Shown here one piece after another: positions 1-64,000 of a DNA stretch of 64,000 nucleotides. Source of the stretch: Planctomycetota bacterium (GTDB lineage Bacteria; Planctomycetota; UBA8108); the NCBI GenBank assembly GCA_965659285.1, contig CBFHWB010000002.1:3435-67434 (forward strand), given 5' to 3'. The notes beneath the pieces were generated by a model. That model was given only the letters and a program-made list of their open reading frames with translations, had not been told where the DNA came from and made no database searches. The stretch's first letter is position 1. Every line of letters starts with the position of its first letter. The translations under genes were made by a program, and so were the position numbers.

Positions 1-2
1 AG

Positions 3-2984
3 TTGCGCAAGAAGGGCAACCTGTCGATGGCGGGTAAGGCATCCGCCAGCAGCGAGGAGAAGAATAAGAACAACCTCACGAAGTACGGCAACGATGGCAA
101 CCTCGGCACCCGCTGGTGCGCCAACGGCGGCAACCCCGGCGAGACCTGGCAGGTCGACCTCGGCGCGGCGAAGCATATTCGCTCTCTCCGAATCCACTGG
201 GAGAAGGGCGGCGCGGCCTATCGCTACCAGGTCGAGGCCTCCGCCGACGGCAAGGAGTGGAAGACCATCGTCGACAAGTCGAAGAACAGGAAGAAGGCCC
301 AGGTTACCCCGCACAAGGTTGATTCTCCCGCGACCCGCCACCTGCGAGTGAAGTTTCTCGGTTCGAGCGGTTCCTATTGGGGGAGCTTCTGGGAGTTCGA
401 GGCCTATGCCAGCGCACAGCTTCCGCCCCTCAAGAAGACGATCAAAAAGGCGGCCCTCGCAGCAGCTTTGGGGCCATCGAGCATCGCCGATGTCAAGGCT
501 CCCGAAGGATTCAACGCGACGCTCTTCGGCACTCCACCGGAGGTTAACTATCCTGTCTGTCTCGCGGCTGCGGCCACCGGCGAGGTCTTTGTCGGGGTCG
601 ATGAGCAGGGTTCGCTTGGTAAGCAGCCCGGCCGGGGCAAGGTCATACGCTGCATCGACACCGATGGAGATGGCGAGGCGGACAAGGTCAACATCTTCGC
701 GAAGATGAACCATCCGCGCGGGCTCTTCTACGACAACGGCTCCCTCTGGGTTCTGCATCCGCCCTTCTTTACTGTCTATCACGACGATGATCTTGATGGT
801 GTCGCTGACCGTCACGAGACGCTCATCACCGGCATCAGCTCCGATGAGACCAAGCGCCGCGGTGCCGACCACACGACCAACGGGATCCGCATGGGTATCG
901 ATGGCTGGCTCTACATCGCCGTTGGCGATTTCGGGTTCACGGAGGCCAAAGGCAAAGATGGAACCATGCTTGCCCGCCGCGGCGGCGGGGTCGTTCGGGT
1001 CCGGCTTGACGGCACCGGCATGGAGATCTTCAGTTGGGGACAGCGGAACATCGTCGATATCTGTGTCGATCCCTACCTGAACCTCTATACCCGGGACAAC
1101 ACCAATGATGGAGGCGGCTGGGATATTCGCCTCAGTCACGTCATGCAGTCGGGTCTGTATGGCTACCCCTCGCTCTACCTGAACTTCACCGAGGAGACCT
1201 TCCCGCCACTAAAGGATTACGGAGGCGGCTCCGGTTGCGGCGCGATGTATTTCCAGGATCTGCGCTGGCCGCAGCCCTATGCCGACGCGCTCTATACCTG
1301 TGACTGGGGCACCAGCACGGTCTACCGCCACAACCTGCCGGCCAACGGCGCGACCTTCAACGCCCACCAGGAGGTTTTTCTCAAGCTTCCCCGGCCGACC
1401 GACATGGATGTCGATGGCAGCGGCCGGCTCTACGTTTCGAGCTGGAAGAACGGCAAGTTCAACTTCAGCGGTCCCAATGTCGGTTTCGTGACCCAGATTA
1501 CCCCGGTGGGCTTTACACCGAAGCCTTTTCCCGAGTTGAACGAGTCCGGGGATGCGGATCTGCTCAGCTACCTCTCTTCTCCCTCGGCGGTTTACCGTCT
1601 CCATGCACAGCTTGAACTGCTCCGCCGCGGAAAAGACAAGGCCCGGATCACCGCGCTTGGAGCTCTCGCCGCCGATGGCAAGGCTCCGCTCTATGGCCGG
1701 ATTGCGGCAATCTATACGGTCAGTCAGCTTCTGGGGCCGGAGGCGCAGGCTCACCTGCTGAAGCTGCTCGATGATGCCTCCATCCGGGAGGCCGCCCTTC
1801 GTGCTCTGACCGATGACAAGGCCGGGCTCGACAAGCTGCCCCTGGAGCCCTTTCTTGCCGCGCTTAAGGATGAGAACCCCCGGGTGAGGGCGCAGGCCCT
1901 GATCAGCCTTGGGCGTCTCGGGCGGCGCGAGGCGGGCAAGGCCATTCTTCCTCTCACGATACGTCCTTCCGGCCAGCCAGGGCCGGAGGCCAGGCCGCTC
2001 TATAAGCAGGCGGATCCCGGCCGGGTCATTCCCCACCTGGCGGTGCGCGCGCTGGAGAGTTGCAACTCGGTACAGGTCTGCCTGGAGGCCATAGAAGGAT
2101 CCCATTCGGCCGGGGCTTTCTGGGCTCTGAAATACATGCACAACGAAGAGGCCGTTTCGGGACTGGCGGCGGGTCTTAGCCGCACCCAGAGCGCCGCCAC
2201 CCGCCGTGAAATCCTCACGACCCTGGTCCGCCTCTACCACCGTGAGGGAGACTACAAGAGCGGCTGGTGGGGTACGCGCCCGGATCGCAGCGGACCCTAT
2301 TACGACAGGAAACCCTGGGCCCAGAGCGAAAAGATAGCCGCCATCCTGAAGACCTTTCTCGCCGGCGCCGATGCGAACACTCTCGAGGGCACAGCCTCAG
2401 AGTTGGCGCGCCATAAGGTCAAGATCGCCGGTTTGCCAACCGCGGCAACCGTCGCCGCGCGGGCGAAGGAGACCCAGGCGCCAATCGTGGTCCCCCAGGC
2501 CGACCCGAACAATCCAAACCTGGTGGCGAACCTCAAGGCCGAGCTGGCCGCCAGCCGCGCGTTGAAGGCGAAGGGATCGGCAAAGCGGGGCGAGGCGCTC
2601 TTCAAGCTCCAGACCTGCGATACCTGCCACACCACGGCTAACGGGCAGCTTCCCAAGGGGCCGCACCTGGTCGACATCGGCAAGCGTTATAAGAAGGCAG
2701 AGCTGATCGAGTCCATCCTCAAGCCGAGCGCCAAGATCGCCCAGGGCTTCGATACCTATGTCTTCGTCATGAAGAACGGCAAGGCGATGACGGGCTTCGT
2801 AACGAGCGAGAGCGCTGAAGAGGTCGAGCTCAGGCAAACCAACGGGATCTCCTCGACGATCACAAAGAGCGAGGTTGGTGTGCGGCGGAAATCACCCGGC
2901 TCGGTCATGCCGATCGGGCTCGTCAACAGCCTCACTCCCGAACAGCTCGCCGACCTCATCGCCTACCTGCAATCGCTGAAGTAA
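3..2984 (+). CDS. large multidomain protein, 5' end truncated at the window edge: F5/8 type C discoidin domain, PVC-type dehydrogenase-like beta-propeller region, HEAT repeats, C-terminal cytochrome c domain
   Basis: N-terminus contains GNLGTRWCANGGNPGETWQVDLG, which is discoidin-like. The middle region (DTDGDGEADKV...HPRGLFYDNGSLWV) matches the planctomycete membrane-bound dehydrogenase-like domain. HEAT-like repeats follow (PRVRAQALISLGRLG). There is a single CxxCH haem-binding motif (CDTCH) near the C-terminus. The ORF runs to the window edge. Confidence 0.6.
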   Translation: MRKKGNLSMAGKASASSEEKNKNNLTKYGNDGNLGTRWCANGGNPGETWQVDLGAAKHIRSLRIHWEKGGAAYRYQVEASADGKEWKTIVDKSKNRKKAQVTPHKVDSPATRHLRVKFLGSSGSYWGSFWEFEAYASAQLPPLKKTIKKAALAAALGPSSIADVKAPEGFNATLFGTPPEVNYPVCLAAAATGEVFVGVDEQGSLGKQPGRGKVIRCIDTDGDGEADKVNIFAKMNHPRGLFYDNGSLWVLHPPFFTVYHDDDLDGVADRHETLITGISSDETKRRGADHTTNGIRMGIDGWLYIAVGDFGFTEAKGKDGTMLARRGGGVVRVRLDGTGMEIFSWGQRNIVDICVDPYLNLYTRDNTNDGGGWDIRLSHVMQSGLYGYPSLYLNFTEETFPPLKDYGGGSGCGAMYFQDLRWPQPYADALYTCDWGTSTVYRHNLPANGATFNAHQEVFLKLPRPTDMDVDGSGRLYVSSWKNGKFNFSGPNVGFVTQITPVGFTPKPFPELNESGDADLLSYLSSPSAVYRLHAQLELLRRGKDKARITALGALAADGKAPLYGRIAAIYTVSQLLGPEAQAHLLKLLDDASIREAALRALTDDKAGLDKLPLEPFLAALKDENPRVRAQALISLGRLGRREAGKAILPLTIRPSGQPGPEARPLYKQADPGRVIPHLAVRALESCNSVQVCLEAIEGSHSAGAFWALKYMHNEEAVSGLAAGLSRTQSAATRREILTTLVRLYHREGDYKSGWWGTRPDRSGPYYDRKPWAQSEKIAAILKTFLAGADANTLEGTASELARHKVKIAGLPTAATVAARAKETQAPIVVPQADPNNPNLVANLKAELAASRALKAKGSAKRGEALFKLQTCDTCHTTANGQLPKGPHLVDIGKRYKKAELIESILKPSAKIAQGFDTYVFVMKNGKAMTGFVTSESAEEVELRQTNGISSTITKSEVGVRRKSPGSVMPIGLVNSLTPEQLADLIAYLQSLK

Positions 2985-2991
2985 GAGGTTC

Positions 2992-4368
<1,377 letters not shown>

Positions 4369-4372
4369 CCGC

Positions 4373-5146
4373 TCACTCCGGCGTTACGTAGGCGCTGGTG
4401 ATGCCGCCGTCGACCATGAAGGTCGTGCCGGTGACGTAGGAGGAATCTTCGGAGGCGAGATAGAGAGCGGCCTGGGCCATCTCCGTCGCCTCGCCGAATC
4501 GTCCCATGGGGACGTGTACCAGGCGGCGTTGCTTCTTTTCCTCTGTGTCGAGGAAGTCCATCAGCATCTTGGTCTTCAGCGGGCCGGGGCAGAGAGCGTT
4601 GACCCTTACTCCCTCGCGGGCGTGGATGACGGCCAGCTCCCGGGTCATCGCCAGCACGCCGCCCTTGCTGGCGGTGTAGGCGAGCTGCGGCGTCGCTGCT
4701 CCGAGGACCGCGACGAAGGAGGCGGTGTTGATCACCGAGCCGCCGCCGGCACGCAGGATGGCGGGGATCCCGTACTTGCAGCCGAAGAAGACCCCCTTGA
4801 GGTTGATGTTCATGGTGAGATCCCAGATCTCCTCCTCGGTGGCCACGGCATCGCCGTCTTCGGGGTGCATGATCCCGGCATTGTTGAAGAGAATATCGAG
4901 CCGTCCGAACTTGTCCTCGGCAGCCTGGACCATCGCTTCGCAGTCGGCCGCCTTCGAGACATCGGCGTCCCGGTAGATCGCCTCCCCTCCGGCCTCTTCG
5001 ACGAGTGAAATGGTCTCTGCGCCGGCCTCGGAGTTGACGTCGGTGGCCACGACCCGGGCTCCCTCCGCTGCAAAGGCCAGGGCGGTCTGCCGGCCGATGC
5101 CGCCACCTCCGCCGGTGATGAGGGCAACCTTACCTTCGAGTCTCAT
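4373..5146 (-). CDS. short-chain dehydrogenase/reductase (SDR) family oxidoreductase
   Basis: Start moved to MRLEGKVALITGGGGGIG, which carries the TGxxxGxG Rossmann motif and is preceded by GGAAGGAGAA. The YxxxK catalytic motif (YTASK) is present. ATGA overlap with the upstream hydrolase gene. The tool ORF extends further upstream, but that extension has no SDR homology. Confidence 0.8.
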   Translation of the reverse strand: MRLEGKVALITGGGGGIGRQTALAFAAEGARVVATDVNSEAGAETISLVEEAGGEAIYRDADVSKAADCEAMVQAAEDKFGRLDILFNNAGIMHPEDGDAVATEEEIWDLTMNINLKGVFFGCKYGIPAILRAGGGSVINTASFVAVLGAATPQLAYTASKGGVLAMTRELAVIHAREGVRVNALCPGPLKTKMLMDFLDTEEKKQRRLVHVPMGRFGEATEMAQAALYLASEDSSYVTGTTFMVDGGITSAYVTPE

Positions 5147-5880
5147 TCTGATTCTCCTTCCTTGCCGGTTGCTGCCTGGCGGGTCGCGAGGGCGGCCTCC
5201 GCCAGCGCGTTGAAGAGCCGCTGCTGGATGGGATCTTCCGCCGCGGTCAGCTCCGGGTGCCACTGTACAGCGTAGAGCCAGGGATGGTCGGGTTTTTCTA
5301 ATGCCTCGATGGTGCCGTCAGGCGCCCGGGCCACCACGGTGAGGCCCGGGGCGACATCGCGGATGGCCTGGTGATGCCAGGATTCCGCGGTGAACCCGGT
5401 CTCGCCGAGAATTCCGGCCAGGCCGGAGCCGTCCTCGACCACTACCGGGTGGGGGGTCGGCTCACGGGGCGGCAGGCGGTGGGCGACCTCTTCTCCCACG
5501 TGGTCGGGGAGATGGTCAAAGAGTGTTCCACCCAGTGCCACATTCAGGAGCTGGGTGCCGCGGCAGATCCCGAGGGTGGGGAGGCCCGAGTCGAGTGCCC
5601 GCTCGAGCAGGGCGAGCTCCGTCGTGTCGCGCTCCGGATCGACCATGTAGATCATCTCGTGTTCGCTGCCGCCGTAGCGGGCGGGCTCGATGTCGCCGCC
5701 TCCGGGAAAGAGGAAGCCATCGACCAGCTCGAACCAGCGGTCAATGTGTTCTTCCCCCGGTGGCAGGAGGATGGGGGAGGCGCCGCTTCTTCGGACCGAC
5801 TCGACGTACTCAGCCGGCAGGAAGAAGTGCCCCTCATCGTTGCGTCCGTAGGTGGGGATTCCAATGAGTGCGGGCTTCAT
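5143..5880 (-). CDS. gamma-glutamyl-amide hydrolase, class I glutamine amidotransferase-like (peptidase C26, PuuD-like)
   Basis: 245 aa. Nucleophile-elbow motif GICRGTQLLNVALGG and a downstream conserved His (WHHQ region), typical of gamma-glutamyl-gamma-aminobutyrate hydrolase-type enzymes. Confidence 0.75.
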   Translation of the reverse strand: MKPALIGIPTYGRNDEGHFFLPAEYVESVRRSGASPILLPPGEEHIDRWFELVDGFLFPGGGDIEPARYGGSEHEMIYMVDPERDTTELALLERALDSGLPTLGICRGTQLLNVALGGTLFDHLPDHVGEEVAHRLPPREPTPHPVVVEDGSGLAGILGETGFTAESWHHQAIRDVAPGLTVVARAPDGTIEALEKPDHPWLYAVQWHPELTAAEDPIQQRLFNALAEAALATRQAATGKEGESE

Positions 5881-5895
5881 GTCTCGGGCAGGTCC

Positions 5896-7275
5896 TCAGA
5901 TGCGCTCGAAGTAGCGCTTGCGATCCCAAAGGTTGTCGGTAGTGTCACGTGCGGTCTCCTCGGTACGGAAGAAGCGCGTGTAGTGGTCGACCACCGAGTC
6001 CCCGAAGGCCTCCCTGGCGAAGGAGCTCTTCTCGAAGAGCTCGGTCGCCTCAGCGAGGTTCGCGGGAACGGCGGGAAGGTCTTTTGCCTGGTAGACATCG
6101 CCCTCGAAATGGGGCGGCGGCTCGATCTGCCTGGAGATGCCATCAAGCCCGGAGGCCAGCGCCGCCGCGTAGACCAGGTAGGGGTTGCAGTCGGCACCCG
6201 GCAGGCGGCACTCGATGCGAAGGCTGCTGCCGCTGCCGACGACCCGGAACCCGGCGGTGCGGTTGTCATGACTCCAGGCCAGCTGCGTCGGAGCCCAGGA
6301 GCCCGACTGGTAGCGCCTGTAGGAATTCGGGGTAGGAGCGTAGAAGACCATCACATCGGGCACGTGTGCGATCCAGCCGCCGAGAAACCAGCGGAAGATC
6401 TCCGAGCAGCGCACCGGGCCGAGCTCGTCCTCGCCATCGAAGGCGTTGTGGCCGTTTTCCCAGAGGCTGAGGTGCACATGGCAGCTCGATCCGGCCTGGT
6501 TGTCGTCGTACTTGGCCATGAAGGTGACGCTCATCTCGAGCTCGTCGGCGATCTCCTTGAAGCACTGCTTGTAGATCGAGTGGCGGTCGGCCATGTCGAG
6601 CGCCTCGGCGTAGCGAATGTTGAGCTCGTGCTGGCCGAGTCCCCATTCACCTTTGGAGTTTTCGACCGGGACCCCGGAGCGTTTCAGGTTTCTGCGGACG
6701 GCCTGGTTGAGCTTTTCGACCCGGGTGCCCTGGAGCATATGGTAGTCCTCGAGGTACCAGCCGGTCGGACGCAGGCCCGAGTAGCCTTTCTCATGCGCCT
6801 CCCGGTAGGTGTCTTCGAACATATAGTATTCGAGCTCCGAGGCGGCGAAGACATCATGGCCCGCGGCGGAGGCGGCCTCGAGCTGCCTGCGCAGCAGAGA
6901 GCGTGGCGCCTCGGCCACCGGGGCGTGCCCTTTGTCATCTTCCAGGTCGCAGATGACCATCGCGGTTTTTTCAAGCCAGGTTACCTGCCTGAGGGTCGAG
7001 AGGTCGGGAACCATGTGGAAGTCGCCGTAGCCGGATTCCCAATTGGCGAGGTCGTAGCCGGGCACCGGCTCCATCTCCATGTCGACGGTGAGCAGGTAGT
7101 TGCAGCAGTGGGTGCCGTCCTTCGCGGCGCTCTCGAGGAAGAAGTCGGCATCGAAGCGCTTGCCCATGAAGCGGCCGTAGAGGTCGCTGAAGACTACCAG
7201 CACGGTGTCGATCTCGTCTTCCCTGGCGAGTCGCTTCAGCTGGTCAAGATTGAGAAGCCCCTGGTTTTCGCTCAT
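5896..7275 (-). CDS. glutamine synthetase family protein, probable gamma-glutamyl-amine (gamma-glutamylethanolamide/polyamine) synthetase
   Basis: 459 aa with the GS catalytic-domain architecture (beta-grasp N-domain plus catalytic C-domain). It sits adjacent to a gamma-glutamyl hydrolase, as in puuA/puuD and glnA4-type clusters. Confidence 0.8.
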   Translation of the reverse strand: MSENQGLLNLDQLKRLAREDEIDTVLVVFSDLYGRFMGKRFDADFFLESAAKDGTHCCNYLLTVDMEMEPVPGYDLANWESGYGDFHMVPDLSTLRQVTWLEKTAMVICDLEDDKGHAPVAEAPRSLLRRQLEAASAAGHDVFAASELEYYMFEDTYREAHEKGYSGLRPTGWYLEDYHMLQGTRVEKLNQAVRRNLKRSGVPVENSKGEWGLGQHELNIRYAEALDMADRHSIYKQCFKEIADELEMSVTFMAKYDDNQAGSSCHVHLSLWENGHNAFDGEDELGPVRCSEIFRWFLGGWIAHVPDVMVFYAPTPNSYRRYQSGSWAPTQLAWSHDNRTAGFRVVGSGSSLRIECRLPGADCNPYLVYAAALASGLDGISRQIEPPPHFEGDVYQAKDLPAVPANLAEATELFEKSSFAREAFGDSVVDHYTRFFRTEETARDTTDNLWDRKRYFERI

Positions 7276-8805
7276 TCATTCGACTCCATTCTTACCGTCG
7301 AGCTCGCCGAGGTGTTTAGCGAGGAGGGCGACCTCCTCTTCGGGCGCCTGGGCCACGAGCTTGTGACGGCTGTAAAGAAGATAGTAAACCATACCGAGCA
7401 CAAGAAATGCCCCGACCCCGTAAATACCGGGACGGAAATCTTCCCGGTAGATCGTGGCTCCCAGCGCGGCGATGGAGAGCAGGGCGCCGAGCGCGGCTCC
7501 CGGAATTCCCAATGGACTCCGATAGGGGCGCTCGAGATCCGGGCGGGTGATCCGCAGCTTGATATAGCTGAACATGACCAGCGCGTAGGAGATCACCGCT
7601 CCGAAGACCGCCATGTTGAGCAGGGCGCCACCAACAGCTGTAGGGACCACCTCGCCGCTTTCACTTTCTTTTTCGCCAAGGAAATGGAGCACGAGCGCGC
7701 AGGCGAGGCCGATCACGGCTCCGAGGATGAGGGCGCGATGAGGCGTTTTCTGTCCGGAGGTTCTTGATATCCAGCGTGGAAAATAGCCCGCTCGCGAGAG
7801 AGCGAAGAGCACTCGTCCGTAGGCGTAGATGATCGTATGGAAGCTGGCGATCAGCCCGGTCAACGCGATGAGAGTCAGGAAGAGGGTCGTTCCACCCGAT
7901 CCGAAGATCGCCTTGAAGCCCTCTCCCAGCGGCGCGTCGGACTCCTGGATGGCCAGGGCGCCGCCGCCGATACCGGTGTTCAGAACAAGGGTGAAAACGG
8001 AGAGCGCCAGCAAGGTGATGATGCCGAGGATGAGCGCCCTGGGCATGTCTCTGACTACATCGTGGGTCTCTTCCGCCGCCAGCGGCAGCTGCTCAATCGC
8101 CAGGTAGAACCAGATCGCGAAGGGCAGGGCGAGGAAGACGCCGCTCCAGCCCTTCGGCAGCCATCTCGGATCCTGCCCTTCTTCCGCCGGTATGTTGAAG
8201 AGGAGCTCCGGATCGAAGCTCCCGGAGACCAGCGCGCTTACATAGAAAACAATGAGCACCGCCAGCGCGGCGAGGGTAATCACCAGGCCGACCTTCAGGG
8301 TCAGCTCGACGCCTCGAATGTTGATGGTGACAAAGCAGAGGTAGGCCAGCACCCACCAGAGCGGGTCGTAGCCGCTGAATTCTTCACCGGTCAATCCTCC
8401 AACGAGGTTATTCATGTAGCCGCCGATCCCGACAACGATGACCGCCGGGGTGATGACGTATTCGATCGCGTCGGTGAGCCCGCAGATGAAGCCGCCGGTG
8501 GGGCCGAAGGCGTTTCTCACGAAAGAATAAAACCCCCCGGCATGGGGGAGGGCGGCAGAGAGCTCCGCGATGCTGAAAACCATGCAGACATACATCACGG
8601 CCATTACAAGCGTGGCGATGGCGAGCCCCCAGAAACCTCCCGCCTCCAACCCGAAGTTCCAGCCGAAATAATCCCCTGAGATGACCGCCCCTACTCCGAG
8701 CGCCCACAGCAGCACCCAGCCCGCGCTCTTTTTAAGCGAGCGTTTCTCTAGATAGTCGCTGTCGACGTTTTCGTAACTTGCCAGGCCGGATTTCTTGTCT
8801 GACAT
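7276..8805 (-). CDS. APC-family amino acid/amine permease, ethanolamine permease (Eat)-like
   Basis: 12-TM APC architecture. The N-terminal region (YLEKRSLKKSAGWVLLWALGVGAVISGDYFGWNFG) resembles the ethanolamine permease subfamily. Start set at MSDKK, the tool ORF minus 19 codons. First gene of the operon. Confidence 0.65.
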   Translation of the reverse strand: MSDKKSGLASYENVDSDYLEKRSLKKSAGWVLLWALGVGAVISGDYFGWNFGLEAGGFWGLAIATLVMAVMYVCMVFSIAELSAALPHAGGFYSFVRNAFGPTGGFICGLTDAIEYVITPAVIVVGIGGYMNNLVGGLTGEEFSGYDPLWWVLAYLCFVTINIRGVELTLKVGLVITLAALAVLIVFYVSALVSGSFDPELLFNIPAEEGQDPRWLPKGWSGVFLALPFAIWFYLAIEQLPLAAEETHDVVRDMPRALILGIITLLALSVFTLVLNTGIGGGALAIQESDAPLGEGFKAIFGSGGTTLFLTLIALTGLIASFHTIIYAYGRVLFALSRAGYFPRWISRTSGQKTPHRALILGAVIGLACALVLHFLGEKESESGEVVPTAVGGALLNMAVFGAVISYALVMFSYIKLRITRPDLERPYRSPLGIPGAALGALLSIAALGATIYREDFRPGIYGVGAFLVLGMVYYLLYSRHKLVAQAPEEEVALLAKHLGELDGKNGVE

Positions 8806-9018
8806 TCGTTTTCCCGGGGTGTTCCAGTAGAGTCGCGCGACCCAGGCGCGGTAAACGATCATACGGAACTGTCCGAGTATCGCAAGAGCCCCCCTGCTGA
8901 GGGGCTTACAGGCCGCGTGATTTTTTCCATCCGGGCTCTAAGACTGGTAAGATACTGGCTGCAATTCGACTGGCTTTGAGTCCAGATAAAGAAACGGCTT
9001 TTTTGAAAGGAGCCACCC

Positions 9019-9570
9019 ATGAAGTTCAGTGCGCTGTTCCTGGCAGCTCTCCTGGCGACGCCCGCGTTCGCGGACGAGTCCGGGAAGGTCGAGTCAGGCT
9101 GTAAGGCGGGAGAGGGGACTGCGAAGTTCAGCGTTCTTCCCGTCACCGGGAAGTTCGTCAAACGGAAAAACGGTCTCTGCTATATATGAGTGGGCGGCAG
9201 AAAAGCCTCCGTCGCGATTTTCTCTCGCGAGGTAGGTAAAGACCTGGCCGGTCTGGTCAGGGGAATCGATAAGGTTGCCGCTAATTCCAAGGGTTCGATC
9301 GCTTATCTCATCTCTCTGGATGATGACAAGTCGGGCGCTCGCAAAAAGCTCGCGGCTTTCGCTGCCGCCAATAAGATCAAGGCTGTTGATATGACCATCA
9401 ACCGTGGAGGCAAGAACGCTCCCAAGGGTTGGAAGATCAACGACAAGGCCAAGCACACCGTCGTCATCTACAAGAACAAGACGGTGGTCAAGACCTTTGG
9501 TCTGAACAAGATCGACAAGAAGACTGTCGCGGAAGTTGCCGCGGCCGCGGCCAAGGTACTCGGTAGCTGA
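9019..9570 (+). CDS. candidate secreted selenoprotein with CxxU motif (in-frame UGA at 9187-9189). Alternative reading: a 56-aa secreted Cys-containing peptide (9019-9189) followed by a separate hypothetical protein (9190-9570)
   Basis: ATG at 9019 is preceded by AAAGGAG. It encodes a signal peptide MKFSALFLAALLATPAFA followed by ...KNGLCYI, then TGA. The downstream 126-codon ORF is in the same frame and begins on the codon immediately after the TGA, with no RBS of its own. Read-through gives C-Y-I-U-V-G-G. A GC-rich hairpin (TCGCGA stem) lies about 20 nt downstream of the TGA. Confidence 0.35.
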
Positions 9571-9691
9571 GACCTTTCGGCCTGTTTACGGGAGACCGTT
9601 TTCTCTGAATGAACGGTCTCCCGTGATTTTTTTACGCCGCCCGGCCACCGGGTTCCGGGCGAGTTTCCGATACGCGACCGCCAACGTCACC

Positions 9692-11485
9692 ATGAAAACA
9701 GCTGCTCCTCTCTTCCTGTTGTTTTTCTGCGTCAGCGCCGTGAAGGCTCAACAGCAGCCGCCCGGCCCTCCCGGCGTAGCGACCAATGTCGAGCTCACCT
9801 TTCGCGTCAACATGAATACGCAGATCGGGCTCGGCCGTTTCAATCCCGACGTTGACTTTCCCGTCGTTCGCGGAACGATCAACGGCTGGGGTTGCAGCGA
9901 TGCCATGCTCGAGTCTGAAGACGAGGAGGGCGTCTACGAACTGCGGGTGCAGGTTTTCAATCACGTGATCGGAGCCGGCGAGTACAAGTTCAACATCAAC
10001 TGCGGAGAGGGCGGTCTCGGCCGCTGGGAGGACGCGATCTCCAACAGGCGCTATACCGTCACCGGGACAGAGCCTGACGAGAACGGCGATGGCTTTGGTG
10101 AGCTGGTCCTCGACACCGTTTTTTTTGATGATGCGGTGGGTGGAGCCGATGCCGAGCTGTTCTTCCAGGTCAACATGAATGTGCAGATGGACTCGGGACG
10201 TTTCAATCCGGTCAGTGACCAGGTCTTCGTCCGCGGATCGTTGAACGGCTGGGGGTGCAGCGAGGCGCTCAGGGATGATGATGAAGATGGAGTCTACGAG
10301 CTCTATGTGCAGGTGCCCGGCCACCAGGCGGGTACCGGGCAATTCAAGTTCAACATCAACTGCGAAGATGGCGGCTGGGAAGACAGCATCTCCAATCGCC
10401 GCTACAACTTTACGGGTAACGAGCCGGATACCAATGGCGATGGTTTCCTGGAGGTCGAGGTTCCGGTTGTCTTCTTTGACAATGTTCGTTCAGGGCCCGA
10501 TGTTGAATTCCATTTCCGGGTCGATATGACAGCCGCTATCGAACAGAACGTTTTCATCCCCGAGAAGATGACAGTTCATGTCGGGGGGGTGTTTAACAGG
10601 TGGAGCTGCAGCGTGGAGTTCGAGGAGTTCGATGAGAACGTTTTCGAATTGGAGATGAGGGTGCCTTCCCACCCGGTGGGCGTGGGTGAATACAAGTTCA
10701 ATATTTCCTGTGACGAGTTGAGCTGGGAGCCTGAGATCGTCAACCGGGCCTACGTCGTTTCAAGCGATCTTCCAGATGAGGATGGCGATGGCTTCCTGGA
10801 GCTGGCGCCGCCCCTGGTGTTCTACAACGCGTTGGAGAACCCCTTTCTTGACGCCGAGCTGGTGTTCCAGGTGGACATGAGCGTCATGGAGCGAGAGGGG
10901 CTCTTCGATCCGGCCACCGATAACGTGGTTGTGCGGGGAGAGTTCAATGGCTGGGGATGCACCGAGGCGATGTCGGCGATCGGGGCCGGGCTCTACGAGG
11001 CCAGTGTAGAGGCGCTCGGGCTGAGCATGGGCCGGGGTCAGTACAAGTTCAACATAGGCTGCCAGGACGTCGGGTGGGAGGACTCCATCTCGAACCGTCA
11101 GTTCTTTGTTCTCGGTGATGAGGTCGATTCCGATGGTGATGGTCTCGTCGAGGTTCGCGTTGGCCCGGTCTACTTCGACAACAGGGAGCCGCCGCCGGGG
11201 CTTGGTCCCTTTGTACGCGGCGACTGCGGCCAGGCCGGCAATATGGACATCTCCAGCGGGATCTTCCTGCTTGGCTTTCTCTTTAGCGGGGGGAGCGATC
11301 CAGGTTGCATGGCGGCCTGCGATGCGGATGGCGACGGTCGTCTCGATATCACGACAGCGGTTTTCATTTTCAACTTTCTTTTCCTCGGCGGCGTTCCGCC
11401 TTCGGCTCCCTTTCCCGGCTGCGGCCTGTCGGAATCAGCGGGCGATCTCGAGCTTGGCTGCGCCGAGAGCACGGGCTGCGGTTAA
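9692..11485 (+). CDS. secreted repeat protein: signal peptide, four about 115-aa beta-sandwich CBM20-like repeats, C-terminal dockerin-like module
   Basis: Start at MKTAAPLFLLFFCVSAVKA (signal peptide). There are four divergent repeats, each of the form F.V.M...FNP..D.V.VRG..NGWGC..A....YKFNI.C....WED.ISNR.(Y/F), with two conserved Cys and YKF / WE..NR signatures reminiscent of starch-binding CBM20. The C-terminus has duplicated D.D.DG..D...calcium-binding segments (DADGDGRLDITTAVFIFNFLFLGG) ending PPSAPFPGCG. Confidence 0.6.
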   Translation: MKTAAPLFLLFFCVSAVKAQQQPPGPPGVATNVELTFRVNMNTQIGLGRFNPDVDFPVVRGTINGWGCSDAMLESEDEEGVYELRVQVFNHVIGAGEYKFNINCGEGGLGRWEDAISNRRYTVTGTEPDENGDGFGELVLDTVFFDDAVGGADAELFFQVNMNVQMDSGRFNPVSDQVFVRGSLNGWGCSEALRDDDEDGVYELYVQVPGHQAGTGQFKFNINCEDGGWEDSISNRRYNFTGNEPDTNGDGFLEVEVPVVFFDNVRSGPDVEFHFRVDMTAAIEQNVFIPEKMTVHVGGVFNRWSCSVEFEEFDENVFELEMRVPSHPVGVGEYKFNISCDELSWEPEIVNRAYVVSSDLPDEDGDGFLELAPPLVFYNALENPFLDAELVFQVDMSVMEREGLFDPATDNVVVRGEFNGWGCTEAMSAIGAGLYEASVEALGLSMGRGQYKFNIGCQDVGWEDSISNRQFFVLGDEVDSDGDGLVEVRVGPVYFDNREPPPGLGPFVRGDCGQAGNMDISSGIFLLGFLFSGGSDPGCMAACDADGDGRLDITTAVFIFNFLFLGGVPPSAPFPGCGLSESAGDLELGCAESTGCG

Positions 11486-11682
11486 AAGGGCCGCTGGTCG
11501 GAGAGCCGGGGTTTCGGCCGGTTTTCGTCTTCCCGGGCCGGAAAAACAGCCATTATCAGAAGTCGGGCCTGCTCCCGGCCGCGCGGAACTGCAGAAGAAG
11601 CGCCAGGTGGTCGATTTAAAGAGAGTCAGGCGCCTTCATTTCTTTGGCGTCGATTTCAACCTTCGGATCTAATCATCGCGCC

Positions 11683-12414
11683 ATGTCGAAGCTGCTGGAT
11701 GGAAAAACCGCGATCGTTACAGGCGCAAGCCAGGGGCTTGGCCTCGCCATCTCTACCGCTCTGTGTACTGATGGCGCCAGTGTCCTCATGGTTGCCCGGG
11801 ACGAGCAGAAGCTGGCGGAGGCCGCGGCCGGCCTCCAGGATTCAGGCCTGCAGGCGACCGCCATGGTCGCCGATGTGACCGTCGAGGGAGCGGCCGATGA
11901 TATTGTCAACGGAGCCCTCGGTGAGTTTGGCCGCCTCGACATCCTGGTGAACAATGCCGGGGTCTTTGTCTGGAAGGGTCTCTTCGACCTTGACTATGAG
12001 GACTGGGATCGAACCATCAGCACCAACCTCAGTGCGCCTTTCCATCTGACGAGAATTGCAGGGAAGACGATGGCGGGCCAGGGGTCCGGCGGCTCGATCG
12101 TCAACATCGCCTCGATCCACGCGCAGGTCGGCGATCCGAACGTGATTCCCCATTGCGCCTCCAAATTCGGGCTCGTCGGGCTCACGAAGGCCACGGCGGA
12201 TGCCCTGCGGGAGCACGAGATTCGAGTCAACGCCATCGCCCCGGGAGCCATCGATTCAAATTCACTCGATCGCCGGGGGGCCGGACCCAGCCAGAAGGTG
12301 ACACAGGCGGATATCGCTTCGCTCGCAGTCTACCTGGTCTCCGACCTGGCCAGGGCGGTCACGGGATCGGTCATCGAGATGTACGGCAGCACCCACAGCG
12401 TTATCAAGATCTGA
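11683..12414 (+). CDS. SDR family oxidoreductase
   Basis: Start at MSKLLDGKTAIVTGASQGLG, which carries the Rossmann motif. Also has NNAG and the catalytic Y/K region. Confidence 0.8.
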   Translation: MSKLLDGKTAIVTGASQGLGLAISTALCTDGASVLMVARDEQKLAEAAAGLQDSGLQATAMVADVTVEGAADDIVNGALGEFGRLDILVNNAGVFVWKGLFDLDYEDWDRTISTNLSAPFHLTRIAGKTMAGQGSGGSIVNIASIHAQVGDPNVIPHCASKFGLVGLTKATADALREHEIRVNAIAPGAIDSNSLDRRGAGPSQKVTQADIASLAVYLVSDLARAVTGSVIEMYGSTHSVIKI

Positions 12415-12432
12415 AAGTGGACCGAAGCAGCC

Positions 12433-13371
12433 ATGCCGATCACCATTGAAGACATTCTTGAAAAGCTGGAGAGAGGTGAGAGCCTTGTTGGCGAAGGTCT
12501 CAGGGGGCTCTGCTTTGAGAAGGCCCGGGCGGAGGGATCCGGTTTCTCAGCCTGTAATTTCTCGTCGAGCTATTTCATGAAGGCGGCGTTGAAAGCCTGT
12601 CGCTTCGAGCGCTGTGTTTTTGATGGCTGTGACCTGGGCTACGCCGAGTTGGACGAGAGCGTCTTTATTTCTTCTCGTTTTCACGGCGCCCGGCTGTCGC
12701 ACACCTCCCTGGCTGGAGCGGTGTTTGAAAACGCCGATCTCGCGGAGGCAAAGCTCGAGAGCGCAGACCTTGCCGGGGCGAGCCTCCGGGCGACCTGTAT
12801 TCGGGACTCGGTCCTGCGCGACCTGGATTTCAGCGCCACGGAGCTTCTCGACAGTGTGGATTTTTCCGAGGGTGATCTCGACGCGGTTCTTTTTACCGAC
12901 GTCAGTTCTGCCGGCCTGAGCTTTCGCGATGGCTCCCTTCGGCTGGTTTCCTTTCTCGGTGCGCGTCTTGCGGAATGTGATTTCCAGGGATGTCATCTGG
13001 CGCGAGTTAACTTCGATGGAGCGAAGGGTTCCGGGCTGGTTTTCACGGCGGCCCGCATCGATGAATCGACCTTCAGGTTCAGCGAGTTTACAGATTCCGA
13101 TTTCAGCGGAGCCCGGTTCTCGGACGCTTATCTGCGTGATGCCAGCATAGCCTCAACGAATATGAGCTCCTGTCGTTTTGGGCCTGGTTGTCGTTTCGCC
13201 GGCGCCCGTCTCGAGAGCTGTGACCTCTCCGGAGCGGTGTTCGATGGAGTCGATCTTCGGGGAGCTTCTCTGCGCGGGAGCAATCTTCGCGCGGCCAGCC
13301 TCCGAGGTGCTCTGATCGAGGGCTGCGAGCTTACCGGGGCCGATCTCGAGGGCGCCTGCCTGGGAGACTGA
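12433..13371 (+). CDS. pentapeptide repeat protein
   Basis: Long run of A(D/N)LxGA-type pentapeptide repeats (ADLAEAKLESADLAGASLRA...). Confidence 0.8.
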   Translation: MPITIEDILEKLERGESLVGEGLRGLCFEKARAEGSGFSACNFSSSYFMKAALKACRFERCVFDGCDLGYAELDESVFISSRFHGARLSHTSLAGAVFENADLAEAKLESADLAGASLRATCIRDSVLRDLDFSATELLDSVDFSEGDLDAVLFTDVSSAGLSFRDGSLRLVSFLGARLAECDFQGCHLARVNFDGAKGSGLVFTAARIDESTFRFSEFTDSDFSGARFSDAYLRDASIASTNMSSCRFGPGCRFAGARLESCDLSGAVFDGVDLRGASLRGSNLRAASLRGALIEGCELTGADLEGACLGD

Positions 13372-13390
13372 GACAGCCGCGTTCGCTTTT

Positions 13391-14581
13391 TTAAGGAGCT
13401 GCGGCGACAGGCGCCTCGATGAGGCTCACCTTCTTCGCGGTGGCGTCGAGTTTCACGCGCGCGCCGATCGGGAGGGTCGCCTGGTCAGGCTGATGTCCTG
13501 CCGCGTAGCCCGAGAGAACCGGCACTCCCAGCTTTTCGAAGTAGTGGTCGAAGACATCGAGGAGGCCGATCCCGCTTCCCCGGAGTGGGAGGCAGCCTGT
13601 AAAGCTGCCGAGGATGACACCTTTGTATCTTCCGAGCATGCCGCTGAGCCGAAGCTGGTTCAGCATGCGGTCGATACGAAAGGGTGTTTCACTGACATCT
13701 TCGAGAAAGAGAATGCAGTCTCTGGAGCGGGCCTCGTAGGGTGTTCCGATGGTGCAGGTCAGGACGCTGAGGTTGCCGCCTACAAGAACGCCCTCCGCTT
13801 TTCCACCCGCAAGGGTCTTCAGGTGCGATCTTCCTTTTGGTCCGGCGCCTCCCCAGTCCGTGAAGAGCTTGCTCTGCGGAGTGAAGGCCGGCCAGAAATA
13901 CTTCTCGGTATAGGGAGTGAGTCCTTTTCCGATGGAGAACTCCCTGGCCATCGGGCCATGGAATGAGACCAGGCCGGTCTTCGTATGGATGCCATTGAGC
14001 AGCGCGGTGATGTCACTGTAGCCGATGAAGATCTTGGGGTTCTGGCGGATCGCATCATAATCAAGGCGATCGAGAATCCGTGGACTTCCGTAGCCTCCGC
14101 GCAGACAGAGGATTGCCTTGACCGATTTGTCCAGGAAGAACGCGTTGAGCTCGGCGGCGCGGGTCTTGTCATCGGCGGCGAGATATCCTCGCCGCTGCAG
14201 GTAGCCGTTAGAGAGTTTGACCTCGTAGCCGCGGCGGCTGATGTTCTTTACAGCCCGGCGTACGAGCGAGTCGTCCATCGAGCTGGCGGGAGCGACAATG
14301 CCGATCGTGTCTCCCTTGCGCAGCGGCCGCGGCTTGATCGCCACGGGCGGCTTGTCGTTAGCGGCCTTCTCGGCATCGGTCTCTTCCGCGGACTGTCCAG
14401 CCGGCTTTAGAGGCCCAGGCTCCGCTGCCGGCGGTTCGGGAGTGGGTATGGGGCGGGGGTTGGCCGAGGTCTGGCGCACGGCCGTCGCCGGATCTCCACG
14501 GAAGGCCAGCGCCAGGAGCAGGGCCAATACAGCGCCTCCCGCATAAATCACCCTCCTGGAAATGGGCTTTATTCTCTTCAC
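13391..14581 (-). CDS. LD-carboxypeptidase (peptidase S66, LdcA/MccF-like) with N-terminal membrane anchor and Pro-rich linker
   Basis: S66 catalytic domain with the conserved GYSD and Ser/Glu/His nucleophile context (GYSDITAL...). The N-terminal TM helix is followed by a PEPP-rich linker. Confidence 0.7.
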   Translation of the reverse strand: MKRIKPISRRVIYAGGAVLALLLALAFRGDPATAVRQTSANPRPIPTPEPPAAEPGPLKPAGQSAEETDAEKAANDKPPVAIKPRPLRKGDTIGIVAPASSMDDSLVRRAVKNISRRGYEVKLSNGYLQRRGYLAADDKTRAAELNAFFLDKSVKAILCLRGGYGSPRILDRLDYDAIRQNPKIFIGYSDITALLNGIHTKTGLVSFHGPMAREFSIGKGLTPYTEKYFWPAFTPQSKLFTDWGGAGPKGRSHLKTLAGGKAEGVLVGGNLSVLTCTIGTPYEARSRDCILFLEDVSETPFRIDRMLNQLRLSGMLGRYKGVILGSFTGCLPLRGSGIGLLDVFDHYFEKLGVPVLSGYAAGHQPDQATLPIGARVKLDATAKKVSLIEAPVAAAP

Positions 14582-14683
14582 GTTCCCCTCGATGTACGAT
14601 GGCTTCTCTTCTTCCCGGACAGGATACGCTATCGAGTGTTGCCGGGCAACTCTACGCCCCGGATCGCGGGGAGGGGCCGTCGG

Positions 14684-17629
14684 TTATTCCAATTCGAGCT
14701 GCTTTTTAAGCAGCTTCCTGTCTCCGGGAAATTTCTGCAGGGCGTGAATCAGGAGCTCCCTTGCCTGGGGGGCGCGCGGGTTGGATTCCAGGAAGTGGGA
14801 AACGGCCGTGAGGCAGCGCGTCGGCGAGGGCTGCTTGAAATACGCGTCCCGGTAGTGGACCGCGGCCTTGATCGGCTCGCCCAGGTGGTGGTAGGTCTCG
14901 CCGAGGTGCTCAAAGAGCCTTGCCGAGTCCATCCCGGCCTTCCGGGCATCCATGAACCGGTTGGCCGCCTTGCGCAGGTCCCCATCGTCGCTGGTCAGGA
15001 CTCCCATCCTGAGATAGCAGGATCCCAGCTTGTAATAGGCGCTGGCCTTCTTCGCGTCCGACAGCCCCGAGATCTTCAGCAGGTTGAGGAGTCTTCCCCT
15101 GGCGAGGTCGTAGGCCTTTTTCTTGTTGTCGGTTTCCTTCAGGTAGTGCGCTGCCGCTGCAAGGTAGGTGCTGGCATGCAGATCCATCAGTCCGGAGTTC
15201 TTGGAATCCATGGCCTGCTGGAACTGGGTGACGACTCCATCGAACTGGCCGCGCGATGCGAATACCAGCCCTCTCCAGGTGTGGACCTCGTAAGACAGTT
15301 CGGTCGGCTTCTTGCTGTCAAGCTGGTTGAGTACGCTGGCCAGCTTGAGCTCGGCTGCTTCGAGGTCATGTTTCTTGACGTCGTTTCTCGTCTCGAGATA
15401 GGTAATCTTTGCATCGTAGAACATGAGCTTCTTTCGCATCTCTGGCGTCATCGCATCCGGGGTTTCCTTGACGAATTTATAGAGCCGGCTCAAGGATTTC
15501 CTGGCTTCTCCGGGCAGCCTCCTGGGGGTGCTGACTCGTGGAGAATGCGGGAAGTCGGCCGTGCGCTTGACAAGGGAATCGACCGCGATCTCGGCCAGCT
15601 CGATCCTCGTTTTTCCAGCGGCTCCATAGGTGAAGGCTTTGTTGGCAGCCGCCGAGGCAGCGTAATAATCTTCCTCGGCGTATTTCCTGAAAGCGAGCGC
15701 CGTATTCTCTTCGAGGGATTTCTGACGCTGCCTTGGCCCGTCGATCCAGATCTGCTGATAGAGCTCGCCAATCCCGCGGTCCTTGTTGCCGGCATCGTAG
15801 GCTCTCTTTACGAAGTCCGAGACCTTCCGTTCCTGCTTTAATTCCTGGTAGGCGACGACCAGCAGATTGGCTGCCGGTTCGTTCGTGAGGTCAAGGGCGA
15901 CGGCCTCCTCCAGCTTGGTCGTCGCGAGGTTCCAGTCCGGTGTCTGCAGGCTGGTATGGCCGATGGCCAGGTTGCGAAGGATCTCGATTCGCACCTCCTT
16001 GTCTTTCACGGATTTGAGGGCTGTCTCGAGGGTGACGATGGCCTGGATGCTTCGATTGGTGTTGAGCATGACCCGCGCTTTCAGGAGCAGGGCGCCAGGG
16101 TGATCTGATTCGATGCCGAGTATGACGTCGGCCTCGCCCGAGGCCGTATCCCATTCCTTGCGCTTGACCGCGGCATCTCCTGCCTTGAGGTGGACCTGGA
16201 TACGCTCAGCAAGCTGCTGCCGTATCTCTTCCATTCTCTCGGCGGTGCTGGGTTTCGCGGCCTCCGGCGCCGGCTGTTCCACCGCTGGAATCTTCTCGGG
16301 AGCGTTTTTCTCTGGTTCCGCGGGCGGGGAGATGGGGGGGGCTTGTTCTTCCGGTCCAACTTCAGGCGTTCTGACCGTTACCGGAGAAGCGGTTTTCGGA
16401 TCTTCGGAGATCTTTTGAATCACCTCCAGGAGCTGATCTTTGAAGGCAAGCCCCAGCATCCCGAATGCCGCCAGGCCCAGCAGGATGAGGATCTTTCCTC
16501 CACGGTTTGATCTTCTTCGCGAGGAGAGGCGGCCATGTATGGTCGACACCGACATTGATTTTCGGCCTACAGGCGCCCGCCTGATGGGGGCGGCCGGGGT
16601 TCGTTTCTTTGAGAGCCGCTGGGGGGGAGGCATCCCGGCTTTCGGTTGCGCCGCCGCCTCCTCGTTCTTGCCCGACATCACATCCGTAAGTGTTTCGAAG
16701 AATTCCTTGGCGGACTGAAAGCGCCTCTCGGGATTGCGCTCGAGTGACTTGGTTATCATTTCCGTCAGGCCTGGAACCTTGCCTACGGCCGGTTGAAGTT
16801 CATCGATCGGCGTCGGCGGCCCGTGCTTGATCTTCTTGTAGACTTCCTTGGCTGTCCTGCCGGTATAGGGCTTCTGGCCAGTCAGGCATTCGTAGAGGAT
16901 TACGCCGACGGAATAGAGGTCGGTATAAAACCCCATCTCCACACCCTGGAACTGTTCCGGCGGCATGTAATAGGGGCTGCCAACAAAACCCTTCTTGTCC
17001 TTCAGGCCGCCCTCGAGGCTGTTGTCCAGTTCGGTGTCGGCGATCACCGCGGTCGCGATGCCGAAGTCCAGTATCCGGGGAAGTTCTTTCTCACCAACGA
17101 CCTCGATCATGATGTTGGCAGGCTTGAGATCGCGGTGGATGATCCCGGCGCTGTGGGCGACCTTGAGAGCGGGCAGGAGCCGGCGGGCGATCCGCAGAGC
17201 CCGCCAGATACTGAGCGTCCCTTCCTCCTTGATGAGCTCGCCCAGCGTCTTGCCGTCGACATAGTCCATCGTGTAGTAGAGCAGGCCGCCGCCTTTTTCA
17301 GGGTCGCCCTCGGTGACACCCACATCTCTTATCTGAACGATGTGGGCATCAACCATCTTCATCGCCACGCGAATCTCGTTCAGGAACTGCTCGCGAAGCA
17401 TTGTGTTCTTGCTGAATTCCGCCGGCAGTATCTTCATCGCCAGCCGGTCACCTATGATGCCCGAGGTCATTTCGACGACGAAGACGCTGCCGAATCCTCC
17501 CTGTCCAAGGATCTTGAGAACCTTGTACTTGCCGGCCACAACGGTTCCGATGAGCTCGCGATCCCGGCTTTTATCCCGCTTCAGACTGGATTCGTTGGGG
17601 GTTTCAGATGCGGCCAAAGGCTTTCTCAC
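14684..17629 (-). CDS. Ser/Thr protein kinase with transmembrane segment and C-terminal TPR-like helical repeats
   Basis: Hanks kinase motifs are present: GxGxxG (GQGGFGSV), the catalytic loop HRDLKPAN, DFG and APE-like motifs. There is a mid-protein TM helix, and the C-terminal half is TPR-like. Confidence 0.8.
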   Translation of the reverse strand: MRKPLAASETPNESSLKRDKSRDRELIGTVVAGKYKVLKILGQGGFGSVFVVEMTSGIIGDRLAMKILPAEFSKNTMLREQFLNEIRVAMKMVDAHIVQIRDVGVTEGDPEKGGGLLYYTMDYVDGKTLGELIKEEGTLSIWRALRIARRLLPALKVAHSAGIIHRDLKPANIMIEVVGEKELPRILDFGIATAVIADTELDNSLEGGLKDKKGFVGSPYYMPPEQFQGVEMGFYTDLYSVGVILYECLTGQKPYTGRTAKEVYKKIKHGPPTPIDELQPAVGKVPGLTEMITKSLERNPERRFQSAKEFFETLTDVMSGKNEEAAAQPKAGMPPPQRLSKKRTPAAPIRRAPVGRKSMSVSTIHGRLSSRRRSNRGGKILILLGLAAFGMLGLAFKDQLLEVIQKISEDPKTASPVTVRTPEVGPEEQAPPISPPAEPEKNAPEKIPAVEQPAPEAAKPSTAERMEEIRQQLAERIQVHLKAGDAAVKRKEWDTASGEADVILGIESDHPGALLLKARVMLNTNRSIQAIVTLETALKSVKDKEVRIEILRNLAIGHTSLQTPDWNLATTKLEEAVALDLTNEPAANLLVVAYQELKQERKVSDFVKRAYDAGNKDRGIGELYQQIWIDGPRQRQKSLEENTALAFRKYAEEDYYAASAAANKAFTYGAAGKTRIELAEIAVDSLVKRTADFPHSPRVSTPRRLPGEARKSLSRLYKFVKETPDAMTPEMRKKLMFYDAKITYLETRNDVKKHDLEAAELKLASVLNQLDSKKPTELSYEVHTWRGLVFASRGQFDGVVTQFQQAMDSKNSGLMDLHASTYLAAAAHYLKETDNKKKAYDLARGRLLNLLKISGLSDAKKASAYYKLGSCYLRMGVLTSDDGDLRKAANRFMDARKAGMDSARLFEHLGETYHHLGEPIKAAVHYRDAYFKQPSPTRCLTAVSHFLESNPRAPQARELLIHALQKFPGDRKLLKKQLELE

Positions 17630-17987
17630 GGTTTGCTTCGAAAGGGGAAATTGCCTGGAAGGATCTGTACCACCATGTTGGTCCTGCAGGATCCCAGACC
17701 CTGAAAATGATAAGCAACTTCAAACAGGAGGCAAGCAACGCGGTTCCGGACTCTGTCGCTGTCGGTTGCCCGGTGGAGCTTAACTTCGGTCCACTCCCTG
17801 CTATGGCGCATGCCAGAAATAGGTGCAGGCGGCGACCCGTCCAGAGCGCTGCAAGTCTTCTTGTCGTAGTGAATAAGGATCCTGCGGGCGATTGTATCGA
17901 CTCGATTTCAGAGCCTCAAAGGAAAATCTATGACCCCTTCCCAAAGGCTCCTCCTGAGGGTAACTTGTAGGCCAACTCCAACAGGGT

Positions 17988-19616
17988 TTGATATCAGAGA
18001 AAGGGGATACCAAGGTGGAGAACATAGCTGTCAGGCGGGCTCTTCTGAGCGTCTGGGACAAGACTGGAATCATCGATTTCGCCAGGGGGCTGAAAGAGCT
18101 CGGCGTAGAGATCCTCTCGACTGGCGGTACGGCCCGCTCCCTGGCAGAGGCCGGCATCGAGATCGTTGAGGTCGACAATTTCACCGGTTTCCCCGAGATG
18201 CTCGATGGCCGCGTCAAGACTCTCCATCCGAAGGTTCACGCCGGGATCCTGCATCGCAGGGATGATCCATCTCACCTGGCCACTATGGAAGAGCACAGCC
18301 TCGAGCCGATTGACCTGGTCGTGGTCAATCTCTATCCCTTCGTTGAGACGGTGGCGAGGCCGGGTGTTACCCGGGAGGAGGCGATCGAACAGATTGATAT
18401 CGGCGGGCCGACCATGCTCAGGAGCGCGGCCAAGAATCATTCGCATGTCACGGTGGTTTCCAGCCCCGACCGTTACGAAGACGTGTTGGCCGAGATGCGG
18501 AGCAACGAAGGAGCGACGACCCGCGAGTTGCGCGAGGCTCTCGCCCTGGAGGTTTTTCAGTGTACAGCCGCCTACGACACCGCGATCTCGGCCTACCTGG
18601 CCGGGGAGGGAGCCTCCGCTTCACAGGAAGCCGCGGCCGAAGAGCAGGACTGCGGCGATCTTCCCGGCGGCCTCTCCATCGACCTCGAGCGCGTGCGCGT
18701 GTTGCGCTACGGGGAAAATCCTCACCAGCATGCGGCGCTCTATGGCCGTGGCCCCACCTTCCTTGACTCCTTCGAACAGCTGAACGGGAAGGAGATCTCC
18801 TACAATAATATTCTCGATCTTGTGGGCGCCCTTGAGGTGATCTCCGCGATTGAAGACCGCGGCGCGGCAGTGGCGATCATCAAACACTCCAATCCCTGCG
18901 GGGCCGCGTACGCCGACAGTGTCGAGGAGGCCTGGCATAAGGCTCTGGCCTGTGATCCACAGTCGGCATCGGGCGGCATCATCTCCTGCGGCGCCGCTGT
19001 AGATGAGGCGGCGGCCAATGTCATGAAGGATCATTTTATCGAGGTTCTCGTGGCGCCGGATTTTTCCGAGGGAGCTCTCGAGATCCTGCAGGAGAAGAAG
19101 AATCGCATCCTGCTTCGTTGCAGAGATGACTCCTGGGGCTTGTCCCCGGGAGCGCCTGTGATTCGAGGAGTGCCGGCAGGTCTGCTGGCGCAGTCTCCTG
19201 ACGATGAACCCGATGATGAGGGAAGCTTCAAGGTGGTCACCGAACGCTCTCCTTCGGAAGAAGAGATGCGAGCGATGCTCTTCGGCTGGAGCCTGGTGCG
19301 TTACGTCAAATCCAACGCGATCGTCTATAGTGGGCCTGACCGGCTGCTGGGAGTTGGCGCCGGCCAGATGTCTCGTGTTGACTCCGCCAGGATTGCCGCG
19401 AGCAAGGCTGAGCAGGCGGGCCTTGATCTCACAGGATCCGCGGTCGCTTCCGATGCGTTCTTTCCCTTCGCTGATGGATTGATTGCGACGGCCGAGGCGG
19501 GAGCTACGGCCGTGATCCAGCCGGGGGGGAGCGTTCGTGATGAAGAGGTCATTGCCGCGGCTAACGAGAAGGGGCTGGCCATGGTGTTTACCGGCCGGCG
19601 CCATTTCCGGCACTGA
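17988..19616 (+). CDS. purH: bifunctional AICAR transformylase / IMP cyclohydrolase PurH
   Basis: N-terminal MGS-like IMP cyclohydrolase domain ([11 protein letters not shown]...) and C-terminal AICARFT domain, with full-length collinearity. The true start may be the GTG at 18015, which is preceded by AAAGGGGA. Confidence 0.9.
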
Positions 19617-19644
19617 TGACAGGGATCCGGAGCTAGATAAGAGG

Positions 19645-20043
19645 ATGACCAACCCATCGACTGACCTTGAAGGCTATGAGCTTGCGGGCCGTAAGATCGT
19701 CATGTACCCGGACCTCAATTTCTCGGGGCGGCTGTTCGGCGGCCAGCTCATGAGCTGGATTGATGAGGCGTTGGCCATGATGGCGATGGCCCGGATGGGG
19801 ACGAAGAACATTGTCACCAAGAAGTTCGGGGAGATTGTCTTCGATGCTCCGGTCCTGCTTGGCGATGTCGTAGAGATCTGGTGCCAGTCGCGCGAGGAGG
19901 GTACGACCTCGCTCTCCATGGATTGCCGTGTTGTTGTCAGCCGGGGAGAACCGGCGAGGCTTGAACAGATCAGCAGCTCGTCCGTAGTGTACGTGGCTCT
20001 CGATGACGAGGGGCGTCCATGCTCCTGGCGAAAGAGCGACTGA
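19645..20043 (+). CDS. acyl-CoA thioesterase, hotdog fold (YciA-like)
   Basis: Start at MTNPSTD, preceded by AAGAGG. Hotdog-fold thioesterase signature (region [17 protein letters not shown]). Confidence 0.65.
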
Positions 20044-20149
20044 ACTCCTGTCGCTCCTCCTGCCAGGGCTCTGCCCGGTCGCTATGAAAATAAAACTGGT
20101 GGAGAGTTCTGCGGGTCACGCTACAATGCCCGTTTAGCTGGTCTCCCCG

Positions 20150-21190
20150 ATGAAAGGTAACCAAGGCGTGTTTAGTTTGTCTGATTCAAGGTCTCTCGAA
20201 CACCCGGGCAGGACGGCGCGATCCGCGTTGTGGGCTTGCCTGGCGCTGTCCGCGGTTTTTTTCATGGCTGTTCCGGGCGAGCCCGTGTGGGCCGCGGAGG
20301 AAAAGCCGGCCGGGAAGAAGGAGGCCAAGCCGGGCAAAAAACCCGCCGCGGCCAAGCCGCTGAGCGTTACGCAGCTTGCCCAGCTCAACTCGGCAGCTCT
20401 TTTCGGGGTTCCTTTCAAGATCAACAAGGGCCGCTTCTCGGTGACTTATCCAGGGGCGGGCGAGTTTGATAAGGCCTTCACCACCCGCGGCCGCGGCCGC
20501 GGCGGGGTGATCGCGAACATCTCCGAGGTGAAGAATGCGAGCTATCGCAAGCTGTTGATCGATGGGCATTCCAAAGGGAAAGCCACCCTGGTTGGAATGC
20601 TGGGCGGCTCAGCGTTGTCAAATTTTGAGCTCGTGGATGATTACAAGATCAGTTTTCGATTGCGGATTCCCCGCGTCGATGGGCGCTCGCGCTTCTCCTT
20701 CCTGTTGAACCACCATGGAAGCGATTTTGTTCAGACGAATTTCTTTCAGGATATCGTTATCCCTGCCAAGAAGAGCAGGGTGCGGTCGAAGAACAAAAAG
20801 TTTCTCGTACCCGCCTCCCGCTGGTTTGACAAGGGACCGCAGGGTATGCCCGTATCGATTGTCTGCAAGGGCGGGAAGATCTCCATTAGCGTAGGTGTTC
20901 TGAACGGCAAAAAAGAGCCGATGGTCGAGGTTGTCTCGACAGAGGTCGCCGAACCCGGACCCGGCAAGATCGGCTTCACCTTCGAAGGAGTCTCCTTCAT
21001 GATGTCGAGCCTTAGAATCGACGGCAAATTCCCAAGCGCCTGGGCCGAGAAGCGGATGGCGGTCTTGAAAAGAGCAGGGAAGCTGATTACCAAGCTGCCC
21101 GAAAAGAAGGCGCAGCCTGCTAAGAAAGGGCCTCCCAAGAAAGGACCGGACCTCTCCAGGCCGGATCCGGAAGCAGAAGAGGAGCTATGA
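20150..21190 (+). CDS. secreted hypothetical protein, Lys/Pro-rich at both ends
   Basis: Signal peptide. The central region has no family I can name. The C-terminal tail is KK-rich. Confidence 0.4.
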   Translation: MKGNQGVFSLSDSRSLEHPGRTARSALWACLALSAVFFMAVPGEPVWAAEEKPAGKKEAKPGKKPAAAKPLSVTQLAQLNSAALFGVPFKINKGRFSVTYPGAGEFDKAFTTRGRGRGGVIANISEVKNASYRKLLIDGHSKGKATLVGMLGGSALSNFELVDDYKISFRLRIPRVDGRSRFSFLLNHHGSDFVQTNFFQDIVIPAKKSRVRSKNKKFLVPASRWFDKGPQGMPVSIVCKGGKISISVGVLNGKKEPMVEVVSTEVAEPGPGKIGFTFEGVSFMMSSLRIDGKFPSAWAEKRMAVLKRAGKLITKLPEKKAQPAKKGPPKKGPDLSRPDPEAEEEL

Positions 21191-21320
21191 GGTTCTCGCC
21201 CGGCATGTTCACGATCGTTAACAGCCGTACAGATCCGCGGCTATCTTCTCAACCAGGGTTTTCACGAGCAGCCGAGTTCTTTTCGAGCCAGCCCCTCTCC
21301 CTCTCATTCAAGGTGCGGCT

Positions 21321-23267
21321 TTGATGGCAGAGCAGGAAGCACAGCCAGGCGGAGAAGCGGCCGTGGATGAAGATTCGAAGACCGTAAAAGAAGCGCCATC
21401 CGGGAAAGAAAAGCCCAAGGGTAAGCGGTTCGACGGCTTTGATCTCCCCGACGATGTCGTTTCCAGTCTCAAGGAGATGGGCATCAGCCACTGTACCCCT
21501 ATCCAGGAGAAGGTTATCGAGCCGATTCTCGCCGGGGGAGACATCATAGGAAAGGCCGAGACCGGTACCGGCAAGACGATTGGTTTCGGGGCTCCGCTGG
21601 TAGCGAAGATCGACACCCAACGGGTCGCTGTCCAGGGCATCGTGCTGACTCCGACTCGTGAACTGGCCCAGCAGGTGGCGGAGGTGGTAGAGGCTATCGG
21701 AAAAGGACGAGAGCTGAGGGTGGTTCTCCTGGTTGGCGGAGTTCATGCCAGCGGGCAGATAGCGAAATTGCGCAAGGGTTCACAGCTGGTGGTCGGGACT
21801 CCGGGCCGAGTGCTTGATCTCCTCAAGGAGCGGATCCTGTCGCTGGGCTGGTGTGAGAATGTCGTTCTCGATGAGGCCGACCGGATGCTGGACATGGGCT
21901 TCATTGACGAGGTGGGAGCTATCCTTGACAAGATTCCTCCCGAGCGCCAGACCCTGCTCTTTTCCGCCACGATACCGGACGGCATGAAGAAACTGCTTGG
22001 GCGCTACATGAAGGATCCCAAGACGTTCTCGACCTCGAGAGGCCTCGCGACCGTCCCCGATATCACGCAGGGCTATCGCTCCCTTTCGCCGCATCAGAAG
22101 CTCAACGCCCTTCGCAGAATACTCGACGGCCATCCGGACGATACAGCGATTATCTTCTGCAATACCAAGCGCCAGGTTATCGATCTCGATCGCATGCTCT
22201 GGGGCAACGGCTACAGCGCGGGTTGCCTGCATGGAGACCAGACCCAGGATCTGCGTTTCACGATCATGGATAAGTTTCGCTCGGGAGACATCAAGGTCCT
22301 TGTCGCCACGGATGTCGCCTCCAGGGGTCTTGATATCGAGTCGGTCTCGCGTGTTATCAATTACGATGTTCCGGAGGAGAGCGAGTCCTATGTCCATCGC
22401 ATTGGCAGAACGGGCCGGGCGAATAAGACAGGGATCGCCATCACGTTCGTTACTCCCAAGGACCGACGGTATTGGGAGCAGGTTGTGAAAGATACCAGGT
22501 TTAAAATATCCAATCTCGCAAGAGAGAAAGGACGCCGCATGGGGAACACTCCAGAGCGTGGCGAAGGATCCAGCAATAAAAATGAACGTTCCGGGCCGAA
22601 ACCTCGCAAGCGCCGCCGACGAAGAGGCCGCAAGAAGGGCGGCAGCGGGCAAGGTAGTGGCAAGGGCAGCACAGCGAAGTCAGGTGAGGGACGTCGCCGG
22701 GAAGCCTCGAATTCTTCCGGACAGGGGGAGGATCAAGGCGGGCGTTCACGCCGAAAGCGTTCATCGCGCCGACGCCGCGGAAAGCGGTCAGGAGATGATG
22801 GTCCAAAGCCGCCTAAGATGGAGCCTGAATTCGGCAGCATGGAGGAGATGGAGGAGACCATCGCCGAGGTCAAGGCCCTCAACGAGGAAAAAAGGAAGCG
22901 CCAGCAGAGCCGCCCGGACAAGATCAGCCTTGATGTGGTGGACGACGACTATCTGAAAGAGGAATATTTCGACATCGATTCAGAGGTTCTCGAACGAGCC
23001 GATTCGGTCTCGCCCAGGAAACCCAGAACGCAGGAGCAGGGAAAGAAGAGCGGGGGCGATGGCAAGCGCCGTCGGCGGCGCAGGAGGTCGCGCTCTCGAG
23101 GCGGCGGCCGGGCTCGCGGCGGCGGTGGAAGATCAGATGGTGAGAAGTCCGGCGGCGAGCAATCTTCCGATGGCTCCCGCCGCAAGCGCCGGCCTCGCAG
23201 GAGAAGGCGTCGGCGCGGCCGTGGCGGAGGTGGAGGCGGCAGCGGTGAAGCCGGCGGAGAGTCCTGA
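21321..23267 (+). CDS. DEAD-box ATP-dependent RNA helicase with long C-terminal Arg/Gly/Ser-rich tail
   Basis: Q motif, motif I (AETGTGKT), DEAD (DEADRMLDMGF), SAT and the HRIGRTGR motif. About 200 aa of RG-rich tail. Confidence 0.9.
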   Translation: MMAEQEAQPGGEAAVDEDSKTVKEAPSGKEKPKGKRFDGFDLPDDVVSSLKEMGISHCTPIQEKVIEPILAGGDIIGKAETGTGKTIGFGAPLVAKIDTQRVAVQGIVLTPTRELAQQVAEVVEAIGKGRELRVVLLVGGVHASGQIAKLRKGSQLVVGTPGRVLDLLKERILSLGWCENVVLDEADRMLDMGFIDEVGAILDKIPPERQTLLFSATIPDGMKKLLGRYMKDPKTFSTSRGLATVPDITQGYRSLSPHQKLNALRRILDGHPDDTAIIFCNTKRQVIDLDRMLWGNGYSAGCLHGDQTQDLRFTIMDKFRSGDIKVLVATDVASRGLDIESVSRVINYDVPEESESYVHRIGRTGRANKTGIAITFVTPKDRRYWEQVVKDTRFKISNLAREKGRRMGNTPERGEGSSNKNERSGPKPRKRRRRRGRKKGGSGQGSGKGSTAKSGEGRRREASNSSGQGEDQGGRSRRKRSSRRRRGKRSGDDGPKPPKMEPEFGSMEEMEETIAEVKALNEEKRKRQQSRPDKISLDVVDDDYLKEEYFDIDSEVLERADSVSPRKPRTQEQGKKSGGDGKRRRRRRRSRSRGGGRARGGGGRSDGEKSGGEQSSDGSRRKRRPRRRRRRRGRGGGGGGSGEAGGES

Positions 23268-23375
23268 GGTCCACCTTCTGAGTGATTCCACGTCAGCTTT
23301 CTGATATCCTCCCGTTCAGGTAATTCCGCTGCAGACGCTCCTGTCCGCTAACGCATTTCAAGAGGACGACCCCAC

Positions 23376-25532
23376 ATGAAAGAGCTCTTTGCCTCCCCTG
23401 GGAGCCTGTCCGGGCTAAGCCTGGCGCTTCTTTTTTTCGTTGTCCCTGTTTTCGCCCAGGATCTGGCGGCAGCCACGAAGACGGATCCAGTGGTCACCGA
23501 CCTCTCGGGTACCTGGCAAGTCAAGATGGCTCTTCCCGCGGGAGAGAAGCCAGGGGAGAGCGGTGAAAAGATCTATACCCTGCAGGTAGAGGGTACTGAA
23601 AAGGTCGCTATTCGGAGTCCGGACCAGGGTCCGCTCGAGGTCACCGATGTTCTGGTAAGCGGCGGCGATCTGCAGATCTACTTCAACTATTCCCCTGTTA
23701 AGGGGGAGCCGGGAAATTCTGTTGAGTTGAAGGGGTCCGTGGATGAAAAAGGCAATCTCGCCGGCACCTGGCAGTTCCTGGTAACCGGCCAATCCGGTGA
23801 ATGGACGGCTGTGGGGGAAGGGAACGCGGGGCGTCCCGCCGCAGGCAATGTCGCGCTCGTGAAGGCGCAAAAGGACACCGGGGCCGCTGCAGACGATGAG
23901 GCCGCGCCCGCGGAGGTGGAGAAAGATGAAGAGTCTGCCTCGGCGGATGAGGCTGTACCGGTGGCGGAGGGCGAGAAAGCCGCTGCCCCAGAGAGCTTCG
24001 AGGCAAAGTTGGACTATTTCTTCGGGTACTATGGCGTAAAGCCGCTCAGCAGTGTCCTGTTCTGGAAACCCATCGCCGGGGTCCCGCTGATTGTGGCCTG
24101 GCTTTTATTTGGCGCATTATTTTTCACCCTGAAAATGAAGTTCGTCAACTTCCGCCTCTTTCGCCATGCCATCGACCTTGTACGTGGCAAATACGATGAG
24201 CCTGGCAGCGTGGGCGAGGTTACCCACTTCCAGGCATTGAGCACGGCACTTTCGGCCACGGTGGGTCTCGGAAATATTGCCGGTGTCGCTATTGCGATTG
24301 GAATTGGAGGGCCTGGAGCGACTTTCTGGATGATAGTCATCGGGTTGCTCGGCATGACTGCCAAGTTTACCGAGTGTACGCTCGGTCAGAAATACCGCCA
24401 GGTTCGAAGTGACGGAAAGATCATGGGTGGAGCGATGTATTACCTCTCCGATGGCCTCAAAGAGATCGGGCTCAAACCTCTTGGCGGGGTGCTGGCGGTC
24501 CTGTTTTGTATCCTCTGTATAGGGGCGTCCTTTGGGGGCGGTAACGCTTTCCAGGTAGTGCAGTCACTGGGAGTTATCAAGACCGTGGTGCCAAAGTTCG
24601 TCGAATTTCCCTGGGTCTACGGGTTGATTATGACGCTGCTCGGTGGAGTGGTCATTATTGGCGGCATCAGGAGTATTGCCAGGGTTGCGGAGAAGATCGT
24701 TCCCTTGATGTGTGGAATCTATATCCTCGCCAGCCTGATCATTCTGTTCATGAATTTCGGGGCCATACCGGATGCGATAGCCCAGATTTTCTCCGGGGCC
24801 TTTAATCCGGATCCAGCTGATACTTTTAAACCAGTCGAGGGTGGAATCATTGGAGTGTTGGTGATTGGTATCCAGCGCGCGGTCTTCTCCAACGAAGCGG
24901 GTGTGGGGTCGGCTGCTATCGCGCATTCGGCGGCTAAGGTGAAACACCCGGTAGAGGAGGGGGTTGTCGCCCTTCTTGAGCCGTTCATAGATACCGTGGT
25001 GGTTTGTACCATGACGGCCCTGGTTATCATTATTACTGGCGCCCATATTGCTCCGGAAAATGCGGAGATCGTCGCCAGCTCGAATGGCGGCATGCTGACC
25101 TCCCAGGCTTTTGGAAGCCAGATCGCGTGGTTTCCTGAGATTCTTGCCGTAGCGGTATTTCTTTTCGCCTTCTCGACCATGATTTCCTGGTCTTACTACG
25201 GTGAGCGTTGCTGGGCCTGGCTGTTCGGTGATGGCTCCTCGATGATTTACCGTGTCCTCTTCCTGATTTTTACCTTTCTGGGATCGATTGTCACGGCCAC
25301 CAACATTCTTGATTTCAGCGATCTGATGATCCTGGGGATGGCCTTGCCGAATGTTCTTGGCGTCATTCTTCTAAGCGGCCTGGTTAGTCGAGACCTCAAA
25401 GAATATACCGGCATGCTGAGTCGTGGAGAGCTCGATCCCGGCTCTTCCGATGGTGGGGAGGAAGCTGCTACCGCGGAAGAGGTTGGAAAGCAAGAGACCG
25501 ATGGCTCCGCGGATGAAGCTCCAGAGGCCTGA
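23376..25532 (+). CDS. alanine/glycine:cation symporter (AGCS) family transporter with about 200-aa secreted N-terminal extension and acidic C-terminal tail
   Basis: The core shows AGCS-family homology (region GLGNIAGVAIAIGIGGPGATFWM). At the N-terminus there is a signal peptide plus a domain with two GTWQ motifs before the first TM helix. Confidence 0.8.
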   Translation: MKELFASPGSLSGLSLALLFFVVPVFAQDLAAATKTDPVVTDLSGTWQVKMALPAGEKPGESGEKIYTLQVEGTEKVAIRSPDQGPLEVTDVLVSGGDLQIYFNYSPVKGEPGNSVELKGSVDEKGNLAGTWQFLVTGQSGEWTAVGEGNAGRPAAGNVALVKAQKDTGAAADDEAAPAEVEKDEESASADEAVPVAEGEKAAAPESFEAKLDYFFGYYGVKPLSSVLFWKPIAGVPLIVAWLLFGALFFTLKMKFVNFRLFRHAIDLVRGKYDEPGSVGEVTHFQALSTALSATVGLGNIAGVAIAIGIGGPGATFWMIVIGLLGMTAKFTECTLGQKYRQVRSDGKIMGGAMYYLSDGLKEIGLKPLGGVLAVLFCILCIGASFGGGNAFQVVQSLGVIKTVVPKFVEFPWVYGLIMTLLGGVVIIGGIRSIARVAEKIVPLMCGIYILASLIILFMNFGAIPDAIAQIFSGAFNPDPADTFKPVEGGIIGVLVIGIQRAVFSNEAGVGSAAIAHSAAKVKHPVEEGVVALLEPFIDTVVVCTMTALVIIITGAHIAPENAEIVASSNGGMLTSQAFGSQIAWFPEILAVAVFLFAFSTMISWSYYGERCWAWLFGDGSSMIYRVLFLIFTFLGSIVTATNILDFSDLMILGMALPNVLGVILLSGLVSRDLKEYTGMLSRGELDPGSSDGGEEAATAEEVGKQETDGSADEAPEA

Positions 25533-25616
25533 TTGCATCGTCTGGCGGCATCCCCTAAAATTCATCAGTGCTCCAGGGGGAGCAGCCAACTTTTTGACAG
25601 CAGTGGATTGAGCGAT

Positions 25617-25955
25617 ATGCCAAAGATCACGTTTACCCGGGAAAAAAAGACCGTTGAATGCGAAGAGGGCGAGAAGTTGCGTAATGTGGCTATCGCTAAT
25701 GAGATCCAGCTCTACCCGGGCATCAAGAGTGTCCTGAACTGTCGAGGTTTCGGTCAATGCGGCGAATGCCGGGTTCACGTTACCAAGGGTATGGAGAATC
25801 TCGCTCCCAAGACCCTGCTCGAAAAGATCCGCATCGCCGTCAGCTGGTTCAAGATCGGCAACGAGGACAAGGTCCGGCTCTCCTGCCAGTCCAGGGTGAT
25901 GGGTGACTGCGATATCGAGACCCAGCCGGATTTCAACTGGTTCGGTGAACGGTAA
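25617..25955 (+). CDS. 2Fe-2S ferredoxin-like protein
   Basis: Start at MPKITFT. Has the C-x4-C-x2-C...C cluster-ligand pattern (NCRGFGQCGEC ... GDCD). Confidence 0.6.
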   Translation: MPKITFTREKKTVECEEGEKLRNVAIANEIQLYPGIKSVLNCRGFGQCGECRVHVTKGMENLAPKTLLEKIRIAVSWFKIGNEDKVRLSCQSRVMGDCDIETQPDFNWFGER

Positions 25956-25964
25956 CCGGGTCCC

Positions 25965-26921
25965 TTGAGTTCCGCCTACTACGAGCTCCTCAAGGGGATC
26001 GAGACGCGGCTCAAGGCGGGCATCCCGCTGAGAGATGCCCTGGAGGGATTGGAGACGGATGGGAGGGGCTCCCTGGCCGCTCTTGCGGGAGCGCTTCGCT
26101 CCCGGATCGAGGCGGGCGCCACGCTGGCCCAGGCTCTTGGTGACCTTCCGGCATCTACGCCTCCGGCTCACGCCGCCCTTATCGATGCGGGCGAGAGCTC
26201 CGGTCGCCTCGATGAGACCCTTGCCGATATCATCGCGGAGGAGAACATCCTGGCCGATGCCCGCCGCCGCCTGCAGCTAAGGCTCGCATATCCCCTGCTG
26301 ATCTGCTGTCTCGCTTTTCTGCTGCCGTTTCTCTACCTGGTCTTTCAAGGGCGCACTCGCGAGTACCTGTTGATCCAGGCCTGTTTCTTCGGTCCGCTTG
26401 GGGTTCTCCTGTTGCTGGTGTTTTTTCGTCACCGGTTTTTCCCGCGCGGCTCGAACCCGCGCCTGCTCTTCGAACGCATCGTGCTCGTTGTTCCATTTTT
26501 CGGCAGGCTTGCCCAGGAATACGCCCTCGCCGGTTCTCTGCAATTGCTCGGCCGCCTGCTGCAGGCAGGGCTGGGTTATGCCGATGGCCTGCCGCTTGTC
26601 AGCGAGGCGGCCGGCCTGCATCGGCTCTCGCTGCAATTCAAGGAGATGGCCGCCCGGATCGCGGACGGAGCCAGCGCCTCCGAGGGGCTCAGCCGCATCG
26701 AGGGGATCCCCCTGGAGCTGCGTTCGCGGCTGGCCTCAGGCGATGTTTCCGGGACGATGGACCATGCCCTGGTAAAATCCGGGACCGAGTTGCGTGAGGC
26801 CGCTCTCGCCCGACTGGAAACAGTCGTCAAGGTCCTGCCGATTCTGGCGTACCTGCTTGCCGCGGGCCTCGTCTTGTGGCGCGCGGTGTCCGTTTTCTCC
26901 GCTCTTCCCGGAGGATTTTGA
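25965..26921 (+). CDS. type II secretion system F (GspF/PilC/TadB-like) domain membrane protein
   Basis: Two T2SSF-type cytoplasmic repeats (GIPLRDALEGL...GATLAQALGDLP...IDAGESSGRLDETLADI, and a second repeat) separated by TM helices, three TM in total. There is no partner ATPase or pilin nearby. Confidence 0.6.
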   Translation: MSSAYYELLKGIETRLKAGIPLRDALEGLETDGRGSLAALAGALRSRIEAGATLAQALGDLPASTPPAHAALIDAGESSGRLDETLADIIAEENILADARRRLQLRLAYPLLICCLAFLLPFLYLVFQGRTREYLLIQACFFGPLGVLLLLVFFRHRFFPRGSNPRLLFERIVLVVPFFGRLAQEYALAGSLQLLGRLLQAGLGYADGLPLVSEAAGLHRLSLQFKEMAARIADGASASEGLSRIEGIPLELRSRLASGDVSGTMDHALVKSGTELREAALARLETVVKVLPILAYLLAAGLVLWRAVSVFSALPGGF

Positions 26922-27397
26922 TGCCTTCAGCCAGGAAGAAGTACCTTCGTCTTTTCGCTCTCTGCGCCCTCTTCGTGGTCGTCATCATCGGAATTGGCAG
27001 TTGTCGCGAGATTCCTCCCGAGCTCCCGGACGACCGGGATGTTCTCAAGGTGGCGGGTTGGCCTGCTCCAACGGTATACGATGACGACCCCTTGCATCCG
27101 GCCAACCGCTGGTACCAGCGATCCTTCGCTCCTCGCGACGGGCTTGGCAGGATTCTCGCGCTCGATGGAACGAAGAACCCCTCACGCCTGGAAAACCCGG
27201 GCGCCCTCGATCGGGCGGAGATCAGGTCGCTTCTCGAGGCGCTTGGAACTGAACCGCCGGAGGAGGAAAAGGGTCGTGCCCGCTGTCGCAGGGACCTGCT
27301 CGCCCAGGCCGAATACTGGGGCGAGCGCGATACCGACCTCGCGGCCCTGCACAGGAAGACGGCCGAAAAGCTCGCTCCATCAGGGAAGGATCCCTGA
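26921..27397 (+). CDS. lipoprotein, hypothetical
   Basis: Start at MPSARKK, overlapping the upstream stop (TGATG). Lipobox ...GIGSC. Confidence 0.4.
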   Translation: MPSARKKYLRLFALCALFVVVIIGIGSCREIPPELPDDRDVLKVAGWPAPTVYDDDPLHPANRWYQRSFAPRDGLGRILALDGTKNPSRLENPGALDRAEIRSLLEALGTEPPEEEKGRARCRRDLLAQAEYWGERDTDLAALHRKTAEKLAPSGKDP

Positions 27398-27411
27398 GCC
27401 GGCGGCTGACC

Positions 27412-28608
27412 TCAGATCTCGATGCGCACCAGCTCCTCCTGGTGAGGGGGACCGGTTACCTCGGCGCCCTGCCCGGTATGGTACACATCAACCTCGCTGC
27501 GGATGCCGATCCGCTTGTCCGGCATGTAGATGCCCGGCTCGACCGTGAACAGGGTTCCGGGGATCAGCTTGCGATCGTCGTAGGTTTCGAAGTCATCGAG
27601 GTGCGCGCCATTGCCGTGAATGCACTCGTGGAGGCTGTGTCCGGTGCGGTGGACAAAATACTCTCCATATCCCGCCTCCGTGATCACCCCGCGGGTGACA
27701 CGGTCGAGATCGCAGCCGCGAATCTCTTCGCCGCTCGAGAAGGCCTCGTGCGCTCGCTCGCAGGCGGCCTTGCGCGAGTCGCGCACGACCTCGAAGACCT
27801 TGAGCATCTCTTCCGGGGGTTCGCTCCCGATAAAGGCGCACCAGGTGATGTCAGCGTAGATCGATCCGGGGGGCGTTTCTTTTGCCCAGACATCGAAGAG
27901 CAGCAGGTCCCCGGGGTGGACCTCGGCTGAATTTTCCGCTGGAACCTCGAAGTGGGGATCAGCGGCATGTTCGTTGACCCCGACGATGGGGTCGTGATCA
28001 TTTTCGAAGCCGCCTTCGCGAATTCTCTTGTTGGCGTAGTCGCAGATGTCGCGTTCGGTGATGGTCCTGCCGGCGCGCAGCGTATCACCCACAAGAGCGA
28101 AGACCTCATCGACAATGCCGCGAACATGGGCGCCCGCCCGGCGATGGCTCTCCAGTTGCTCGGGACTGAGGACGGATTCAAAGACCTGGATGAGTTCCCC
28201 GCTGGTGACCACCTCGACACCCTTGCCGCGTACTTTTTCAACCGTTCCGGCATCGACCCTGGAGACGTAGGGGTTGTCGGTGGCGTAGTTCATCGCGACC
28301 TTTGAGCTTCCCGAGAGGATCTTCTCGAGCGCGGCATCGAGGGACTGCCTGGTTCCGTAGATTGTTTTTGAACCCGGCAGATGGTCGAGGGCTGCGGTCT
28401 CGATGGCATGGACCAGCTTGGAGGGTTCTCCTTCCGCCGGAACGAAAAAGAACCACCTGCGAGTACCCATCTTGCCGGAGGCGAAGCGGAGGATGCTGTG
28501 GGCGATGGGGTCCAGGCCGCGGAAGTCATAGAAGAGCCAGCCGTCAAGGCCGGCCTCTTTGAGCTCAGCCTGCATCTTTTCGAGTTCGAAGGGTTTTGAG
28601 TTGTCCAC
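27412..28608 (-). CDS. M24 family metallopeptidase (Xaa-Pro aminopeptidase/prolidase-like)
   Basis: Creatinase-like N-domain plus a pita-bread C-domain, with metal ligands in HRTGHSLHE...E context. Confidence 0.8.
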   Translation of the reverse strand: MDNSKPFELEKMQAELKEAGLDGWLFYDFRGLDPIAHSILRFASGKMGTRRWFFFVPAEGEPSKLVHAIETAALDHLPGSKTIYGTRQSLDAALEKILSGSSKVAMNYATDNPYVSRVDAGTVEKVRGKGVEVVTSGELIQVFESVLSPEQLESHRRAGAHVRGIVDEVFALVGDTLRAGRTITERDICDYANKRIREGGFENDHDPIVGVNEHAADPHFEVPAENSAEVHPGDLLLFDVWAKETPPGSIYADITWCAFIGSEPPEEMLKVFEVVRDSRKAACERAHEAFSSGEEIRGCDLDRVTRGVITEAGYGEYFVHRTGHSLHECIHGNGAHLDDFETYDDRKLIPGTLFTVEPGIYMPDKRIGIRSEVDVYHTGQGAEVTGPPHQEELVRIEI

Positions 28609-28728
28609 TTGCGGGATCTCCCTGTCTTGTTTTGCTGTATAGAATTCCGGGGAATCCTGATCATAACAGAATCCGCCTCTGCAGAGGTCGTACTTCCTTA
28701 GCGGATTATCCTGTGACGCACCGGCTGT

Positions 28729-29988
28729 TCAGCGCGGCTCCGCCCCGACACCGGGGAATGGAGCCGGGGGTTGGGGGCCTCCCCTGTAGAGGAAGTTCAG
28801 GAGGTAGACGGGGTCCGCGAGGTCCAGGGCTCCATCGGCGTTGATGTCGGAGGCCTCGTTGATTCGGGGACGTTCGCCATCGAGGAAAAGATAGGCGATC
28901 ACGAAGACTGCGTCGCTCAGGTTAACGGTCTCATCTCCATTGGCATCGCTTCGCAGGAAGTGAAGCTCAGGGGTAAAACGAGTGACTCCCGAGGCATCGA
29001 CGTAGTTTCCGTAGCTTGCCAGGAGGGAGCCGCCCTGTTGCCCGGCTCCGGGCTCAAAGCTTTCGCTGCCGGCGTTCGCGGCAAGGTAGATCATGCCTCC
29101 TCCCGGTTCCGTTCCGATGGACAGGCGGGCGAAGGCGTTTCTGGAAAAAGCCATGCCGGGATCGATGGTGTCGATAGATCCCACGCCGCTCCGGAAGCCG
29201 AGGCTCGTTGCGTAGAGCTTGTCGTCAAGCCAGGCGAGGTCGTAATAACCGCCCATTCCCGCACAGAGGAGCTCGCCATCGGTGAGCTGGAGGGGGGCTC
29301 TTTCGCCTACCGCCGCGGCGAGCTGCGCGGGACTGAAACGCACGAGCTTTTCCGCTGCCATCCCTGTCTCGCTGTCGGTCAGGCCGGAGGTCACCAGGTA
29401 GAGGTTGCCGGCCGGGTCGAAGGTGATGGGGCCTGAGAATGGAGAGATGTCGGCGACAACCTCTTCGTTGGGAGTCTCCGGGTCATCGTCCAGGAGCCAC
29501 ACGGAGTTGCCTGGAGAAGCTCCCAGGCCGGAGATGAAACCTCTTCCGGCTATCTCCCGGCGGGCGGCCCGCGGGGCGAAGACCATGTCAAAGTTGAAGC
29601 CGATCCTGTCGACAAGCTGCGCGCCGCTTCCGTCAAGAGGCACCCTGTAGATGTTCTGTTCCGAACTTTCTCCGAACCAGGCGTTGAGACCCCCAGGCTC
29701 CATGACCAGGAAGGATCCAAAAACAGCCGGCTGAAAGGAAGCTAGAACTCTGCTTCCGTCTTTACAGTGAATCCGGATCTCGCCGCCTTCACTGACGATG
29801 GGCTCCCCTTCGGGCGAGAACGCAAGCCCTCCGAGCTGGAGTGCGAAGGGGGCGCCCGCATCGTAGCTGAAGAGCTGCTCCGCTTCGAATCCCTCGGCGA
29901 GTTCATAGGTTACCTGCGCATGGAGAAGGTCTGTATGGATCAGGGTGAGGACCATGCCCGTCAGCACGACCATCAGAAAGTCTCTCAT
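28729..29988 (-). CDS. secreted protein with C-terminal dockerin-like module
   Basis: Start at MRDFLMVVLTGMVLTLIHTDLLHA (signal peptide). The tool ORF extends 93 codons upstream without support. The C-terminus has duplicated D.N.DG..D..D calcium-binding segments ending PQPPAPFPGVG, paralleling the tail of the 9692-11485 protein. Confidence 0.5.
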   Translation of the reverse strand: MRDFLMVVLTGMVLTLIHTDLLHAQVTYELAEGFEAEQLFSYDAGAPFALQLGGLAFSPEGEPIVSEGGEIRIHCKDGSRVLASFQPAVFGSFLVMEPGGLNAWFGESSEQNIYRVPLDGSGAQLVDRIGFNFDMVFAPRAARREIAGRGFISGLGASPGNSVWLLDDDPETPNEEVVADISPFSGPITFDPAGNLYLVTSGLTDSETGMAAEKLVRFSPAQLAAAVGERAPLQLTDGELLCAGMGGYYDLAWLDDKLYATSLGFRSGVGSIDTIDPGMAFSRNAFARLSIGTEPGGGMIYLAANAGSESFEPGAGQQGGSLLASYGNYVDASGVTRFTPELHFLRSDANGDETVNLSDAVFVIAYLFLDGERPRINEASDINADGALDLADPVYLLNFLYRGGPQPPAPFPGVGAEPR

Positions 29989-30612
29989 AAGAATTCTTTC
30001 AGCTTGTGGGTTCCCGGTTTCAGCCGGCGGGCCGGCTTGATGCGGGAGTCTTTTGTCGGTTTTCCCCTGCTGTTCTTCATCCCCGAAGACAGGGTCTTTT
30101 TCCGGGCAGGTCTCCTGGCTTACGGATCGAGCCGCCCTCCCGAACCTTCCCGACCCAGCCGTGAGGGTCAGTGGTGAGCTCCTTTCAGAGAAAGGATGTA
30201 CGGCTCCTGGAGCCGTGGGGGTGGGTGGTATCCGCTTACAGTGGCGGGGGCCGCGCCGGTTTTTCACCGGCTTCCCTCTTTCCGCCGTCGCTCTCCAGCG
30301 AGAACGGCGACACCTGGAAAGCGCCTATGGTATTCCTTGTCCGGGGCGGATGAAAGCGATATCGGGGTTTCCGATCGATTCGCCAGCCCCCCTGGTTTCT
30401 CTCCGCCGGGTCCGCCTGGACGCGCGGCGCAAGCCTTTGGAATCAAATGATTTATCCGCTGATGGGTAGAGCTCGCCAGTGGTCGAAAGAGCTTGCCGAG
30501 ATACGGCTCGATCTGGTACAAAAGCTGTCCGCCTGAATTCCGGTTTCGACGCGCAGCGACTCCCGGAGCGTATCGAAATTCGCTTTTTTAACGGTCAAAC
30601 AGGGCAGGTACC

Positions 30613-32736
30613 TTGGATAGCCACGCCGACAGTAACATCTCCATGAACGGGCTTGCGATGGCCGGGCTTGATTCCGCCATCGACCGGTCAAGGGACTGCC
30701 TCTTCAGCCAGTTCCAGCGCGAAGAGGGTTCTGGCGACGGCTTCTGGTGCGGCGAATTGGAGGCGGATTCGACCCTGGAGTCTGACTATATCCTTTTCCT
30801 GTACCTTTTTGACAGGACGAGGCATCACGAGAAAATTGCCAGGCTGGCTGCCTTTGTCGCGCGCCATCAACTCGAGGATGGAAGCTGGAATATCTACGAG
30901 GGCGGCTCCGGTGAGATCAGCGCGACCGTCAAGGCCTATGTTGCCTTGAAGATCGCAGGCTACGAAGAAGATGACGCAGTGATGGTCAACGCTCGTCGGG
31001 CGGTGCAGACGCTCGGAGGTATTGACCAGGTCAACAGCTACACCAAGGTCTACCTTGCCATGCTGAACCTGCAGTCCTGGGACCGGGTTCCAGCTATTCC
31101 GCCGGAGGTGGTCCTGCTGCCTCGATTTTTCTACATCAACATCTACGAAATATCCTACTGGTCTCGTGCGATTCTCATCCCGCTGTCGATTCTCTATGCG
31201 AAGTGGACGGGATTCTCGAATCCCAACGGCCTGACGATCAACGAGCTTCTTCCGTCTTTGGTTGCCGAAGATGGCGAGGCAGGCGAGTCGCTTAACGCGG
31301 AAAATGAAGATCCTGCCGCGGATGGAGACAGCGGCGGTTCGGCGGCGGCCAAAGCTGACGGCGCCCGTTTGCACCGGTATACCGAGTCGATCTTCAGCTG
31401 GCGCAAGGTCTTTACAACGATTGACCTCGTGCTGAAAAAACTCGAGAGATCCAGGGTCAAACCTCTTCGAAGTCTTGCCGTTAAGAAGGCGGAGGAGTGG
31501 ATGGTCACTCGCCTGGAGGACTCCGATGGACTGGGGGCGATTTTTCCGTCGATGATTAATTCGGTGCTGGCTCTTCGCTGCCTTGGCTACGAGGCGGACC
31601 ATCCGCTGGTCCTGGAGGGGCTCGAAAAACTTGAAGAGCTGGAGGTTGAAGACGATGGGGAGCTTCATCTTCAGCCCTGCCTGTCTCCCGTCTGGGATAC
31701 GGCCCTGGCTCTCAACGCGCTCGGCGAGATCGGGGTTTGTGGCGATTTTCGGGATATGGCCGCGGCCGGCAGATGGCTCCTGTCCAAAGAGGTGAGACGG
31801 CCGGGCGATTGGCAGAAGCGCGTACCAAATGTCGAAGCCAGCGGCTGGCCTTTCCAGTTCAGGAACGAATTTTACCCCGATATCGATGATACCGCTGCTG
31901 TGGTGATGGCCCTGAACCGTGTTGACGCAGATGAGGTTGAAGGGCTTGAGCAGGCGGTCTCTCGGGGAATTAACTGGGTTTTAAGCCTCCAATGTTCCAA
32001 TGGAGGTTGGGCGGCTTTTGACGCGGATGTTGAGCGTAAGATTCTCAACGAGATTCCCTATGCCGATCACAACGCGATGCTGGACCCGGCCTGCGCCGAC
32101 ATAACCGGTCGCGTATTGGAAATGTTGGGGAGCACGCAGGGTTGTCTCGATGACCCCAGGGTGGATGAAGCGGTCAGGCGTGGAGTTCGGTACCTGAAGG
32201 ACACCCAGGAGGATAACGGTGCCTGGTACGGCCGCTGGGGGGTTAACTATATCTACGGTACCTGGCAGGCGCTGAAGGGCCTGATTACGGTTGGCATCAA
32301 CCCCGATGAGGACTATGTTCGTCACGCGGTCTCTTTCCTGAAAAATCACCAGAACGAGGATGGCGGCTGGGGAGAGAGCTGTCGGTCCTACGATGACACC
32401 TCCTTCGCGGGCAAGGGAGAGACCACAGCCTCCCAGACAGCCTGGGCTTTGATGGGGCTTGTCGCCGCCGGCGAGACGGACTCTCCCGAGGCTCAGCGGG
32501 GAGTGAGGTATCTCATCGACCACCAGGATGCCGATGGCGACTGGACCGAGAAGTGCTGGACCGGAACGGGCTTCCCGAGGGTCTTCTATCTCAAGTATCA
32601 CATGTACAGTCTCTACTTCCCCCTTTTCGCTCTTGGCATGTACAGGAATGCCGTCCATGCGGCGGGAGACCCGGCCATCGCAGGAGAGCGGGGTCGCCAG
32701 GCAGCGCTCGAGCCTGTGCCCGCGCGTCGGGATTGA
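30613..32736 (+). CDS. shc: squalene-hopene cyclase
   Basis: DxDD motif (DIDDTAAVVMAL) and multiple QW motifs (e.g. GGWGE). Class II terpene cyclase length. The alternative start at 30643 (MNGLAM) is possible. Confidence 0.9.
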   Translation: MDSHADSNISMNGLAMAGLDSAIDRSRDCLFSQFQREEGSGDGFWCGELEADSTLESDYILFLYLFDRTRHHEKIARLAAFVARHQLEDGSWNIYEGGSGEISATVKAYVALKIAGYEEDDAVMVNARRAVQTLGGIDQVNSYTKVYLAMLNLQSWDRVPAIPPEVVLLPRFFYINIYEISYWSRAILIPLSILYAKWTGFSNPNGLTINELLPSLVAEDGEAGESLNAENEDPAADGDSGGSAAAKADGARLHRYTESIFSWRKVFTTIDLVLKKLERSRVKPLRSLAVKKAEEWMVTRLEDSDGLGAIFPSMINSVLALRCLGYEADHPLVLEGLEKLEELEVEDDGELHLQPCLSPVWDTALALNALGEIGVCGDFRDMAAAGRWLLSKEVRRPGDWQKRVPNVEASGWPFQFRNEFYPDIDDTAAVVMALNRVDADEVEGLEQAVSRGINWVLSLQCSNGGWAAFDADVERKILNEIPYADHNAMLDPACADITGRVLEMLGSTQGCLDDPRVDEAVRRGVRYLKDTQEDNGAWYGRWGVNYIYGTWQALKGLITVGINPDEDYVRHAVSFLKNHQNEDGGWGESCRSYDDTSFAGKGETTASQTAWALMGLVAAGETDSPEAQRGVRYLIDHQDADGDWTEKCWTGTGFPRVFYLKYHMYSLYFPLFALGMYRNAVHAAGDPAIAGERGRQAALEPVPARRD

Positions 32737-32742
32737 GCCGCC

Positions 32743-33513
32743 GTGATGAAGAGAGTCCTTGTGACCGCGGCTGTCCGCCAGGAATTGTCAGGCCTCGAGG
32801 TCCAGCTTGCAGATGCTGAATCCCTGTCCGCGCAGGGCGGCCACCTTTCTGGAGCGCTTGAAGGCGCCCGGGTTCAGCTTTGCCTGACAGGGGTCGGCGC
32901 CGCCAGGGCCCGGCGGAAGCTCGAGGAGGTGTTAGCCGAGTGGCAACCCGATCTCATTCTCGCGACCGGGTTCGGCGGTGGACTTACGGGCAGGCTTCGT
33001 GGAGGAGATATCATCCTGGCCGAGAGGGTTCTGGAGGCGGCCAGTCCCGGACTTGATCCGAGGAGCCTTTCTACAGGTCAGGATCTGCTTGAGATGTCCG
33101 TGGGCGTTACGGTTCCGAATTCCAGCGTCCATCGGGGTACCTTATTGACGGTGCCGGATGTCATATTCTCCGCGCAGGAAAAACGTAAGCTGGGTTCACG
33201 TTACGGCGCGGACGGGGTCGACATGGAATCTTTCGTCATTGTTGAAATCGCCGGGGAGAGAGGCATCCCCTGTATCGCAGCCAGGGTGATATTTGACGAG
33301 GCGGCTTTTGAGTTGCCCCGGGGGCTTGAAAACATCCCGGGTCCGGATGGAGGTCCACGGTTGCTGGGTGTCATCAAGTTGCTTTTAAGGCGCCCCTGGA
33401 CCCTCCCCCGGCTTTACGCGCTCAGGAGCCGCAGCGCGCTCGCGGCTGCCAGCCTGGCCGCGTTTGTTGCGGGAACCCTGCGGAGGTTGGAAGGAGTCGG
33501 CAAGGATGCCTGA
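32743..33513 (+). CDS. hpnG: hopanoid-associated phosphorylase/nucleosidase (PNP/MTAP family 1, HpnG-like)
   Basis: PNP_UDP_1 fold signatures (DMESFVIVEIAGERGIPCIAARVIFDEA). Lies immediately downstream of shc, as in hpn operons. Confidence 0.7.
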   Translation: MMKRVLVTAAVRQELSGLEVQLADAESLSAQGGHLSGALEGARVQLCLTGVGAARARRKLEEVLAEWQPDLILATGFGGGLTGRLRGGDIILAERVLEAASPGLDPRSLSTGQDLLEMSVGVTVPNSSVHRGTLLTVPDVIFSAQEKRKLGSRYGADGVDMESFVIVEIAGERGIPCIAARVIFDEAAFELPRGLENIPGPDGGPRLLGVIKLLLRRPWTLPRLYALRSRSALAAASLAAFVAGTLRRLEGVGKDA

Positions 33514-34009
33514 ATCGAAGCTCAAGCCAATAGACCTTCGGATGCTTCGTACGTCCGGTGTGCGAGAGGAGTTCAACGCGCCTGAACTGGAGCGACTGCT
33601 GGGTGGGGAGGGAGTCGACCTTTCCATGACCGATCAGCCTGAGGCGCTCAGGGTAAGGTTGGAGGCTGGGCTGGAAGTCCTCGATCGCCGGATCCTTGCC
33701 GGTATTAAGTTGGCGCTTGGCCGCCAGGCGAAGCTTTGCGGCCTGGCAGGGGTGGTGCTCGGCATCAGCGCCGGCGCGTGGTGGGCATTGGCGCTCTCTG
33801 TCGCAACCGGCGGGGCGGTGCTGTTCGGCCTGCTGCTGATTTACCTGCTCGTCCTGCTGCTGCGCGTCCGGGGCGATCTCAAGCTCCTCGTCGGTCTTCG
33901 AGGACGCTACCGCGGCAGGTTCGAAGGATGCTCCGGCATCCCGGAGCTGCAGGCCGCGGCCCGCGAGATCTACGATGAGGTGAGAATCGTCGGTGGTGAG
34001 TTGAAGTAG
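33506..34009 (+). CDS. small membrane protein, hypothetical
   Basis: Start at MPESKLK, overlapping the hpnG stop. Two hydrophobic helices in the centre. Confidence 0.4.
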   Translation: MPESKLKPIDLRMLRTSGVREEFNAPELERLLGGEGVDLSMTDQPEALRVRLEAGLEVLDRRILAGIKLALGRQAKLCGLAGVVLGISAGAWWALALSVATGGAVLFGLLLIYLLVLLLRVRGDLKLLVGLRGRYRGRFEGCSGIPELQAAAREIYDEVRIVGGELK

Positions 34010-34094
34010 GATTCACCGAAGGGAGCGGTTCCCTGCTGCGCGTGTGTCGCGCATTAAGGAGAACCGCCAGGCCCGGCTGTTTTGTCCTGCAGCG

Positions 34095-34991
34095 TTACTT
34101 CGGCTGGAAGGCGGTGGCCGGAACGCTGTCATCGATCTTGACCGTGATACCGGACTTCAGGTTCTGCGCCTGGATGAGCCACTCCTTGTGCTCGACGCTG
34201 TAGTCGGAAGGTATCTCACAGGTAAAGACCTTGTCGATCGCCGTCAGGGCCCGCTGGTATTCTTCGGCCTTGGCCAGCGCCCTCGCCAGCAGGAGCCAGT
34301 TTTCTCCGAAGACGGGATCTTTGCTGCAGGCTGCCTCGAGGGTCGTGATGCCTTCCTCCAGGCTTCCAACGGAATACCCGATAAATTCGTAGTCGGCCGC
34401 CTCGACGATCAGGGTACCGAGCACCCGGGCGGGGCCGCCATGGTCACAGGATCCATCCAACTCATGGGCGACCTCCAGGCAATACTTCATCTCCCGCAGG
34501 AGTTTTGTGCTAGGCTCCTTCACCGCCTCGAGAAGGGCTCCAATGCAGATGGCTGAGTAGTAATAGGCTTCCGCCTGGAGCGAGGTTTTTTGTCTCGCTT
34601 CACGCCCAAGGTAGACGCCTTCGAGCGCGTATTTTTTCTTTTCTTTCGGGTTCTGATGGTTCAAGGCAAGCCATGAACAGGCCCTTACGCCCCGCCAGAG
34701 CGACTGATAACCATTACCGGAAGATACGGAATCTTTCGAGGTGCCGAGGGAGTGAGCGACCCTGTATACCGTTCTGGGTTCCTCGTAGCTCCTGTCAATC
34801 TCTCCAATTCTTTCTTCAAGAACGGTGGCCGGCAACAGGACGTCATTCAGTTTCGCCTCCGGTTCCGTTCCTGAGACCTGCCTCGCTTCGTAGGATGAAC
34901 AGCCCGCCACCAGGAAAACCAGGGCGACGCAGAACATACCAAGGACCACGGATTCAGCTTTATTTTTCTTCACTCTTCTCTCCCCTTTCAA
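34095..34991 (-). CDS. lipoprotein, hypothetical (helical/TPR-like)
   Basis: Lipobox LVAGCSS. No family I can name. Confidence 0.4.
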   Translation of the reverse strand: MKGERRVKKNKAESVVLGMFCVALVFLVAGCSSYEARQVSGTEPEAKLNDVLLPATVLEERIGEIDRSYEEPRTVYRVAHSLGTSKDSVSSGNGYQSLWRGVRACSWLALNHQNPKEKKKYALEGVYLGREARQKTSLQAEAYYYSAICIGALLEAVKEPSTKLLREMKYCLEVAHELDGSCDHGGPARVLGTLIVEAADYEFIGYSVGSLEEGITTLEAACSKDPVFGENWLLLARALAKAEEYQRALTAIDKVFTCEIPSDYSVEHKEWLIQAQNLKSGITVKIDDSVPATAFQPK

Positions 34992-35853
34992 AATGGTACT
35001 TTTTTTCTACTTCACTCAACCACCCAGACCGGACGCGGCGGAATTCTTCACAGCCCATCTGCTGCAGAATCCCACCGGCATCTTTTACCGTAGAGATCTT
35101 TTCCAAGGCGGTTATCAGCAGGCGCTGTTCTTCACTCACAGCCGCTGCTGATTTGAATGCTCCTCTGAAAGCAACTATGACAGCAGGAGGATAATAGGAC
35201 GATTCGATGACTTTCTCCACTTTTTTCAGTCTTCCGAGATTTTTCATCGATTCGTACTGACTGTCGTAAAGAAGTACGGCCTGGATCCTGTTTTTTCCGA
35301 GTTGGTAGAGCGCTGAGGATACCCGGGTGGTGGGTTTAGGGATCCAGGCTGAGGCTCCTTTCCAGCCAGCGAGGCTTGCGGCCGTCTTTTCAGCCTCGGG
35401 GAAAAGAATCCGGCGAACGAATTTCGGTTCGTAGAGGGGACCGCCCATAACCAGCTTGCCATCGAGGTCCGCTGCTGTTTTCACCTTTCCCTCGGATGCC
35501 ACAAGCACATATTTCCTAAGTGGATACGCTTCCAGGACAGCTTTGAGCCCAAATCGCTTACGATGTTCGAGGTAAAAACCGAGGCTGACAATTCCAAGAT
35601 CAGGATTTTTTTTCTCCAGGCCGACCAGCGCCTCCTTCGGCGTGTTCTGGTAGCTGAGAGTGGGCCTGGCAAGCTTGGTCTGGGAAGCCAGGTATTCACC
35701 AAGCCGGGCTAGAAAACCTTCAGCCGCTTTTGGAGACCCGGGTCTTCCCGGCTGGATAATAGCCAGGCTGGGGGGGACATCAGCACCCTGGCATTTTTCA
35801 GGGAGCGGCGAAAAAAACAGGAAAAGAAGGAGAATACCGTGTCGTTGGAGCAT
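34960..35853 (-). CDS. secreted periplasmic protein, hypothetical (substrate-binding-protein-like fold suspected)
   Basis: Signal peptide. Lies directly upstream of the lipoprotein gene, with its 3' end overlapping that gene's 5' end. Alternating beta-alpha character. Confidence 0.35.
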   Translation of the reverse strand: MLQRHGILLLFLFFSPLPEKCQGADVPPSLAIIQPGRPGSPKAAEGFLARLGEYLASQTKLARPTLSYQNTPKEALVGLEKKNPDLGIVSLGFYLEHRKRFGLKAVLEAYPLRKYVLVASEGKVKTAADLDGKLVMGGPLYEPKFVRRILFPEAEKTAASLAGWKGASAWIPKPTTRVSSALYQLGKNRIQAVLLYDSQYESMKNLGRLKKVEKVIESSYYPPAVIVAFRGAFKSAAAVSEEQRLLITALEKISTVKDAGGILQQMGCEEFRRVRSGWLSEVEKKYHFERGEKSEEK

Positions 35854-35939
35854 GGTCTGGCACCCGTGAATATGAAAGCCAGGCGTTATTCAAACACGGC
35901 TGGTCTGGCGACGCAAATTCTATGGATCGGATGAAGCAG

Positions 35940-38633
35940 CTACTTCCGCTCGATGAGTTTCAGTAGCGCCGGCAGTAGGACCACCGTCGCTGCGAGAATA
36001 CAGAGCAGTCCGATGATCATCATCAGGCCGAGGCTTGCCACGCCTCGATGGCTCGCCGTCGCCATGGCGCCAAAACCAATCATGGTGGTCAGAAAAGACA
36101 GGGTGACGGCCGCGGCAGTTGTCCTGCCGACTGAGAGAACGGAACCGGATTCCCTGAAACGATGGATGATGTGGACTCCACCGTCGACTCCACAGCCGAT
36201 GAGGATGGGCAGGGCGAAGAAATTAGCCAGGTTGAAATCAAGCTCCAGCAATGGCAGGGCTTCGAGCAGCCAGAGGAGGCCAACCAACAGCGGAACCATG
36301 GCAAGGAGGGTCAGCCGGAGGCTGCGCAGCTCGGCCAGCAGGAAGAGGAGGACGACTCCGAGCGAATAGAGAGCGGCCTTTTCAAAGCCGTCACGCATGC
36401 GGCCGGCCGACTCGTAGACCTGTACGGGGGCGCCTGTCACCTCGGGATCGATGCGTCGCATCTCCTGGATAAAGCGCCGCATCGTTTCCTCCTGCCACAG
36501 GTCGCCGTTGGCGTAGGCGTAAACGATGAACTCGCCGCCGTCGCGGGAAACAAGGCGGCTTCTGAGAATGTCGGGCAGGTTGGCCGGCGAGATGGGCGTC
36601 GTCTCAATGACCGCGGCCTGGAGCGAGCTGAGCAATCCGTTCACCTCGGTAATCCAGTCCCGCTGGAAGGGCGAGAGCCGGGAAATTTTTTCAGCCGGGC
36701 CGCCATCCAGGAGCTCGGCGAGTTCCCCGGTGAGGTCGGCCGCGGCAAGGAGACGCGCGGCGAATAGGCGCCCCTCCTCTTCATTGGCCTGGGAGACGAT
36801 GTCGGCCAGGTCAAAGAGGTTGCCCTGGAGCAGTTCCAGGGCGCCACCCAGCTTCTTCGCATCGACTGTTTCTGCGGCGGCGGGCATCACGATCCCGGCG
36901 AGGGCCGAGCGCGCGGTTTCGAGCCGCTTGAGCTTTTCGAGCTGTCGCTCGGGAAGATAATCAAGGACGCTCTCGGTTCTGGCAATGACTTCTTTGTCGA
37001 GAGCCTCGAGGCCCTGCTGTCTGTGGCGGGCTTCCTCGATGTCCGCTACGATAAAGGCGGCGTACCAGGTGGAAAAATCGGAATTTTCGATCAGCAGGCG
37101 TTCATACTGGACGGACTCGAGACTCTGGTCCTGCAGCTCGAGCAGGTTCGGATTATAGGGGAGGCCCGCGAGACAGAAGAGGCCGGCTCCCGTTATGACT
37201 CCCGCTATGGTGATGATCGGCAGGGGGCGGCTGCCGGCCAGCTCGAGCAACGGTACGCGGATCGTCCGGGCGGAGGCCTTTCTTCCCATGCGGCTATCTA
37301 AGAGAATGATCAGTGCCGGCAGGAGGGTGATCATGCTGAAGAGACAGATCAGGACTCCGCTGCCGGCAATGAAGCCGAGCTCCCGGAGTCCCTTGAAGTC
37401 GACGAAGAGGGTCATGTAGAAGGCCGCCGCGGTCGTGATCCCTCCGATGGCGATCGCCCTTCCGGTTGTCCGGATGGTATTGCTAACGGCCACCTCAACG
37501 TCCCCCTCTCGCTCGAGCTCTTCCTGGTAGCGGGCTATGAAGTGGATTCCAAAGTCGATTCCAAGCCCAACGAGCATGGCCGCGAAGACGATGGACAGCA
37601 GCGTGAGATAGCCGATGGTCAGGGCCGTCAGCGCGAAGGTCAGGAGGATGGCGATGGACAGGGTCAGGATGCAGAGGAGAGGCCTGCCAAGACGCCTGAA
37701 GAAGATGACGAAGAGAGCGAAAACACCAACCAGGGCCGCCAGGGTGGCTCTTTTCATGTCCTTGTCGGTGGTCATCATCTCGTCAGCCTGGAGGACGGGC
37801 CGTCCGGTCAGGCCCAGCTCGACTTCGGGGTGGGCGTCCTTCACATCCTTTAGGATTTTGCGGATTTCACGCAGCGGTTCACGAATGAGCTCAACGGTAC
37901 CGGTGTCTTTTTTCGGCAGGATCTCGACAAGCAGGTATTTTTCATTTTCCGTTGCCAGGTAGCCGCGCTCGCGCAGCGAGCCGCCTTGTTGAGCCTCGAG
38001 TTGCCGGGCCAGGCTTTCGGTCTCCCGTCCGTCCAGGGCCGCGAGGGTGGATGCGAGAGAATGCTCCAGCAGCGAGACGGCGCCGTCTGCCGCGCCGGGT
38101 CCGATGTGGTTGTCTTCTCCGGAGGCGAAGCGTCTTCCGGCCTCCTCGGGATCAAGCAGTCCTGCGAAGAAGGAGAAGAGTCTCTCCAGGCGGTCGGTCT
38201 GTCCGAGCTTTTCGAGAAGATCGCGGTTTCCTGCCAGCGCCGCGGCCAGGACTTCCAGCTCTTCATCTTCCCGGTGAAGGATGCCGTAGCGCATCGCTTC
38301 GGCCGGTATGCGATCGAGAGCCCATTCGACGTGTTCGTCCAGCTGCTCCACCCGTTTCCTGATCTCACGGGCGGCCGCCAGGGCGGCCTGCTGGTCCTCC
38401 CCGACCTCGATCACGACATAGAGGAACTCAAGGTCGCCAAACTCTTCCAGGAAATCGAGGTACCTGCGATTGTATTCCAGATCCGCTCCCACGAGATCGT
38501 TCTGGTCGGTCTTGAACTCGATCTTCAGCACGGCCGGGACGGCCCCGACGGCCAGGATCATGTAGAGCCCTGCGGTCAGCCATGGCTGGCGGGTAACGAA
38601 GGTTGAGAGAGAAGTGAGCAGGTGTTTCAGCAT
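35940..38633 (-). CDS. hpnN: MMPL/RND-superfamily exporter, hopanoid transporter HpnN-like
   Basis: 897 aa. Two six-TM bundles, each preceded by a large periplasmic domain, with MMPL-family GxxxD motifs (GLGIDFGIH, GCGVDGGVH). Located in the shc neighbourhood. Confidence 0.8.
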   Translation of the reverse strand: MLKHLLTSLSTFVTRQPWLTAGLYMILAVGAVPAVLKIEFKTDQNDLVGADLEYNRRYLDFLEEFGDLEFLYVVIEVGEDQQAALAAAREIRKRVEQLDEHVEWALDRIPAEAMRYGILHREDEELEVLAAALAGNRDLLEKLGQTDRLERLFSFFAGLLDPEEAGRRFASGEDNHIGPGAADGAVSLLEHSLASTLAALDGRETESLARQLEAQQGGSLRERGYLATENEKYLLVEILPKKDTGTVELIREPLREIRKILKDVKDAHPEVELGLTGRPVLQADEMMTTDKDMKRATLAALVGVFALFVIFFRRLGRPLLCILTLSIAILLTFALTALTIGYLTLLSIVFAAMLVGLGIDFGIHFIARYQEELEREGDVEVAVSNTIRTTGRAIAIGGITTAAAFYMTLFVDFKGLRELGFIAGSGVLICLFSMITLLPALIILLDSRMGRKASARTIRVPLLELAGSRPLPIITIAGVITGAGLFCLAGLPYNPNLLELQDQSLESVQYERLLIENSDFSTWYAAFIVADIEEARHRQQGLEALDKEVIARTESVLDYLPERQLEKLKRLETARSALAGIVMPAAAETVDAKKLGGALELLQGNLFDLADIVSQANEEEGRLFAARLLAAADLTGELAELLDGGPAEKISRLSPFQRDWITEVNGLLSSLQAAVIETTPISPANLPDILRSRLVSRDGGEFIVYAYANGDLWQEETMRRFIQEMRRIDPEVTGAPVQVYESAGRMRDGFEKAALYSLGVVLLFLLAELRSLRLTLLAMVPLLVGLLWLLEALPLLELDFNLANFFALPILIGCGVDGGVHIIHRFRESGSVLSVGRTTAAAVTLSFLTTMIGFGAMATASHRGVASLGLMMIIGLLCILAATVVLLPALLKLIERK

Positions 38634-38901
38634 CGACAGGTACCATCTGGGGCGGGCGGAACAACCGCTGGGGAAAGAGAGGCCGCCAGCGGAAATACTA
38701 CCCTGTTCCGGAAAGTTTTTCTTCGCCTTGAGTGCGGGTGACAGCGGGGCGGGCTGTTGTCCCCGTTGCGGCGTTGGGACGAGATTTCCTGTCCCTGGCT
38801 CCTTCGGGGGATGAAATAATCGGGGTTTCTTTTTTCCCGATGGCTACAATAGGCGCCTTCGGGCGGCTTGAAGGATTGCCGGTGGGGGTTATGCTGAGAG
38901 T

Positions 38902-40194
38902 TTGGAAGTCTACTGGAGAGGTTTATTGTCAGAGAATAGTTTTGCAGCGATAGAGCAGGCCATCGAAACGGTCGCCGCCGGAGGGATGGTTATCGTCGTC
39001 GATGACGAGGCTCGTGAGAATGAAGGCGATTTTATCTGCGCCGCCGAGAAGATAACCCCGGAGATGGTTAATTTCATGCTGCGCGATGGGCGAGGGGTGC
39101 TCTGCGTTCCGATGCCGCCGGACAGAGCCGCGGCGTTGCAGCTGGAGCCCGCCGCCCATTCCAACTCGGCTCTTCACCATACGAATTTCACAGTGAGCGT
39201 TGACCTGGCGACTCTCAAGTCCGGGGTCTCGGCATCAGAACGTTGTGATACGATCCGGGCTCTCGCAGCCGAGGAGACCACCCCGGGGGAGCTCGCCCGT
39301 CCGGGGCATATCTACCCGCTGGTCGCGCACGAGGGCGGTGTCCTGCACCGCGCGGGGCATACTGAGGCGGCTGTCGACCTTGTCCGGCTGGCCGGGCTGA
39401 CGCCCGTTGGAGCCCTCATTGAAATTCTCGATGAGGATGGGCAGATGGCTCGGGGAGAACGTCTCTTCGAGATCGCCAGGGAGAGCGGAACCCCTATCGT
39501 CAGTATTGAAGAGTTGATCCGCTATCGCCGCCGTACCGAGACGCTGGTGGAAAGGGTCGTCGAGACGAATCTTCCCACCGAGGATTTCGGCGAGCTGACG
39601 GTCTACGGCTACAAGGTTCATTTCGATTCCAGCGAGCCGATCGTCATTCTAAAGGGCGACCTTCATAGCGTGGAGGCTCCCCTGGTCCGAGTCCATTCGT
39701 CGTGTTTTACGGGCGAGGTGCTTGATTCTCTGCGCTGCGACTGCGGTGGGCAACTGCGAGGGGCGCTTGCCCGGATCGCCGGGGAAGGCGTCGGCGCGGT
39801 GGTCTACCTGCCGCAGGAGGGGAGAGGCATCGGCCTGCTGGAAAAACTCAAGGCCTACGCGCTGCAGGATGAGGGGCTTGATACGGTGGAGGCGAACCTG
39901 GCGCTTGGCTACAGAGCCGACATGCGTGATTACGGAGTAGGGATCCAGATCCTGAAGGATCTGGGGCTCAGGAAGGTTCGCTTGCTGACCAACAACCCCA
40001 AGAAACAGGATGCCTTTATCTACTATGGCTACAACCTTGAGGTTGTCAGCCAGGAGCCGATCATCGCCCCGGCCAATGAGCACAGTGAGGCCTATATGCG
40101 CACCAAACGCGACAAGATGGGACACCTGCTGCCGGACTCGGCTACTGAGGCGCACGGCGCATCGACCGCTGAAGACGACAGGGCGGAGGGCTAG
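38902..40194 (+). CDS. ribBA: bifunctional 3,4-dihydroxy-2-butanone-4-phosphate synthase / GTP cyclohydrolase II
   Basis: RibB N-terminal half ([22 protein letters not shown]) and the GCHII zinc motif CDCGGQ in the C-terminal half. The tool start is a TTG. A TTG at 38926, preceded by GGAGAGG, is an alternative. Confidence 0.9.
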
Positions 40195-40197
40195 GGG

Positions 40198-40767
40198 TTG
40201 ACTGAGAAGCCGCAGATGGCCGCCAGGAGAAAGATGACGCTGATACTGGTTCTTGGGATCTGGCTGGGAGCCAGCTTCCTCTTGCTGTGGGTGGTAGGGT
40301 CATCCTTTCCCGGAGTCGAGAGGGCCGTGGTGGAAAATGAGCAGCTGGCTTCGAGGGTCGGCTTCAAGCCCGGTGATGCCGCGGCGAAGAAGACCAGCGT
40401 AGCCTGGGTCATTACCGGTGAGCTGAACAGGCAGAATTTTTCGAGCTGGAATGCGGGCCAGCTCCTGCTTGCCGCCGTCACCTTGTTTTGCGCGTTGCGC
40501 GCGGGCTCTCGAGGAGCTCTCCTGGGGGTCTGCGGAGCAGGAGCCCTCGTTCTTGTGCTGACCTTCTGGCTGGCTCCGGAGATCACCACGCTGGGGCGAT
40601 CCCTGGACTTCGTTCCGCGGGATCCTCCCCCGGTCGCGCTGGAACGCTTCAATGGATTGCACGGCATCTATACGAGCCTGGAGCTGGCCAAGGTGCTGTT
40701 GCTCATACTCGCGGTCTGGTTCAGCTTCCGTTCCCCGGCGGCGGCTCAAGCTGCAGACCCGGCGTGA
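40198..40767 (+). CDS. membrane protein, hypothetical
   Basis: Four predicted TM helices. No family I can name. An internal ATG at 40216 is a possible start. Confidence 0.4.
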   Translation: MTEKPQMAARRKMTLILVLGIWLGASFLLLWVVGSSFPGVERAVVENEQLASRVGFKPGDAAAKKTSVAWVITGELNRQNFSSWNAGQLLLAAVTLFCALRAGSRGALLGVCGAGALVLVLTFWLAPEITTLGRSLDFVPRDPPPVALERFNGLHGIYTSLELAKVLLLILAVWFSFRSPAAAQAADPA

Positions 40768-42241
40768 TCTCGTAGCGGTCCTCTGAGAGTTCCCGCGCCC
40801 TGCCCTGCTCGACAAGGTATTCGAGCGCCGCCCGTGTGGTTCGCTCGTAGAGGGGTCTCAGCCTGGATTCCACCTGGTCGTGGTAGATTTCACGGGAGAG
40901 CTCACGCACTTCGCCGATGCCTTCAGCCAGCTTGTCCTGGACCTGCTCAATTCTTTTTTTGCGGTGTTGGATGGTCTTATTGATCAGGCTTCGGGCTTCG
41001 GTGGTCGGCATGCCGTGGGAAGGATAGAGGAGGTTGATGTCGAGGCGCTGGATTTTCTCCAGCGACCTGAAATAGCTCTCAAGGTGGCCGCCTGGAGATC
41101 CGACATACATGCTGACGAGGGTCGAGAGCAGGTCGCCTGCAAGAAGAGCCTGGTGACGTTGGTCGAAGAAGGCGAGATGACCCTCTGCATGCCCCGGGGT
41201 AAAGAGACAGCGAAGGCTCCAGCCGGATTCGCCGCCCGGGCTTTCTCCCAGCTCGATGAGGTCGCCCTCGTCGAGCTCCCTGTCGAAGCTTCTCTCCAGC
41301 AGCTCGCCGGTTTTCCTGTGACCCCAGCAGGGCAGACCCCAGCGCTCCTGTACCGCGTCGACGGCGCCAACGTGATCGGCGTGATGATGGCTGAGGACGA
41401 TGGCCTCGGGCTGGTCGCCGACGGCCAACCGGTTTTCGATTGCCGCCAGGAGATGGGCCTGCTCCTTCTCTCCTGTTGGCGAGGGGTCGATGATGATGAA
41501 CTTTCGTGAACCGACCAGGAAGGTACTCGAAGGTAACGTTGGCGGCAGCGGCGGACAGTGGAAAGGCAGCAGCTCGATACCGGGCCCCCAGGGAATGGCG
41601 AGGCCCGAGCCTTCGAATTCATTCGGGCTGGTCCGCATTGATTCGAGCGTTGAGGCGTCGAGGCCGCCTGCCAGCTGGCGGAGGATGACAATCACGGGTG
41701 GGGCAAGGAGGAGCTCTCCCCGGCGCCAGGCTTCGAGGGCCGCAGCCGGCGCCCACCAGCCGCCGCCGGCAAGCTCACCGGGAAGAATCTCCGGTTCCTT
41801 GTCGGTCTCAAACAGGAAGAAGGTGCTCGAAAAGCGCCGCCGCGAGAACCGGGGCGTGACCAGCCGAACCGCCTCCACGAAGGTGCCGGGCTCGAGGTTG
41901 GCGCCTGATGTTCGCAGCCTGGAGAAGAACTCCCCTGCGTCGCTGTCGGCAAGCATCTCGAGGCGCAGCCTCCTGAGCTCCTCCTTTGCCGGAGCGCCGC
42001 CGCAGGTCGCCAGGATGCCGGTCTCTTCGAAGAGCTCCCGTACGGCGCAGCCCAGCGTCTCGGCCTGGTCGGCGCCGAGCTCTTCAGCCAGCGGGATGGT
42101 CTCGTCGCCGGGTTCGACCTTGCCTCCGGCGAAGGCGAGATAGCCGCCGAGGAAGTTCATCTCGCTGGATCTCGTAACGAGGTAGACCTCCAGCCCGGAG
42201 CCATGGCGGTAGATGATGATATTCGCCGTCTGACGGGTCAT
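40721..42241 (-). CDS. NUDIX hydrolase fused to MBL-fold metallo-hydrolase
   Basis: Start at MTRQTANIIIY. Nudix box GGKVEPGDETIPLAEELGADQAETLGCAVRELFEETG in the N-terminal half. HxHxDH (SHHHADHVG) and downstream His/Asp ligands of the metallo-beta-lactamase fold in the C-terminal half. Confidence 0.65.
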   Translation of the reverse strand: MTRQTANIIIYRHGSGLEVYLVTRSSEMNFLGGYLAFAGGKVEPGDETIPLAEELGADQAETLGCAVRELFEETGILATCGGAPAKEELRRLRLEMLADSDAGEFFSRLRTSGANLEPGTFVEAVRLVTPRFSRRRFSSTFFLFETDKEPEILPGELAGGGWWAPAAALEAWRRGELLLAPPVIVILRQLAGGLDASTLESMRTSPNEFEGSGLAIPWGPGIELLPFHCPPLPPTLPSSTFLVGSRKFIIIDPSPTGEKEQAHLLAAIENRLAVGDQPEAIVLSHHHADHVGAVDAVQERWGLPCWGHRKTGELLERSFDRELDEGDLIELGESPGGESGWSLRCLFTPGHAEGHLAFFDQRHQALLAGDLLSTLVSMYVGSPGGHLESYFRSLEKIQRLDINLLYPSHGMPTTEARSLINKTIQHRKKRIEQVQDKLAEGIGEVRELSREIYHDQVESRLRPLYERTTRAALEYLVEQGRARELSEDRYEITPGLQLEPPPGNGS

Positions 42242-42300
42242 GGAATGTATTAGGAGTCCTGGAGGCCGTGGCTGCAAGTCCGCAGCCGCCAGGGGTCTTG

Positions 42301-44658
42301 TCAGAAGGCGTAGCCGATGGAGAAGGAAAAGATCTCGGGCCGGTCCCCGTCCTGCTTCGCGAGGGGCTTGGCCCAGTAGAGGTTGATGGGGACGACCTGT
42401 CCAAGGAAAGGAAACCGGAACTGGAGACCTCCGCCGGCCGCAGTCCGGAGTCGTCCGCTGGAGAAGTCGGCGGGATCATTTTCGAGCAGCCCCCAGTCAA
42501 AGAGGGCGATAGCCCTGAGTTCACGGAAAAACAGCGGCGCGGAATATTCGATGGTTCCCCTGAGCAGGGCTTCTCCGCCAAGCGGCTCTCCCTGTTCGTG
42601 GGGGCCGACCTCGCGGTATTCAAAGCCGCGAAAGCTGCGCGGCCCTCCAAGGAAGTAGTTTTCGTAGAACGGTACCTCGTCTGACCCGGACCCGATCCAG
42701 CCGGCCTCGATTCCAATGTGCAGGAGATGCCTGAGATCGGCGTAGCGATCGAAGAGAGGTCTGTAGTAATCGACCGAGGCGCTTCCCCGGAAGAACTCGA
42801 TGTCGGAGCCGGTGGTGGATCCTGCAGCATCGAGCTTCAGCTCAGCCAGTATCCCCTTCGGTCCTCCGTAGATGTTGTTTTCGAGCTCGGCGTAGCGAAG
42901 CGAGAGCCGCGGATAGCTGAGCAGGATGCTGTCGGGGGCCGCTGCGATGGTCGCCGGGGCCGACGCGCTGATGCCGCCGAGGCTGACGTCATCGAGGCGC
43001 CAGGCGAGGGAGAGAGAGAGGTGGTGGTCGCTGTCGAGATATTGCCGTGCTTCGGGCTCCGTCTTCACCCTGCTCTCCTCATAGGCTCCCCGATAGAATT
43101 TTTGCGAGCCTGCGCGCAGGGTGAAGGTCCGGTCGCTGGAGAAGAGGTAGGGTTCGCGGAAGCCGAACATGTACTGGCTCTCGACGTTTCCGGGGACGAT
43201 CTCGGCATAGACGGACTGTCCTCCGCCCACGAAGGCGTCTGACCAGTCCGTCAGGCTTCGAGGCAGGGAGAAGAGATCGAAATTCGTATGCTCGAGTCTG
43301 AAGTAGCCCACCTCTCCCTCTCCGCTCGATGCGCCTCCTCCCAGATCCCAGCGTCCGACAGCCTCCTTTTCCTTGACGTTGATCCGGACGTTTCGCAGCT
43401 CCGGCGACGTCGATTCGTCGACGCTGAAGGAGACATCATCGAAATGGCCCGATGACCGCAGGCGGTCCATCGTCTCATCCATGGCGAGCAGGCTGAGCGG
43501 CGCTCCGCTGACAAGCTTCGAGTGCCTGCGGATGACTCGGTCAAGGGTCCTGGTGTTGCCCCGGATCTCGACCTTGTCGACAAAGAGGTGTTCCCGCTCA
43601 TCGATCTGGAAGACGATGGTTATGTCATTCTCTCCGGTATAGAGGAGCCGGACGTCTACCTGCGGAATGCGGTCGGAGCGTTCCTGGTAGAGTCTCACAA
43701 GGGTCTGTCGCAGCTTCTCGACCTTTGCGCCGGAATAGAAGGCTCCGGCCTCGAAGGAGAGGGTCTGCAGGAGCAGGGAATCGCCGAAGATCTGGTTCCC
43801 CTCCAGGCGAATTTCCTGGAGCCGGTAGCGGGCGCCTTCCCTGATCTCCAGCGAGATCGTTACGTCTCGGAGGGAGGGGTTGATGGAGATGTCATCGAGG
43901 CCGATTTTCACGTCGAGGTTTCCCCTTGAGCGATAGTAGCTTCTCAGCATGTCGAGCGAGCTATCGAGCTGGTGGGGGACAAAATAGCCCCTGTCCACGG
44001 CGCCGAAGAGACGCTCGGGGCGCAGCCCGCTGATCTCGATGATCTCATCGCGGGTCAGCTCCGAGTTTCCGATGATGAACACATCCCGTATGCTCGCCCG
44101 GAGCCCCTCCTCGATGTCGAGGAGGAGCCTCACTCGGCCCGGCACGGGAGTTTGCAGCGCCGCGTCCACCTGGGCGAAGAGAAAGCCATCTTCCTGGTAG
44201 GTTCGCCTGAGGGTTTCCCTGGCGAGCTCGAGGTCTTCTCTTCTGAAGGGCGAGCCTTCCTTGCGCGGGAGGGAATCTTTCAGTGAGCGCTTGGAAAGCG
44301 CCGCGCTGCCGGTGATCTCTATCGCTTCAAGGAGGGGATGTTCGGTGATGGTGATTCTGATGACCGGAGCCTTGCCGGGCACAGAGACGATGGTCGGTGG
44401 CTCGACCTTTTCGATGAACTCAAGCTTCAGCAGACCCTCGAGAGCCCTGCTGCCGGATTCCGGACCCCATTGATCGCCGGGCCTCAACCCGCTGGCCTCG
44501 AGCAGCTTGCGGTATGGAACCCATGTTCGCCCCGGGAATTCCACGGAGCCGATGGTCACATCCGGGGGCTCCTGCGTCCGGGCAGAACCTGGCGCATGGC
44601 AGAGCAGCCAGAGCGCCAGCGGCAGCAGGGTTCTCAGGTCGGTTGTGTGACGGATCAT
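42301..44658 (-). CDS. bamA: outer membrane protein assembly factor BamA (Omp85)
   Basis: Start at MIRHTTDLRTLLPLALWLLCHA (signal peptide). Five POTRA-like repeats, then a C-terminal 16-strand barrel ending in an aromatic residue (GYAF). Confidence 0.85.
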   Translation of the reverse strand: MIRHTTDLRTLLPLALWLLCHAPGSARTQEPPDVTIGSVEFPGRTWVPYRKLLEASGLRPGDQWGPESGSRALEGLLKLEFIEKVEPPTIVSVPGKAPVIRITITEHPLLEAIEITGSAALSKRSLKDSLPRKEGSPFRREDLELARETLRRTYQEDGFLFAQVDAALQTPVPGRVRLLLDIEEGLRASIRDVFIIGNSELTRDEIIEISGLRPERLFGAVDRGYFVPHQLDSSLDMLRSYYRSRGNLDVKIGLDDISINPSLRDVTISLEIREGARYRLQEIRLEGNQIFGDSLLLQTLSFEAGAFYSGAKVEKLRQTLVRLYQERSDRIPQVDVRLLYTGENDITIVFQIDEREHLFVDKVEIRGNTRTLDRVIRRHSKLVSGAPLSLLAMDETMDRLRSSGHFDDVSFSVDESTSPELRNVRINVKEKEAVGRWDLGGGASSGEGEVGYFRLEHTNFDLFSLPRSLTDWSDAFVGGGQSVYAEIVPGNVESQYMFGFREPYLFSSDRTFTLRAGSQKFYRGAYEESRVKTEPEARQYLDSDHHLSLSLAWRLDDVSLGGISASAPATIAAAPDSILLSYPRLSLRYAELENNIYGGPKGILAELKLDAAGSTTGSDIEFFRGSASVDYYRPLFDRYADLRHLLHIGIEAGWIGSGSDEVPFYENYFLGGPRSFRGFEYREVGPHEQGEPLGGEALLRGTIEYSAPLFFRELRAIALFDWGLLENDPADFSSGRLRTAAGGGLQFRFPFLGQVVPINLYWAKPLAKQDGDRPEIFSFSIGYAF

Positions 44659-44842
44659 AGACAGGAAAGCATAGAGAAAGGTGCCGGTAAGATCGAGCAG
44701 TGAGCGGGATTCAGAACAGGTGGTCAAGGTGGATTCGTTGACCGATGTGCTCAGGCTGAATACAATGGGTTCTTCGTCGCGTCGGGAATCGTTCGTTTGA
44801 GACCCTGTTTTTACGATCCCGGCCCAGGATTGGATACCATCT

Positions 44843-45982
44843 ATGTCGAAAGAAATTCAACGCAATCCAACCCGCTCGGTGCGTGTCGGCTCGGCCATGA
44901 TCGGCCGGGAGCACGATATTCCCGTGCAGACGATGACCGCGACGCATACCCAGGAGATTGAGGAGACGCTCTCCCAGATCGCGGACATGCTGGGGGCGGG
45001 AGCGGATATTGTTCGTGTCGCCTGTGACAATAAGAAAGATGCCAGGGCGCTTGCGGAGATACGGAAGGAGACGGATGCCAATCTTGTCGTCGATCTACAG
45101 GAGAACTATCGCCTCGTGACCGAGGTCGCTCCGAGCGTGGACAAGGTTCGCTACAATCCGGGCCATCTCTACCACGTGGAGAAGAACAAGCCGGTTCGCG
45201 ACAAGGTGGCCTTCATCGCCTCGGTGGCCGGGGAGAATGACTGCGCGTTGCGGGTGGGGGTGAATTGCGGTTCCGTAGATCCAGCCTATAAGGAGAAATA
45301 CCCGGATGATGGGATTGAGGCCATGGTGCGCTGCGCTGTTGACCACTGCGCCTACCTCGATGACATTGGCTTTACCCGTTACGTGGTTTCGCTGAAGGAT
45401 TCCGAACCTGAGAAGGTTGTGCGGGCAAACCGGCTCTTTGCCGAGGAGCGCCCCGATGTCCCCCTGCACCTGGGGGTGACCGAGGCCGGCCTGCCGCCCG
45501 ATGGAGTCATCAAGACCCGGATCGCCTTTGACCAGCTGATCACGGTCGGTATCGGGGATACGATCAGGGTGTCGTTGACGCTTCCGAACGATCGCAAGGC
45601 GGAGGAGGTCGAGGCCGGTCACAAGATCATCAAGGATATTCGCGCCGGCCGGATTCGCGCAGTTCCGGAGCACTGGGGCGAGGGGTTGAATATCATCGCC
45701 TGCCCGAGCTGTTCACGGGTTGAGAACATGGCCTTCATCGATCTTGCCGAAGAGGTTAAGGAGATGACGGCCTACGCCAACGAGCACGACCTGACCATCG
45801 CCGTCATGGGTTGCCGGGTGAATGGCCCCGGCGAGACGGACGATGCCGACCTGGGGCTCTGGTGCGGGCCGCGCACCGTAAATCTCAAACGCAAGGATGA
45901 GCCCCTGGGCGCTTACACCTATGACGAGGTTCTTGGCCGGCTCAGGGAAGAGCTGGACAAGCTCATCGCGGCGAAGGCCTGA
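44843..45982 (+). CDS. ispG: 4-hydroxy-3-methylbut-2-en-1-yl diphosphate synthase (IspG/GcpE)
   Basis: Full-length collinearity with IspG, including the C-terminal 4Fe-4S Cys triad region (CPSCSR...GC). Confidence 0.9.
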
Positions 45983-46001
45983 GCGCGCTGGTTGAACTCA
46001 G

Positions 46002-46580
46002 ATGGAAGATACAAGGTCCTCTCCGGGCGAAGAAGAACAGCTGGCGGCGGATACTGCGGGGGCGCGGGTCGATTTTCTTGTGATCCAGGATTACAAGGAG
46101 AACCGCCGTAAATGTACGGTTTACCCGCTCGCCGGCACCGAGGGGCTGGAGATTATGCGTCTCGGTATGCCGACTCCGGGTGAGGAGCTCGTGGAGGTGC
46201 CTTCCGGGATTCTCCTGGAGGTCGCCGCTCCCGAGCTGGTTCCTGCGGATGCCGAGCTGCTTGGTGATGGCGAAGGACGGCTGATCCTTCTGGATGCGAC
46301 ATGGGTCCGGCTGGCTCCGCTGGGCCGGAGGCTGTGCTTCGAGAGCGCCCCGGAGCTTCACAGGCGTTCTCTCCCCGGAGATTTCAGGACAGCCTATCCG
46401 AGGCACTCGAAGCTTTTTGAAGACCCGGGAGGCGGCCTGGCAAGCGTAGAGGCGATGTTCGCGTCGACCGTGATCCTTGGAGCGCCCCGCAGGGAACTTC
46501 TGAGAGAGTATCGTTGGGCGCCGGATTTCCTGGAGCTCAACAGGGAGGTTTTTATTCGCTATGGATGGGAGGAGAGCTGA
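46002..46580 (+). CDS. DTW domain protein (tRNA acp3U transferase family)
   Basis: Conserved DxTW motif (LLDATWVR) and upstream Cys cluster region. Confidence 0.6.
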   Translation: MEDTRSSPGEEEQLAADTAGARVDFLVIQDYKENRRKCTVYPLAGTEGLEIMRLGMPTPGEELVEVPSGILLEVAAPELVPADAELLGDGEGRLILLDATWVRLAPLGRRLCFESAPELHRRSLPGDFRTAYPRHSKLFEDPGGGLASVEAMFASTVILGAPRRELLREYRWAPDFLELNREVFIRYGWEES

Positions 46581-46712
46581 GCGATGCGGGGCGACAGCTG
46601 AACGCGGCGCCCCTCGATTGTCGAGAATTGTCAACCTTGCGATAGAGGGCGTGTCTACTCGAGGAGCATCGACTCTAATTTCCTGAGGAAATTTACCAGT
46701 GGAGGCGGCGGT

Positions 46713-48335
46713 ATGGCGATTTACATGGGGCTGGATTCAAGCACCCAGAGCCTGACGGCGGTGGTCATCGAGATCGATGGAGATGAAAGAAGGGTTCTGG
46801 ACCAGCGCTCCATCCGGTTTGATGAGGAGCTGGCTTCCTACGGTTGCCAGAATGGCGTGCTCACGCATTCGGATCCCCTGGTGGCGCATTCAAATCCGGC
46901 GATGTGGGCGGAGGCGCTTGATCGTCTCTTTGCCGTGTTTGCCGCAGAAGGACAATTCCCGCTCGAGGAACTGCGGGCGATCGCCGGCTCCGGCCAGCAG
47001 CATGGTAGCGTCTATTTCAACTCGGAGGCCGGCCCGCGCCTCGGCTCTCTTGATCCGGCCAGGGAGCTGGTTGGCCAGCTCGAAGGCATCTTCTCCCGGC
47101 CCACCTCCCCGATCTGGATGGATTCGAGCACCTCGTCGGAGTGCGCCGCCATCACGGCCGCGGTTGGCGGCCCTGGCGAGCTTGCCGGCCTGACAGGCTC
47201 GAAGGCCTTTGAGCGTTTTACGGGTCCGCAGATCAGGAAATTTCACCAGGAGGATCCCGAGGGCTACGATGCGACTCGTCGCATCCACCTGGTGAGCTCC
47301 TTCATGGCCACCCTGCTGGCGGGCACCGATGCCCCCATAGATCCCGGAGATGGGGCGGGGATGAACCTGATGAACCTGAGTGAAAAGGCCTGGGCGCCGA
47401 CAGCCCTGGAGGCTACGGCTCCAGGGCTGTCGGGAAAGCTGCCCGCGATTGAAGAGTCCTGGTCCATCATAGGATCGCTGTCGAATTACTGGGTTGAACG
47501 CTACGGCTTCTCGCCCGCGACCCGGGTGGTTTGCTGGTCCGGTGACAACCCCTGCAGCCTGGTTGGGGTGGGTCTCGTAAAGCCCGGCCGACTGGCGATC
47601 TCGCTCGGCACCAGCGACACGCTCTTTGGTTATCTCCCCGAGCCCAGGGTTGACCCGGCGATGGAAGGACATACCTTTGGGGCTCCCACGGGTGACTATA
47701 TGAGCCTGATCTGTTTCAAGAACGGTTCCCTTGCGCGGGAGAAGATCTGCAATGCCGCGGGTCTGGATTGGGATGGTTTCTCCGCCGCGTTGAGGGAGAC
47801 CCTGCCGGGAAATGGCGGGGCGATCCTGTTACCCTGGTTTGAGCCGGAGATCACGCCGAATGTCCAGGAACCGGGCGCCCGGCGCTATGGCCTCAGCGAG
47901 GATGAGGGACCGGCGAACGTCCGGGCCGTCGTTGAGGCCCAGATGATGACGATGGCCATTCATTCGCGCTGGATGGGGGTCAAGCCCGAATCGATTTATG
48001 CGACCGGCGGCGCGGCGTGCAATAAGGAGATTCTTCATATCATGGCGCAGGTCTTCGACGCGGCGGTCTACCAGTTCGAGGTCGGCAATTCCGCCGCCCT
48101 GGGGGCCGCCCTGCGCGCGTACCATGCCGCGGAGATGGAGACTCAAGGTTCGAGCTCCTGGGAGGAGGTGATCGCGGGCTTCGCTGAGCCTGTTGCCGAG
48201 AGCAGGATCGCTCCTGAGCCGGAATTGGTGGCGCTCTACGATGAGCTGAAGGAAATCTACGAGGCCTGTGAAAACCACGCCCTCAACGGCGGCCCCGATC
48301 CCATGGAAAAGATCGACGCCTTCGCGCGCAGATGA
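46713..48335 (+). CDS. FGGY-family carbohydrate kinase, xylulokinase-like
   Basis: FGGY N- and C-domains (MAIYMGLDSSTQS...; GGAACNKEILHIMAQVF). Eukaryote-like D-xylulokinase architecture. Confidence 0.8.
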   Translation: MAIYMGLDSSTQSLTAVVIEIDGDERRVLDQRSIRFDEELASYGCQNGVLTHSDPLVAHSNPAMWAEALDRLFAVFAAEGQFPLEELRAIAGSGQQHGSVYFNSEAGPRLGSLDPARELVGQLEGIFSRPTSPIWMDSSTSSECAAITAAVGGPGELAGLTGSKAFERFTGPQIRKFHQEDPEGYDATRRIHLVSSFMATLLAGTDAPIDPGDGAGMNLMNLSEKAWAPTALEATAPGLSGKLPAIEESWSIIGSLSNYWVERYGFSPATRVVCWSGDNPCSLVGVGLVKPGRLAISLGTSDTLFGYLPEPRVDPAMEGHTFGAPTGDYMSLICFKNGSLAREKICNAAGLDWDGFSAALRETLPGNGGAILLPWFEPEITPNVQEPGARRYGLSEDEGPANVRAVVEAQMMTMAIHSRWMGVKPESIYATGGAACNKEILHIMAQVFDAAVYQFEVGNSAALGAALRAYHAAEMETQGSSSWEEVIAGFAEPVAESRIAPEPELVALYDELKEIYEACENHALNGGPDPMEKIDAFARR

Positions 48336-48730
48336 GCTCCCCAATGGTCCATCGCTGCTCGGCACTCTTCCTGTTTCTCGCCATGGTATTGCTTGGTTCG
48401 TGCCAGGAGTCTAAGGGCGAGCTTTACGACAGGATCGAGGCGCTGCGCCTGGCCAGCATCAGGGTCTACAGCGCGGAGGAGCTTGGCGCGGTCGAGAGGG
48501 AGGCTCTCCTGGCGGAGTTTCGCACAACGGACGTCTCCATATTCAGGATCCAGGAGAGGCGAGCCGCTTTGCTCAAGATCTATCAGAAGAAATCGAAGAT
48601 CCGGGAGAAGAAGCTCGCTGAACGCAGAAGGCGAGCCCTGGCTGATGATGTGAATCCAGTTAATGTCGGTGACGCGCCGATTGAACGTGACTACTGGGAC
48701 CGCAGGCGCGCGCGAAGGCGGGGGGACTGA
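48332..48730 (+). CDS. lipoprotein, hypothetical (coiled-coil, Arg/Lys-rich)
   Basis: Lipobox LLGSC. ATGA overlap with the kinase gene. Confidence 0.4.
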   Translation: MSSPMVHRCSALFLFLAMVLLGSCQESKGELYDRIEALRLASIRVYSAEELGAVEREALLAEFRTTDVSIFRIQERRAALLKIYQKKSKIREKKLAERRRRALADDVNPVNVGDAPIERDYWDRRRARRRGD

Positions 48731-48847
48731 GCCGCCTCTTTACGCATCGCGGGAGGCAGGGGAAATACCGCGGGCGATTTTCAGCGGCCATGTAGTAGAC
48801 TGGCCGGGACCATCTGATTGAATTGCCGCGAAATAAGGAGGAAGCCC

Positions 48848-49885
48848 GTGCAGGTATACCGAGTTCAGGGCCTGATGTGTCTCGCCGTTTTGATTCTCTC
48901 CATGCAGGCCGCGTCCGCCGCCGGGAAGCAATATCTCTGGCAGACCAACTCCTACGGAGATGATGTTCATGTCATCGAGGTCGGCAGCAACAAGGTCCTC
49001 AAAAGAATCGTGGTCGGGCCGGAGCCGCACGGTATCGCCGCGCCCGCTGACGCAAGTGTCGTCTACATCGCGATCGAGGCGTTCAAGAAACCCCGCGGCG
49101 AACTGGTCTGGGTCAATCCGCGTACCTACGAGGTCGAGCATCGCCTGGACATCGGTCCCAAGCCCAACCAGTTGGCTTGTACCCCCGATGGCAAGTGGGT
49201 CTACGTACCCTGCAATGATGGTCATTACTGGGTCATCGATGGGGAGAGCCGCAAGGTGGTGGAGAAAATCAAGACGGGTGGGCGGCCTCACAATACCCAG
49301 GCCTCCCGGGACGGCCGCTGGATGTATCTCTCGCCCATGGGGAATCCGAAGCGGGTAACCATCGTTGACGTCAAGGCGGGACATAAAGTCGTCGGGCACA
49401 TCCCGTTCTCGAATTCGGTCAGGCCGCCGGCCCTCTCCGCCGACAACAAGCGCTTCTTCCAGAACGTCGATGGGCTGATTGGTTTTGAAGTTGCCGACAT
49501 CGCAAAGCGCAAGGTGGTCGCCCGCATCGAACACAAGATTCCCGAAAAATACGCCGGTAAATCGAGTCGCTGTCACGGCCTGGCGATTCGTCCGGATCAG
49601 AAGGAGATCTGGTCGTGCAACGTCGAGCACCAGACAGTGCATATCCACGACATCACCGATCCGAGCTATCCGGAGATCGCCTCGATTGAGATGATCGGCC
49701 GGATCTACTGGCTGTGCTTCTCTCCTGACAGCAAATACGCCTACCTTGCCGTACGCAGCAAGAAGAAGGTCTGCGTTGTCGACACCGCCAGCAAGGAGAT
49801 CGTCGGTTACGCCGAGGTCGGCAACACGCCCAAGCGCAACCTGGTGATCACCCTGGAGGCGGGGGAGGGCAAGGCCTCTAAATGA
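48848..49885 (+). CDS. YVTN-family beta-propeller repeat protein, secreted
   Basis: Start reassigned to the GTG at 48848, which sits 6 nt after AAGGAGG. Signal peptide. Repeated about 40-aa propeller blades. Confidence 0.6.
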   Translation: MQVYRVQGLMCLAVLILSMQAASAAGKQYLWQTNSYGDDVHVIEVGSNKVLKRIVVGPEPHGIAAPADASVVYIAIEAFKKPRGELVWVNPRTYEVEHRLDIGPKPNQLACTPDGKWVYVPCNDGHYWVIDGESRKVVEKIKTGGRPHNTQASRDGRWMYLSPMGNPKRVTIVDVKAGHKVVGHIPFSNSVRPPALSADNKRFFQNVDGLIGFEVADIAKRKVVARIEHKIPEKYAGKSSRCHGLAIRPDQKEIWSCNVEHQTVHIHDITDPSYPEIASIEMIGRIYWLCFSPDSKYAYLAVRSKKKVCVVDTASKEIVGYAEVGNTPKRNLVITLEAGEGKASK

Positions 49886-50358
49886 GGCGGCCTTTTTTCT
49901 GTCTTTCGGGGGAGGCCGGCATCCTCGCGGCGGCCATCACGGTTGTATTCGTGACAGGCTGTTCTTTTCTTCCCCTGGGGGAGACAGCGGGCAGGGGACG
50001 GGTGCTCTACGAGGTGAGCTGCGGCGCCTGCCATCAAGCCGATGGGGAGGGCAAGGAAGGCGTCGCCTCGCCGTTGGCCGGCTCCGAGTGGGTCACGGGC
50101 TCCGAGGTCAGGCTCCTTCGCATCGCGCTCGATGGGGTGCGTGGGCCGATCCAGGTGAAGGGCAAACACTACCAGCTCGAGATGCCCGCCCTGCGCCACG
50201 TCTACGGCGACGAGGACATGGCGGCGATCCTGACCTATATCCGCGGCGCCTGGGGTAACAGCGCCTCTGCGATTACAGCCGATTTCGTCGGCCAGGTACG
50301 ATCAGAAACCGCGCAGCGCGGTGATTCGTGGACAGCGGAGGAACTCGGCGCTCCCTAG
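49882..50358 (+). CDS. class I c-type cytochrome lipoprotein
   Basis: Lipobox VTGCS. Single CxxCH (CGACH) with a downstream Met ligand region. ATGA overlap with the propeller gene. Confidence 0.7.
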   Translation: MRRPFFCLSGEAGILAAAITVVFVTGCSFLPLGETAGRGRVLYEVSCGACHQADGEGKEGVASPLAGSEWVTGSEVRLLRIALDGVRGPIQVKGKHYQLEMPALRHVYGDEDMAAILTYIRGAWGNSASAITADFVGQVRSETAQRGDSWTAEELGAP

Positions 50359-50373
50359 GCCTGTCCTGGCTGG

Positions 50374-51105
50374 TCAGAGAGACTTCACCTTTTTCTTTTT
50401 CTGAGCGAACAACCACTTCCACAGCTCCGGGTTCTTGTAGGCGGGAGTCCAGGAATTGTGGCGGACCCCGGGCAGCTCGCTGTAGCGCGGCTTGCCCCCG
50501 GCTTTTTTGATGGCTTCGATCATCTCGCGGCCGCGCTCTACGTGTACGACACGGTCTTTCTCGCCGTGAAAAGCCCAGATAGGGATGGCGGCTATCTTCT
50601 TCGCGTTTTCGACCTTATTGCCGCCGCAGACCGGCACGCCAGCGGCGAAAAGCCCTGGCTTGCGGGCCATGGCCTCGTAGGTGCCGCCGCCGCCCATGGA
50701 CTGTCCCGTGACATAGACACGGTCCGGATCGATCGGCAGCTTCGTCAGCAGCTTTCCCACCAGCTCGAGAACATCATCCATCGATTCGCTTTTCCAGGAG
50801 CTCTGCTTGCTGACGGTGGGGGCGAGAATAAAGCAGGGGTACTTGCTTCTCATCTCTCCCCCGGAAAGCACTTTATTGGCGAGACAGTTACGCTCCCAGT
50901 TCTTGTTTCCTCTTCCGCCAGCTCCATGCAGGGACAGGAGCAGGGGGTACTTCTTGCCGTCTTCCACCTTTTGCGGCTTGAGGAGCGCGTATTGAAGAGT
51001 TCGAGATGAGTCGGCCTTGTATTCCGTCTTCTCAAAACCGTCCGCGAAGGTCTCGGCGGCGGAACACAGGAGGAGGATCACGCAACAGATCAGGCTGGGT
51101 CTCAT
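50374..51105 (-). CDS. secreted alpha/beta-hydrolase (esterase/carboxylesterase-like)
   Basis: Signal peptide. Nucleophile elbow GQSMGG. HGxxD-type catalytic residues downstream. Confidence 0.7.
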   Translation of the reverse strand: MRPSLICCVILLLCSAAETFADGFEKTEYKADSSRTLQYALLKPQKVEDGKKYPLLLSLHGAGGRGNKNWERNCLANKVLSGGEMRSKYPCFILAPTVSKQSSWKSESMDDVLELVGKLLTKLPIDPDRVYVTGQSMGGGGTYEAMARKPGLFAAGVPVCGGNKVENAKKIAAIPIWAFHGEKDRVVHVERGREMIEAIKKAGGKPRYSELPGVRHNSWTPAYKNPELWKWLFAQKKKKVKSL

Positions 51106-51233
51106 GGGACCTCCGGATAAAGGGGTAGAACTCGATCGTGCGGCAGGGAGAACTGTCGCACCGGGTCATCATTGTACCGCCGTGGTTCACGGCTTCCCGT
51201 CAAAACAGGCGGTTTCTTCGTGTTGAAACGGTC

Positions 51234-51743
51234 TCAGGTTTCCCGTAGCAATTCGAGGTAGGGAACGGAGATGAAGGACTCCCTGTCGAGCTCGAGCAGG
51301 TTGATCACCTCTTCGCTTTCGGCCGTCCCTTTGGCGCTATCGATGTCGACCAGCACGGTTTCTAATTCGAGGAAGTCCCCCAGGCCTTCAACCCGGTCAA
51401 GGTGGACCCGGGTATTGCGATAGATCCAGAGGGCTCTCTGTTTCTCCACCCTGCCGAGGATGCCAAGAGAGCTTTCGAGGACTGAGTGGAGCTCGCTCGG
51501 CTCGTCAATGCGCAGGATGTGGTAGTCCGATTCCCTGGGGCCGGAGTTTTCTACTGAACGCCTGTAGGAGATCAGCTCGGCCGGGCAGCCTTCCACCTCG
51601 CGCAGCTTCAGCCACCCGGAGGGTGAATGATAGAAGGTGTCGACCTGTCTTCGCGTCCACTCGAGCTCCGCCCCAAGGGAGCGCAGTCGCTCCTCGGTGC
51701 CCGGCCTGTCGGCAAGGGGACTCTTGATCTCGATGTTCTTCAA
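51234..51743 (-). CDS. CYTH domain protein (class IV adenylyl cyclase / triphosphatase fold)
   Basis: About 170 aa with the N-terminal ExExK-like motif (NIEIKSP) and CYTH length and topology. Confidence 0.55.
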   Translation of the reverse strand: MKNIEIKSPLADRPGTEERLRSLGAELEWTRRQVDTFYHSPSGWLKLREVEGCPAELISYRRSVENSGPRESDYHILRIDEPSELHSVLESSLGILGRVEKQRALWIYRNTRVHLDRVEGLGDFLELETVLVDIDSAKGTAESEEVINLLELDRESFISVPYLELLRET

Positions 51744-52687
51744 GAGGTCTCTCCCTGGAAGTTCTTTTCCAGGAGCGCGTGGCCCGCCGGCACGGAGAGC
51801 TCGAGGTCCCGCTCGTCAACGGTCTGGAGTCTCTCGATCCCGAGCTCGGTCGCGGCCCGGTGGTACATGTCTCCCACCACGCCAGCGGCGGCTACAAAAA
51901 TGTCACTGCCGCAATTCCCGGCAGGCTCCAGTTCGGCCGAGAGCAGGAGGCCGCTGAGGTAGGCTCCGTTTTCCCGGGGCTCCTTGCCGCCGAGAACCTG
52001 GCGGGTTCTCGCGGCGAAGAGTCCGCCCGAGAGTCCATCCCGGGCTCCTGAGCGAACCCCCTCGACAAAGGCATCCTCGAGCCCCGCGAGGGTTTCAGGC
52101 TCCTCCACGGTGTGGCGGAGGATGCTGTGCTGGGTGAGAATCGCGTAGAGCTCGCCGGTCATGAAGGTCCTCAGGGAGGAAATCTCGCCTTCGCGTGCCT
52201 GGAGGTGCTTGGAGTGGGTGCCGGGCAGGATCAGCAGGGTCTCTTCTTCTGTTCTTCCGAGGAGCTTCAGCAGCCCGAGAGCCTCGGTCTCCTCGCCGCG
52301 AAGGACGTCATCTTCGCTTCTAAGACCTGAGACCAGGCGTACGGGGCAGGGACGGCTTTCGGTGAGAGCTCCCAGGGCGGCGATGGTCGCCCCGCTGCCG
52401 TCGAGAGGGAACGGGAGTCGGGCGTAGTCCAGTTCACGCCAGCCGATCGACGAGCTGGCCATGCCGGAGATCCACAGGGGGATTTCGGAAGCCTGGTCTT
52501 CGGGGCCGGGAAGCTCGTCGATCCTGTCTACGAGATAGGAGGCGAAGCGGCCGGGATCATCGCCCTCGAGACGGTCGATGCCATCGGCTGTGCGGAGCTC
52601 GCCGGTGACCTCCAGCGAGGGCAAATGGACCAGCCTCAACCTGAAGTTTGAGGTGCCCCAGTCGCAGCTGTAAAAAGAATGACCCAT
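51740..52687 (-). CDS. 2-dehydro-3-deoxygalactonokinase (DgoK family)
   Basis: Start at MGHSFYSCDWGTSNFRL, which is the DgoK N-terminal DWGT(S/T)N motif. The tool ORF extends 39 codons upstream without support. Confidence 0.65.
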   Translation of the reverse strand: MGHSFYSCDWGTSNFRLRLVHLPSLEVTGELRTADGIDRLEGDDPGRFASYLVDRIDELPGPEDQASEIPLWISGMASSSIGWRELDYARLPFPLDGSGATIAALGALTESRPCPVRLVSGLRSEDDVLRGEETEALGLLKLLGRTEEETLLILPGTHSKHLQAREGEISSLRTFMTGELYAILTQHSILRHTVEEPETLAGLEDAFVEGVRSGARDGLSGGLFAARTRQVLGGKEPRENGAYLSGLLLSAELEPAGNCGSDIFVAAAGVVGDMYHRAATELGIERLQTVDERDLELSVPAGHALLEKNFQGETS

Positions 52688-52797
52688 CGTGCGTGATCCT
52701 GGACAGACCGAAACAGGACTTTTGGTTACAATAACCCGCCGTGCTGGCGTTGTCGCCAGCATAGTTGACGACTGGAACACTGTCGGAGAGCTTGCAA

Positions 52798-53361
52798 ATG
52801 CCAAAGGTCCTGCTGCCCATCGGAGATGCGACGGAGGTTCTGGATACCATGTATCCGTTCTTTCGCCTGCCCGAGGATGATTTCGAGGTCGTGGTCGCCG
52901 GCCCCGAGGCTCGTCTCTATCATATGGTCCTGCACGAGGTGCCGCCCGACTCCGAGTGGGACATCACGCAGGAGACCCCCGGCTATCATATCGAGGCGAC
53001 CGTAGCCTTCAGGGATGTTGACCCGGGTGAATACGCCGGGCTCTTCGTCTCAGGCGGCCGGGCGCCGGAGTACCTGCGCTATGACGAGGATCTGTTGAGG
53101 CTCACGCGCCACTTCTTCGAGACGGGCAAGCCTGTCGCCGCGCTCTGTCACGGGGTGGAGATCCTCACGGCCGCCGGTTGCATCGAGGGCCGGACGCTGA
53201 CCACCGTGGCCAAGTGCGCTCTCGATGTCGAACAGGGCGGAGCCGCCTATGTCGATGAGCCGACGGTGATCGACGGGAACCTGGTCACGGCAAGAACCTG
53301 GCACGACAACACCCCGCTCTTGAAGGCCTTCGTCGAGATGCTCAAAAGCGCCGGGCAATGA
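52798..53361 (+). CDS. DJ-1/PfpI family protein
   Basis: Start at MPKVLLP. Nucleophile elbow with Cys (AALCHG). Confidence 0.75.
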   Translation: MPKVLLPIGDATEVLDTMYPFFRLPEDDFEVVVAGPEARLYHMVLHEVPPDSEWDITQETPGYHIEATVAFRDVDPGEYAGLFVSGGRAPEYLRYDEDLLRLTRHFFETGKPVAALCHGVEILTAAGCIEGRTLTTVAKCALDVEQGGAAYVDEPTVIDGNLVTARTWHDNTPLLKAFVEMLKSAGQ

Positions 53362-53368
53362 CCGCAGC

Positions 53369-53812
53369 TCAGAGCTCGACCCTTCGGTAGCTCATCTCCC
53401 ACTCCTTCATCCACTCGAAGGATTTCGGCTCGATCCGGTAGAGCACGAAGCGCTCATCGGCCTCCGCGTCGGGGAAGAAGCCGCGCCAGAGCTGGGGGCT
53501 CAGCGTTGTCTCTATCAGCTCCTTCTTGACGGAGGCGTCTTCGACCACCACGGCTGTCCCCGCCACCCGAACCTGCCAGTGCTCGGCGTCCACAAAGCAG
53601 ATCTCCACCCTGGGGTTGGCCTCGAGCTCCGCGATCTTCCGGGTCTCGGTATGGCTTGGAATGAGAATGGAGAGGTCATCCTGGAGAAACGCGCAGACGG
53701 GCCGGACCCGCGGGCTGTTCTCGATGGGACAGATGGTCGCCAGATCACCATAGACACAGCTTTTGATGATTCGGACAATGGTTTCCCTGGTTTCAGGATC
53801 GAGTTCACTCAC
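53369..53812 (-). CDS. pyridoxamine 5'-phosphate oxidase-like FMN-binding protein
   Basis: Split-barrel PNPOx-like length and pattern (region ICPIENSPRVRPVCAF). Confidence 0.55.
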   Translation of the reverse strand: MSELDPETRETIVRIIKSCVYGDLATICPIENSPRVRPVCAFLQDDLSILIPSHTETRKIAELEANPRVEICFVDAEHWQVRVAGTAVVVEDASVKKELIETTLSPQLWRGFFPDAEADERFVLYRIEPKSFEWMKEWEMSYRRVEL

Positions 53813-53950
53813 GTTTTTTCTCCGGGTGAAGAGGCTGCGCGGCTTGTCGTCGTCGGCCGTTCTGTTCCAGACTAACCGAGGTTCTCATCAAGTAAAAGAG
53901 CCCCCGAGCGCAAACTTCGGGAGGGTCTTATCAAGGGGGAGGCCAGCAAG

Positions 53951-54673
53951 GTGAAGCCATCTGTTTTCCTGATTATGATGATTGTGTCCGGCGCCTGTTT
54001 TCAAGCCGCCGCAACCGATAAGGCAGCCAAGGTCTACGAGGTCGTGAAGGTAAAAGACTTTGAGATCACCGGTGGCGGGGGAGGCGAGGCCTGGCGGAAG
54101 GCCGCCTGGGGGGAGATGAAGCGGGAGGGGAAAGACGGGCTTACCTATTTCTCCCGGTTCAAGGCCGTGTATTCAGCGACGGGTCTTTATTTCTTCATGA
54201 CCGGCAGCGACGAGCGCCTGACGGCGACGATGCAGAAAGATTTTATGGACCTGTTTCTCGAGGACGTCTTCGAGGTCTTTCTCTGGCCCGATGAAAACCA
54301 GCCGCTCTATTTCGAATACGAGATCTCGCCGCTGAACCGCGAGCTGCCGCTCATGGTGACAAACATCAACAACAGGATCATGGGCTGGCTTCCCTGGCAT
54401 TACACAGGCGATCGCAAGACCCGCAAAAAGACCGGGGTGATCGGCAACGAGCTCAAGCCGGGGGCGGTGATCAAGGGCTGGCGCGCGGAGTTCTTCATCC
54501 CTTTCAAACTGTTGGCGCCCCTGCTTGCAGCGCCTGTGAAGAAGGGAGATCGCTGGCGGGCGAATTTCTATCGAGTGGATTACGACAGGAAGCAGACGAC
54601 AAAGTGGGAGTGGTCGCCGGTAAAAGGAGATTTCCACAGGCCAAAGGATTTCGGAACGCTCCTGTTTCGCTGA
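53951..54673 (+). CDS. secreted carbohydrate-binding (CBM9/DOMON-like) domain protein
   Basis: Signal peptide. Trp/aromatic-rich beta-sandwich pattern. Start is either the GTG at 53951 or the ATG at 53975. Confidence 0.45.
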   Translation: MKPSVFLIMMIVSGACFQAAATDKAAKVYEVVKVKDFEITGGGGGEAWRKAAWGEMKREGKDGLTYFSRFKAVYSATGLYFFMTGSDERLTATMQKDFMDLFLEDVFEVFLWPDENQPLYFEYEISPLNRELPLMVTNINNRIMGWLPWHYTGDRKTRKKTGVIGNELKPGAVIKGWRAEFFIPFKLLAPLLAAPVKKGDRWRANFYRVDYDRKQTTKWEWSPVKGDFHRPKDFGTLLFR

Positions 54674-54701
54674 CCCTCGCCGAGCGCCTTGCCAGCGGAT
54701 G

Positions 54702-54746
54702 AAAAAACCCCCCGTCTCCCGGAGGAGGCGGGGGGGTTGTTTTCCA
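54702..54746. terminator. bidirectional intrinsic terminator between convergent genes
   Basis: AAAAAA - CCCCCCGTCTCC - loop - GGAGGCGGGGGGG - TTGTTTT. This is a roughly 12-bp GC-rich stem with one bulge, flanked by an A-tract on one side and a T-tract on the other. Confidence 0.6.
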
Positions 54747-54754
54747 GGCTTGTG

Positions 54755-56095
54755 TCAGATGAACATCTCGGTGACCGGCTCGTCGGAATCGGCCATCTTG
54801 ATGGCGCGTCCAATGGCCAGCTTGTTCTCCTTGACCGGGTTGATCCGGAGCATGGAGAGCAGGGTCGAGTAGAGCTCGCCGACAAGGACGGGGCGGTTCC
54901 GTACCTCCTGCCCATCGGTGCTCGAGGAACCGATGACGGTCCCTCCCTTGACTCCGCCGCCGGCGACCATGGCGCTGAAGCAGCGCGGGAAGTGATCGCG
55001 TCCATTGTTGCGATTGATCTTCGGGGTTCTTCCGAACTCACCCATGCAGACGATCAGCGTCGAGTCGAGCAGACCCTTGGAGCGAAGCTCCTTCATGAGC
55101 CCGCTGAGGGCGGGGTCGAGGATCGCGGCTCGCGCGCTCACGGCGTTGAAGTTGTTGGTATGGGTGTCCCAGCCGCCGAGGTTCATCTGGACAAAGGGGA
55201 CGCCTTTTTGTACGAGCCGCGCCGCCATCAGCGACTGGAGGCCGAAATTGTTCAGGCCAAAGCCCTTGCGAACGGCCTCGGGCTCGTTACGGACATCGAA
55301 TACCTTGGCGCTGGGGGAGTCCAGGAGACTGAGAGCTTTCTTGCGCACGGTTCGGTGCCCGGCGAGGAACTCGCCGCGTTTCGAAGAGAGATACTTATTG
55401 TCGAGCATGCCAAGCAACCCGAGCCGGGAATTGAAGCGGCCCTTGTCCACGTCGCCGGGATACTGCAGATAGGGCACCGGGCGGGAGGGGTTGTCGACCT
55501 GGAAGGGTCCATAGCGCACTCCGAGGTAGCCCGGTCCGTAGGATCCTCCGCCGATCGAGACAAAGTGAGGGAGATCCGAGTTTTCCTTGCCCAATTCCTT
55601 GGCGACCAGGGCGCCGAAGGACGGGTGGGTGATCGCGCCGGTCATCCTGTAGCCGGTGTGCATCAGGTAGCTGCCGCGGGAGTGGTCTCCCTCGGGAGAG
55701 GTCAGGCTGCGGACAAGGCAGACATCCTTCGATTCCTTGGCGACCCCGGGGTAGTGCTGGGCGATCTGGAAGTCGCTGGCGGTATCGATCCCCTTGGTCT
55801 CTCCGCCGTTTTGATGGTCGGGCTTCGGATCCCAGGTGTCGAGCTGGCTGGGGCCGCCGCCGAGCCAGACCAGGATGCAGCTCTTGGCCTTGCCCTTTTG
55901 CCAGGGCTGTACGCCTCCGACAACCGTTTTGCCGCGGCTGTTGTCCTGGACCTGGAGCGGGGCGGCCGGGCTTCCAGAGGCCCAGCCAAGCACCATCGAG
56001 CAACCGAGTCCGCCGACTCCAACTCTGAGGAAGTCACGGCGGTCCTGGGAAGGGCTGCTGTGCTGCGTGGTCGATTTCGCATCAAGTGGTTTCAT
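54755..56095 (-). CDS. DUF1501 domain protein (sulfatase-like fold) with twin-arginine signal
   Basis: Tat motif RRDFLRVG. DUF1501 length and conserved blocks. Forms the canonical pair with the adjacent DUF1549/DUF1553 gene. Confidence 0.85.
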   Translation of the reverse strand: MKPLDAKSTTQHSSPSQDRRDFLRVGVGGLGCSMVLGWASGSPAAPLQVQDNSRGKTVVGGVQPWQKGKAKSCILVWLGGGPSQLDTWDPKPDHQNGGETKGIDTASDFQIAQHYPGVAKESKDVCLVRSLTSPEGDHSRGSYLMHTGYRMTGAITHPSFGALVAKELGKENSDLPHFVSIGGGSYGPGYLGVRYGPFQVDNPSRPVPYLQYPGDVDKGRFNSRLGLLGMLDNKYLSSKRGEFLAGHRTVRKKALSLLDSPSAKVFDVRNEPEAVRKGFGLNNFGLQSLMAARLVQKGVPFVQMNLGGWDTHTNNFNAVSARAAILDPALSGLMKELRSKGLLDSTLIVCMGEFGRTPKINRNNGRDHFPRCFSAMVAGGGVKGGTVIGSSSTDGQEVRNRPVLVGELYSTLLSMLRINPVKENKLAIGRAIKMADSDEPVTEMFI

Positions 56096-56148
56096 TTTCT
56101 TTCCTTTCGTGCCGCGCGGGATTCGCGAGACGTACGAGTTTCTTTCGT

Positions 56149-57909
56149 TTAGCTTGAATGCAGGAACTCCGCGGAGTTCAGCAGCGCCCAGTGAATATCA
56201 GCAAGCGCCGATTGCCGCTGGGCATCGTCCCGTGCTGATTGCGCGTGGCGGGTGAAGGCGCTTCGCTCGGCGGCCGAAGGCAGACGGCCCAGGCTCGCCA
56301 GGAAGAGCTGATCGACATGCCTGTTCGGCGCGATACCGTGCAGGACCACATCCAGGTTTCCAGGATACTTCTTCTGATAGCTGGCGTGATAGGGTCTCGA
56401 TGCCGGCGCCTTGCTCGATGTGAACTCACCGTTAAAGAGCAGCAGCACCTGCAGCACAGTCCCCTGGAACTCCATCCGCTTTTCTGTCTCGTCGACTCCG
56501 AAGCGCCTGACGAATTCGCGTTCAGCCTTCTGGACGTAGCTCTTCACCTGGCGGGCGTTGTTTTCCGGGTGGGGGTCTTCCATGCCGGTAGCTCTGAGGA
56601 CCGACCGCACCAGCACCTCGGGCTCGAGGGGGCGGATGGGGATGGTGGTGAAGAGGTCGTGTTCTTCTCCCGGCACGATTCCCCCGGGAACTCCCTGGAC
56701 AGCCTGCTGGCGGTAGGCTCTCGTCAGGACGATGATCTTCTGCAGCCGCCTGAGGTCGTAGCCGCTGGCCACGAAGTCCCGGGTCAGGTACTCGAGCACC
56801 CCGGGCAGGATGATCTTGGAGTCTTCCGAGAAGTCGTCGATCGGGTTGACGAAGCCCTTGCCGAGGAAGCGTGCCCAGACCCGGTTGACCAGGCTGCGCG
56901 CAAAGTACTTGTTCTTGTCCGAGGTCAGCCATTTGACCAGGTTCTTGCGCCGGTTGGAGGCCCCGTAGTCGGTAACCTTCGAGCCCTTGCGGGCCATCAT
57001 CATCTTCGATTCCATCTTCTTCCGGTCGAGCTTGCTGGCCCCGGTCTTCGGCTTGGGGAGGGGATCGAGAGGGCTGTAGTTTTCCGGCCTGTTGTAGCGT
57101 ACGCCGAAGTACATCGGCTGGATCTCCATGGCACGATGTCCTTTTTTCATCGGCGGCATGGTCAGCTCTCCACTGGCCCGGGAGCGGATCCCGTATCTGC
57201 GGGAATCGCCGCCGGCTCGGTCGTAGTCGCGGTAGCGCTGGGTGCGGGCAAAGAAGGCGGCAAAGCCGAAGAACTCCTCGCGTTTGACGTCAGCATAGGG
57301 GTGGTCATGGCATTGGGCGCATTCGATTCGAGTGCCGAGGAAGATTCGGGAGACCTTGCCGGCCATGTCTTCTGGCTTGGCTTCGTAGCGCAGGTAGAAG
57401 TTAACCGCAGGGTCGTTGCTGGGCAGGCCCGCGCTCAGGAGGATTTCACGTGAGAGCTCGTTGTAGGGTTTATTGGCCAGGAAGCTTTTCCGCAGCCAGG
57501 TGCGGAAGCTGCCGCGGTCGAGCCCGTCGGTATTTCCCTTTCTTCCGATCAGGGTGTGTTCCCAGACCTCTGCCTCGAACTCGGCATGATCGGGAGTCTG
57601 GAGAAACCAGCTTGACCATTTGCTGGCCTTGTTTCGCGAGCGGTCGTTGAGAAACTGGTCAATCTCATCCGGGTAGGGAATGACGCCCCGCAGATCGATC
57701 GACAAGCGCCTGAAAAAAGCTCTTTCCGAAGCCATCGGCGCCGCGTTGGTGAAGGCCTCGCTCCAGATCTCGCGGAGCAGCAGGTTGACGTCCGCCGCGG
57801 CTTTTTCAGGTTCAGGCAACTTGGGAGCGGCCTGGGTAGCAGTGCTCAGCAGGACACTGGAAAAAACGACCAGAATTCCGACAAGTCTGTTCTGTGAGGA
57901 GCTCATCAT
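56149..57909 (-). CDS. DUF1549/DUF1553 (PSD1-type) domain protein
   Basis: Signature block TRIECAQCHDHPY (DUF1549), with a DUF1553-type C-terminal half. Signal peptide after MMSSSQ. Confidence 0.85.
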   Translation of the reverse strand: MMSSSQNRLVGILVVFSSVLLSTATQAAPKLPEPEKAAADVNLLLREIWSEAFTNAAPMASERAFFRRLSIDLRGVIPYPDEIDQFLNDRSRNKASKWSSWFLQTPDHAEFEAEVWEHTLIGRKGNTDGLDRGSFRTWLRKSFLANKPYNELSREILLSAGLPSNDPAVNFYLRYEAKPEDMAGKVSRIFLGTRIECAQCHDHPYADVKREEFFGFAAFFARTQRYRDYDRAGGDSRRYGIRSRASGELTMPPMKKGHRAMEIQPMYFGVRYNRPENYSPLDPLPKPKTGASKLDRKKMESKMMMARKGSKVTDYGASNRRKNLVKWLTSDKNKYFARSLVNRVWARFLGKGFVNPIDDFSEDSKIILPGVLEYLTRDFVASGYDLRRLQKIIVLTRAYRQQAVQGVPGGIVPGEEHDLFTTIPIRPLEPEVLVRSVLRATGMEDPHPENNARQVKSYVQKAEREFVRRFGVDETEKRMEFQGTVLQVLLLFNGEFTSSKAPASRPYHASYQKKYPGNLDVVLHGIAPNRHVDQLFLASLGRLPSAAERSAFTRHAQSARDDAQRQSALADIHWALLNSAEFLHSS

Positions 57910-58075
57910 GCCTCTTTCAGTAGATCTAAGTGTATTCAAGCTTTGCACTACCCTCTAAGTTACCTATTATAGTTTGTTGGATTCGCTAACATCCAAATCT
58001 TTTCAGGGCTTCCATTTAGCCCAGTGGCCCATCTGTCTGCATTTCCGCCTGAAAAGCGGTTTTACCGGTGGTGAC

Positions 58076-59995
58076 ATGAGTTTTCGTTCAAATCACTTAA
58101 AACGGCTTCATTGCCTGTCTCTCTTCGTTCTGGTGCAGCTTTTCGGGGCGCTTCCCGTTTCTGCGCAGGCTCCAACCCGCCAACTCGCGGTCCCGTCCGG
58201 CGCCATCATCAGCCCGAAGACCGGTGGAACCGGGAAAGAGTCGAAATATCTCGAGTGGGCTCCAAAAATCAACGCTGCCGTCAACGAATTCAAGCGCGGC
58301 CGCAGGAGCGCTCCGGGCAAGGTTTTCGCGGAGTTCTGGCGTACCGACAAGAAGAACCCGATTCCCCGGAAGTTTCTCTCGGAGATCCTCATTGGCCAGG
58401 GAAAGCTCGAGCAGGCTCGTATGGTCCTGGGGTCGACTCTTCGTTTGAAGAGAGCCAAAGAGATCGAGCCGGTTCCGCTGACGGACTGGCATATCCTGGC
58501 TCCGTTAAAGTACGAGGGCAAGAAGAGCTTTGACGCCGAGTTGAAGCCGGAAAAAGAAAAGTTCAACTCCTCGGCCAAGTACACCGGAGATGGAAGGATC
58601 TGCCGTTGGAAGAAAGCGAAGGGTCCCCGTGTTGATTTTCGCGCGATACTCGAGATCGAGGGGACGGGTATCGGCTATGGTTATTGCCAGTTCATCGCCC
58701 GCAAGGCGGGCTGGGTGCGTTTCGGCATCGGTTCCGGGGATGGGGTCAAGCTCTGGTTGAACGATGAGCTGATCCACTCGAACTTCGTCCGACGTGACAT
58801 TGGCGAAGACCAGGACGAGGTTTACGCCTGGGTCCGGCGCGGCCGGAACACCGTTCGAGTCAAGGAGTCTTCCACGGGCGATGAGTTCAGGTTCTATATT
58901 CAGATCTACGACGAGCTTGATCTCCCATCCTCGAAGTTCCTGGACCGGGCTCTTGCAGGCTACAAGGCGCTTGACCGCGCCCGCTACGATGACGCGCTGG
59001 AGTCGTTCATGGCGGCGGAGGCCGAGCGTCCGGGCGTGCCCGAGGTGGCGGTTGGCATCGCTGAGACCATGCTCCGCCAGGAGAACCTGGTGGCCGCACG
59101 CGGCTGGGTCAACCGGGCTCTCCTTGAGCGCGCCAATTCCGTTCGGGGGCTCCTGGTCTACGGCGAGGTGATGCTGCTTCTGCGCCAGCCTCTCAAGGCC
59201 TTCGATGCTTTCAGGGCGGCCTATCGCTCCAGTGAGTACTCCGATGAAAAAGCCTTCGAGGTCTGGACCGAGAGCGCGGTCAAGGCCAGGTGGAATCTGC
59301 AGCGCGGTCTCGCTCTGCTGGACAGGTCCCGGGGCTTTCGCAAGGCCAGGAAGAAGACCGAGGCCGCGGGGTCCCTGGAGGAGGCTCGAGCCTTCCTGGA
59401 GCAGACCTTCGTGGGTCTCGCCGATCTGAGCGTCTACCATCGCGAGGGAGGTGACCGCAAGCAGGCGGCCAGCTACGGCGTCCGGGCTATCCAGAAGCTG
59501 AGCCCCCAGCAGGTGGCGCTGAATTGTTCGGCCGAGTGGCTGCTCAACCTGGTGAAAGATTTGCGTCAGACCCAGCCGGAAGACCAGGCCTCCCGCGAGC
59601 GCATCCTGAGGCTTGTTTCGCAGGTCGATCCGACCCGTTCGGACCTTATCCGGGAGCTCCTGGCTGTAAAGCCGGCCGCGGGCAGCTCAGCCATCTCCAG
59701 GAAGATCGAGGCTCTGCTCAAGAAACGTCCTGAATCCGCACTCTACAAAGAATACACCAGCCGGCTCTACTCGGCGGGTGATTACCGCCGCTGCGCGGAG
59801 ATCTGCGCCGAGGGCCTGGCCTCCGGCATCGTCTCCCGCACCCTGCGCTACAGGCAGGCCAACGCTCTTGTGAAGGTGAAGAGCTACGAGGAGGCTGAGG
59901 CGCTCTACAAGGGGTTGCTGGAGGAGAAAGACTACGTCAAGCGCGCGACCGAGGCGCTCCGGAAGCTTGCCCGGTTGCCCCGCCCCCAGGGCTGA
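58076..59995 (+). CDS. secreted protein with N-terminal beta-rich region and C-terminal TPR-like repeats, hypothetical
   Basis: Start at MSFRSNHLKRLHCLSLFVLVQLFGALPVSA (signal peptide). The tool ORF extends 34 codons upstream. Confidence 0.4.
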   Translation: MSFRSNHLKRLHCLSLFVLVQLFGALPVSAQAPTRQLAVPSGAIISPKTGGTGKESKYLEWAPKINAAVNEFKRGRRSAPGKVFAEFWRTDKKNPIPRKFLSEILIGQGKLEQARMVLGSTLRLKRAKEIEPVPLTDWHILAPLKYEGKKSFDAELKPEKEKFNSSAKYTGDGRICRWKKAKGPRVDFRAILEIEGTGIGYGYCQFIARKAGWVRFGIGSGDGVKLWLNDELIHSNFVRRDIGEDQDEVYAWVRRGRNTVRVKESSTGDEFRFYIQIYDELDLPSSKFLDRALAGYKALDRARYDDALESFMAAEAERPGVPEVAVGIAETMLRQENLVAARGWVNRALLERANSVRGLLVYGEVMLLLRQPLKAFDAFRAAYRSSEYSDEKAFEVWTESAVKARWNLQRGLALLDRSRGFRKARKKTEAAGSLEEARAFLEQTFVGLADLSVYHREGGDRKQAASYGVRAIQKLSPQQVALNCSAEWLLNLVKDLRQTQPEDQASRERILRLVSQVDPTRSDLIRELLAVKPAAGSSAISRKIEALLKKRPESALYKEYTSRLYSAGDYRRCAEICAEGLASGIVSRTLRYRQANALVKVKSYEEAEALYKGLLEEKDYVKRATEALRKLARLPRPQG

Positions 59996-61363
59996 TCAAG
60001 CTCCTGTCTCCTTCTCCGCGGGGATCTCGCTTCCATGCGGGTCGAGGTCCGGATTACCCAGCAGCTCCTCCAGTTCTTTGACAAGGCCGGGCTGTAGATG
60101 GTGCTCGATATGATCCGCCGCGTCGTGCACGTGGTCTGAGGCAGCTCCCATTTCGTGGATCATGTAGCTTTCCCAGAGGCGGTGGCCCCGGATGATTGCA
60201 GCGATCCGTTCGCGGCCCGTGGCGGTCAGGCTGAACGCTCCGCTTTCGACCTTTACCTCCCCTCGCGCCCTGCACCGCCTCAGCGCGCCACCGAGTTTTT
60301 CAGGCGGGTAGCCGAGGGGGGCGGCCACCTCCTCCATCCTGAAGCGCTGGTTGAAGATGCCCCCGGCGAGCCGGTAGATCGAGCCGAGCAGGTTTTCTTC
60401 CAGGATCCTCGATTCGAGGGTCCGCTTTCTCCAGGCCTGGGCCAGGAGTCCTTGTCCGGGGCTGAAGACCAGGGCGAGCAGGAATTGCAGGCCGGCAAAG
60501 ACGGCGACGGTTGGAGCCCGGGCGGTTTCGAAACTGACAGCCTCGAGGAGCACCGTCATCCAGGAGCCGAAGAAGGCGGCGCTGAGACCGAAGAGGGCGG
60601 AGAGCAGCAGAACTCTGTCGAAGCGCGAGCTGATGAGCTGGGCGGTGGCGGCGGGGATGATCAGCAGGGCGATCACCAGGATCGCGCCGACAGCCTCAAA
60701 GGCGACCACGATGGCCAGCGCCAGGAGGCTGGTCAGGAGCAGGTTCACCAGGCCTACGGGCAGCCCCAGCGTTCCGGCGAACTGGCTGTCAAAGGAGGTG
60801 ATGAGGATCTCCTTGTAGAAGCAGAGAAAAAAGATCACCACCAGGATGGAACACGCGAGGGTCGGTACGACCTGGTTGAGTTCGCCAATGACCTCCAGGG
60901 AACCGTAGAAAACGCAGTCCTGGTCAAAATGAGCGTCCCGAGCCGCCAGCCTGATGAGGATGACCCCGACCGCGAAGAAGGCGGGGAAGACCGCGCCAAG
61001 AGCCGTGTCAGGCTTGATGCGCGAGTACTTGTGCAGAGCCTCGATGAGCATCGTCGAGGCCAGCCCCGCCGCGAGCGCCCCTCCGAGGACAAAGAGCATC
61101 GTAGCCGAGGCGCCAAAGACGTGATCATCCTGTTCGAGGACGAGTCCGGCGAGCAGCAGGCCGCCGGCAATTCCCGGCAGGACGGAGTGGGAGACAGCGT
61201 CGCCGAGGAGCGCCGTGCGGCGCACCAGGAAGACGGAGCCGAGCAGGCCACAACTCATCGCCACGAGCAGGGCCATCAGCAGGGGCCAGGTGTCGATTTC
61301 CCAGTCGAACCAGAGCTCTGTGGCGGCCAGGCCAGGCCAGAATCTGAGTGGCAGGCAGCTCAT
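59996..61363 (-). CDS. metal (Mn/Zn/Fe) ABC transporter permease (ABC-3 family) with C-terminal DtxR-like repressor module (YtgC-YtgR-like fusion)
   Basis: N-terminal roughly 290 aa is an ABC-3 permease. The C-terminal roughly 150 aa aligns to DtxR over the HTH region (LLGSIYRLAGG...LGGALRRCRARGEVKV) and the metal-binding/dimerisation region (RGHRLWESYMIHEMGAASDHVHDAADHIEHHLQPGLVKELEELLGNPDLDPHGSEIP). Confidence 0.8.
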   Translation of the reverse strand: MSCLPLRFWPGLAATELWFDWEIDTWPLLMALLVAMSCGLLGSVFLVRRTALLGDAVSHSVLPGIAGGLLLAGLVLEQDDHVFGASATMLFVLGGALAAGLASTMLIEALHKYSRIKPDTALGAVFPAFFAVGVILIRLAARDAHFDQDCVFYGSLEVIGELNQVVPTLACSILVVIFFLCFYKEILITSFDSQFAGTLGLPVGLVNLLLTSLLALAIVVAFEAVGAILVIALLIIPAATAQLISSRFDRVLLLSALFGLSAAFFGSWMTVLLEAVSFETARAPTVAVFAGLQFLLALVFSPGQGLLAQAWRKRTLESRILEENLLGSIYRLAGGIFNQRFRMEEVAAPLGYPPEKLGGALRRCRARGEVKVESGAFSLTATGRERIAAIIRGHRLWESYMIHEMGAASDHVHDAADHIEHHLQPGLVKELEELLGNPDLDPHGSEIPAEKETGA

Positions 61364-62700
61364 GGCGTTCCTCCCTCGCTGAGGCCGGGAGGAATCTTTT
61401 TGCCATGCGGATCGGTCTCGGGATTGTCGAGGAGCGCCTCCAGCTCCCGCAATGTTTCAGAGTCGAGAAAGTGTTCTATCTCCTCGGCTCCAGCGTGCAC
61501 ATGGTCCGGGGCCAGCGAGGCCTCCCGCTGCAGGAAGATCTCCCACAGCCGGTGTCCACGCATCAGCGCGCGCGCGCGCTCCTGTCCCGCCGAGTTGAGG
61601 ACCAGGAGATCCTTCTCGAAACGCCCCCAGTTGGAGCCGTTCATGCGCCGGGCGAGGATCCTGGTGGCCGAGGGCTCTTCGCCTCGCTCCCTGGCAAGCT
61701 CACCGATCGGTATCGCGGCCAGCTCGCCGCCGCGTTCGCCGATCCGCCAGGCCGAGGTCAGCAGGTTTTCCCGCAGCGTCTTCAACTCGAGTCTCTTTTG
61801 CAGAAGATAGCGGCCGAGGACTCCATGATGGGGCGAGGCCAGGAATGCTGTCATGAGCCAGAGAAAGGCAAGGCAGACGATCGCCGGGCCTACTCCAATC
61901 CCGAATACGAAATCCAGGTAGACCCCTCCGAATCCCGACAGCGCCCCAAGGAAGGCTGAGAGCGCGATCATGCGTCCCAGGCGATCGGTCAGGAGATAGG
62001 CTGTCGCGGGGGGGATCACCAGCAGGGCGGCGACGAGGATGACCCCGAGAATTTTCAGGCTGACGACGATCACGAGCGTCAAGAGCAGCAGGAGCAGGCC
62101 ATCAAAGAGCCGCGGAGAGAGACCGATGGAGACCGTGAAAGACGGATCGAAGATCGACGCGGTAAGTTCCTTGAAAAACAGGCACAGCAGGGCGAGGACG
62201 ACCACGGCGGCTGAGACGAGGAAGACCAGGTCGACGGTCTGGATGATCGCAGGATTGCCGAAGAGATAGTGGTTCAGCCCCGAGGACTGGCTGCTCAGCT
62301 CAGGGCCGGCCCGGGTGATCCAGCTCAGCAGCCAGATGCCGATGGCGTAGAACAGGCTGAGGGTGATGCCGAGGCTTGCATCGTCCTTGATCGGCGAATA
62401 AGAGGTGATGGCCCGGGTCAGAGCGGCGGCGAGCAAGCCGGCCGCCAGGGAGCCCAGCAGGAGAGCCGGCGTGCTTTTACTGCCAGCCAGGATGAAGCCA
62501 ACAGCGACTCCCGGCAGCACCGCGTGGCCCAGCATGTCCGCGAAGAGCGCCATGCGCCGCAGTATGATGAAGCTGCCCAGTGCCCCGCAGGTCAGTCCCG
62601 CGAGGCAGGCGCCGAGGATGGCGCTGATGGTCGCCTGGGCGGCGTCGCCCCGGCCGAGCAGGCTCGAGAAAAATTCCCCGGTGAGTTCCGCGAAGCTCAT
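61360..62700 (-). CDS. second metal ABC transporter permease (ABC-3 family), also with C-terminal DtxR-like module
   Basis: ABC-3 permease core. C-terminal ...RGHRLWEIFLQREASLAPDHVHAGAEEIEHFLDSETLRELEALLDNPETDPHGKKIP is homologous to the DtxR metal-binding domain and is preceded by an HTH-like segment. ATGA overlaps on both sides. Confidence 0.8.
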   Translation of the reverse strand: MSFAELTGEFFSSLLGRGDAAQATISAILGACLAGLTCGALGSFIILRRMALFADMLGHAVLPGVAVGFILAGSKSTPALLLGSLAAGLLAAALTRAITSYSPIKDDASLGITLSLFYAIGIWLLSWITRAGPELSSQSSGLNHYLFGNPAIIQTVDLVFLVSAAVVVLALLCLFFKELTASIFDPSFTVSIGLSPRLFDGLLLLLLTLVIVVSLKILGVILVAALLVIPPATAYLLTDRLGRMIALSAFLGALSGFGGVYLDFVFGIGVGPAIVCLAFLWLMTAFLASPHHGVLGRYLLQKRLELKTLRENLLTSAWRIGERGGELAAIPIGELARERGEEPSATRILARRMNGSNWGRFEKDLLVLNSAGQERARALMRGHRLWEIFLQREASLAPDHVHAGAEEIEHFLDSETLRELEALLDNPETDPHGKKIPPGLSEGGTP

Positions 62701-63467
62701 TTCTTGCCGCTCTTTGACTGGCGGATGGCTTCGCCCGCCTGCGAGAGGACGGTGAGGTGTCCCCCGTAGGTCTTGCGCAGCAGCTCCTCGGTAAAGACCT
62801 CTTCGGTCGGACCGAAGGCGACCATGCGCCGGTTCAGCAGCAACAGGTGGTCGAAATATTCAGAGGCTGTCTGCAGATCGTGATGAACGACCAGGAGCGT
62901 TCCGCTCTCCGAGCGCATCTGCTCAAGCAGCTTGACGATGGTCTTTTCCGTGGTGGCATCGACCCCGGCGAAGGGTTCGTCCATGAGGTAGACCCGGCTC
63001 TCCTGGGCCAGCGCCCTGGCGAGGAAGATCCTCTGCTGTTGTCCTCCTGAGAGGTTGGCAATCTGACGGTCGGCGAAGGCCGTCATGCCGACCTGCTCCA
63101 GGGCCTCGTCGGCGATCTTCCGGTCCTCCGCCCCGGGCCGGCGAAGAAGGCCGAGATGGCCGTATCTTCCCATCAGCACCAGGTCGCGGACCGTGATCGG
63201 GAAGTCCCAGTCGATCTCCTCCCGCTGGGGAATGTAGCCGACCGTTTCGCGCTGCTGTTCAATCGGGTCGCCGTAGATCTTGACCCATCCTGAGGAGAGA
63301 TCGAGGAGCCCCATGCAGGCCTTGAGCAGGGTTGATTTCCCCGCGCCGTTGGGGCCGATGATTCCAACGAGGGCTCCTTCGGGAATCTCCACATCGATGT
63401 TCCAGAGGACGGGCTTCTGGTCGTAGGAGACCGTCAGGTCATGGATCTCAATCGGCGGCGCGGTCAT
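62697..63467 (-). CDS. metal ABC transporter ATP-binding protein
   Basis: Walker A (GPNGAGKST), ABC signature (LSGGQQQR), Walker B (VYLMDEP) and H-loop. Confidence 0.9.
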   Translation of the reverse strand: MTAPPIEIHDLTVSYDQKPVLWNIDVEIPEGALVGIIGPNGAGKSTLLKACMGLLDLSSGWVKIYGDPIEQQRETVGYIPQREEIDWDFPITVRDLVLMGRYGHLGLLRRPGAEDRKIADEALEQVGMTAFADRQIANLSGGQQQRIFLARALAQESRVYLMDEPFAGVDATTEKTIVKLLEQMRSESGTLLVVHHDLQTASEYFDHLLLLNRRMVAFGPTEEVFTEELLRKTYGGHLTVLSQAGEAIRQSKSGKK

Positions 63468-64000
63468 TTACTGTTACCGCTTTTTTCGCCAAGGGCGTTC
63501 ACGATCGTCTCGAGGTTGAACCGGAACATGCCGAGAAAGGACTCCGCGGGTGAGCCGGGTTCGCCGAGAGCGTCGCTGTAGAGCTCGTGCTCGTAGATTT
63601 TACAGCCGGCCTCCTCGGCGACCTTCTCCACGGCGTCGCGAGGTACCGAGGTCTCGGCGAAGATGATGGAGATGTCGTTCTCCCTGATGTACTTGACCGC
63701 CGCCCGGATGTTCTGGAGCCCGGGCTTGGTCTCTGTGCTGATGCCCTGCAGCCCTTTGACCTCGAATCCGTAGGCGCGGGCGAAATAATTGTAAGCATCG
63801 TGGCTGGTGACGACCTTGCGCTTGCGGGGAGGAAGCTGGGCTGTTTTTTCAAGCGCCCAGCCGTGGGTCTCCTCGATCTCCGCGAGATATGCCCGCGTCG
63901 CCGATGCGTGGCTCTCCGCGTTCTCCGGGTCGGCCTTCTCCAGTGCTTTTCCGGCCGTGGCCGCCGCGGTTTTCCAGAGCTGGAGATCGAACCAGAGATG
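63464..64000 (-). CDS. metal ABC transporter substrate-binding protein (TroA/ZnuA cluster-9 type), N-terminus beyond window
   Basis: Minus-strand frame translating ...ESFLGMFRFNLETIVNALGEKSGNSK* with the TGA overlapping the ATPase ATG (ATGA). The ORF continues open to the window end. It is not listed in the six-frame track in this frame. Confidence 0.65.
   Translation of the reverse strand, partial: HLWFDLQLWKTAAATAGKALEKADPENAESHASATRAYLAEIEETHGWALEKTAQLPPRKRKVVTSHDAYNYFARAYGFEVKGLQGISTETKPGLQNIRAAVKYIRENDISIIFAETSVPRDAVEKVAEEAGCKIYEHELYSDALGEPGSPAESFLGMFRFNLETIVNALGEKSGNSK

Follow-up and report, generated by a model that had tools for sequence, protein, structure and literature searches.

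A probable exported thioredoxin-fold selenoprotein with a Cys-x-x-Sec motif outside the canonical active site in Planctomycetota

Selenoproteins are known from the phylum Planctomycetes. Complete selA/B/C/D sets together with thioredoxin (Trx)-fold selenoprotein candidates have been described in other Planctomycetes (PMC4807772). The P1 and P2 candidates from Porphyra (Kim et al. 2016, PMC4807772, Table S9) are the closest in setting to the gene analyzed here, as they come from the same phylum and share its annotation as two ORFs. For these candidates, homologues with Cys exist elsewhere in the phylum; a Trx fold is present in several of them, and some are without a SECIS element detectable by bSECISearch (PMC4807772). 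One of them, a "hypothetical" entry (IMG 2643311185, 2643311186; PMC4807772), may correspond to our gene. By fold, three groups of described proteins have to be compared, the TlpA/ResA/DsbE(CcmG) proteins, the peroxiredoxins and the SelW/Rdx proteins. Here we propose that in a marine Planctomycetota bacterium positions 9019-9570 constitute one gene, that its product is a thioredoxin-fold selenoprotein, either secreted or periplasmic, and that the internal UGA encodes selenocysteine (Sec), a reading to which we give a probability of about 85%.

The analysis covered a stretch of 64 kb, called the window, and all features described lie on its + strand. Translation can be followed from an ATG at 9019. 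Reading the sequence upstream reveals the Shine-Dalgarno (SD) motif AAAGGAG at 9006-9012 with a spacer of 6 nt to the ATG, and the motif is also present in the related loci L001 and L003 (alignment A1). The upstream ORF of 56 codons encodes MKFSALFLAALLATPAFA followed by DESGK..., contains Cys28 and Cys54 and stops at the TGA at 9187-9189. Judged by its sequence pattern, MKFSALFLAALLATPAFA (9019-9072) is a putative Sec-type signal peptide, to be cleaved at A-F-A ahead of DESGK, and a hydrophobic N-terminus equivalent to it was found in all full-length family members. A second ORF (9190-9570) is in frame with the first, and its first codon, GTG, adjoins the TGA. Based on the translation, the collinear Sec-form genes and the Cys-form homologues, the complete selenoprotein CDS would span 9019-9570 with 183 codons plus the terminal TGA, and Sec would be codon 57. 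The predicted redox motif is Cys54-Tyr-Ile-Sec57 (9178-9189), where the TGA/Cys column of the homologues leads us to take the TGA (9187-9189) for Sec. The gene is followed by an intrinsic terminator (9586-9635) consisting of a 16-bp stem at 9586-9626 and a U7 run at 9629-9635. Its folding energy is -30.9 kcal/mol (z = -6.0), which none of 200 shuffles equaled or bettered. No + strand terminator was found between the two half-ORFs. Because one ribosome-binding site (RBS) precedes the gene and one strong terminator follows it, we regard the locus as a single transcription unit. The ORF layout, the RBS, the signal peptide, the two Cys and the in-frame TGA had all been described in an earlier note on this DNA, and every one of these sequence statements was confirmed.

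Homologues were searched with the downstream 126 residues as query. The ORF-TGA-ORF junction was recovered at the identical alignment column in 11 further loci from independent assemblies. Over the 12 loci the TGA is invariant in this one column, in at least seven independent lineages and at protein identities of 28-93%. We defined these lineages as the window group (window, L001, L003, L008, L012), L013, L004, L005, L006/L007, L010 and L014/L015. In 22 full-length homologue cluster representatives the UGA column is occupied by Cys (CxxC; C-Y-x-C), for example ICYVCQNG in P0012. Conserved residues further include S26, G27, G31, G44, D84 and T147 (window numbering). The decoding of the UGA as Sec, as put forward in the earlier note, thus gained the Cys-aligned full-length homologues that support it. 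A further 46 cluster representatives start just after the U column and are truncated. DNA was fetched for seven of these (the P0001 group, P0003, P0004, P0005, P0018, P0034 and P0074), and the TGA with a preceding signal-peptide ORF was present in all seven. The truncated database entries are probably Sec forms, and probable Sec forms would then outnumber Cys forms in the clade (46 versus 22 clusters). In GenBank the family is represented by "hypothetical" fragments of 126 or 59 aa only; the exact 126-aa sequence of the window occurs on 16 contigs from many samples, and relatives are entered as 59-aa fragments. Going by these sequences, the two half-ORFs belong to one gene, with Sec and Cys paired at the UGA column.

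A structure model was made for the Cys-form homologue P0012. The model has a thioredoxin fold with an N-terminal β-hairpin, of the TlpA/DsbE/Prx type, so that the previously suggested thioredoxin fold was borne out by structural comparison. Transferred to the window, the C-terminal 126 residues (9190-9567) would form the bulk of this fold (β3-α1-β4-α2-β5-β6-β7-α3). In the model a short helix begins at the CxxC/U motif, which is located 7-10 residues before β3, within the β2-β3 connection. The CxxU redox motif that had been postulated is present, but it does not sit at the canonical thioredoxin active site, and because of this position we can only infer oxidoreductase chemistry. A large sister clade is devoid of Cys at the motif (DxxA and similar), from which it is evident that the fold can also serve a non-redox role. 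The segment after β3 reads F-(S/T/A)-R-E-x-x-K and is devoid of Cys (FSREVGK in the window, FTREINK in P0012).

Searches of Pfam and NCBIfam with the fused protein and nine homologues gave no match at E <= 1, including PF00578, PF08534 and PF13905, and a PDB profile search yielded nothing significant. The window protein thus resembles TlpA/ResA/DsbE(CcmG) in fold, but it matches no profile from Pfam, NCBIfam or PDB, lacks the Cys after β3 and has no Pro visible at the cis-Pro loop (K-H-T). The catalogued selenoproteins "thiol-disulfide isomerase-like protein" (UxxC) and "UGC-containing TlpA family" both belong to cd02966; in contrast, the window has CxxU, and has it before β3. Among the peroxiredoxins, Bcp/PrxQ and Tpx (with the selenoproteins Prx TxxU and Prx-like UxxC) differ by the peroxidatic PxxxTxxC/U motif, which the window protein does not have, and neither PF00578 nor PF08534 matches it. 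The earlier note had further compared the motif to SelW/Rdx proteins (PF10262). The two do share C-x-x-U with Sec as the C-terminal partner, a position at a helix start and a thioredoxin-like fold. However, PF10262 does not match, and this part of the proposal had to be given up in favor of the TlpA/DsbE/Prx-type fold: Rdx proteins are small, cytosolic β-α-β-β-β-α proteins without signal peptide and with the motif after β1, whereas the window encodes a predicted exported domain of 165 residues of the TlpA/Prx type. The comparison was extended to the 119 catalogued prokaryotic selenoprotein families (PMC13188914, Table 1), and none of the listed NF, TIGR or PF models matched. Entries with a cd model only (cd02966, cd02970) were set apart by their motif alone, which is UxxC, UGC or UxxS. 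GOS_A, the sole catalogue entry without a profile, was unrelated by sequence comparison. This Planctomycetes selenoprotein family is therefore apparently uncatalogued.

From these data the following course can be proposed. Translation would initiate with the ATG at 9019; at 9187, SelB·GTP·Sec-tRNA(Sec) docked on a hairpin at 9205-9237 would recode the UGA to Sec, and the ribosome would proceed to the TGA at 9568. Cleavage of the signal peptide would release a product of ~165 residues and about 17.5 kDa with the TlpA/DsbE/peroxiredoxin-type thioredoxin fold. Here, Cys54 and Sec57, placed at the N-terminus of the short helix before β3, could form a reversible selenenyl-sulfide, and by virtue of this the protein would act as a thiol/selenol-disulfide oxidoreductase, or as the reductant of an oxidized substrate, outside the cytoplasm. 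Both the export and the redox chemistry are predicted. Tentatively, we also consider a wider reading that joins several claims: that a second site for redox chemistry (or for handling a chalcogen or metal), namely the Cys-x-x-Sec pair, evolved independently within the β2-β3 connection on the face of the fold opposite to the classical site, which was lost, that Sec predominates in the clade, and that the hairpin is a SECIS element with a G-less pyrimidine loop. That all of this holds together is possible, although we would not bet on it.

The protein might also be a real selenoprotein in which the Cys-x-x-Sec pair is not catalytic but binds a metal or metalloid (Cu, Hg, Zn) or traffics selenium or sulfur. 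However, one CxxU supplies two ligands only, and the alignment holds no further conserved His, Cys or Met. Moreover, a CxxC that starts a helix is the classic arrangement of a redox site, and the Cys-form gene of L020 is flanked by an AhpC/TSA gene and a thioredoxin-domain gene. We therefore consider a metal-binding or trafficking function unlikely, while giving it real weight, and prefer a redox function of the selenoprotein.

The criteria for bacterial SECIS (bSECIS) elements are an apical loop of 3-9 nt, an upper stem of 4-16 bp, an MFE <= -7.5 kcal/mol, a distance of 16-37 nt from the UGA to the apical loop and a G in the first two loop positions (PMC13188914). In the window a SECIS-like hairpin is found at 9205-9237, with the lower stem at 9205-9210/9231-9237, the upper stem at 9212-9217/9225-9230 and the apical loop UUUUCUC at 9218-9224. 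The core UCGCGA/UUUUCUC/UCGCGA (9212-9230) is extended to 9205-9237, resulting in a 7-nt loop on a 6-bp upper stem plus six more pairs, and the loop starts 28 nt past the UGA. The hairpin has -14.9 kcal/mol; relative to dinucleotide shuffles its z is -2.85, and 2 of the 200 shuffles were as good. Like the consensus bSECIS (PMC13188914, Fig. 2A), it lies within the CDS, and its loop, stem, spacing and energy are within the limits. Unlike the consensus, its loop is all pyrimidine and without G in positions 1-2, and a search of Rfam with 9120-9320, at the gathering threshold and at E <= 10, returned neither SECIS nor any other match. A hairpin at a SECIS-compatible distance that lacks the consensus G is what the earlier note had described. 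G is likewise absent from loop positions 1-2 in other members, with the loops CUUCGCAC, UUUG and CUUCACGC. A second hairpin in the window, GGCGGCA-GAAG-UGCCGCC, has a loop with G first, but was rejected as SECIS, since it begins 10 nt after the UGA, which is too close, and is confined to the window subgroup.

Equivalent hairpins were detected in all Sec-form lineages, with a spacing of about 28-32 nt from UGA to loop, but not in three Cys-form genes. For a positional score we took the best single hairpin whose loop lies 16-37 nt past the UGA and calculated z against synonymous recodings. The Sec forms (11 genes) reached -11 to -24 kcal/mol, and z was below zero in all lineages; with a single sequence taken from each lineage, the combined z is roughly -3.5 by our own arithmetic. 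The Cys forms, three genes only, had -7 to -12 kcal/mol, and their z ranged from -0.65 to +0.38. Scored alone in this way, the window hairpin reached only z = -1.0. The MFE of the 60 nt following the U/C codon, also set against synonymous recodings, was no guide to whether a gene was a Sec or a Cys form. Covariation was evaluated for five sequences in a shared register. Here, 96% of the cells were paired and both sides had changed in 5 of 10 pairs, a result reached by none of 500 shuffles, with the structure having been derived from those same five sequences. Some of the compensatory changes fall on synonymous sites. The register differs by lineage, as the sum of the paired positions is ~70 in the window group, 76 in L013, 66-69 in L005 and ~73 in L004, L006, L010, L014 and L015. 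A single consensus SECIS alignment was rejected for this reason. Scans of genome and metagenome collections with a narrower alignment gave four loci each, which limits both RNA tests to few sequences. The hairpin is conserved across the Sec forms, and the element at 9205-9237 may be what SelB recognizes.

Readthrough of the UGA without selenium, by a near-cognate or suppressor tRNA (Trp, Cys, Arg) or under a variant code, would give the same fused protein. Neither selA, selB, selD nor tRNA-Sec was found within the 64-kb window, which would fit such a readthrough, as would the missing canonical G of the hairpin. Two database entries, P0022 and P0041, have Trp at the UGA column; most simply, these are gene-caller translations under code 4 or 25. 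However, TGA serves as the ordinary stop of this gene and of the neighboring permease and GlnA-like genes, which argues against a global reassignment of the code. The recoded column is the second Cys of CxxC, the signature of Sec/Cys exchange, and only the TGA forms appear to have a structured element at the SECIS distance (11 Sec versus 3 Cys genes). Readthrough without selenium is thus very improbable. Scanned for two ORFs linked by one TGA, the complete 64 kb returned 167 pairs; nearly all of these are GC-rich shadow ORFs, none is a further CxxU or UxxC candidate, and the scan carries no weight on Sec use either way.

Gene callers and GenBank treat the locus as two genes, which would be a secreted micro-protein of 56 residues and a cytoplasmic protein of 126 residues started from the adjacent GTG by coupling or re-initiation. 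The GTG directly after the TGA could permit termination-reinitiation in the window and in L004, L005 and L006. In 8 of the 12 loci, however, this codon is GCT, AAT or CGC, and in L008 and L012 the first in-frame ATG, GTG or TTG follows 68 codons downstream of the TGA. In the window, too, the next start-type codon after the GTG at 9190 is an ATG 68 codons on. No candidate start is preceded by an SD-like sequence, and the bases upstream of the GTG at 9190 are GGTCTCTGCTATATA. The claim that the downstream ORF lacks a start of its own therefore stands, as none of the start codons past the TGA is conserved, contrary to what separate ORFs would show. Differences at codon positions 1/2/3 amount to 18/22/76 upstream of the TGA, 8/8/37 in the 15 codons after it and 90/56/224 further downstream. 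All three segments have the same coding signature, a third-position bias, and its presence just after the TGA agrees with the view that the downstream ORF is real protein. Furthermore, the Cys-form homologues are single polypeptides across both halves, the N-terminal β-hairpin that the fold requires in the P0012 model is encoded before the TGA, and a signal peptide, present in every full-length homologue, would be missing from the downstream half. Two separate genes are hardly credible on these grounds. Finally, a recent nonsense mutation of a Cys codon (TGC/TGT) in a decaying gene, for which TGC to TGA is a one-base change and Cys-form homologues exist, can practically be dismissed, since the TGA is fixed in at least seven lineages diverged to 28-50% identity, both halves have kept their reading frames under purifying selection, with a third-position bias before and after the TGA, the exact 126-aa sequence recurs on its 16 contigs, and the probable Sec forms exceed the Cys forms in number.

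As a selenoprotein gene, the locus adds an apparently uncatalogued family that is centered on Planctomycetota and abundant in marine metagenomes. Recognizing the Sec codon would restore a complete exported thioredoxin-fold protein, where dozens of relatives are now split or truncated, and a family profile could then be built for annotation pipelines. The hairpin loop, which breaks the consensus, makes the family useful for testing SECIS predictors that overlook atypical elements, and a G-less pyrimidine-loop SECIS would, if true, imply a distinct mode of SelB-SECIS recognition in Planctomycetota. The Cys/Sec pair outside the canonical site is a test case for how thioredoxin scaffolds gain new reactive sites, and selenium use in Planctomycetota would be extended to an extracytoplasmic protein.

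The two ORFs at 9019-9570 (+) form a single gene of 183 codons. Its layout as described in the earlier note (ORF-TGA-ORF, ribosome-binding site, two cysteines) was confirmed on the sequence. AAAGGAG (9006-9012, +) is spaced 6 nt from the ATG at 9019, where a 56-codon ORF (+) begins. The product of this ORF starts with MKFSALFLAALLATPAFA followed by DESGK and contains Cys28 and Cys54. It is closed by the TGA at 9187-9189, and the downstream ORF (9190-9570) continues in the identical frame with its first codon directly after the TGA. No terminator was found on the + strand between the half-ORFs; an intrinsic terminator (16-bp hairpin, then a U7 run, z = -6.0) is located at 9586-9635 (+). TGA is also the stop of the full gene and of the neighbouring permease and GlnA-like genes, and is an ordinary stop codon in this genome. 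GenBank records of the gene comprise only 126 aa (MEC9030281.1) or 59 aa (MEE3052273.1), annotated as "hypothetical protein".

Two separate genes, the second with its own start, had been the opposing case in the earlier note, and this is contradicted by post-TGA starts that are not conserved. The window was aligned with the metagenomic relatives L001, L002 and L003, and L008 (Tara Oceans MAG ERR598971_bin.43, 93 % identity) and L012 (92 %) were also compared. The TGA is invariant in the window and all of these close relatives. The next codon is GTG in the window alone; all the others have GCT. The GTG start called in L001 and L003, 15 codons past the TGA, is GTA in the window and missing from L008 and L012, where 68 codons pass before the first in-frame ATG, GTG or TTG. 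None of the candidate post-TGA starts is preceded by a Shine-Dalgarno-like sequence. Among five close relatives, differences at codon positions 1, 2 and 3 numbered 18/22/76 before the TGA, 8/8/37 over the next 15 codons and 90/56/224 beyond those. Therefore, the stretch left untranslated in the two-gene model evolves as coding sequence.

Sec and Cys are paired at the motif column. With the fused protein as query, a word-indexed search returned near-identical truncated entries only. Exhaustive phmmer over 1.84 billion representatives, queried with the downstream 126 residues, revealed 107 relatives. The full-length relatives have about 180-210 aa and a signal peptide each, and carry C-Y-x-C or C-L-Y-C exactly at the C-Y-I-TGA of the window gene, as in the database proteins P0012 (ICYVCQNGAKPVTIIFTRE), P0015, P0025, P0040 and P0056. 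Relatives below 400 aa were aligned to the family HMM. CxxC was present at the motif column in 22 representatives, the Cys homologues that the earlier note had named as a check; 46 start just past the U column, 25 start further downstream, two have Trp at the U column, and 13 are other, mostly Cys-less (D/ExxA and similar). The Trp residues, in P0022 (LCYVW) and P0041 (GHYW, also without the first Cys), probably arose when the gene caller applied genetic code 4 or 25 to a TGA.

For seven truncated representatives (P0001 group, P0003, P0004, P0005, P0018, P0034 and P0074) the DNA was examined. In 7/7 a signal-peptide ORF is joined to the called gene via an in-frame TGA, with junctions including VCYI*V, QCLV*V and LCYV*V. 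Scans of genome and metagenome collections gave four further TGA loci: L010 from a groundwater Planctomycetota MAG (LCYV*N), L013 (50 % identity, VCYI*A), and L014 and L015 (both LCYV*R). Together with the seven representatives, these loci show the TGA to be fixed in seven or more lineages, at 28-93 % identity. The Sec state seems commoner than the Cys state in the clade of the window protein.

Copies of the family domain lacking CxxC were also observed in P0032, P0050, P0042, P0053, P0099 and P0076. Some are in tandem (two in P0032 and P0050; six matched stretches in the 1071-aa P0042); others lie within giant proteins of 3254 and 3678 aa or are joined to leucine-rich repeats. A Cys-less (D/ExxA) sister clade made up the bulk of matches in a separate profile search. 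Given these copies and this large clade, the scaffold has non-redox uses.

A structured RNA element past the UGA appears, in small samples, to be conserved and specific to the TGA forms. The hairpin seen in the earlier note is real, at a SECIS-compatible distance and with a loop lacking the consensus G. Its inverted repeat UCGCGA-UUUUCUC-UCGCGA (9212-9230) extends to 9205-9237, with -14.9 kcal/mol and z = -2.85 against dinucleotide shuffles. Since all members have a peptide of equal length between U and the next β-strand, the RNAs align gap-free; the apical loop starts about 28-32 nt past the UGA in every Sec-form gene. When each gene was scored by its best single hairpin with a loop 16-37 nt from the UGA, values for Sec forms were -11.1 to -23.9 kcal/mol. 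Relative to synonymous recodings that preserve the peptide, their z values were negative throughout (-0.2 to -2.1; only -1.0 for the window) and combined to about -3.5 (Stouffer, one sequence per lineage, each null of 40 recodings only). The Cys forms L016, L018 and L020 (n = 3) gave -7.3 to -12.3 kcal/mol and z from -0.65 to +0.38.

The hairpin register is not uniform across lineages. Five loci (L004, L006, L010, L014 and L015) share one register with 96 % of cells paired; slid registers gave 22-48 %. Two-sided change was found in 5/10 pairs and equalled in 0/500 shuffles, in a small sample that also supplied the structure tested. Compensation at synonymous sites was seen for Leu CUG to CUC with CAG to GAG, and Arg CGU to CGC with AUC to GUC. 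Measured against the consensus bacterial SECIS model (PMC13188914), loop size, stem length, spacing and energy are all within limits, and the required G in loop positions 1-2 is absent. No Rfam model matched the hairpin region. A second, perfect 7-bp hairpin with a G-first tetraloop, GGCGGCA-GAAG-UGCCGCC, lies 10 nt past the UGA in L003 (390-407). It is confined to the close subgroup around the window gene, is degenerate in the window itself (9193-9210), and was rejected as SECIS, being nearer the UGA than consensus spacing allows.

The fused protein and nine homologues had no Pfam or NCBIfam match at E <= 1, and the family profile had no significant match to PDB sequences. P0012, the closest full-length Cys form (35-38 % identity), was modelled in place of the window protein by AlphaFold2 (pLDDT 92.5, pTM 0.85; 95-sequence alignment). 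All 400 Foldseek matches of the model in the PDB at E <= 1e-3 are thioredoxin-fold (top match 2ls5, E = 1e-8). The modelled fold is thus that proposed earlier, and the Lys-rich segment TVVIYKNKTVVKTF, previously taken for a β region, is the β6-β7 hairpin. The order β-β, short helix, β-α-β-α-β-β-β-α agrees element for element with ResA and TlpA. The canonical CxxC position (past β3, at the start of α1) is occupied by F-(S/T/A)-R-E-x-x-K. The family CxxC/U sits 7-10 residues ahead of β3 at the N-terminus of the short helix (P0012 residues 53-58). From this topology we infer that it lies at the end of β3 opposite the classical site.

Window proteins have exact-sequence matches in marine "Planctomycetota bacterium" MAGs (NCBI, Tara Oceans, Logan), and L009 (Planctomycetes bacterium UBA1662) shares 98 % identity across the C-terminal 60 residues. 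In the window, the gene is preceded by an amino-acid permease and followed by a CBM48-repeat protein; its neighbours are aroA and uxaC in L004, and valS in L010. Neighbours vary by locus, so there is no conserved operon. Only L020 (157-3030) has a redox-themed neighbourhood, its Cys-form gene being flanked by a gene of the AhpC-TSA/Redoxin type and one for a thioredoxin-domain protein of >798 aa.

The gene directly downstream in the window (9692-11485, +) encodes a secreted protein in which a ~115-aa CBM48/AMPK-glycogen-binding-like repeat occurs five times in tandem, with recurring 'GWGC ... NRRY' motifs, ahead of a C-terminal duplicated dockerin-like module 'D.DGDG..DI...F..NFLFLGG'. In the large protein encoded at 3-2984 (+), cytochrome c, HEAT repeat, F5/8 type C and DUF7133 domains occur together. 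At 54755-57948 (-), a PSCyt2/PSD1 (DUF1549/DUF1553) gene has a DUF1501 gene as its partner, a pairing that is a hallmark of Planctomycetes. A full-length cobalamin riboswitch (Rfam RF00174, 109 bits; 30088-30332, -) lies upstream of an ORF without Pfam match (~28729-30080, -); since the start listed for this ORF (30267) falls within the aptamer, the true start must be further downstream. At 59996-63467 (-), beside an ABC ATPase gene, two adjoining ABC-3 (Mn/Zn/Fe-type) permeases each end in a fused metal-binding/dimerisation domain of the DtxR-type Fe_dep_repr_C kind; such a fusion, occurring twice in tandem, is unusual.

We consider the window gene a genuine selenoprotein gene with a probability of about 0.85. 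No selA, selB, selD or tRNA-Sec was found within the window; other Planctomycetes are reported to have the complete Sec machinery, and Trx-fold selenoprotein candidates annotated as split genes (PMC4807772). UGA57 would be recoded in a SelB-dependent manner directed by the hairpin at 9205-9237, and the protein would be exported via its signal peptide. Cys54 and Sec57 would then act as a selenenyl-sulfide couple on an extracytoplasmic substrate. A live alternative to this redox couple is that the non-canonical Cys/Sec site binds a metal or chalcogen, in what would still be a selenoprotein.

Reports of new selenoprotein families appear regularly. The 2026 catalogue lists 119 prokaryotic families, each tied to a profile, and its NF, TIGR and PF profiles gave 0 matches to the window protein (PMC13188914). 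Unlike the window protein, entries with CDD profiles only (TlpA-like cd02966, Prx-like cd02970) carry UxxC, UGC or UxxS at the canonical site. GOS_A, compared by sequence alone, is unrelated, and the GOS sequence sets searched contain no CY[IV]U peptide. The profile of one Table 1 family (PMC13188914) likewise does not match, so its likeness in the Cys-Tyr-x-Sec site may be convergence. From the lack of a catalogue match, the family is therefore rated new among the known thioredoxin-fold Cys/Sec selenoproteins. It may have been mentioned before in the wider literature, for instance as the 'hypothetical' candidate of PMC4807772. The displaced motif, the apparent predominance of Sec and the G-less SECIS-like loop are unusual. 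In summary, this is a family with clean support that is at present mis-annotated and is atypical in structure.

Follow-up and report, generated by a model that had tools for sequence, protein, structure and literature searches.

Gene order and components of the transporter

The window analysed here, a 64-kb stretch of DNA, ends within an operon that runs on the minus strand in the order binding protein, ATPase, permease, permease, as in ytgABCD and troABCD (Table 1). All three junctions (binding protein/ATPase, ATPase/permC and permC/permD) are ATGA stop/start overlaps, and the open reading frames and junctions bear out the arrangement given in the initial annotation. The binding-protein gene is cut by the window end, its start and promoter falling outside. 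At the other end, a convergent TPR gene terminates at 59995, where its stop abuts that of permD. There is no separate troR gene after permD; the TPR gene stands there instead, and the regulator is fused. Identity reaches 96% with the closest genomes, which are MAGs of marine Planctomycetota. The organism is a planctomycete, and the PVC origin proposed initially is therefore right.

Table 1. Positions of the genes and protein domains of the operon.
Feature	Position	Strand	Remarks
Substrate-binding protein gene, 3' part	63464-64000	-	last 178 aa and stop
ABC ATPase, TroB/YtgB-like	62697-63467	-	256 aa; Pfam ABC_tran E 3e-31
permC, whole gene (ABC-3 permease and module)	61360-62700	-	446 aa; stop 61360-61362
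permC membrane domain	61825-62700	-	residues 1-292; TroC/YtgC position; first ABC-3 permease
permC C-terminal DtxR/TroR-type module	61363-61824	-	residues 293-446; PF02742 E 1e-21
permD, whole gene (ABC-3 permease and module)	59996-61363	-	455 aa; stop 59996-59998
permD membrane domain	60458-61363	-	residues 1-302; TroD/YtgD position; second ABC-3 permease
permD C-terminal DtxR/TroR-type module	59999-60457	-	residues 303-455; PF02742 E 8e-21

The binding protein belongs to the Pfam ZnuA family (cluster A-I) and resembles TroA. Its part inside the window has kept two of the TroA ligand motifs, VTSHDAYNYF with the third His and ELYSDALG with the Asp; the N-terminal His motifs DPH and HLE are visible in relatives only, where full-length orthologues carry all four ligand motifs (His/His/His/Asp). 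The full-length orthologue from relative L005 matched Treponema pallidum TroA (1toa) with E 7.5e-62, the next best match being at 3e-38. The NCBIfam matches of the binding protein (AztC, MntC and EfaA) were all under cut-off, as were the best matches of the ATPase (the Mn/Fe ABC ATPase PRK15056 and MntA). Both permeases matched the ABC-3 family PF00950 (E 1e-56 for permC and 8e-49 for permD), and the permC membrane domain matched PsaC (7kyp, E 1.7e-39) and ZnuB (9oko, E 1e-16). In a tree of membrane domains, permC fell in the clade of first permeases and permD in that of second permeases, alongside unfused members. Taken jointly with the sensor role discussed below, we think it somewhat probable that the operon encodes a TroABCD/YtgABCD-type importer of divalent transition metals (Mn/Fe, with Zn also possible) in a marine planctomycete.

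Two DtxR/TroR-type modules

Both permeases end in a DtxR-type module of about 150 residues, as had been claimed at the outset. Fe_dep_repr_C (PF02742) was matched by permD and permC over profile positions 1-69 and 3-69 of 70 (E 8e-21 and 1e-21, respectively), with scores of 74-77 bits where the cut-off is 27. In a phmmer search of the PDB, the alignments of both tails with DtxR-family regulators began at about residue 5-26 and ended near residue 135. AlphaFold (AF2) models of the permD and permC tails were confident (pLDDT 88.3 and 89.3; pTM 0.81 and 0.83, respectively) and comprised a helix, a helix-turn-helix, a beta-hairpin wing and three long helices. Foldseek placed both on two-domain DtxR-family structures over ~130 columns with TM-scores, normalised to target length, of 0.78-0.84. 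The top structural match was the Mn repressor DR2539, accompanied by IdeR and DtxR for permC and by ScaR, MntR and DtxR for permD.

The helix-turn-helix family of DtxR, PF01325, was not matched by either tail even at E<=10, nor did it appear in the precomputed Pfam lists of 240 homologous protein clusters, about 220 of which carry the fused domain. The DNA-binding domain is therefore divergent, although a winged helix-turn-helix is present in both modules as a predicted fold. Neither tail has a third, SH3/FeoA-like domain. The fold and PF02742 evidence thus bear out the description "full repressor module" as far as the DNA-binding and metal/dimerisation domains are concerned, while the PF01325 profile and the SH3 domain are missing from it. 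The conserved strings quoted in the initial annotation are located in permD.

In permC a long helix passes from the membrane domain into alpha1, and in the AF2 models of both tails a single unbroken helix of ~30 residues extends from the membrane-domain end into alpha1, where the Asn ligand of the primary site is located. The two modules are 38-40% identical to each other. Their recognition helices are EEPSATRILARRM in permC (E341-M353), which is of the canonical PSxT type, and YPPEKLGGALRRC in permD (Y352-C364). Both modules are translated as C-terminal parts of membrane proteins with no internal stop, so that they are not free soluble homodimers as encoded.

The metal ligands are intact in each copy. 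Residues H79, E83, H98, E105 and H106 of DtxR are retained in both, M10 is replaced by Asn, and C102 by Glu in permC or Asp in permD; judged from sequence this is a TroR/Mn-type pattern, Asn10/Glu102 being the TroR signature (PMC2628430). The primary site (equivalents of M10, C102, E105 and H106) would be formed by N312, E406, E409 and H410 in permC and by N324, D417, E420 and H421 in permD, and the ancillary site (H79, E83 and H98) by H383, E387 and H402 and by H394, E398 and H413, respectively. The ancillary ligands D126 and H128 of the DR2539 DPHG motif are also retained in both modules, and the ligand positions further include D430 and H432 in permC and D441 and H443 in permD. Across the 90 dereplicated fused modules compared, ligand positions were near-invariant. 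Fused modules also have signatures of their own: the Trp in HRLWE is typical of them and rare among stand-alone regulators, and the His in DHVH was found in 85 of 90 fused modules but only 2 of 25 stand-alone ones.

Among eight close relatives, dN/dS was 0.07-0.10 in the metal/dimer part of the modules, 0.26-0.33 in the helix-turn-helix part and 0.14 in the membrane domains (0.07-0.26 for the permC module and 0.10-0.33 for that of permD), which indicates that both modules are under purifying selection. The helix-turn-helix region was less conserved in permD than in permC (amino-acid identity 0.63 vs 0.78; dN/dS 0.33 vs 0.26). Each recognition helix is conserved inside the window's clade, and the permD motif GYPPxKLxxALRRC is kept throughout it. 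Across lineages, the recognition helix was the least conserved part of the fused modules (1.5-2.1 bits, compared to 2.4 bits in stand-alone neighbours and 3.1-3.5 bits for the metal helix).

Recurrence of the double fusion and a candidate operator

The doubled architecture recurs in many lineages. We saw 25 double-fusion loci, in Planctomycetota (including Phycisphaerae) and Eremiobacterota; in one sample of permease-repressor fusion loci they made up ~15%, the remainder being mostly Ytg-like single fusions. Single fusions occur in 11 phyla according to Thompson (2012, via PMC5599777), the only survey statement located. The initial annotation had considered the doubled form undescribed; our literature search found no paper describing it, but the architecture is recurrent in public genomes. 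In a tree of modules, those of second permeases formed a near-monophyletic clade of their own, which is old and anciently diverged from the first-permease modules. In the membrane-domain tree, fused second permeases were scattered among unfused ones, and the second-permease module was often missing. In a metagenome sample, a stand-alone DtxR-family gene was the neighbour of 5 of the 8 double-fused loci and of 18 of the 57 single-fused ones, and one may ask why such loci should need fused repressors in addition. No separate DtxR-like gene was found in the window or in the flanks of nine close relatives.

The candidate operator is known from relatives, the window ending before the promoter. In six of them (L002-L004 and L007-L009) the intergenic region, otherwise diverged, contains a perfect palindrome of 22 bp, TTTATTACCCTAGGGTAATAAA, at ~70-115 bp upstream of the start codon of the binding-protein gene. 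In L009 the palindrome carries a symmetric double change in both arms (TTTGTTAC...GTAACAAA), in L004 it is extended to 28 bp and in L005 it is degraded. These upstream palindromes were the only perfect ones of at least 20 bp in the 155 kb examined. Strong palindromes were not found upstream of ten remoter double-fusion operons (L010, L011, L018, L019, L057, L067, L086, L087, L094 and L098). The candidate resembles the DR2539 operator ATTTTAGTCGCGCCTAAAAT in form, with AT-rich arms, a GC-rich centre and a length of about 20 bp. Its binder could also be a regulator from another locus, for instance of the Fur/Zur type. As a sequence, the palindrome is more in keeping with recognition by a symmetric repressor dimer than by a plain heterodimer. 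Because it is perfect and the two recognition helices are strongly different, heterodimeric DNA recognition, as a form of the heterodimeric regulation suggested initially, is not favoured.

Possible modes of regulation and comparison with known systems

By analogy with YtgC-YtgR, we lean towards the reading that both modules are functional metal sensors which, once released, would repress their own operon as symmetric dimers. The translationally coupled genes would yield the modules 1:1:1 with the transporter, and proteolysis would free them from the membrane domains. In the freed modules the two conserved sites, primary and ancillary, would take up imported metal, and symmetric dimers would repress the operon at the palindrome just upstream of the binding-protein gene, which may be occupied by either module or by both as separate homodimers. 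Regulated release is proposed after YtgR, which proteolysis separates from YtgC and which acts as an iron-dependent repressor of the operon that encodes it (PMC5599777, PMC6504234, PMC7755916). In DR2539-DNA complexes, N-terminal residues of alpha1 contact the DNA backbone; a tether entering at this end would probably obstruct DNA binding, and release is therefore favoured. Counting against a repressor are the variable recognition helix across lineages, the consistent failure of PF01325 to match fused modules, the stand-alone DtxR-family neighbour genes and the lack of palindromes at the ten remoter operons.

It is very improbable that one or both extensions have lost their function and persist as relics of an ancient gene fusion. 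The undetected PF01325 and the degraded palindrome of L005 might suggest decay, but dN/dS stays at 0.07-0.33 over all sub-regions of both modules, ligand positions are near-invariant in distant lineages, the predicted folds are confident and the architecture is kept from Planctomycetota to Eremiobacterota. The selection and conservation data essentially refute a relic. A rather unlikely alternative is that the modules stay attached and pair under the permC-permD heterodimer, cytosolic metal locking or slowing the transporter. DNA binding would then be secondary or lost, and the modules would resemble the domains of MetN, ModC and MalK, placed on membrane subunits instead. With the double fusion, the two halves of the permease heterodimer would each carry exactly one protomer of a sensor that is obligately dimeric. 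In the homologue PsaC, the final helix, TM9, forms part of the dimer interface, and GFP can be fused to the C-terminus (PMC8346216); from this, the permC and permD tails would be expected to leave the membrane next to each other on the cytoplasmic side. The predicted continuous helix would provide a rigid mechanical link between membrane domain and metal site. The much stronger constraint on the metal/dimer domain than on the helix-turn-helix also suits permanent attachment, as do the HRLWE and DHVH signatures, rare in stand-alone regulators, and the separate repressor gene at many loci. In contrast, the only studied member, chlamydial YtgR, is released and binds DNA, the helix-turn-helix is still under purifying selection with recognition helices conserved in the window's clade, the operator-like palindrome is conserved with other regulators absent nearby, and fused loci are mostly single fusions, which could not dimerise within one transporter.

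We consider it quite doubtful that the permC module alone acts, like YtgR, as the operator-binding repressor, with the permD module a non-DNA-binding or differently targeted partner that could titrate it into inactive heterodimers or regulate other promoters. The perfect symmetry of the palindrome implies that identical heads read its two arms, and the recognition helices differ strongly; the permD helix-turn-helix region evolves faster, second-permease modules form an old clade of their own, and their frequent absence suggests an accessory role. Yet the permD module retains all metal ligands and a clade-wide recognition helix motif, and DR2539, which also has Gly at DtxR position 43, binds DNA. 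DtxR-type operators can hold two dimers, as in DtxR/IdeR-DNA complexes, and two different homodimers could therefore share one palindrome. There is some, though not much, likelihood that release and attachment are combined: the modules would pair in cis, gate import and occlude their DNA-binding faces until proteolysis, and the double fusion would be ancestral. If so, the paired modules would be a built-in cytosolic metal gauge, with trans-inhibition through the rigid helix from metal site to last membrane helix, and Ytg-like single fusions, possibly also troD-troR arrangements, would derive from the double fusion by loss or fission.

The model for such trans-inhibition is provided by MetNI (C2 domain), ModBC and MalK, in which a cytosolic, ligand-sensing dimeric domain is likewise attached to a transporter; those domains are on ATPase subunits, have unrelated folds and lack a DNA-binding part. 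The best sequence and fold matches of the modules are DR2539 of Deinococcus radiodurans, Mycobacterium tuberculosis MntR, ScaR and SloR (TM-score ~0.8, normalised to target length). Like the modules, these two-domain Mn-sensing DtxR-family repressors have ligand sets of O/N donors only and the DPHG ancillary motif, and DR2539 shares with permD the Gly at position 43. They are, in contrast, free cytoplasmic dimers whose full-length proteins have a third (FeoA/SH3-like) domain, DR2539 having been crystallised as a two-domain truncation. In the modules alpha1 continues straight from the last membrane helix, D130 of DR2539 is replaced by Lys (permC) or Ser (permD), and the Trp of HRLWE and extra His of DHVH are their own.

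In Treponema TroABCD-TroR, TroA is the closest match of our binding protein, with the third His and the Asp motifs in common in the part inside the window and all four His/His/His/Asp motifs in the full-length orthologues of relatives, and TroR shares Asn10 and Glu102 with the modules (Asp102 in permD). T. pallidum TroR, too, is without the SH3-like domain; palindromic operators lie upstream of troA, comparable to the candidate described above, and troR directly follows troD, the position of the permD module fusion. TroR is, however, a separate soluble protein, whereas the locus here has two modules and no separate regulator gene. The match to ytgABCD drawn in the initial annotation stands for gene order and the permC fusion; given the TroA-closest binding protein and the TroR signature, the system is as much Tro-like as Ytg-like.

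The gene order of Chlamydia trachomatis YtgABCD is the same, and the first permease, YtgC, likewise consists of an ABC-3 domain followed by a C-terminal DtxR-like module with conserved metal ligands, a likeness in architecture that is drawn from published descriptions. YtgC is similar in size to permC, judging from its uncleaved band of ~49 kDa; its cleavage product is 28-30 kDa. The expected logic, autoregulation by the imported metal, would also be alike. The host here is a free-living marine planctomycete. In Chlamydia the second permease, YtgD, has no fused module, whereas permD bears its own complete DtxR fold and PF02742, and it is this second module that sets the locus apart from ytgABCD. 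The known kind of fusion is the single one, and what the operon carries is the YtgC-YtgR fusion of Chlamydia in a doubled and recurrent form.

The operon and its two C-terminal modules

The four genes of the metal ABC operon are arranged on the minus strand in the order binding protein, ATPase, permease, permease and overlap at every junction by stop and start codons (ATGA), so that the ytgABCD-like gene order of the initial annotation is recovered in the ORFs and junctions. The two permeases, permC at the TroC/YtgC position and permD at the TroD/YtgD position, both contain the Pfam ABC-3 domain (PF00950; E 1e-56 and 8e-49, respectively), and the membrane domains also matched ZnuB and the Mn permease PsaC, the structure of which is solved (7kyp, E 1.7e-39). 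At the C-terminus of both, Pfam detects Fe_dep_repr_C (PF02742) with E ~1e-21, the profile being covered almost end to end. Because the stop codon of permD touches that of a convergent TPR-repeat gene, there is no space for a separate downstream regulator gene and no intergenic room for terminators on either strand. Elsewhere in the window, a DUF1501 gene adjoins a PSCyt2/PSD1 gene; such pairs, the function of which is unknown, are typical of planctomycetes.

Features of the window, of loci from nine close marine relatives (L001-L009) and of more distant genome or metagenome loci (higher numbers)
Feature	Sequence	Positions	Strand	Remark
Operon, four genes	window	59996-64000	minus	
Substrate-binding protein	window	63464-64000	minus	last 178 codons; continues past window end
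ABC ATPase	window	62697-63467	minus	256 aa
permC	window	61360-62700	minus	446 aa; PF00950 + PF02742
permD	window	59996-61363	minus	455 aa; PF00950 + PF02742
permD stop codon	window	59996-59998	minus	
TPR-repeat gene	window	57974-59995		673 aa; convergent with permD
16-nt alternating GC palindrome AGCGCGCGCGCGCGCT	window	61565-61580		within permC module coding region (alpha4, ...ERARALM...)
DUF1501 and PSCyt2/PSD1 (DUF1549/DUF1553) genes	window	54755-57948	minus	
16-bp palindrome GAACTCCGCGGAGTTC	window	56164-56179		in the DUF1501/PSCyt2 pair; found again in L001, L005, L008
Candidate operator	L002	2569-2590		exact
Candidate operator	L003	1646-1667		exact
Candidate operator	L004	2627-2654		exact, extended to 28 bp
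Candidate operator	L005			degraded
Candidate operator	L007			one central mismatch
Candidate operator	L008			one arm changed
Candidate operator	L009	34-55		symmetric double change TTTGTTAC...GTAACAAA; perfect symmetry restored
Ferritin and Bfd-type ferredoxin genes	L010	694-1407		adjoin double fusion
Ferrochelatase gene	L018	853-1818		adjoins double-fusion operon
Fusion of downstream permease only	L061	1-1742		
Orphan fused permease-DtxR gene	L013	5001-6479		
Orphan fused permease-DtxR gene	L100	4001-5431		
Stand-alone DtxR-family gene	L011	1060-1725	minus	
Stand-alone DtxR-family gene	L017	2712-3149	minus	
DtxR-like gene after second permease	L097	1984-2529	plus	first permease already fused
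DtxR-like gene after second permease	L098	6423-7145	plus	both permeases fused

The DtxR HTH family PF01325 gave no match in either isolated tail up to E=10, and precomputed Pfam lists do not contain it for any of 240 homologous protein clusters. Despite this, phmmer aligned both tails from residue ~5-26 to ~135 with DtxR-family regulators in the PDB (M. tuberculosis MntR 5zr4, D. radiodurans DR2539 8pvt, ScaR, SloR, IdeR and DtxR). AlphaFold2 models covering the C-terminal 155/156 residues of the permeases, made with 71 and 64 homologues, had pLDDT values of 88.3 (permD) and 89.3 (permC) and pTM values of 0.81 and 0.83; their secondary structure runs from a long helix at the N-terminus through a helix-turn-helix and a beta-hairpin wing to three more helices. 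DtxR-family proteins made up all 50 PDB matches listed by Foldseek for each model, the best among those listed being DR2539 (~130 aligned columns, target-length TM-score 0.78-0.83), and two-domain DtxR and IdeR chains reached 0.79-0.84 on the same measure. Both tails are thus predicted to be complete DNA-binding and metal/dimerisation modules without a third SH3/FeoA-like domain, and they have the defining features of two-domain DtxR-family modules. T. pallidum TroR and B. subtilis MntR share this two-domain make-up (PMC2628430). The claim that each permease carries a full DtxR-type module therefore holds for the DNA-binding and the metal/dimerisation domains.

When the tails were aligned with DtxR (PDB 1bi0) and MntR (PDB 1on1) and positions were mapped from the alignment, DtxR residues H79, E83, H98, E105 and H106 were found as H383, E387, H402, E409 and H410 in permC and as H394, E398, H413, E420 and H421 in permD. 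M10 is replaced by Asn (N312, N324) and C102 by an acidic residue (E406, D417), so this comparison, proposed in the initial annotation, finds the metal-ligand positions occupied in both copies. The donors are O/N throughout, with neither Cys nor Met, like those of Mn(II)-type members. Both treponemal TroR proteins have Asn at position 10 and Glu at 102 (PMC2628430), and by these published residue statements the modules match the pattern, with Asp at 102 in permD. The DPHG motif that supplies the ancillary-site ligands D126 and H128 of DR2539 is kept in both modules (D430/H432 in permC, D441/H443 in permD); only D130 of DR2539 is replaced. In the close relatives the binding protein carries the His/His/His/Asp motifs, and its best match by a wide margin is T. 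pallidum TroA (E 7.5e-62; next 3e-38); the window copy retains both motifs that fall inside the window. NCBIfam matches, every one below cut-off, were divided between Zn models (AztABC) and Mn/Fe models (MntABC, SitB).

Among eight close relatives, dN/dS was 0.14 in the membrane domain of both permeases, 0.07 (permC) and 0.10 (permD) in the metal/dimer part and 0.26 and 0.33, respectively, in the HTH part. Since both modules are under purifying selection, a decayed relic is ruled out, and the ligand loss by which the initial annotation would have recognised one is seen in neither copy. The recognition helices are conserved within the close-relative clade (ExPSxTRxLARRM in permC, GYPPxKLxxALRRC in permD). 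In fused modules compared over distant lineages, no other segment is as poorly conserved as the recognition helix (1.5-2.1 bits; metal helix 3.1-3.5; stand-alone neighbours 2.4). The Trp of HRLWE is a mark common to fused modules and rare in stand-alone ones, and the His of DHVH occurs in 85 of 90 fused and 2 of 25 stand-alone modules.

Distribution and age of the double fusion

A scan of genome contigs with a single-protein query returned only nine loci, all from close relatives (marine Planctomycetota MAGs, identity 75-96%), and each of them has the double fusion; L001 and L006 are truncated within the first permease, the module of which is still present. Beyond these, the survey drew on eleven look-ups of exact proteins and a single metagenome scan. 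Look-ups of distant permD-type fused proteins yielded five more double fusions: on a JGI contig (L010), in a Phycisphaerae MAG with a divergent stand-alone DtxR-FeoA gene as well, in GCA_013329015.1 (L018), in GCA_029260515.1 and in an Eremiobacterota MAG. The genes adjoining L010 and L018 (table) hint at a link to iron in the organisms concerned; in the window the operon has no neighbour of this kind. Look-ups of permC-type proteins led to Ytg-like single fusions, with the module on the first permease only, in Verrucomicrobiota (Pelagicoccus), Armatimonadota and others.

The metagenome scan, with a permC-type alignment as query, returned 80 loci that were classified with purpose-built module and membrane-domain HMMs. 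The first permease was fused and the second plain in 57 of the 68 classifiable loci, both were fused in 10, and the downstream permease alone in 1. PF02742 was present in ~105 of the best 120 clusters matching permD. In all, the double fusion was found at 25 loci, ~15% of the fused loci sampled, and an assembly or frameshift artefact is ruled out by the conservation of the architecture in many independent assemblies. As an observation the double fusion is solid, and in our data the variant is widespread; in the comparison of single and double forms that the initial annotation had called for, the double form recurs and the single form is the commoner. Single permease-repressor fusions have been published from 11 phyla (Thompson 2012, as cited in PMC5599777). 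No description of the doubled form was found in the literature searched, which took in the 11-phyla survey through its citation only, in keeping with the earlier impression that a doubled metalloregulator had not been described.

Other arrangements were also seen. In L061 the fusion is the reverse of Ytg; the upstream permease ends without a module, and the contig breaks off within its gene. The orphan fused genes of L013 and L100 have no ATPase, binding-protein or partner-permease gene within 4-5 kb. Many fused operons, single and double, adjoin a stand-alone DtxR-family gene, the product of which often has a third, FeoA-like domain and matches the Pfam HTH model normally. In the metagenome sample such a gene lies beside 5 of the 8 double-fused and 18 of the 57 single-fused loci; besides the examples in the table, it was seen at L019, L022, L040, L045, L050, L051, L055-L057, L060, L064 and L065 and, among others, at L070, L074, L079, L086, L087, L094 and L098. 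The layout of L097 and L098 is troABCDR-like, and three DtxR modules per operon would result in the latter. No stand-alone DtxR-like gene was found in the window or in the sequenced flanks of the close relatives.

A recent tandem duplication is ruled out by the low identity of the permC and permD modules of the window (38-40%), together with the placement of the membrane domains in separate old clades. In the NJ tree the fused modules form one clade, apart from DtxR and from the stand-alone regulators beside such operons, and the second-permease modules are an almost clean sister clade of the first-permease modules (the first and second labels of L011 are exchanged by sorting). The membrane-domain tree splits first and second permeases perfectly, with fused second permeases dispersed among unfused ones. 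Together the two trees, which are NJ trees without support values, suggest an ancient double fusion whose second module was lost repeatedly; with trees of this kind, transfer may also have played a part. If this history of repeated reduction to the single fusion is right, the YtgCR arrangement of Chlamydia would be derived.

A candidate operator and models of regulation

The operon promoter lies outside the window, beyond position 64000. Upstream of the binding-protein gene of the relatives, ~70-115 bp before the start codon, we found a perfect 22-bp palindrome, TTTATTACCCTAGGGTAATAAA, in an intergenic region that is otherwise diverged (table). No other perfect palindrome of at least 20 bp occurred in the 155 kb scanned, and the motif had no match in the window with up to 3 mismatches. 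Its layout is similar to that of the DR2539 operator ATTTTAGTCGCGCCTAAAAT, and the tro operators are likewise dyad-symmetric (PMC2628430). When 40 more distant loci, 38 with a usable upstream region, were scanned upstream of the operon, five single-fusion loci but no double-fusion locus had strong inverted repeats, which left no basis for generalising the operator motif. Neither a sigma-70 consensus promoter nor a terminator was found in the L003 leader, and no Rfam family, Mn riboswitches included, was found in L002-L004. The matched change on both arms in L009 argues for a candidate operator read by two identical heads, that is, by a homodimer or two homodimers and not by a permC/permD heterodimer, since the recognition helices of the two modules differ strongly. 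For DNA recognition, the heterodimeric regulation suggested initially is accordingly disfavoured.

The best-supported reading is the logic of YtgC-YtgR, doubled. The modules would be produced in constant ratio to the transporter, freed from the permeases by proteolysis and loaded with imported metal, and symmetric module dimers would occupy the operator. In Chlamydia a released YtgR fragment of 28-30 kDa represses its own operon, and YtgR dimerisation is thought to need prior cleavage (PMC5599777, PMC6504234, PMC7755916). When DR2539 is bound to DNA, residues at the N-terminal end of alpha1 touch the backbone, so a tether entering at that end should hinder DNA binding, which would favour release. 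The main rival is a sensor that stays tethered and gates transport. The last helix of PsaC, TM9, lies within the dimer interface and GFP is accepted at the C-terminus (PMC8346216), so that the two permease tails should emerge side by side; in the AlphaFold2 predictions a rigid helix leaves the membrane domain and continues as the ligand-bearing alpha1. A tethered sensor would also fit the far stronger constraint on the metal domain than on the HTH and the separate DtxR-type gene at many loci. A third reading is a division of labour in which the permC and permD modules have different jobs.

Experimental knowledge of YtgC-YtgR-type permease-repressor fusions comes from one system, and doubling sharpens the questions of why a repressor is built into its transporter and in what way release and dimerisation occur. 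The double fusion puts one protomer of an obligate-dimer sensor on each half of a heterodimeric permease and so bears on whether modules pair while tethered, whether transport is gated and whether DNA binding needs release. Free-living hosts and the 22-bp operator candidate of the relatives would offer a simpler experimental entry than an obligate intracellular pathogen.

In organisation, and in its predicted working, the locus resembles ytgABCD and troABCD(R). The second permease is plain in Ytg but fused here, and Tro has a separate troR gene whereas here the modules are fused; the gene order, the pair of ABC-3 permeases and the ATPase are shared with both systems.
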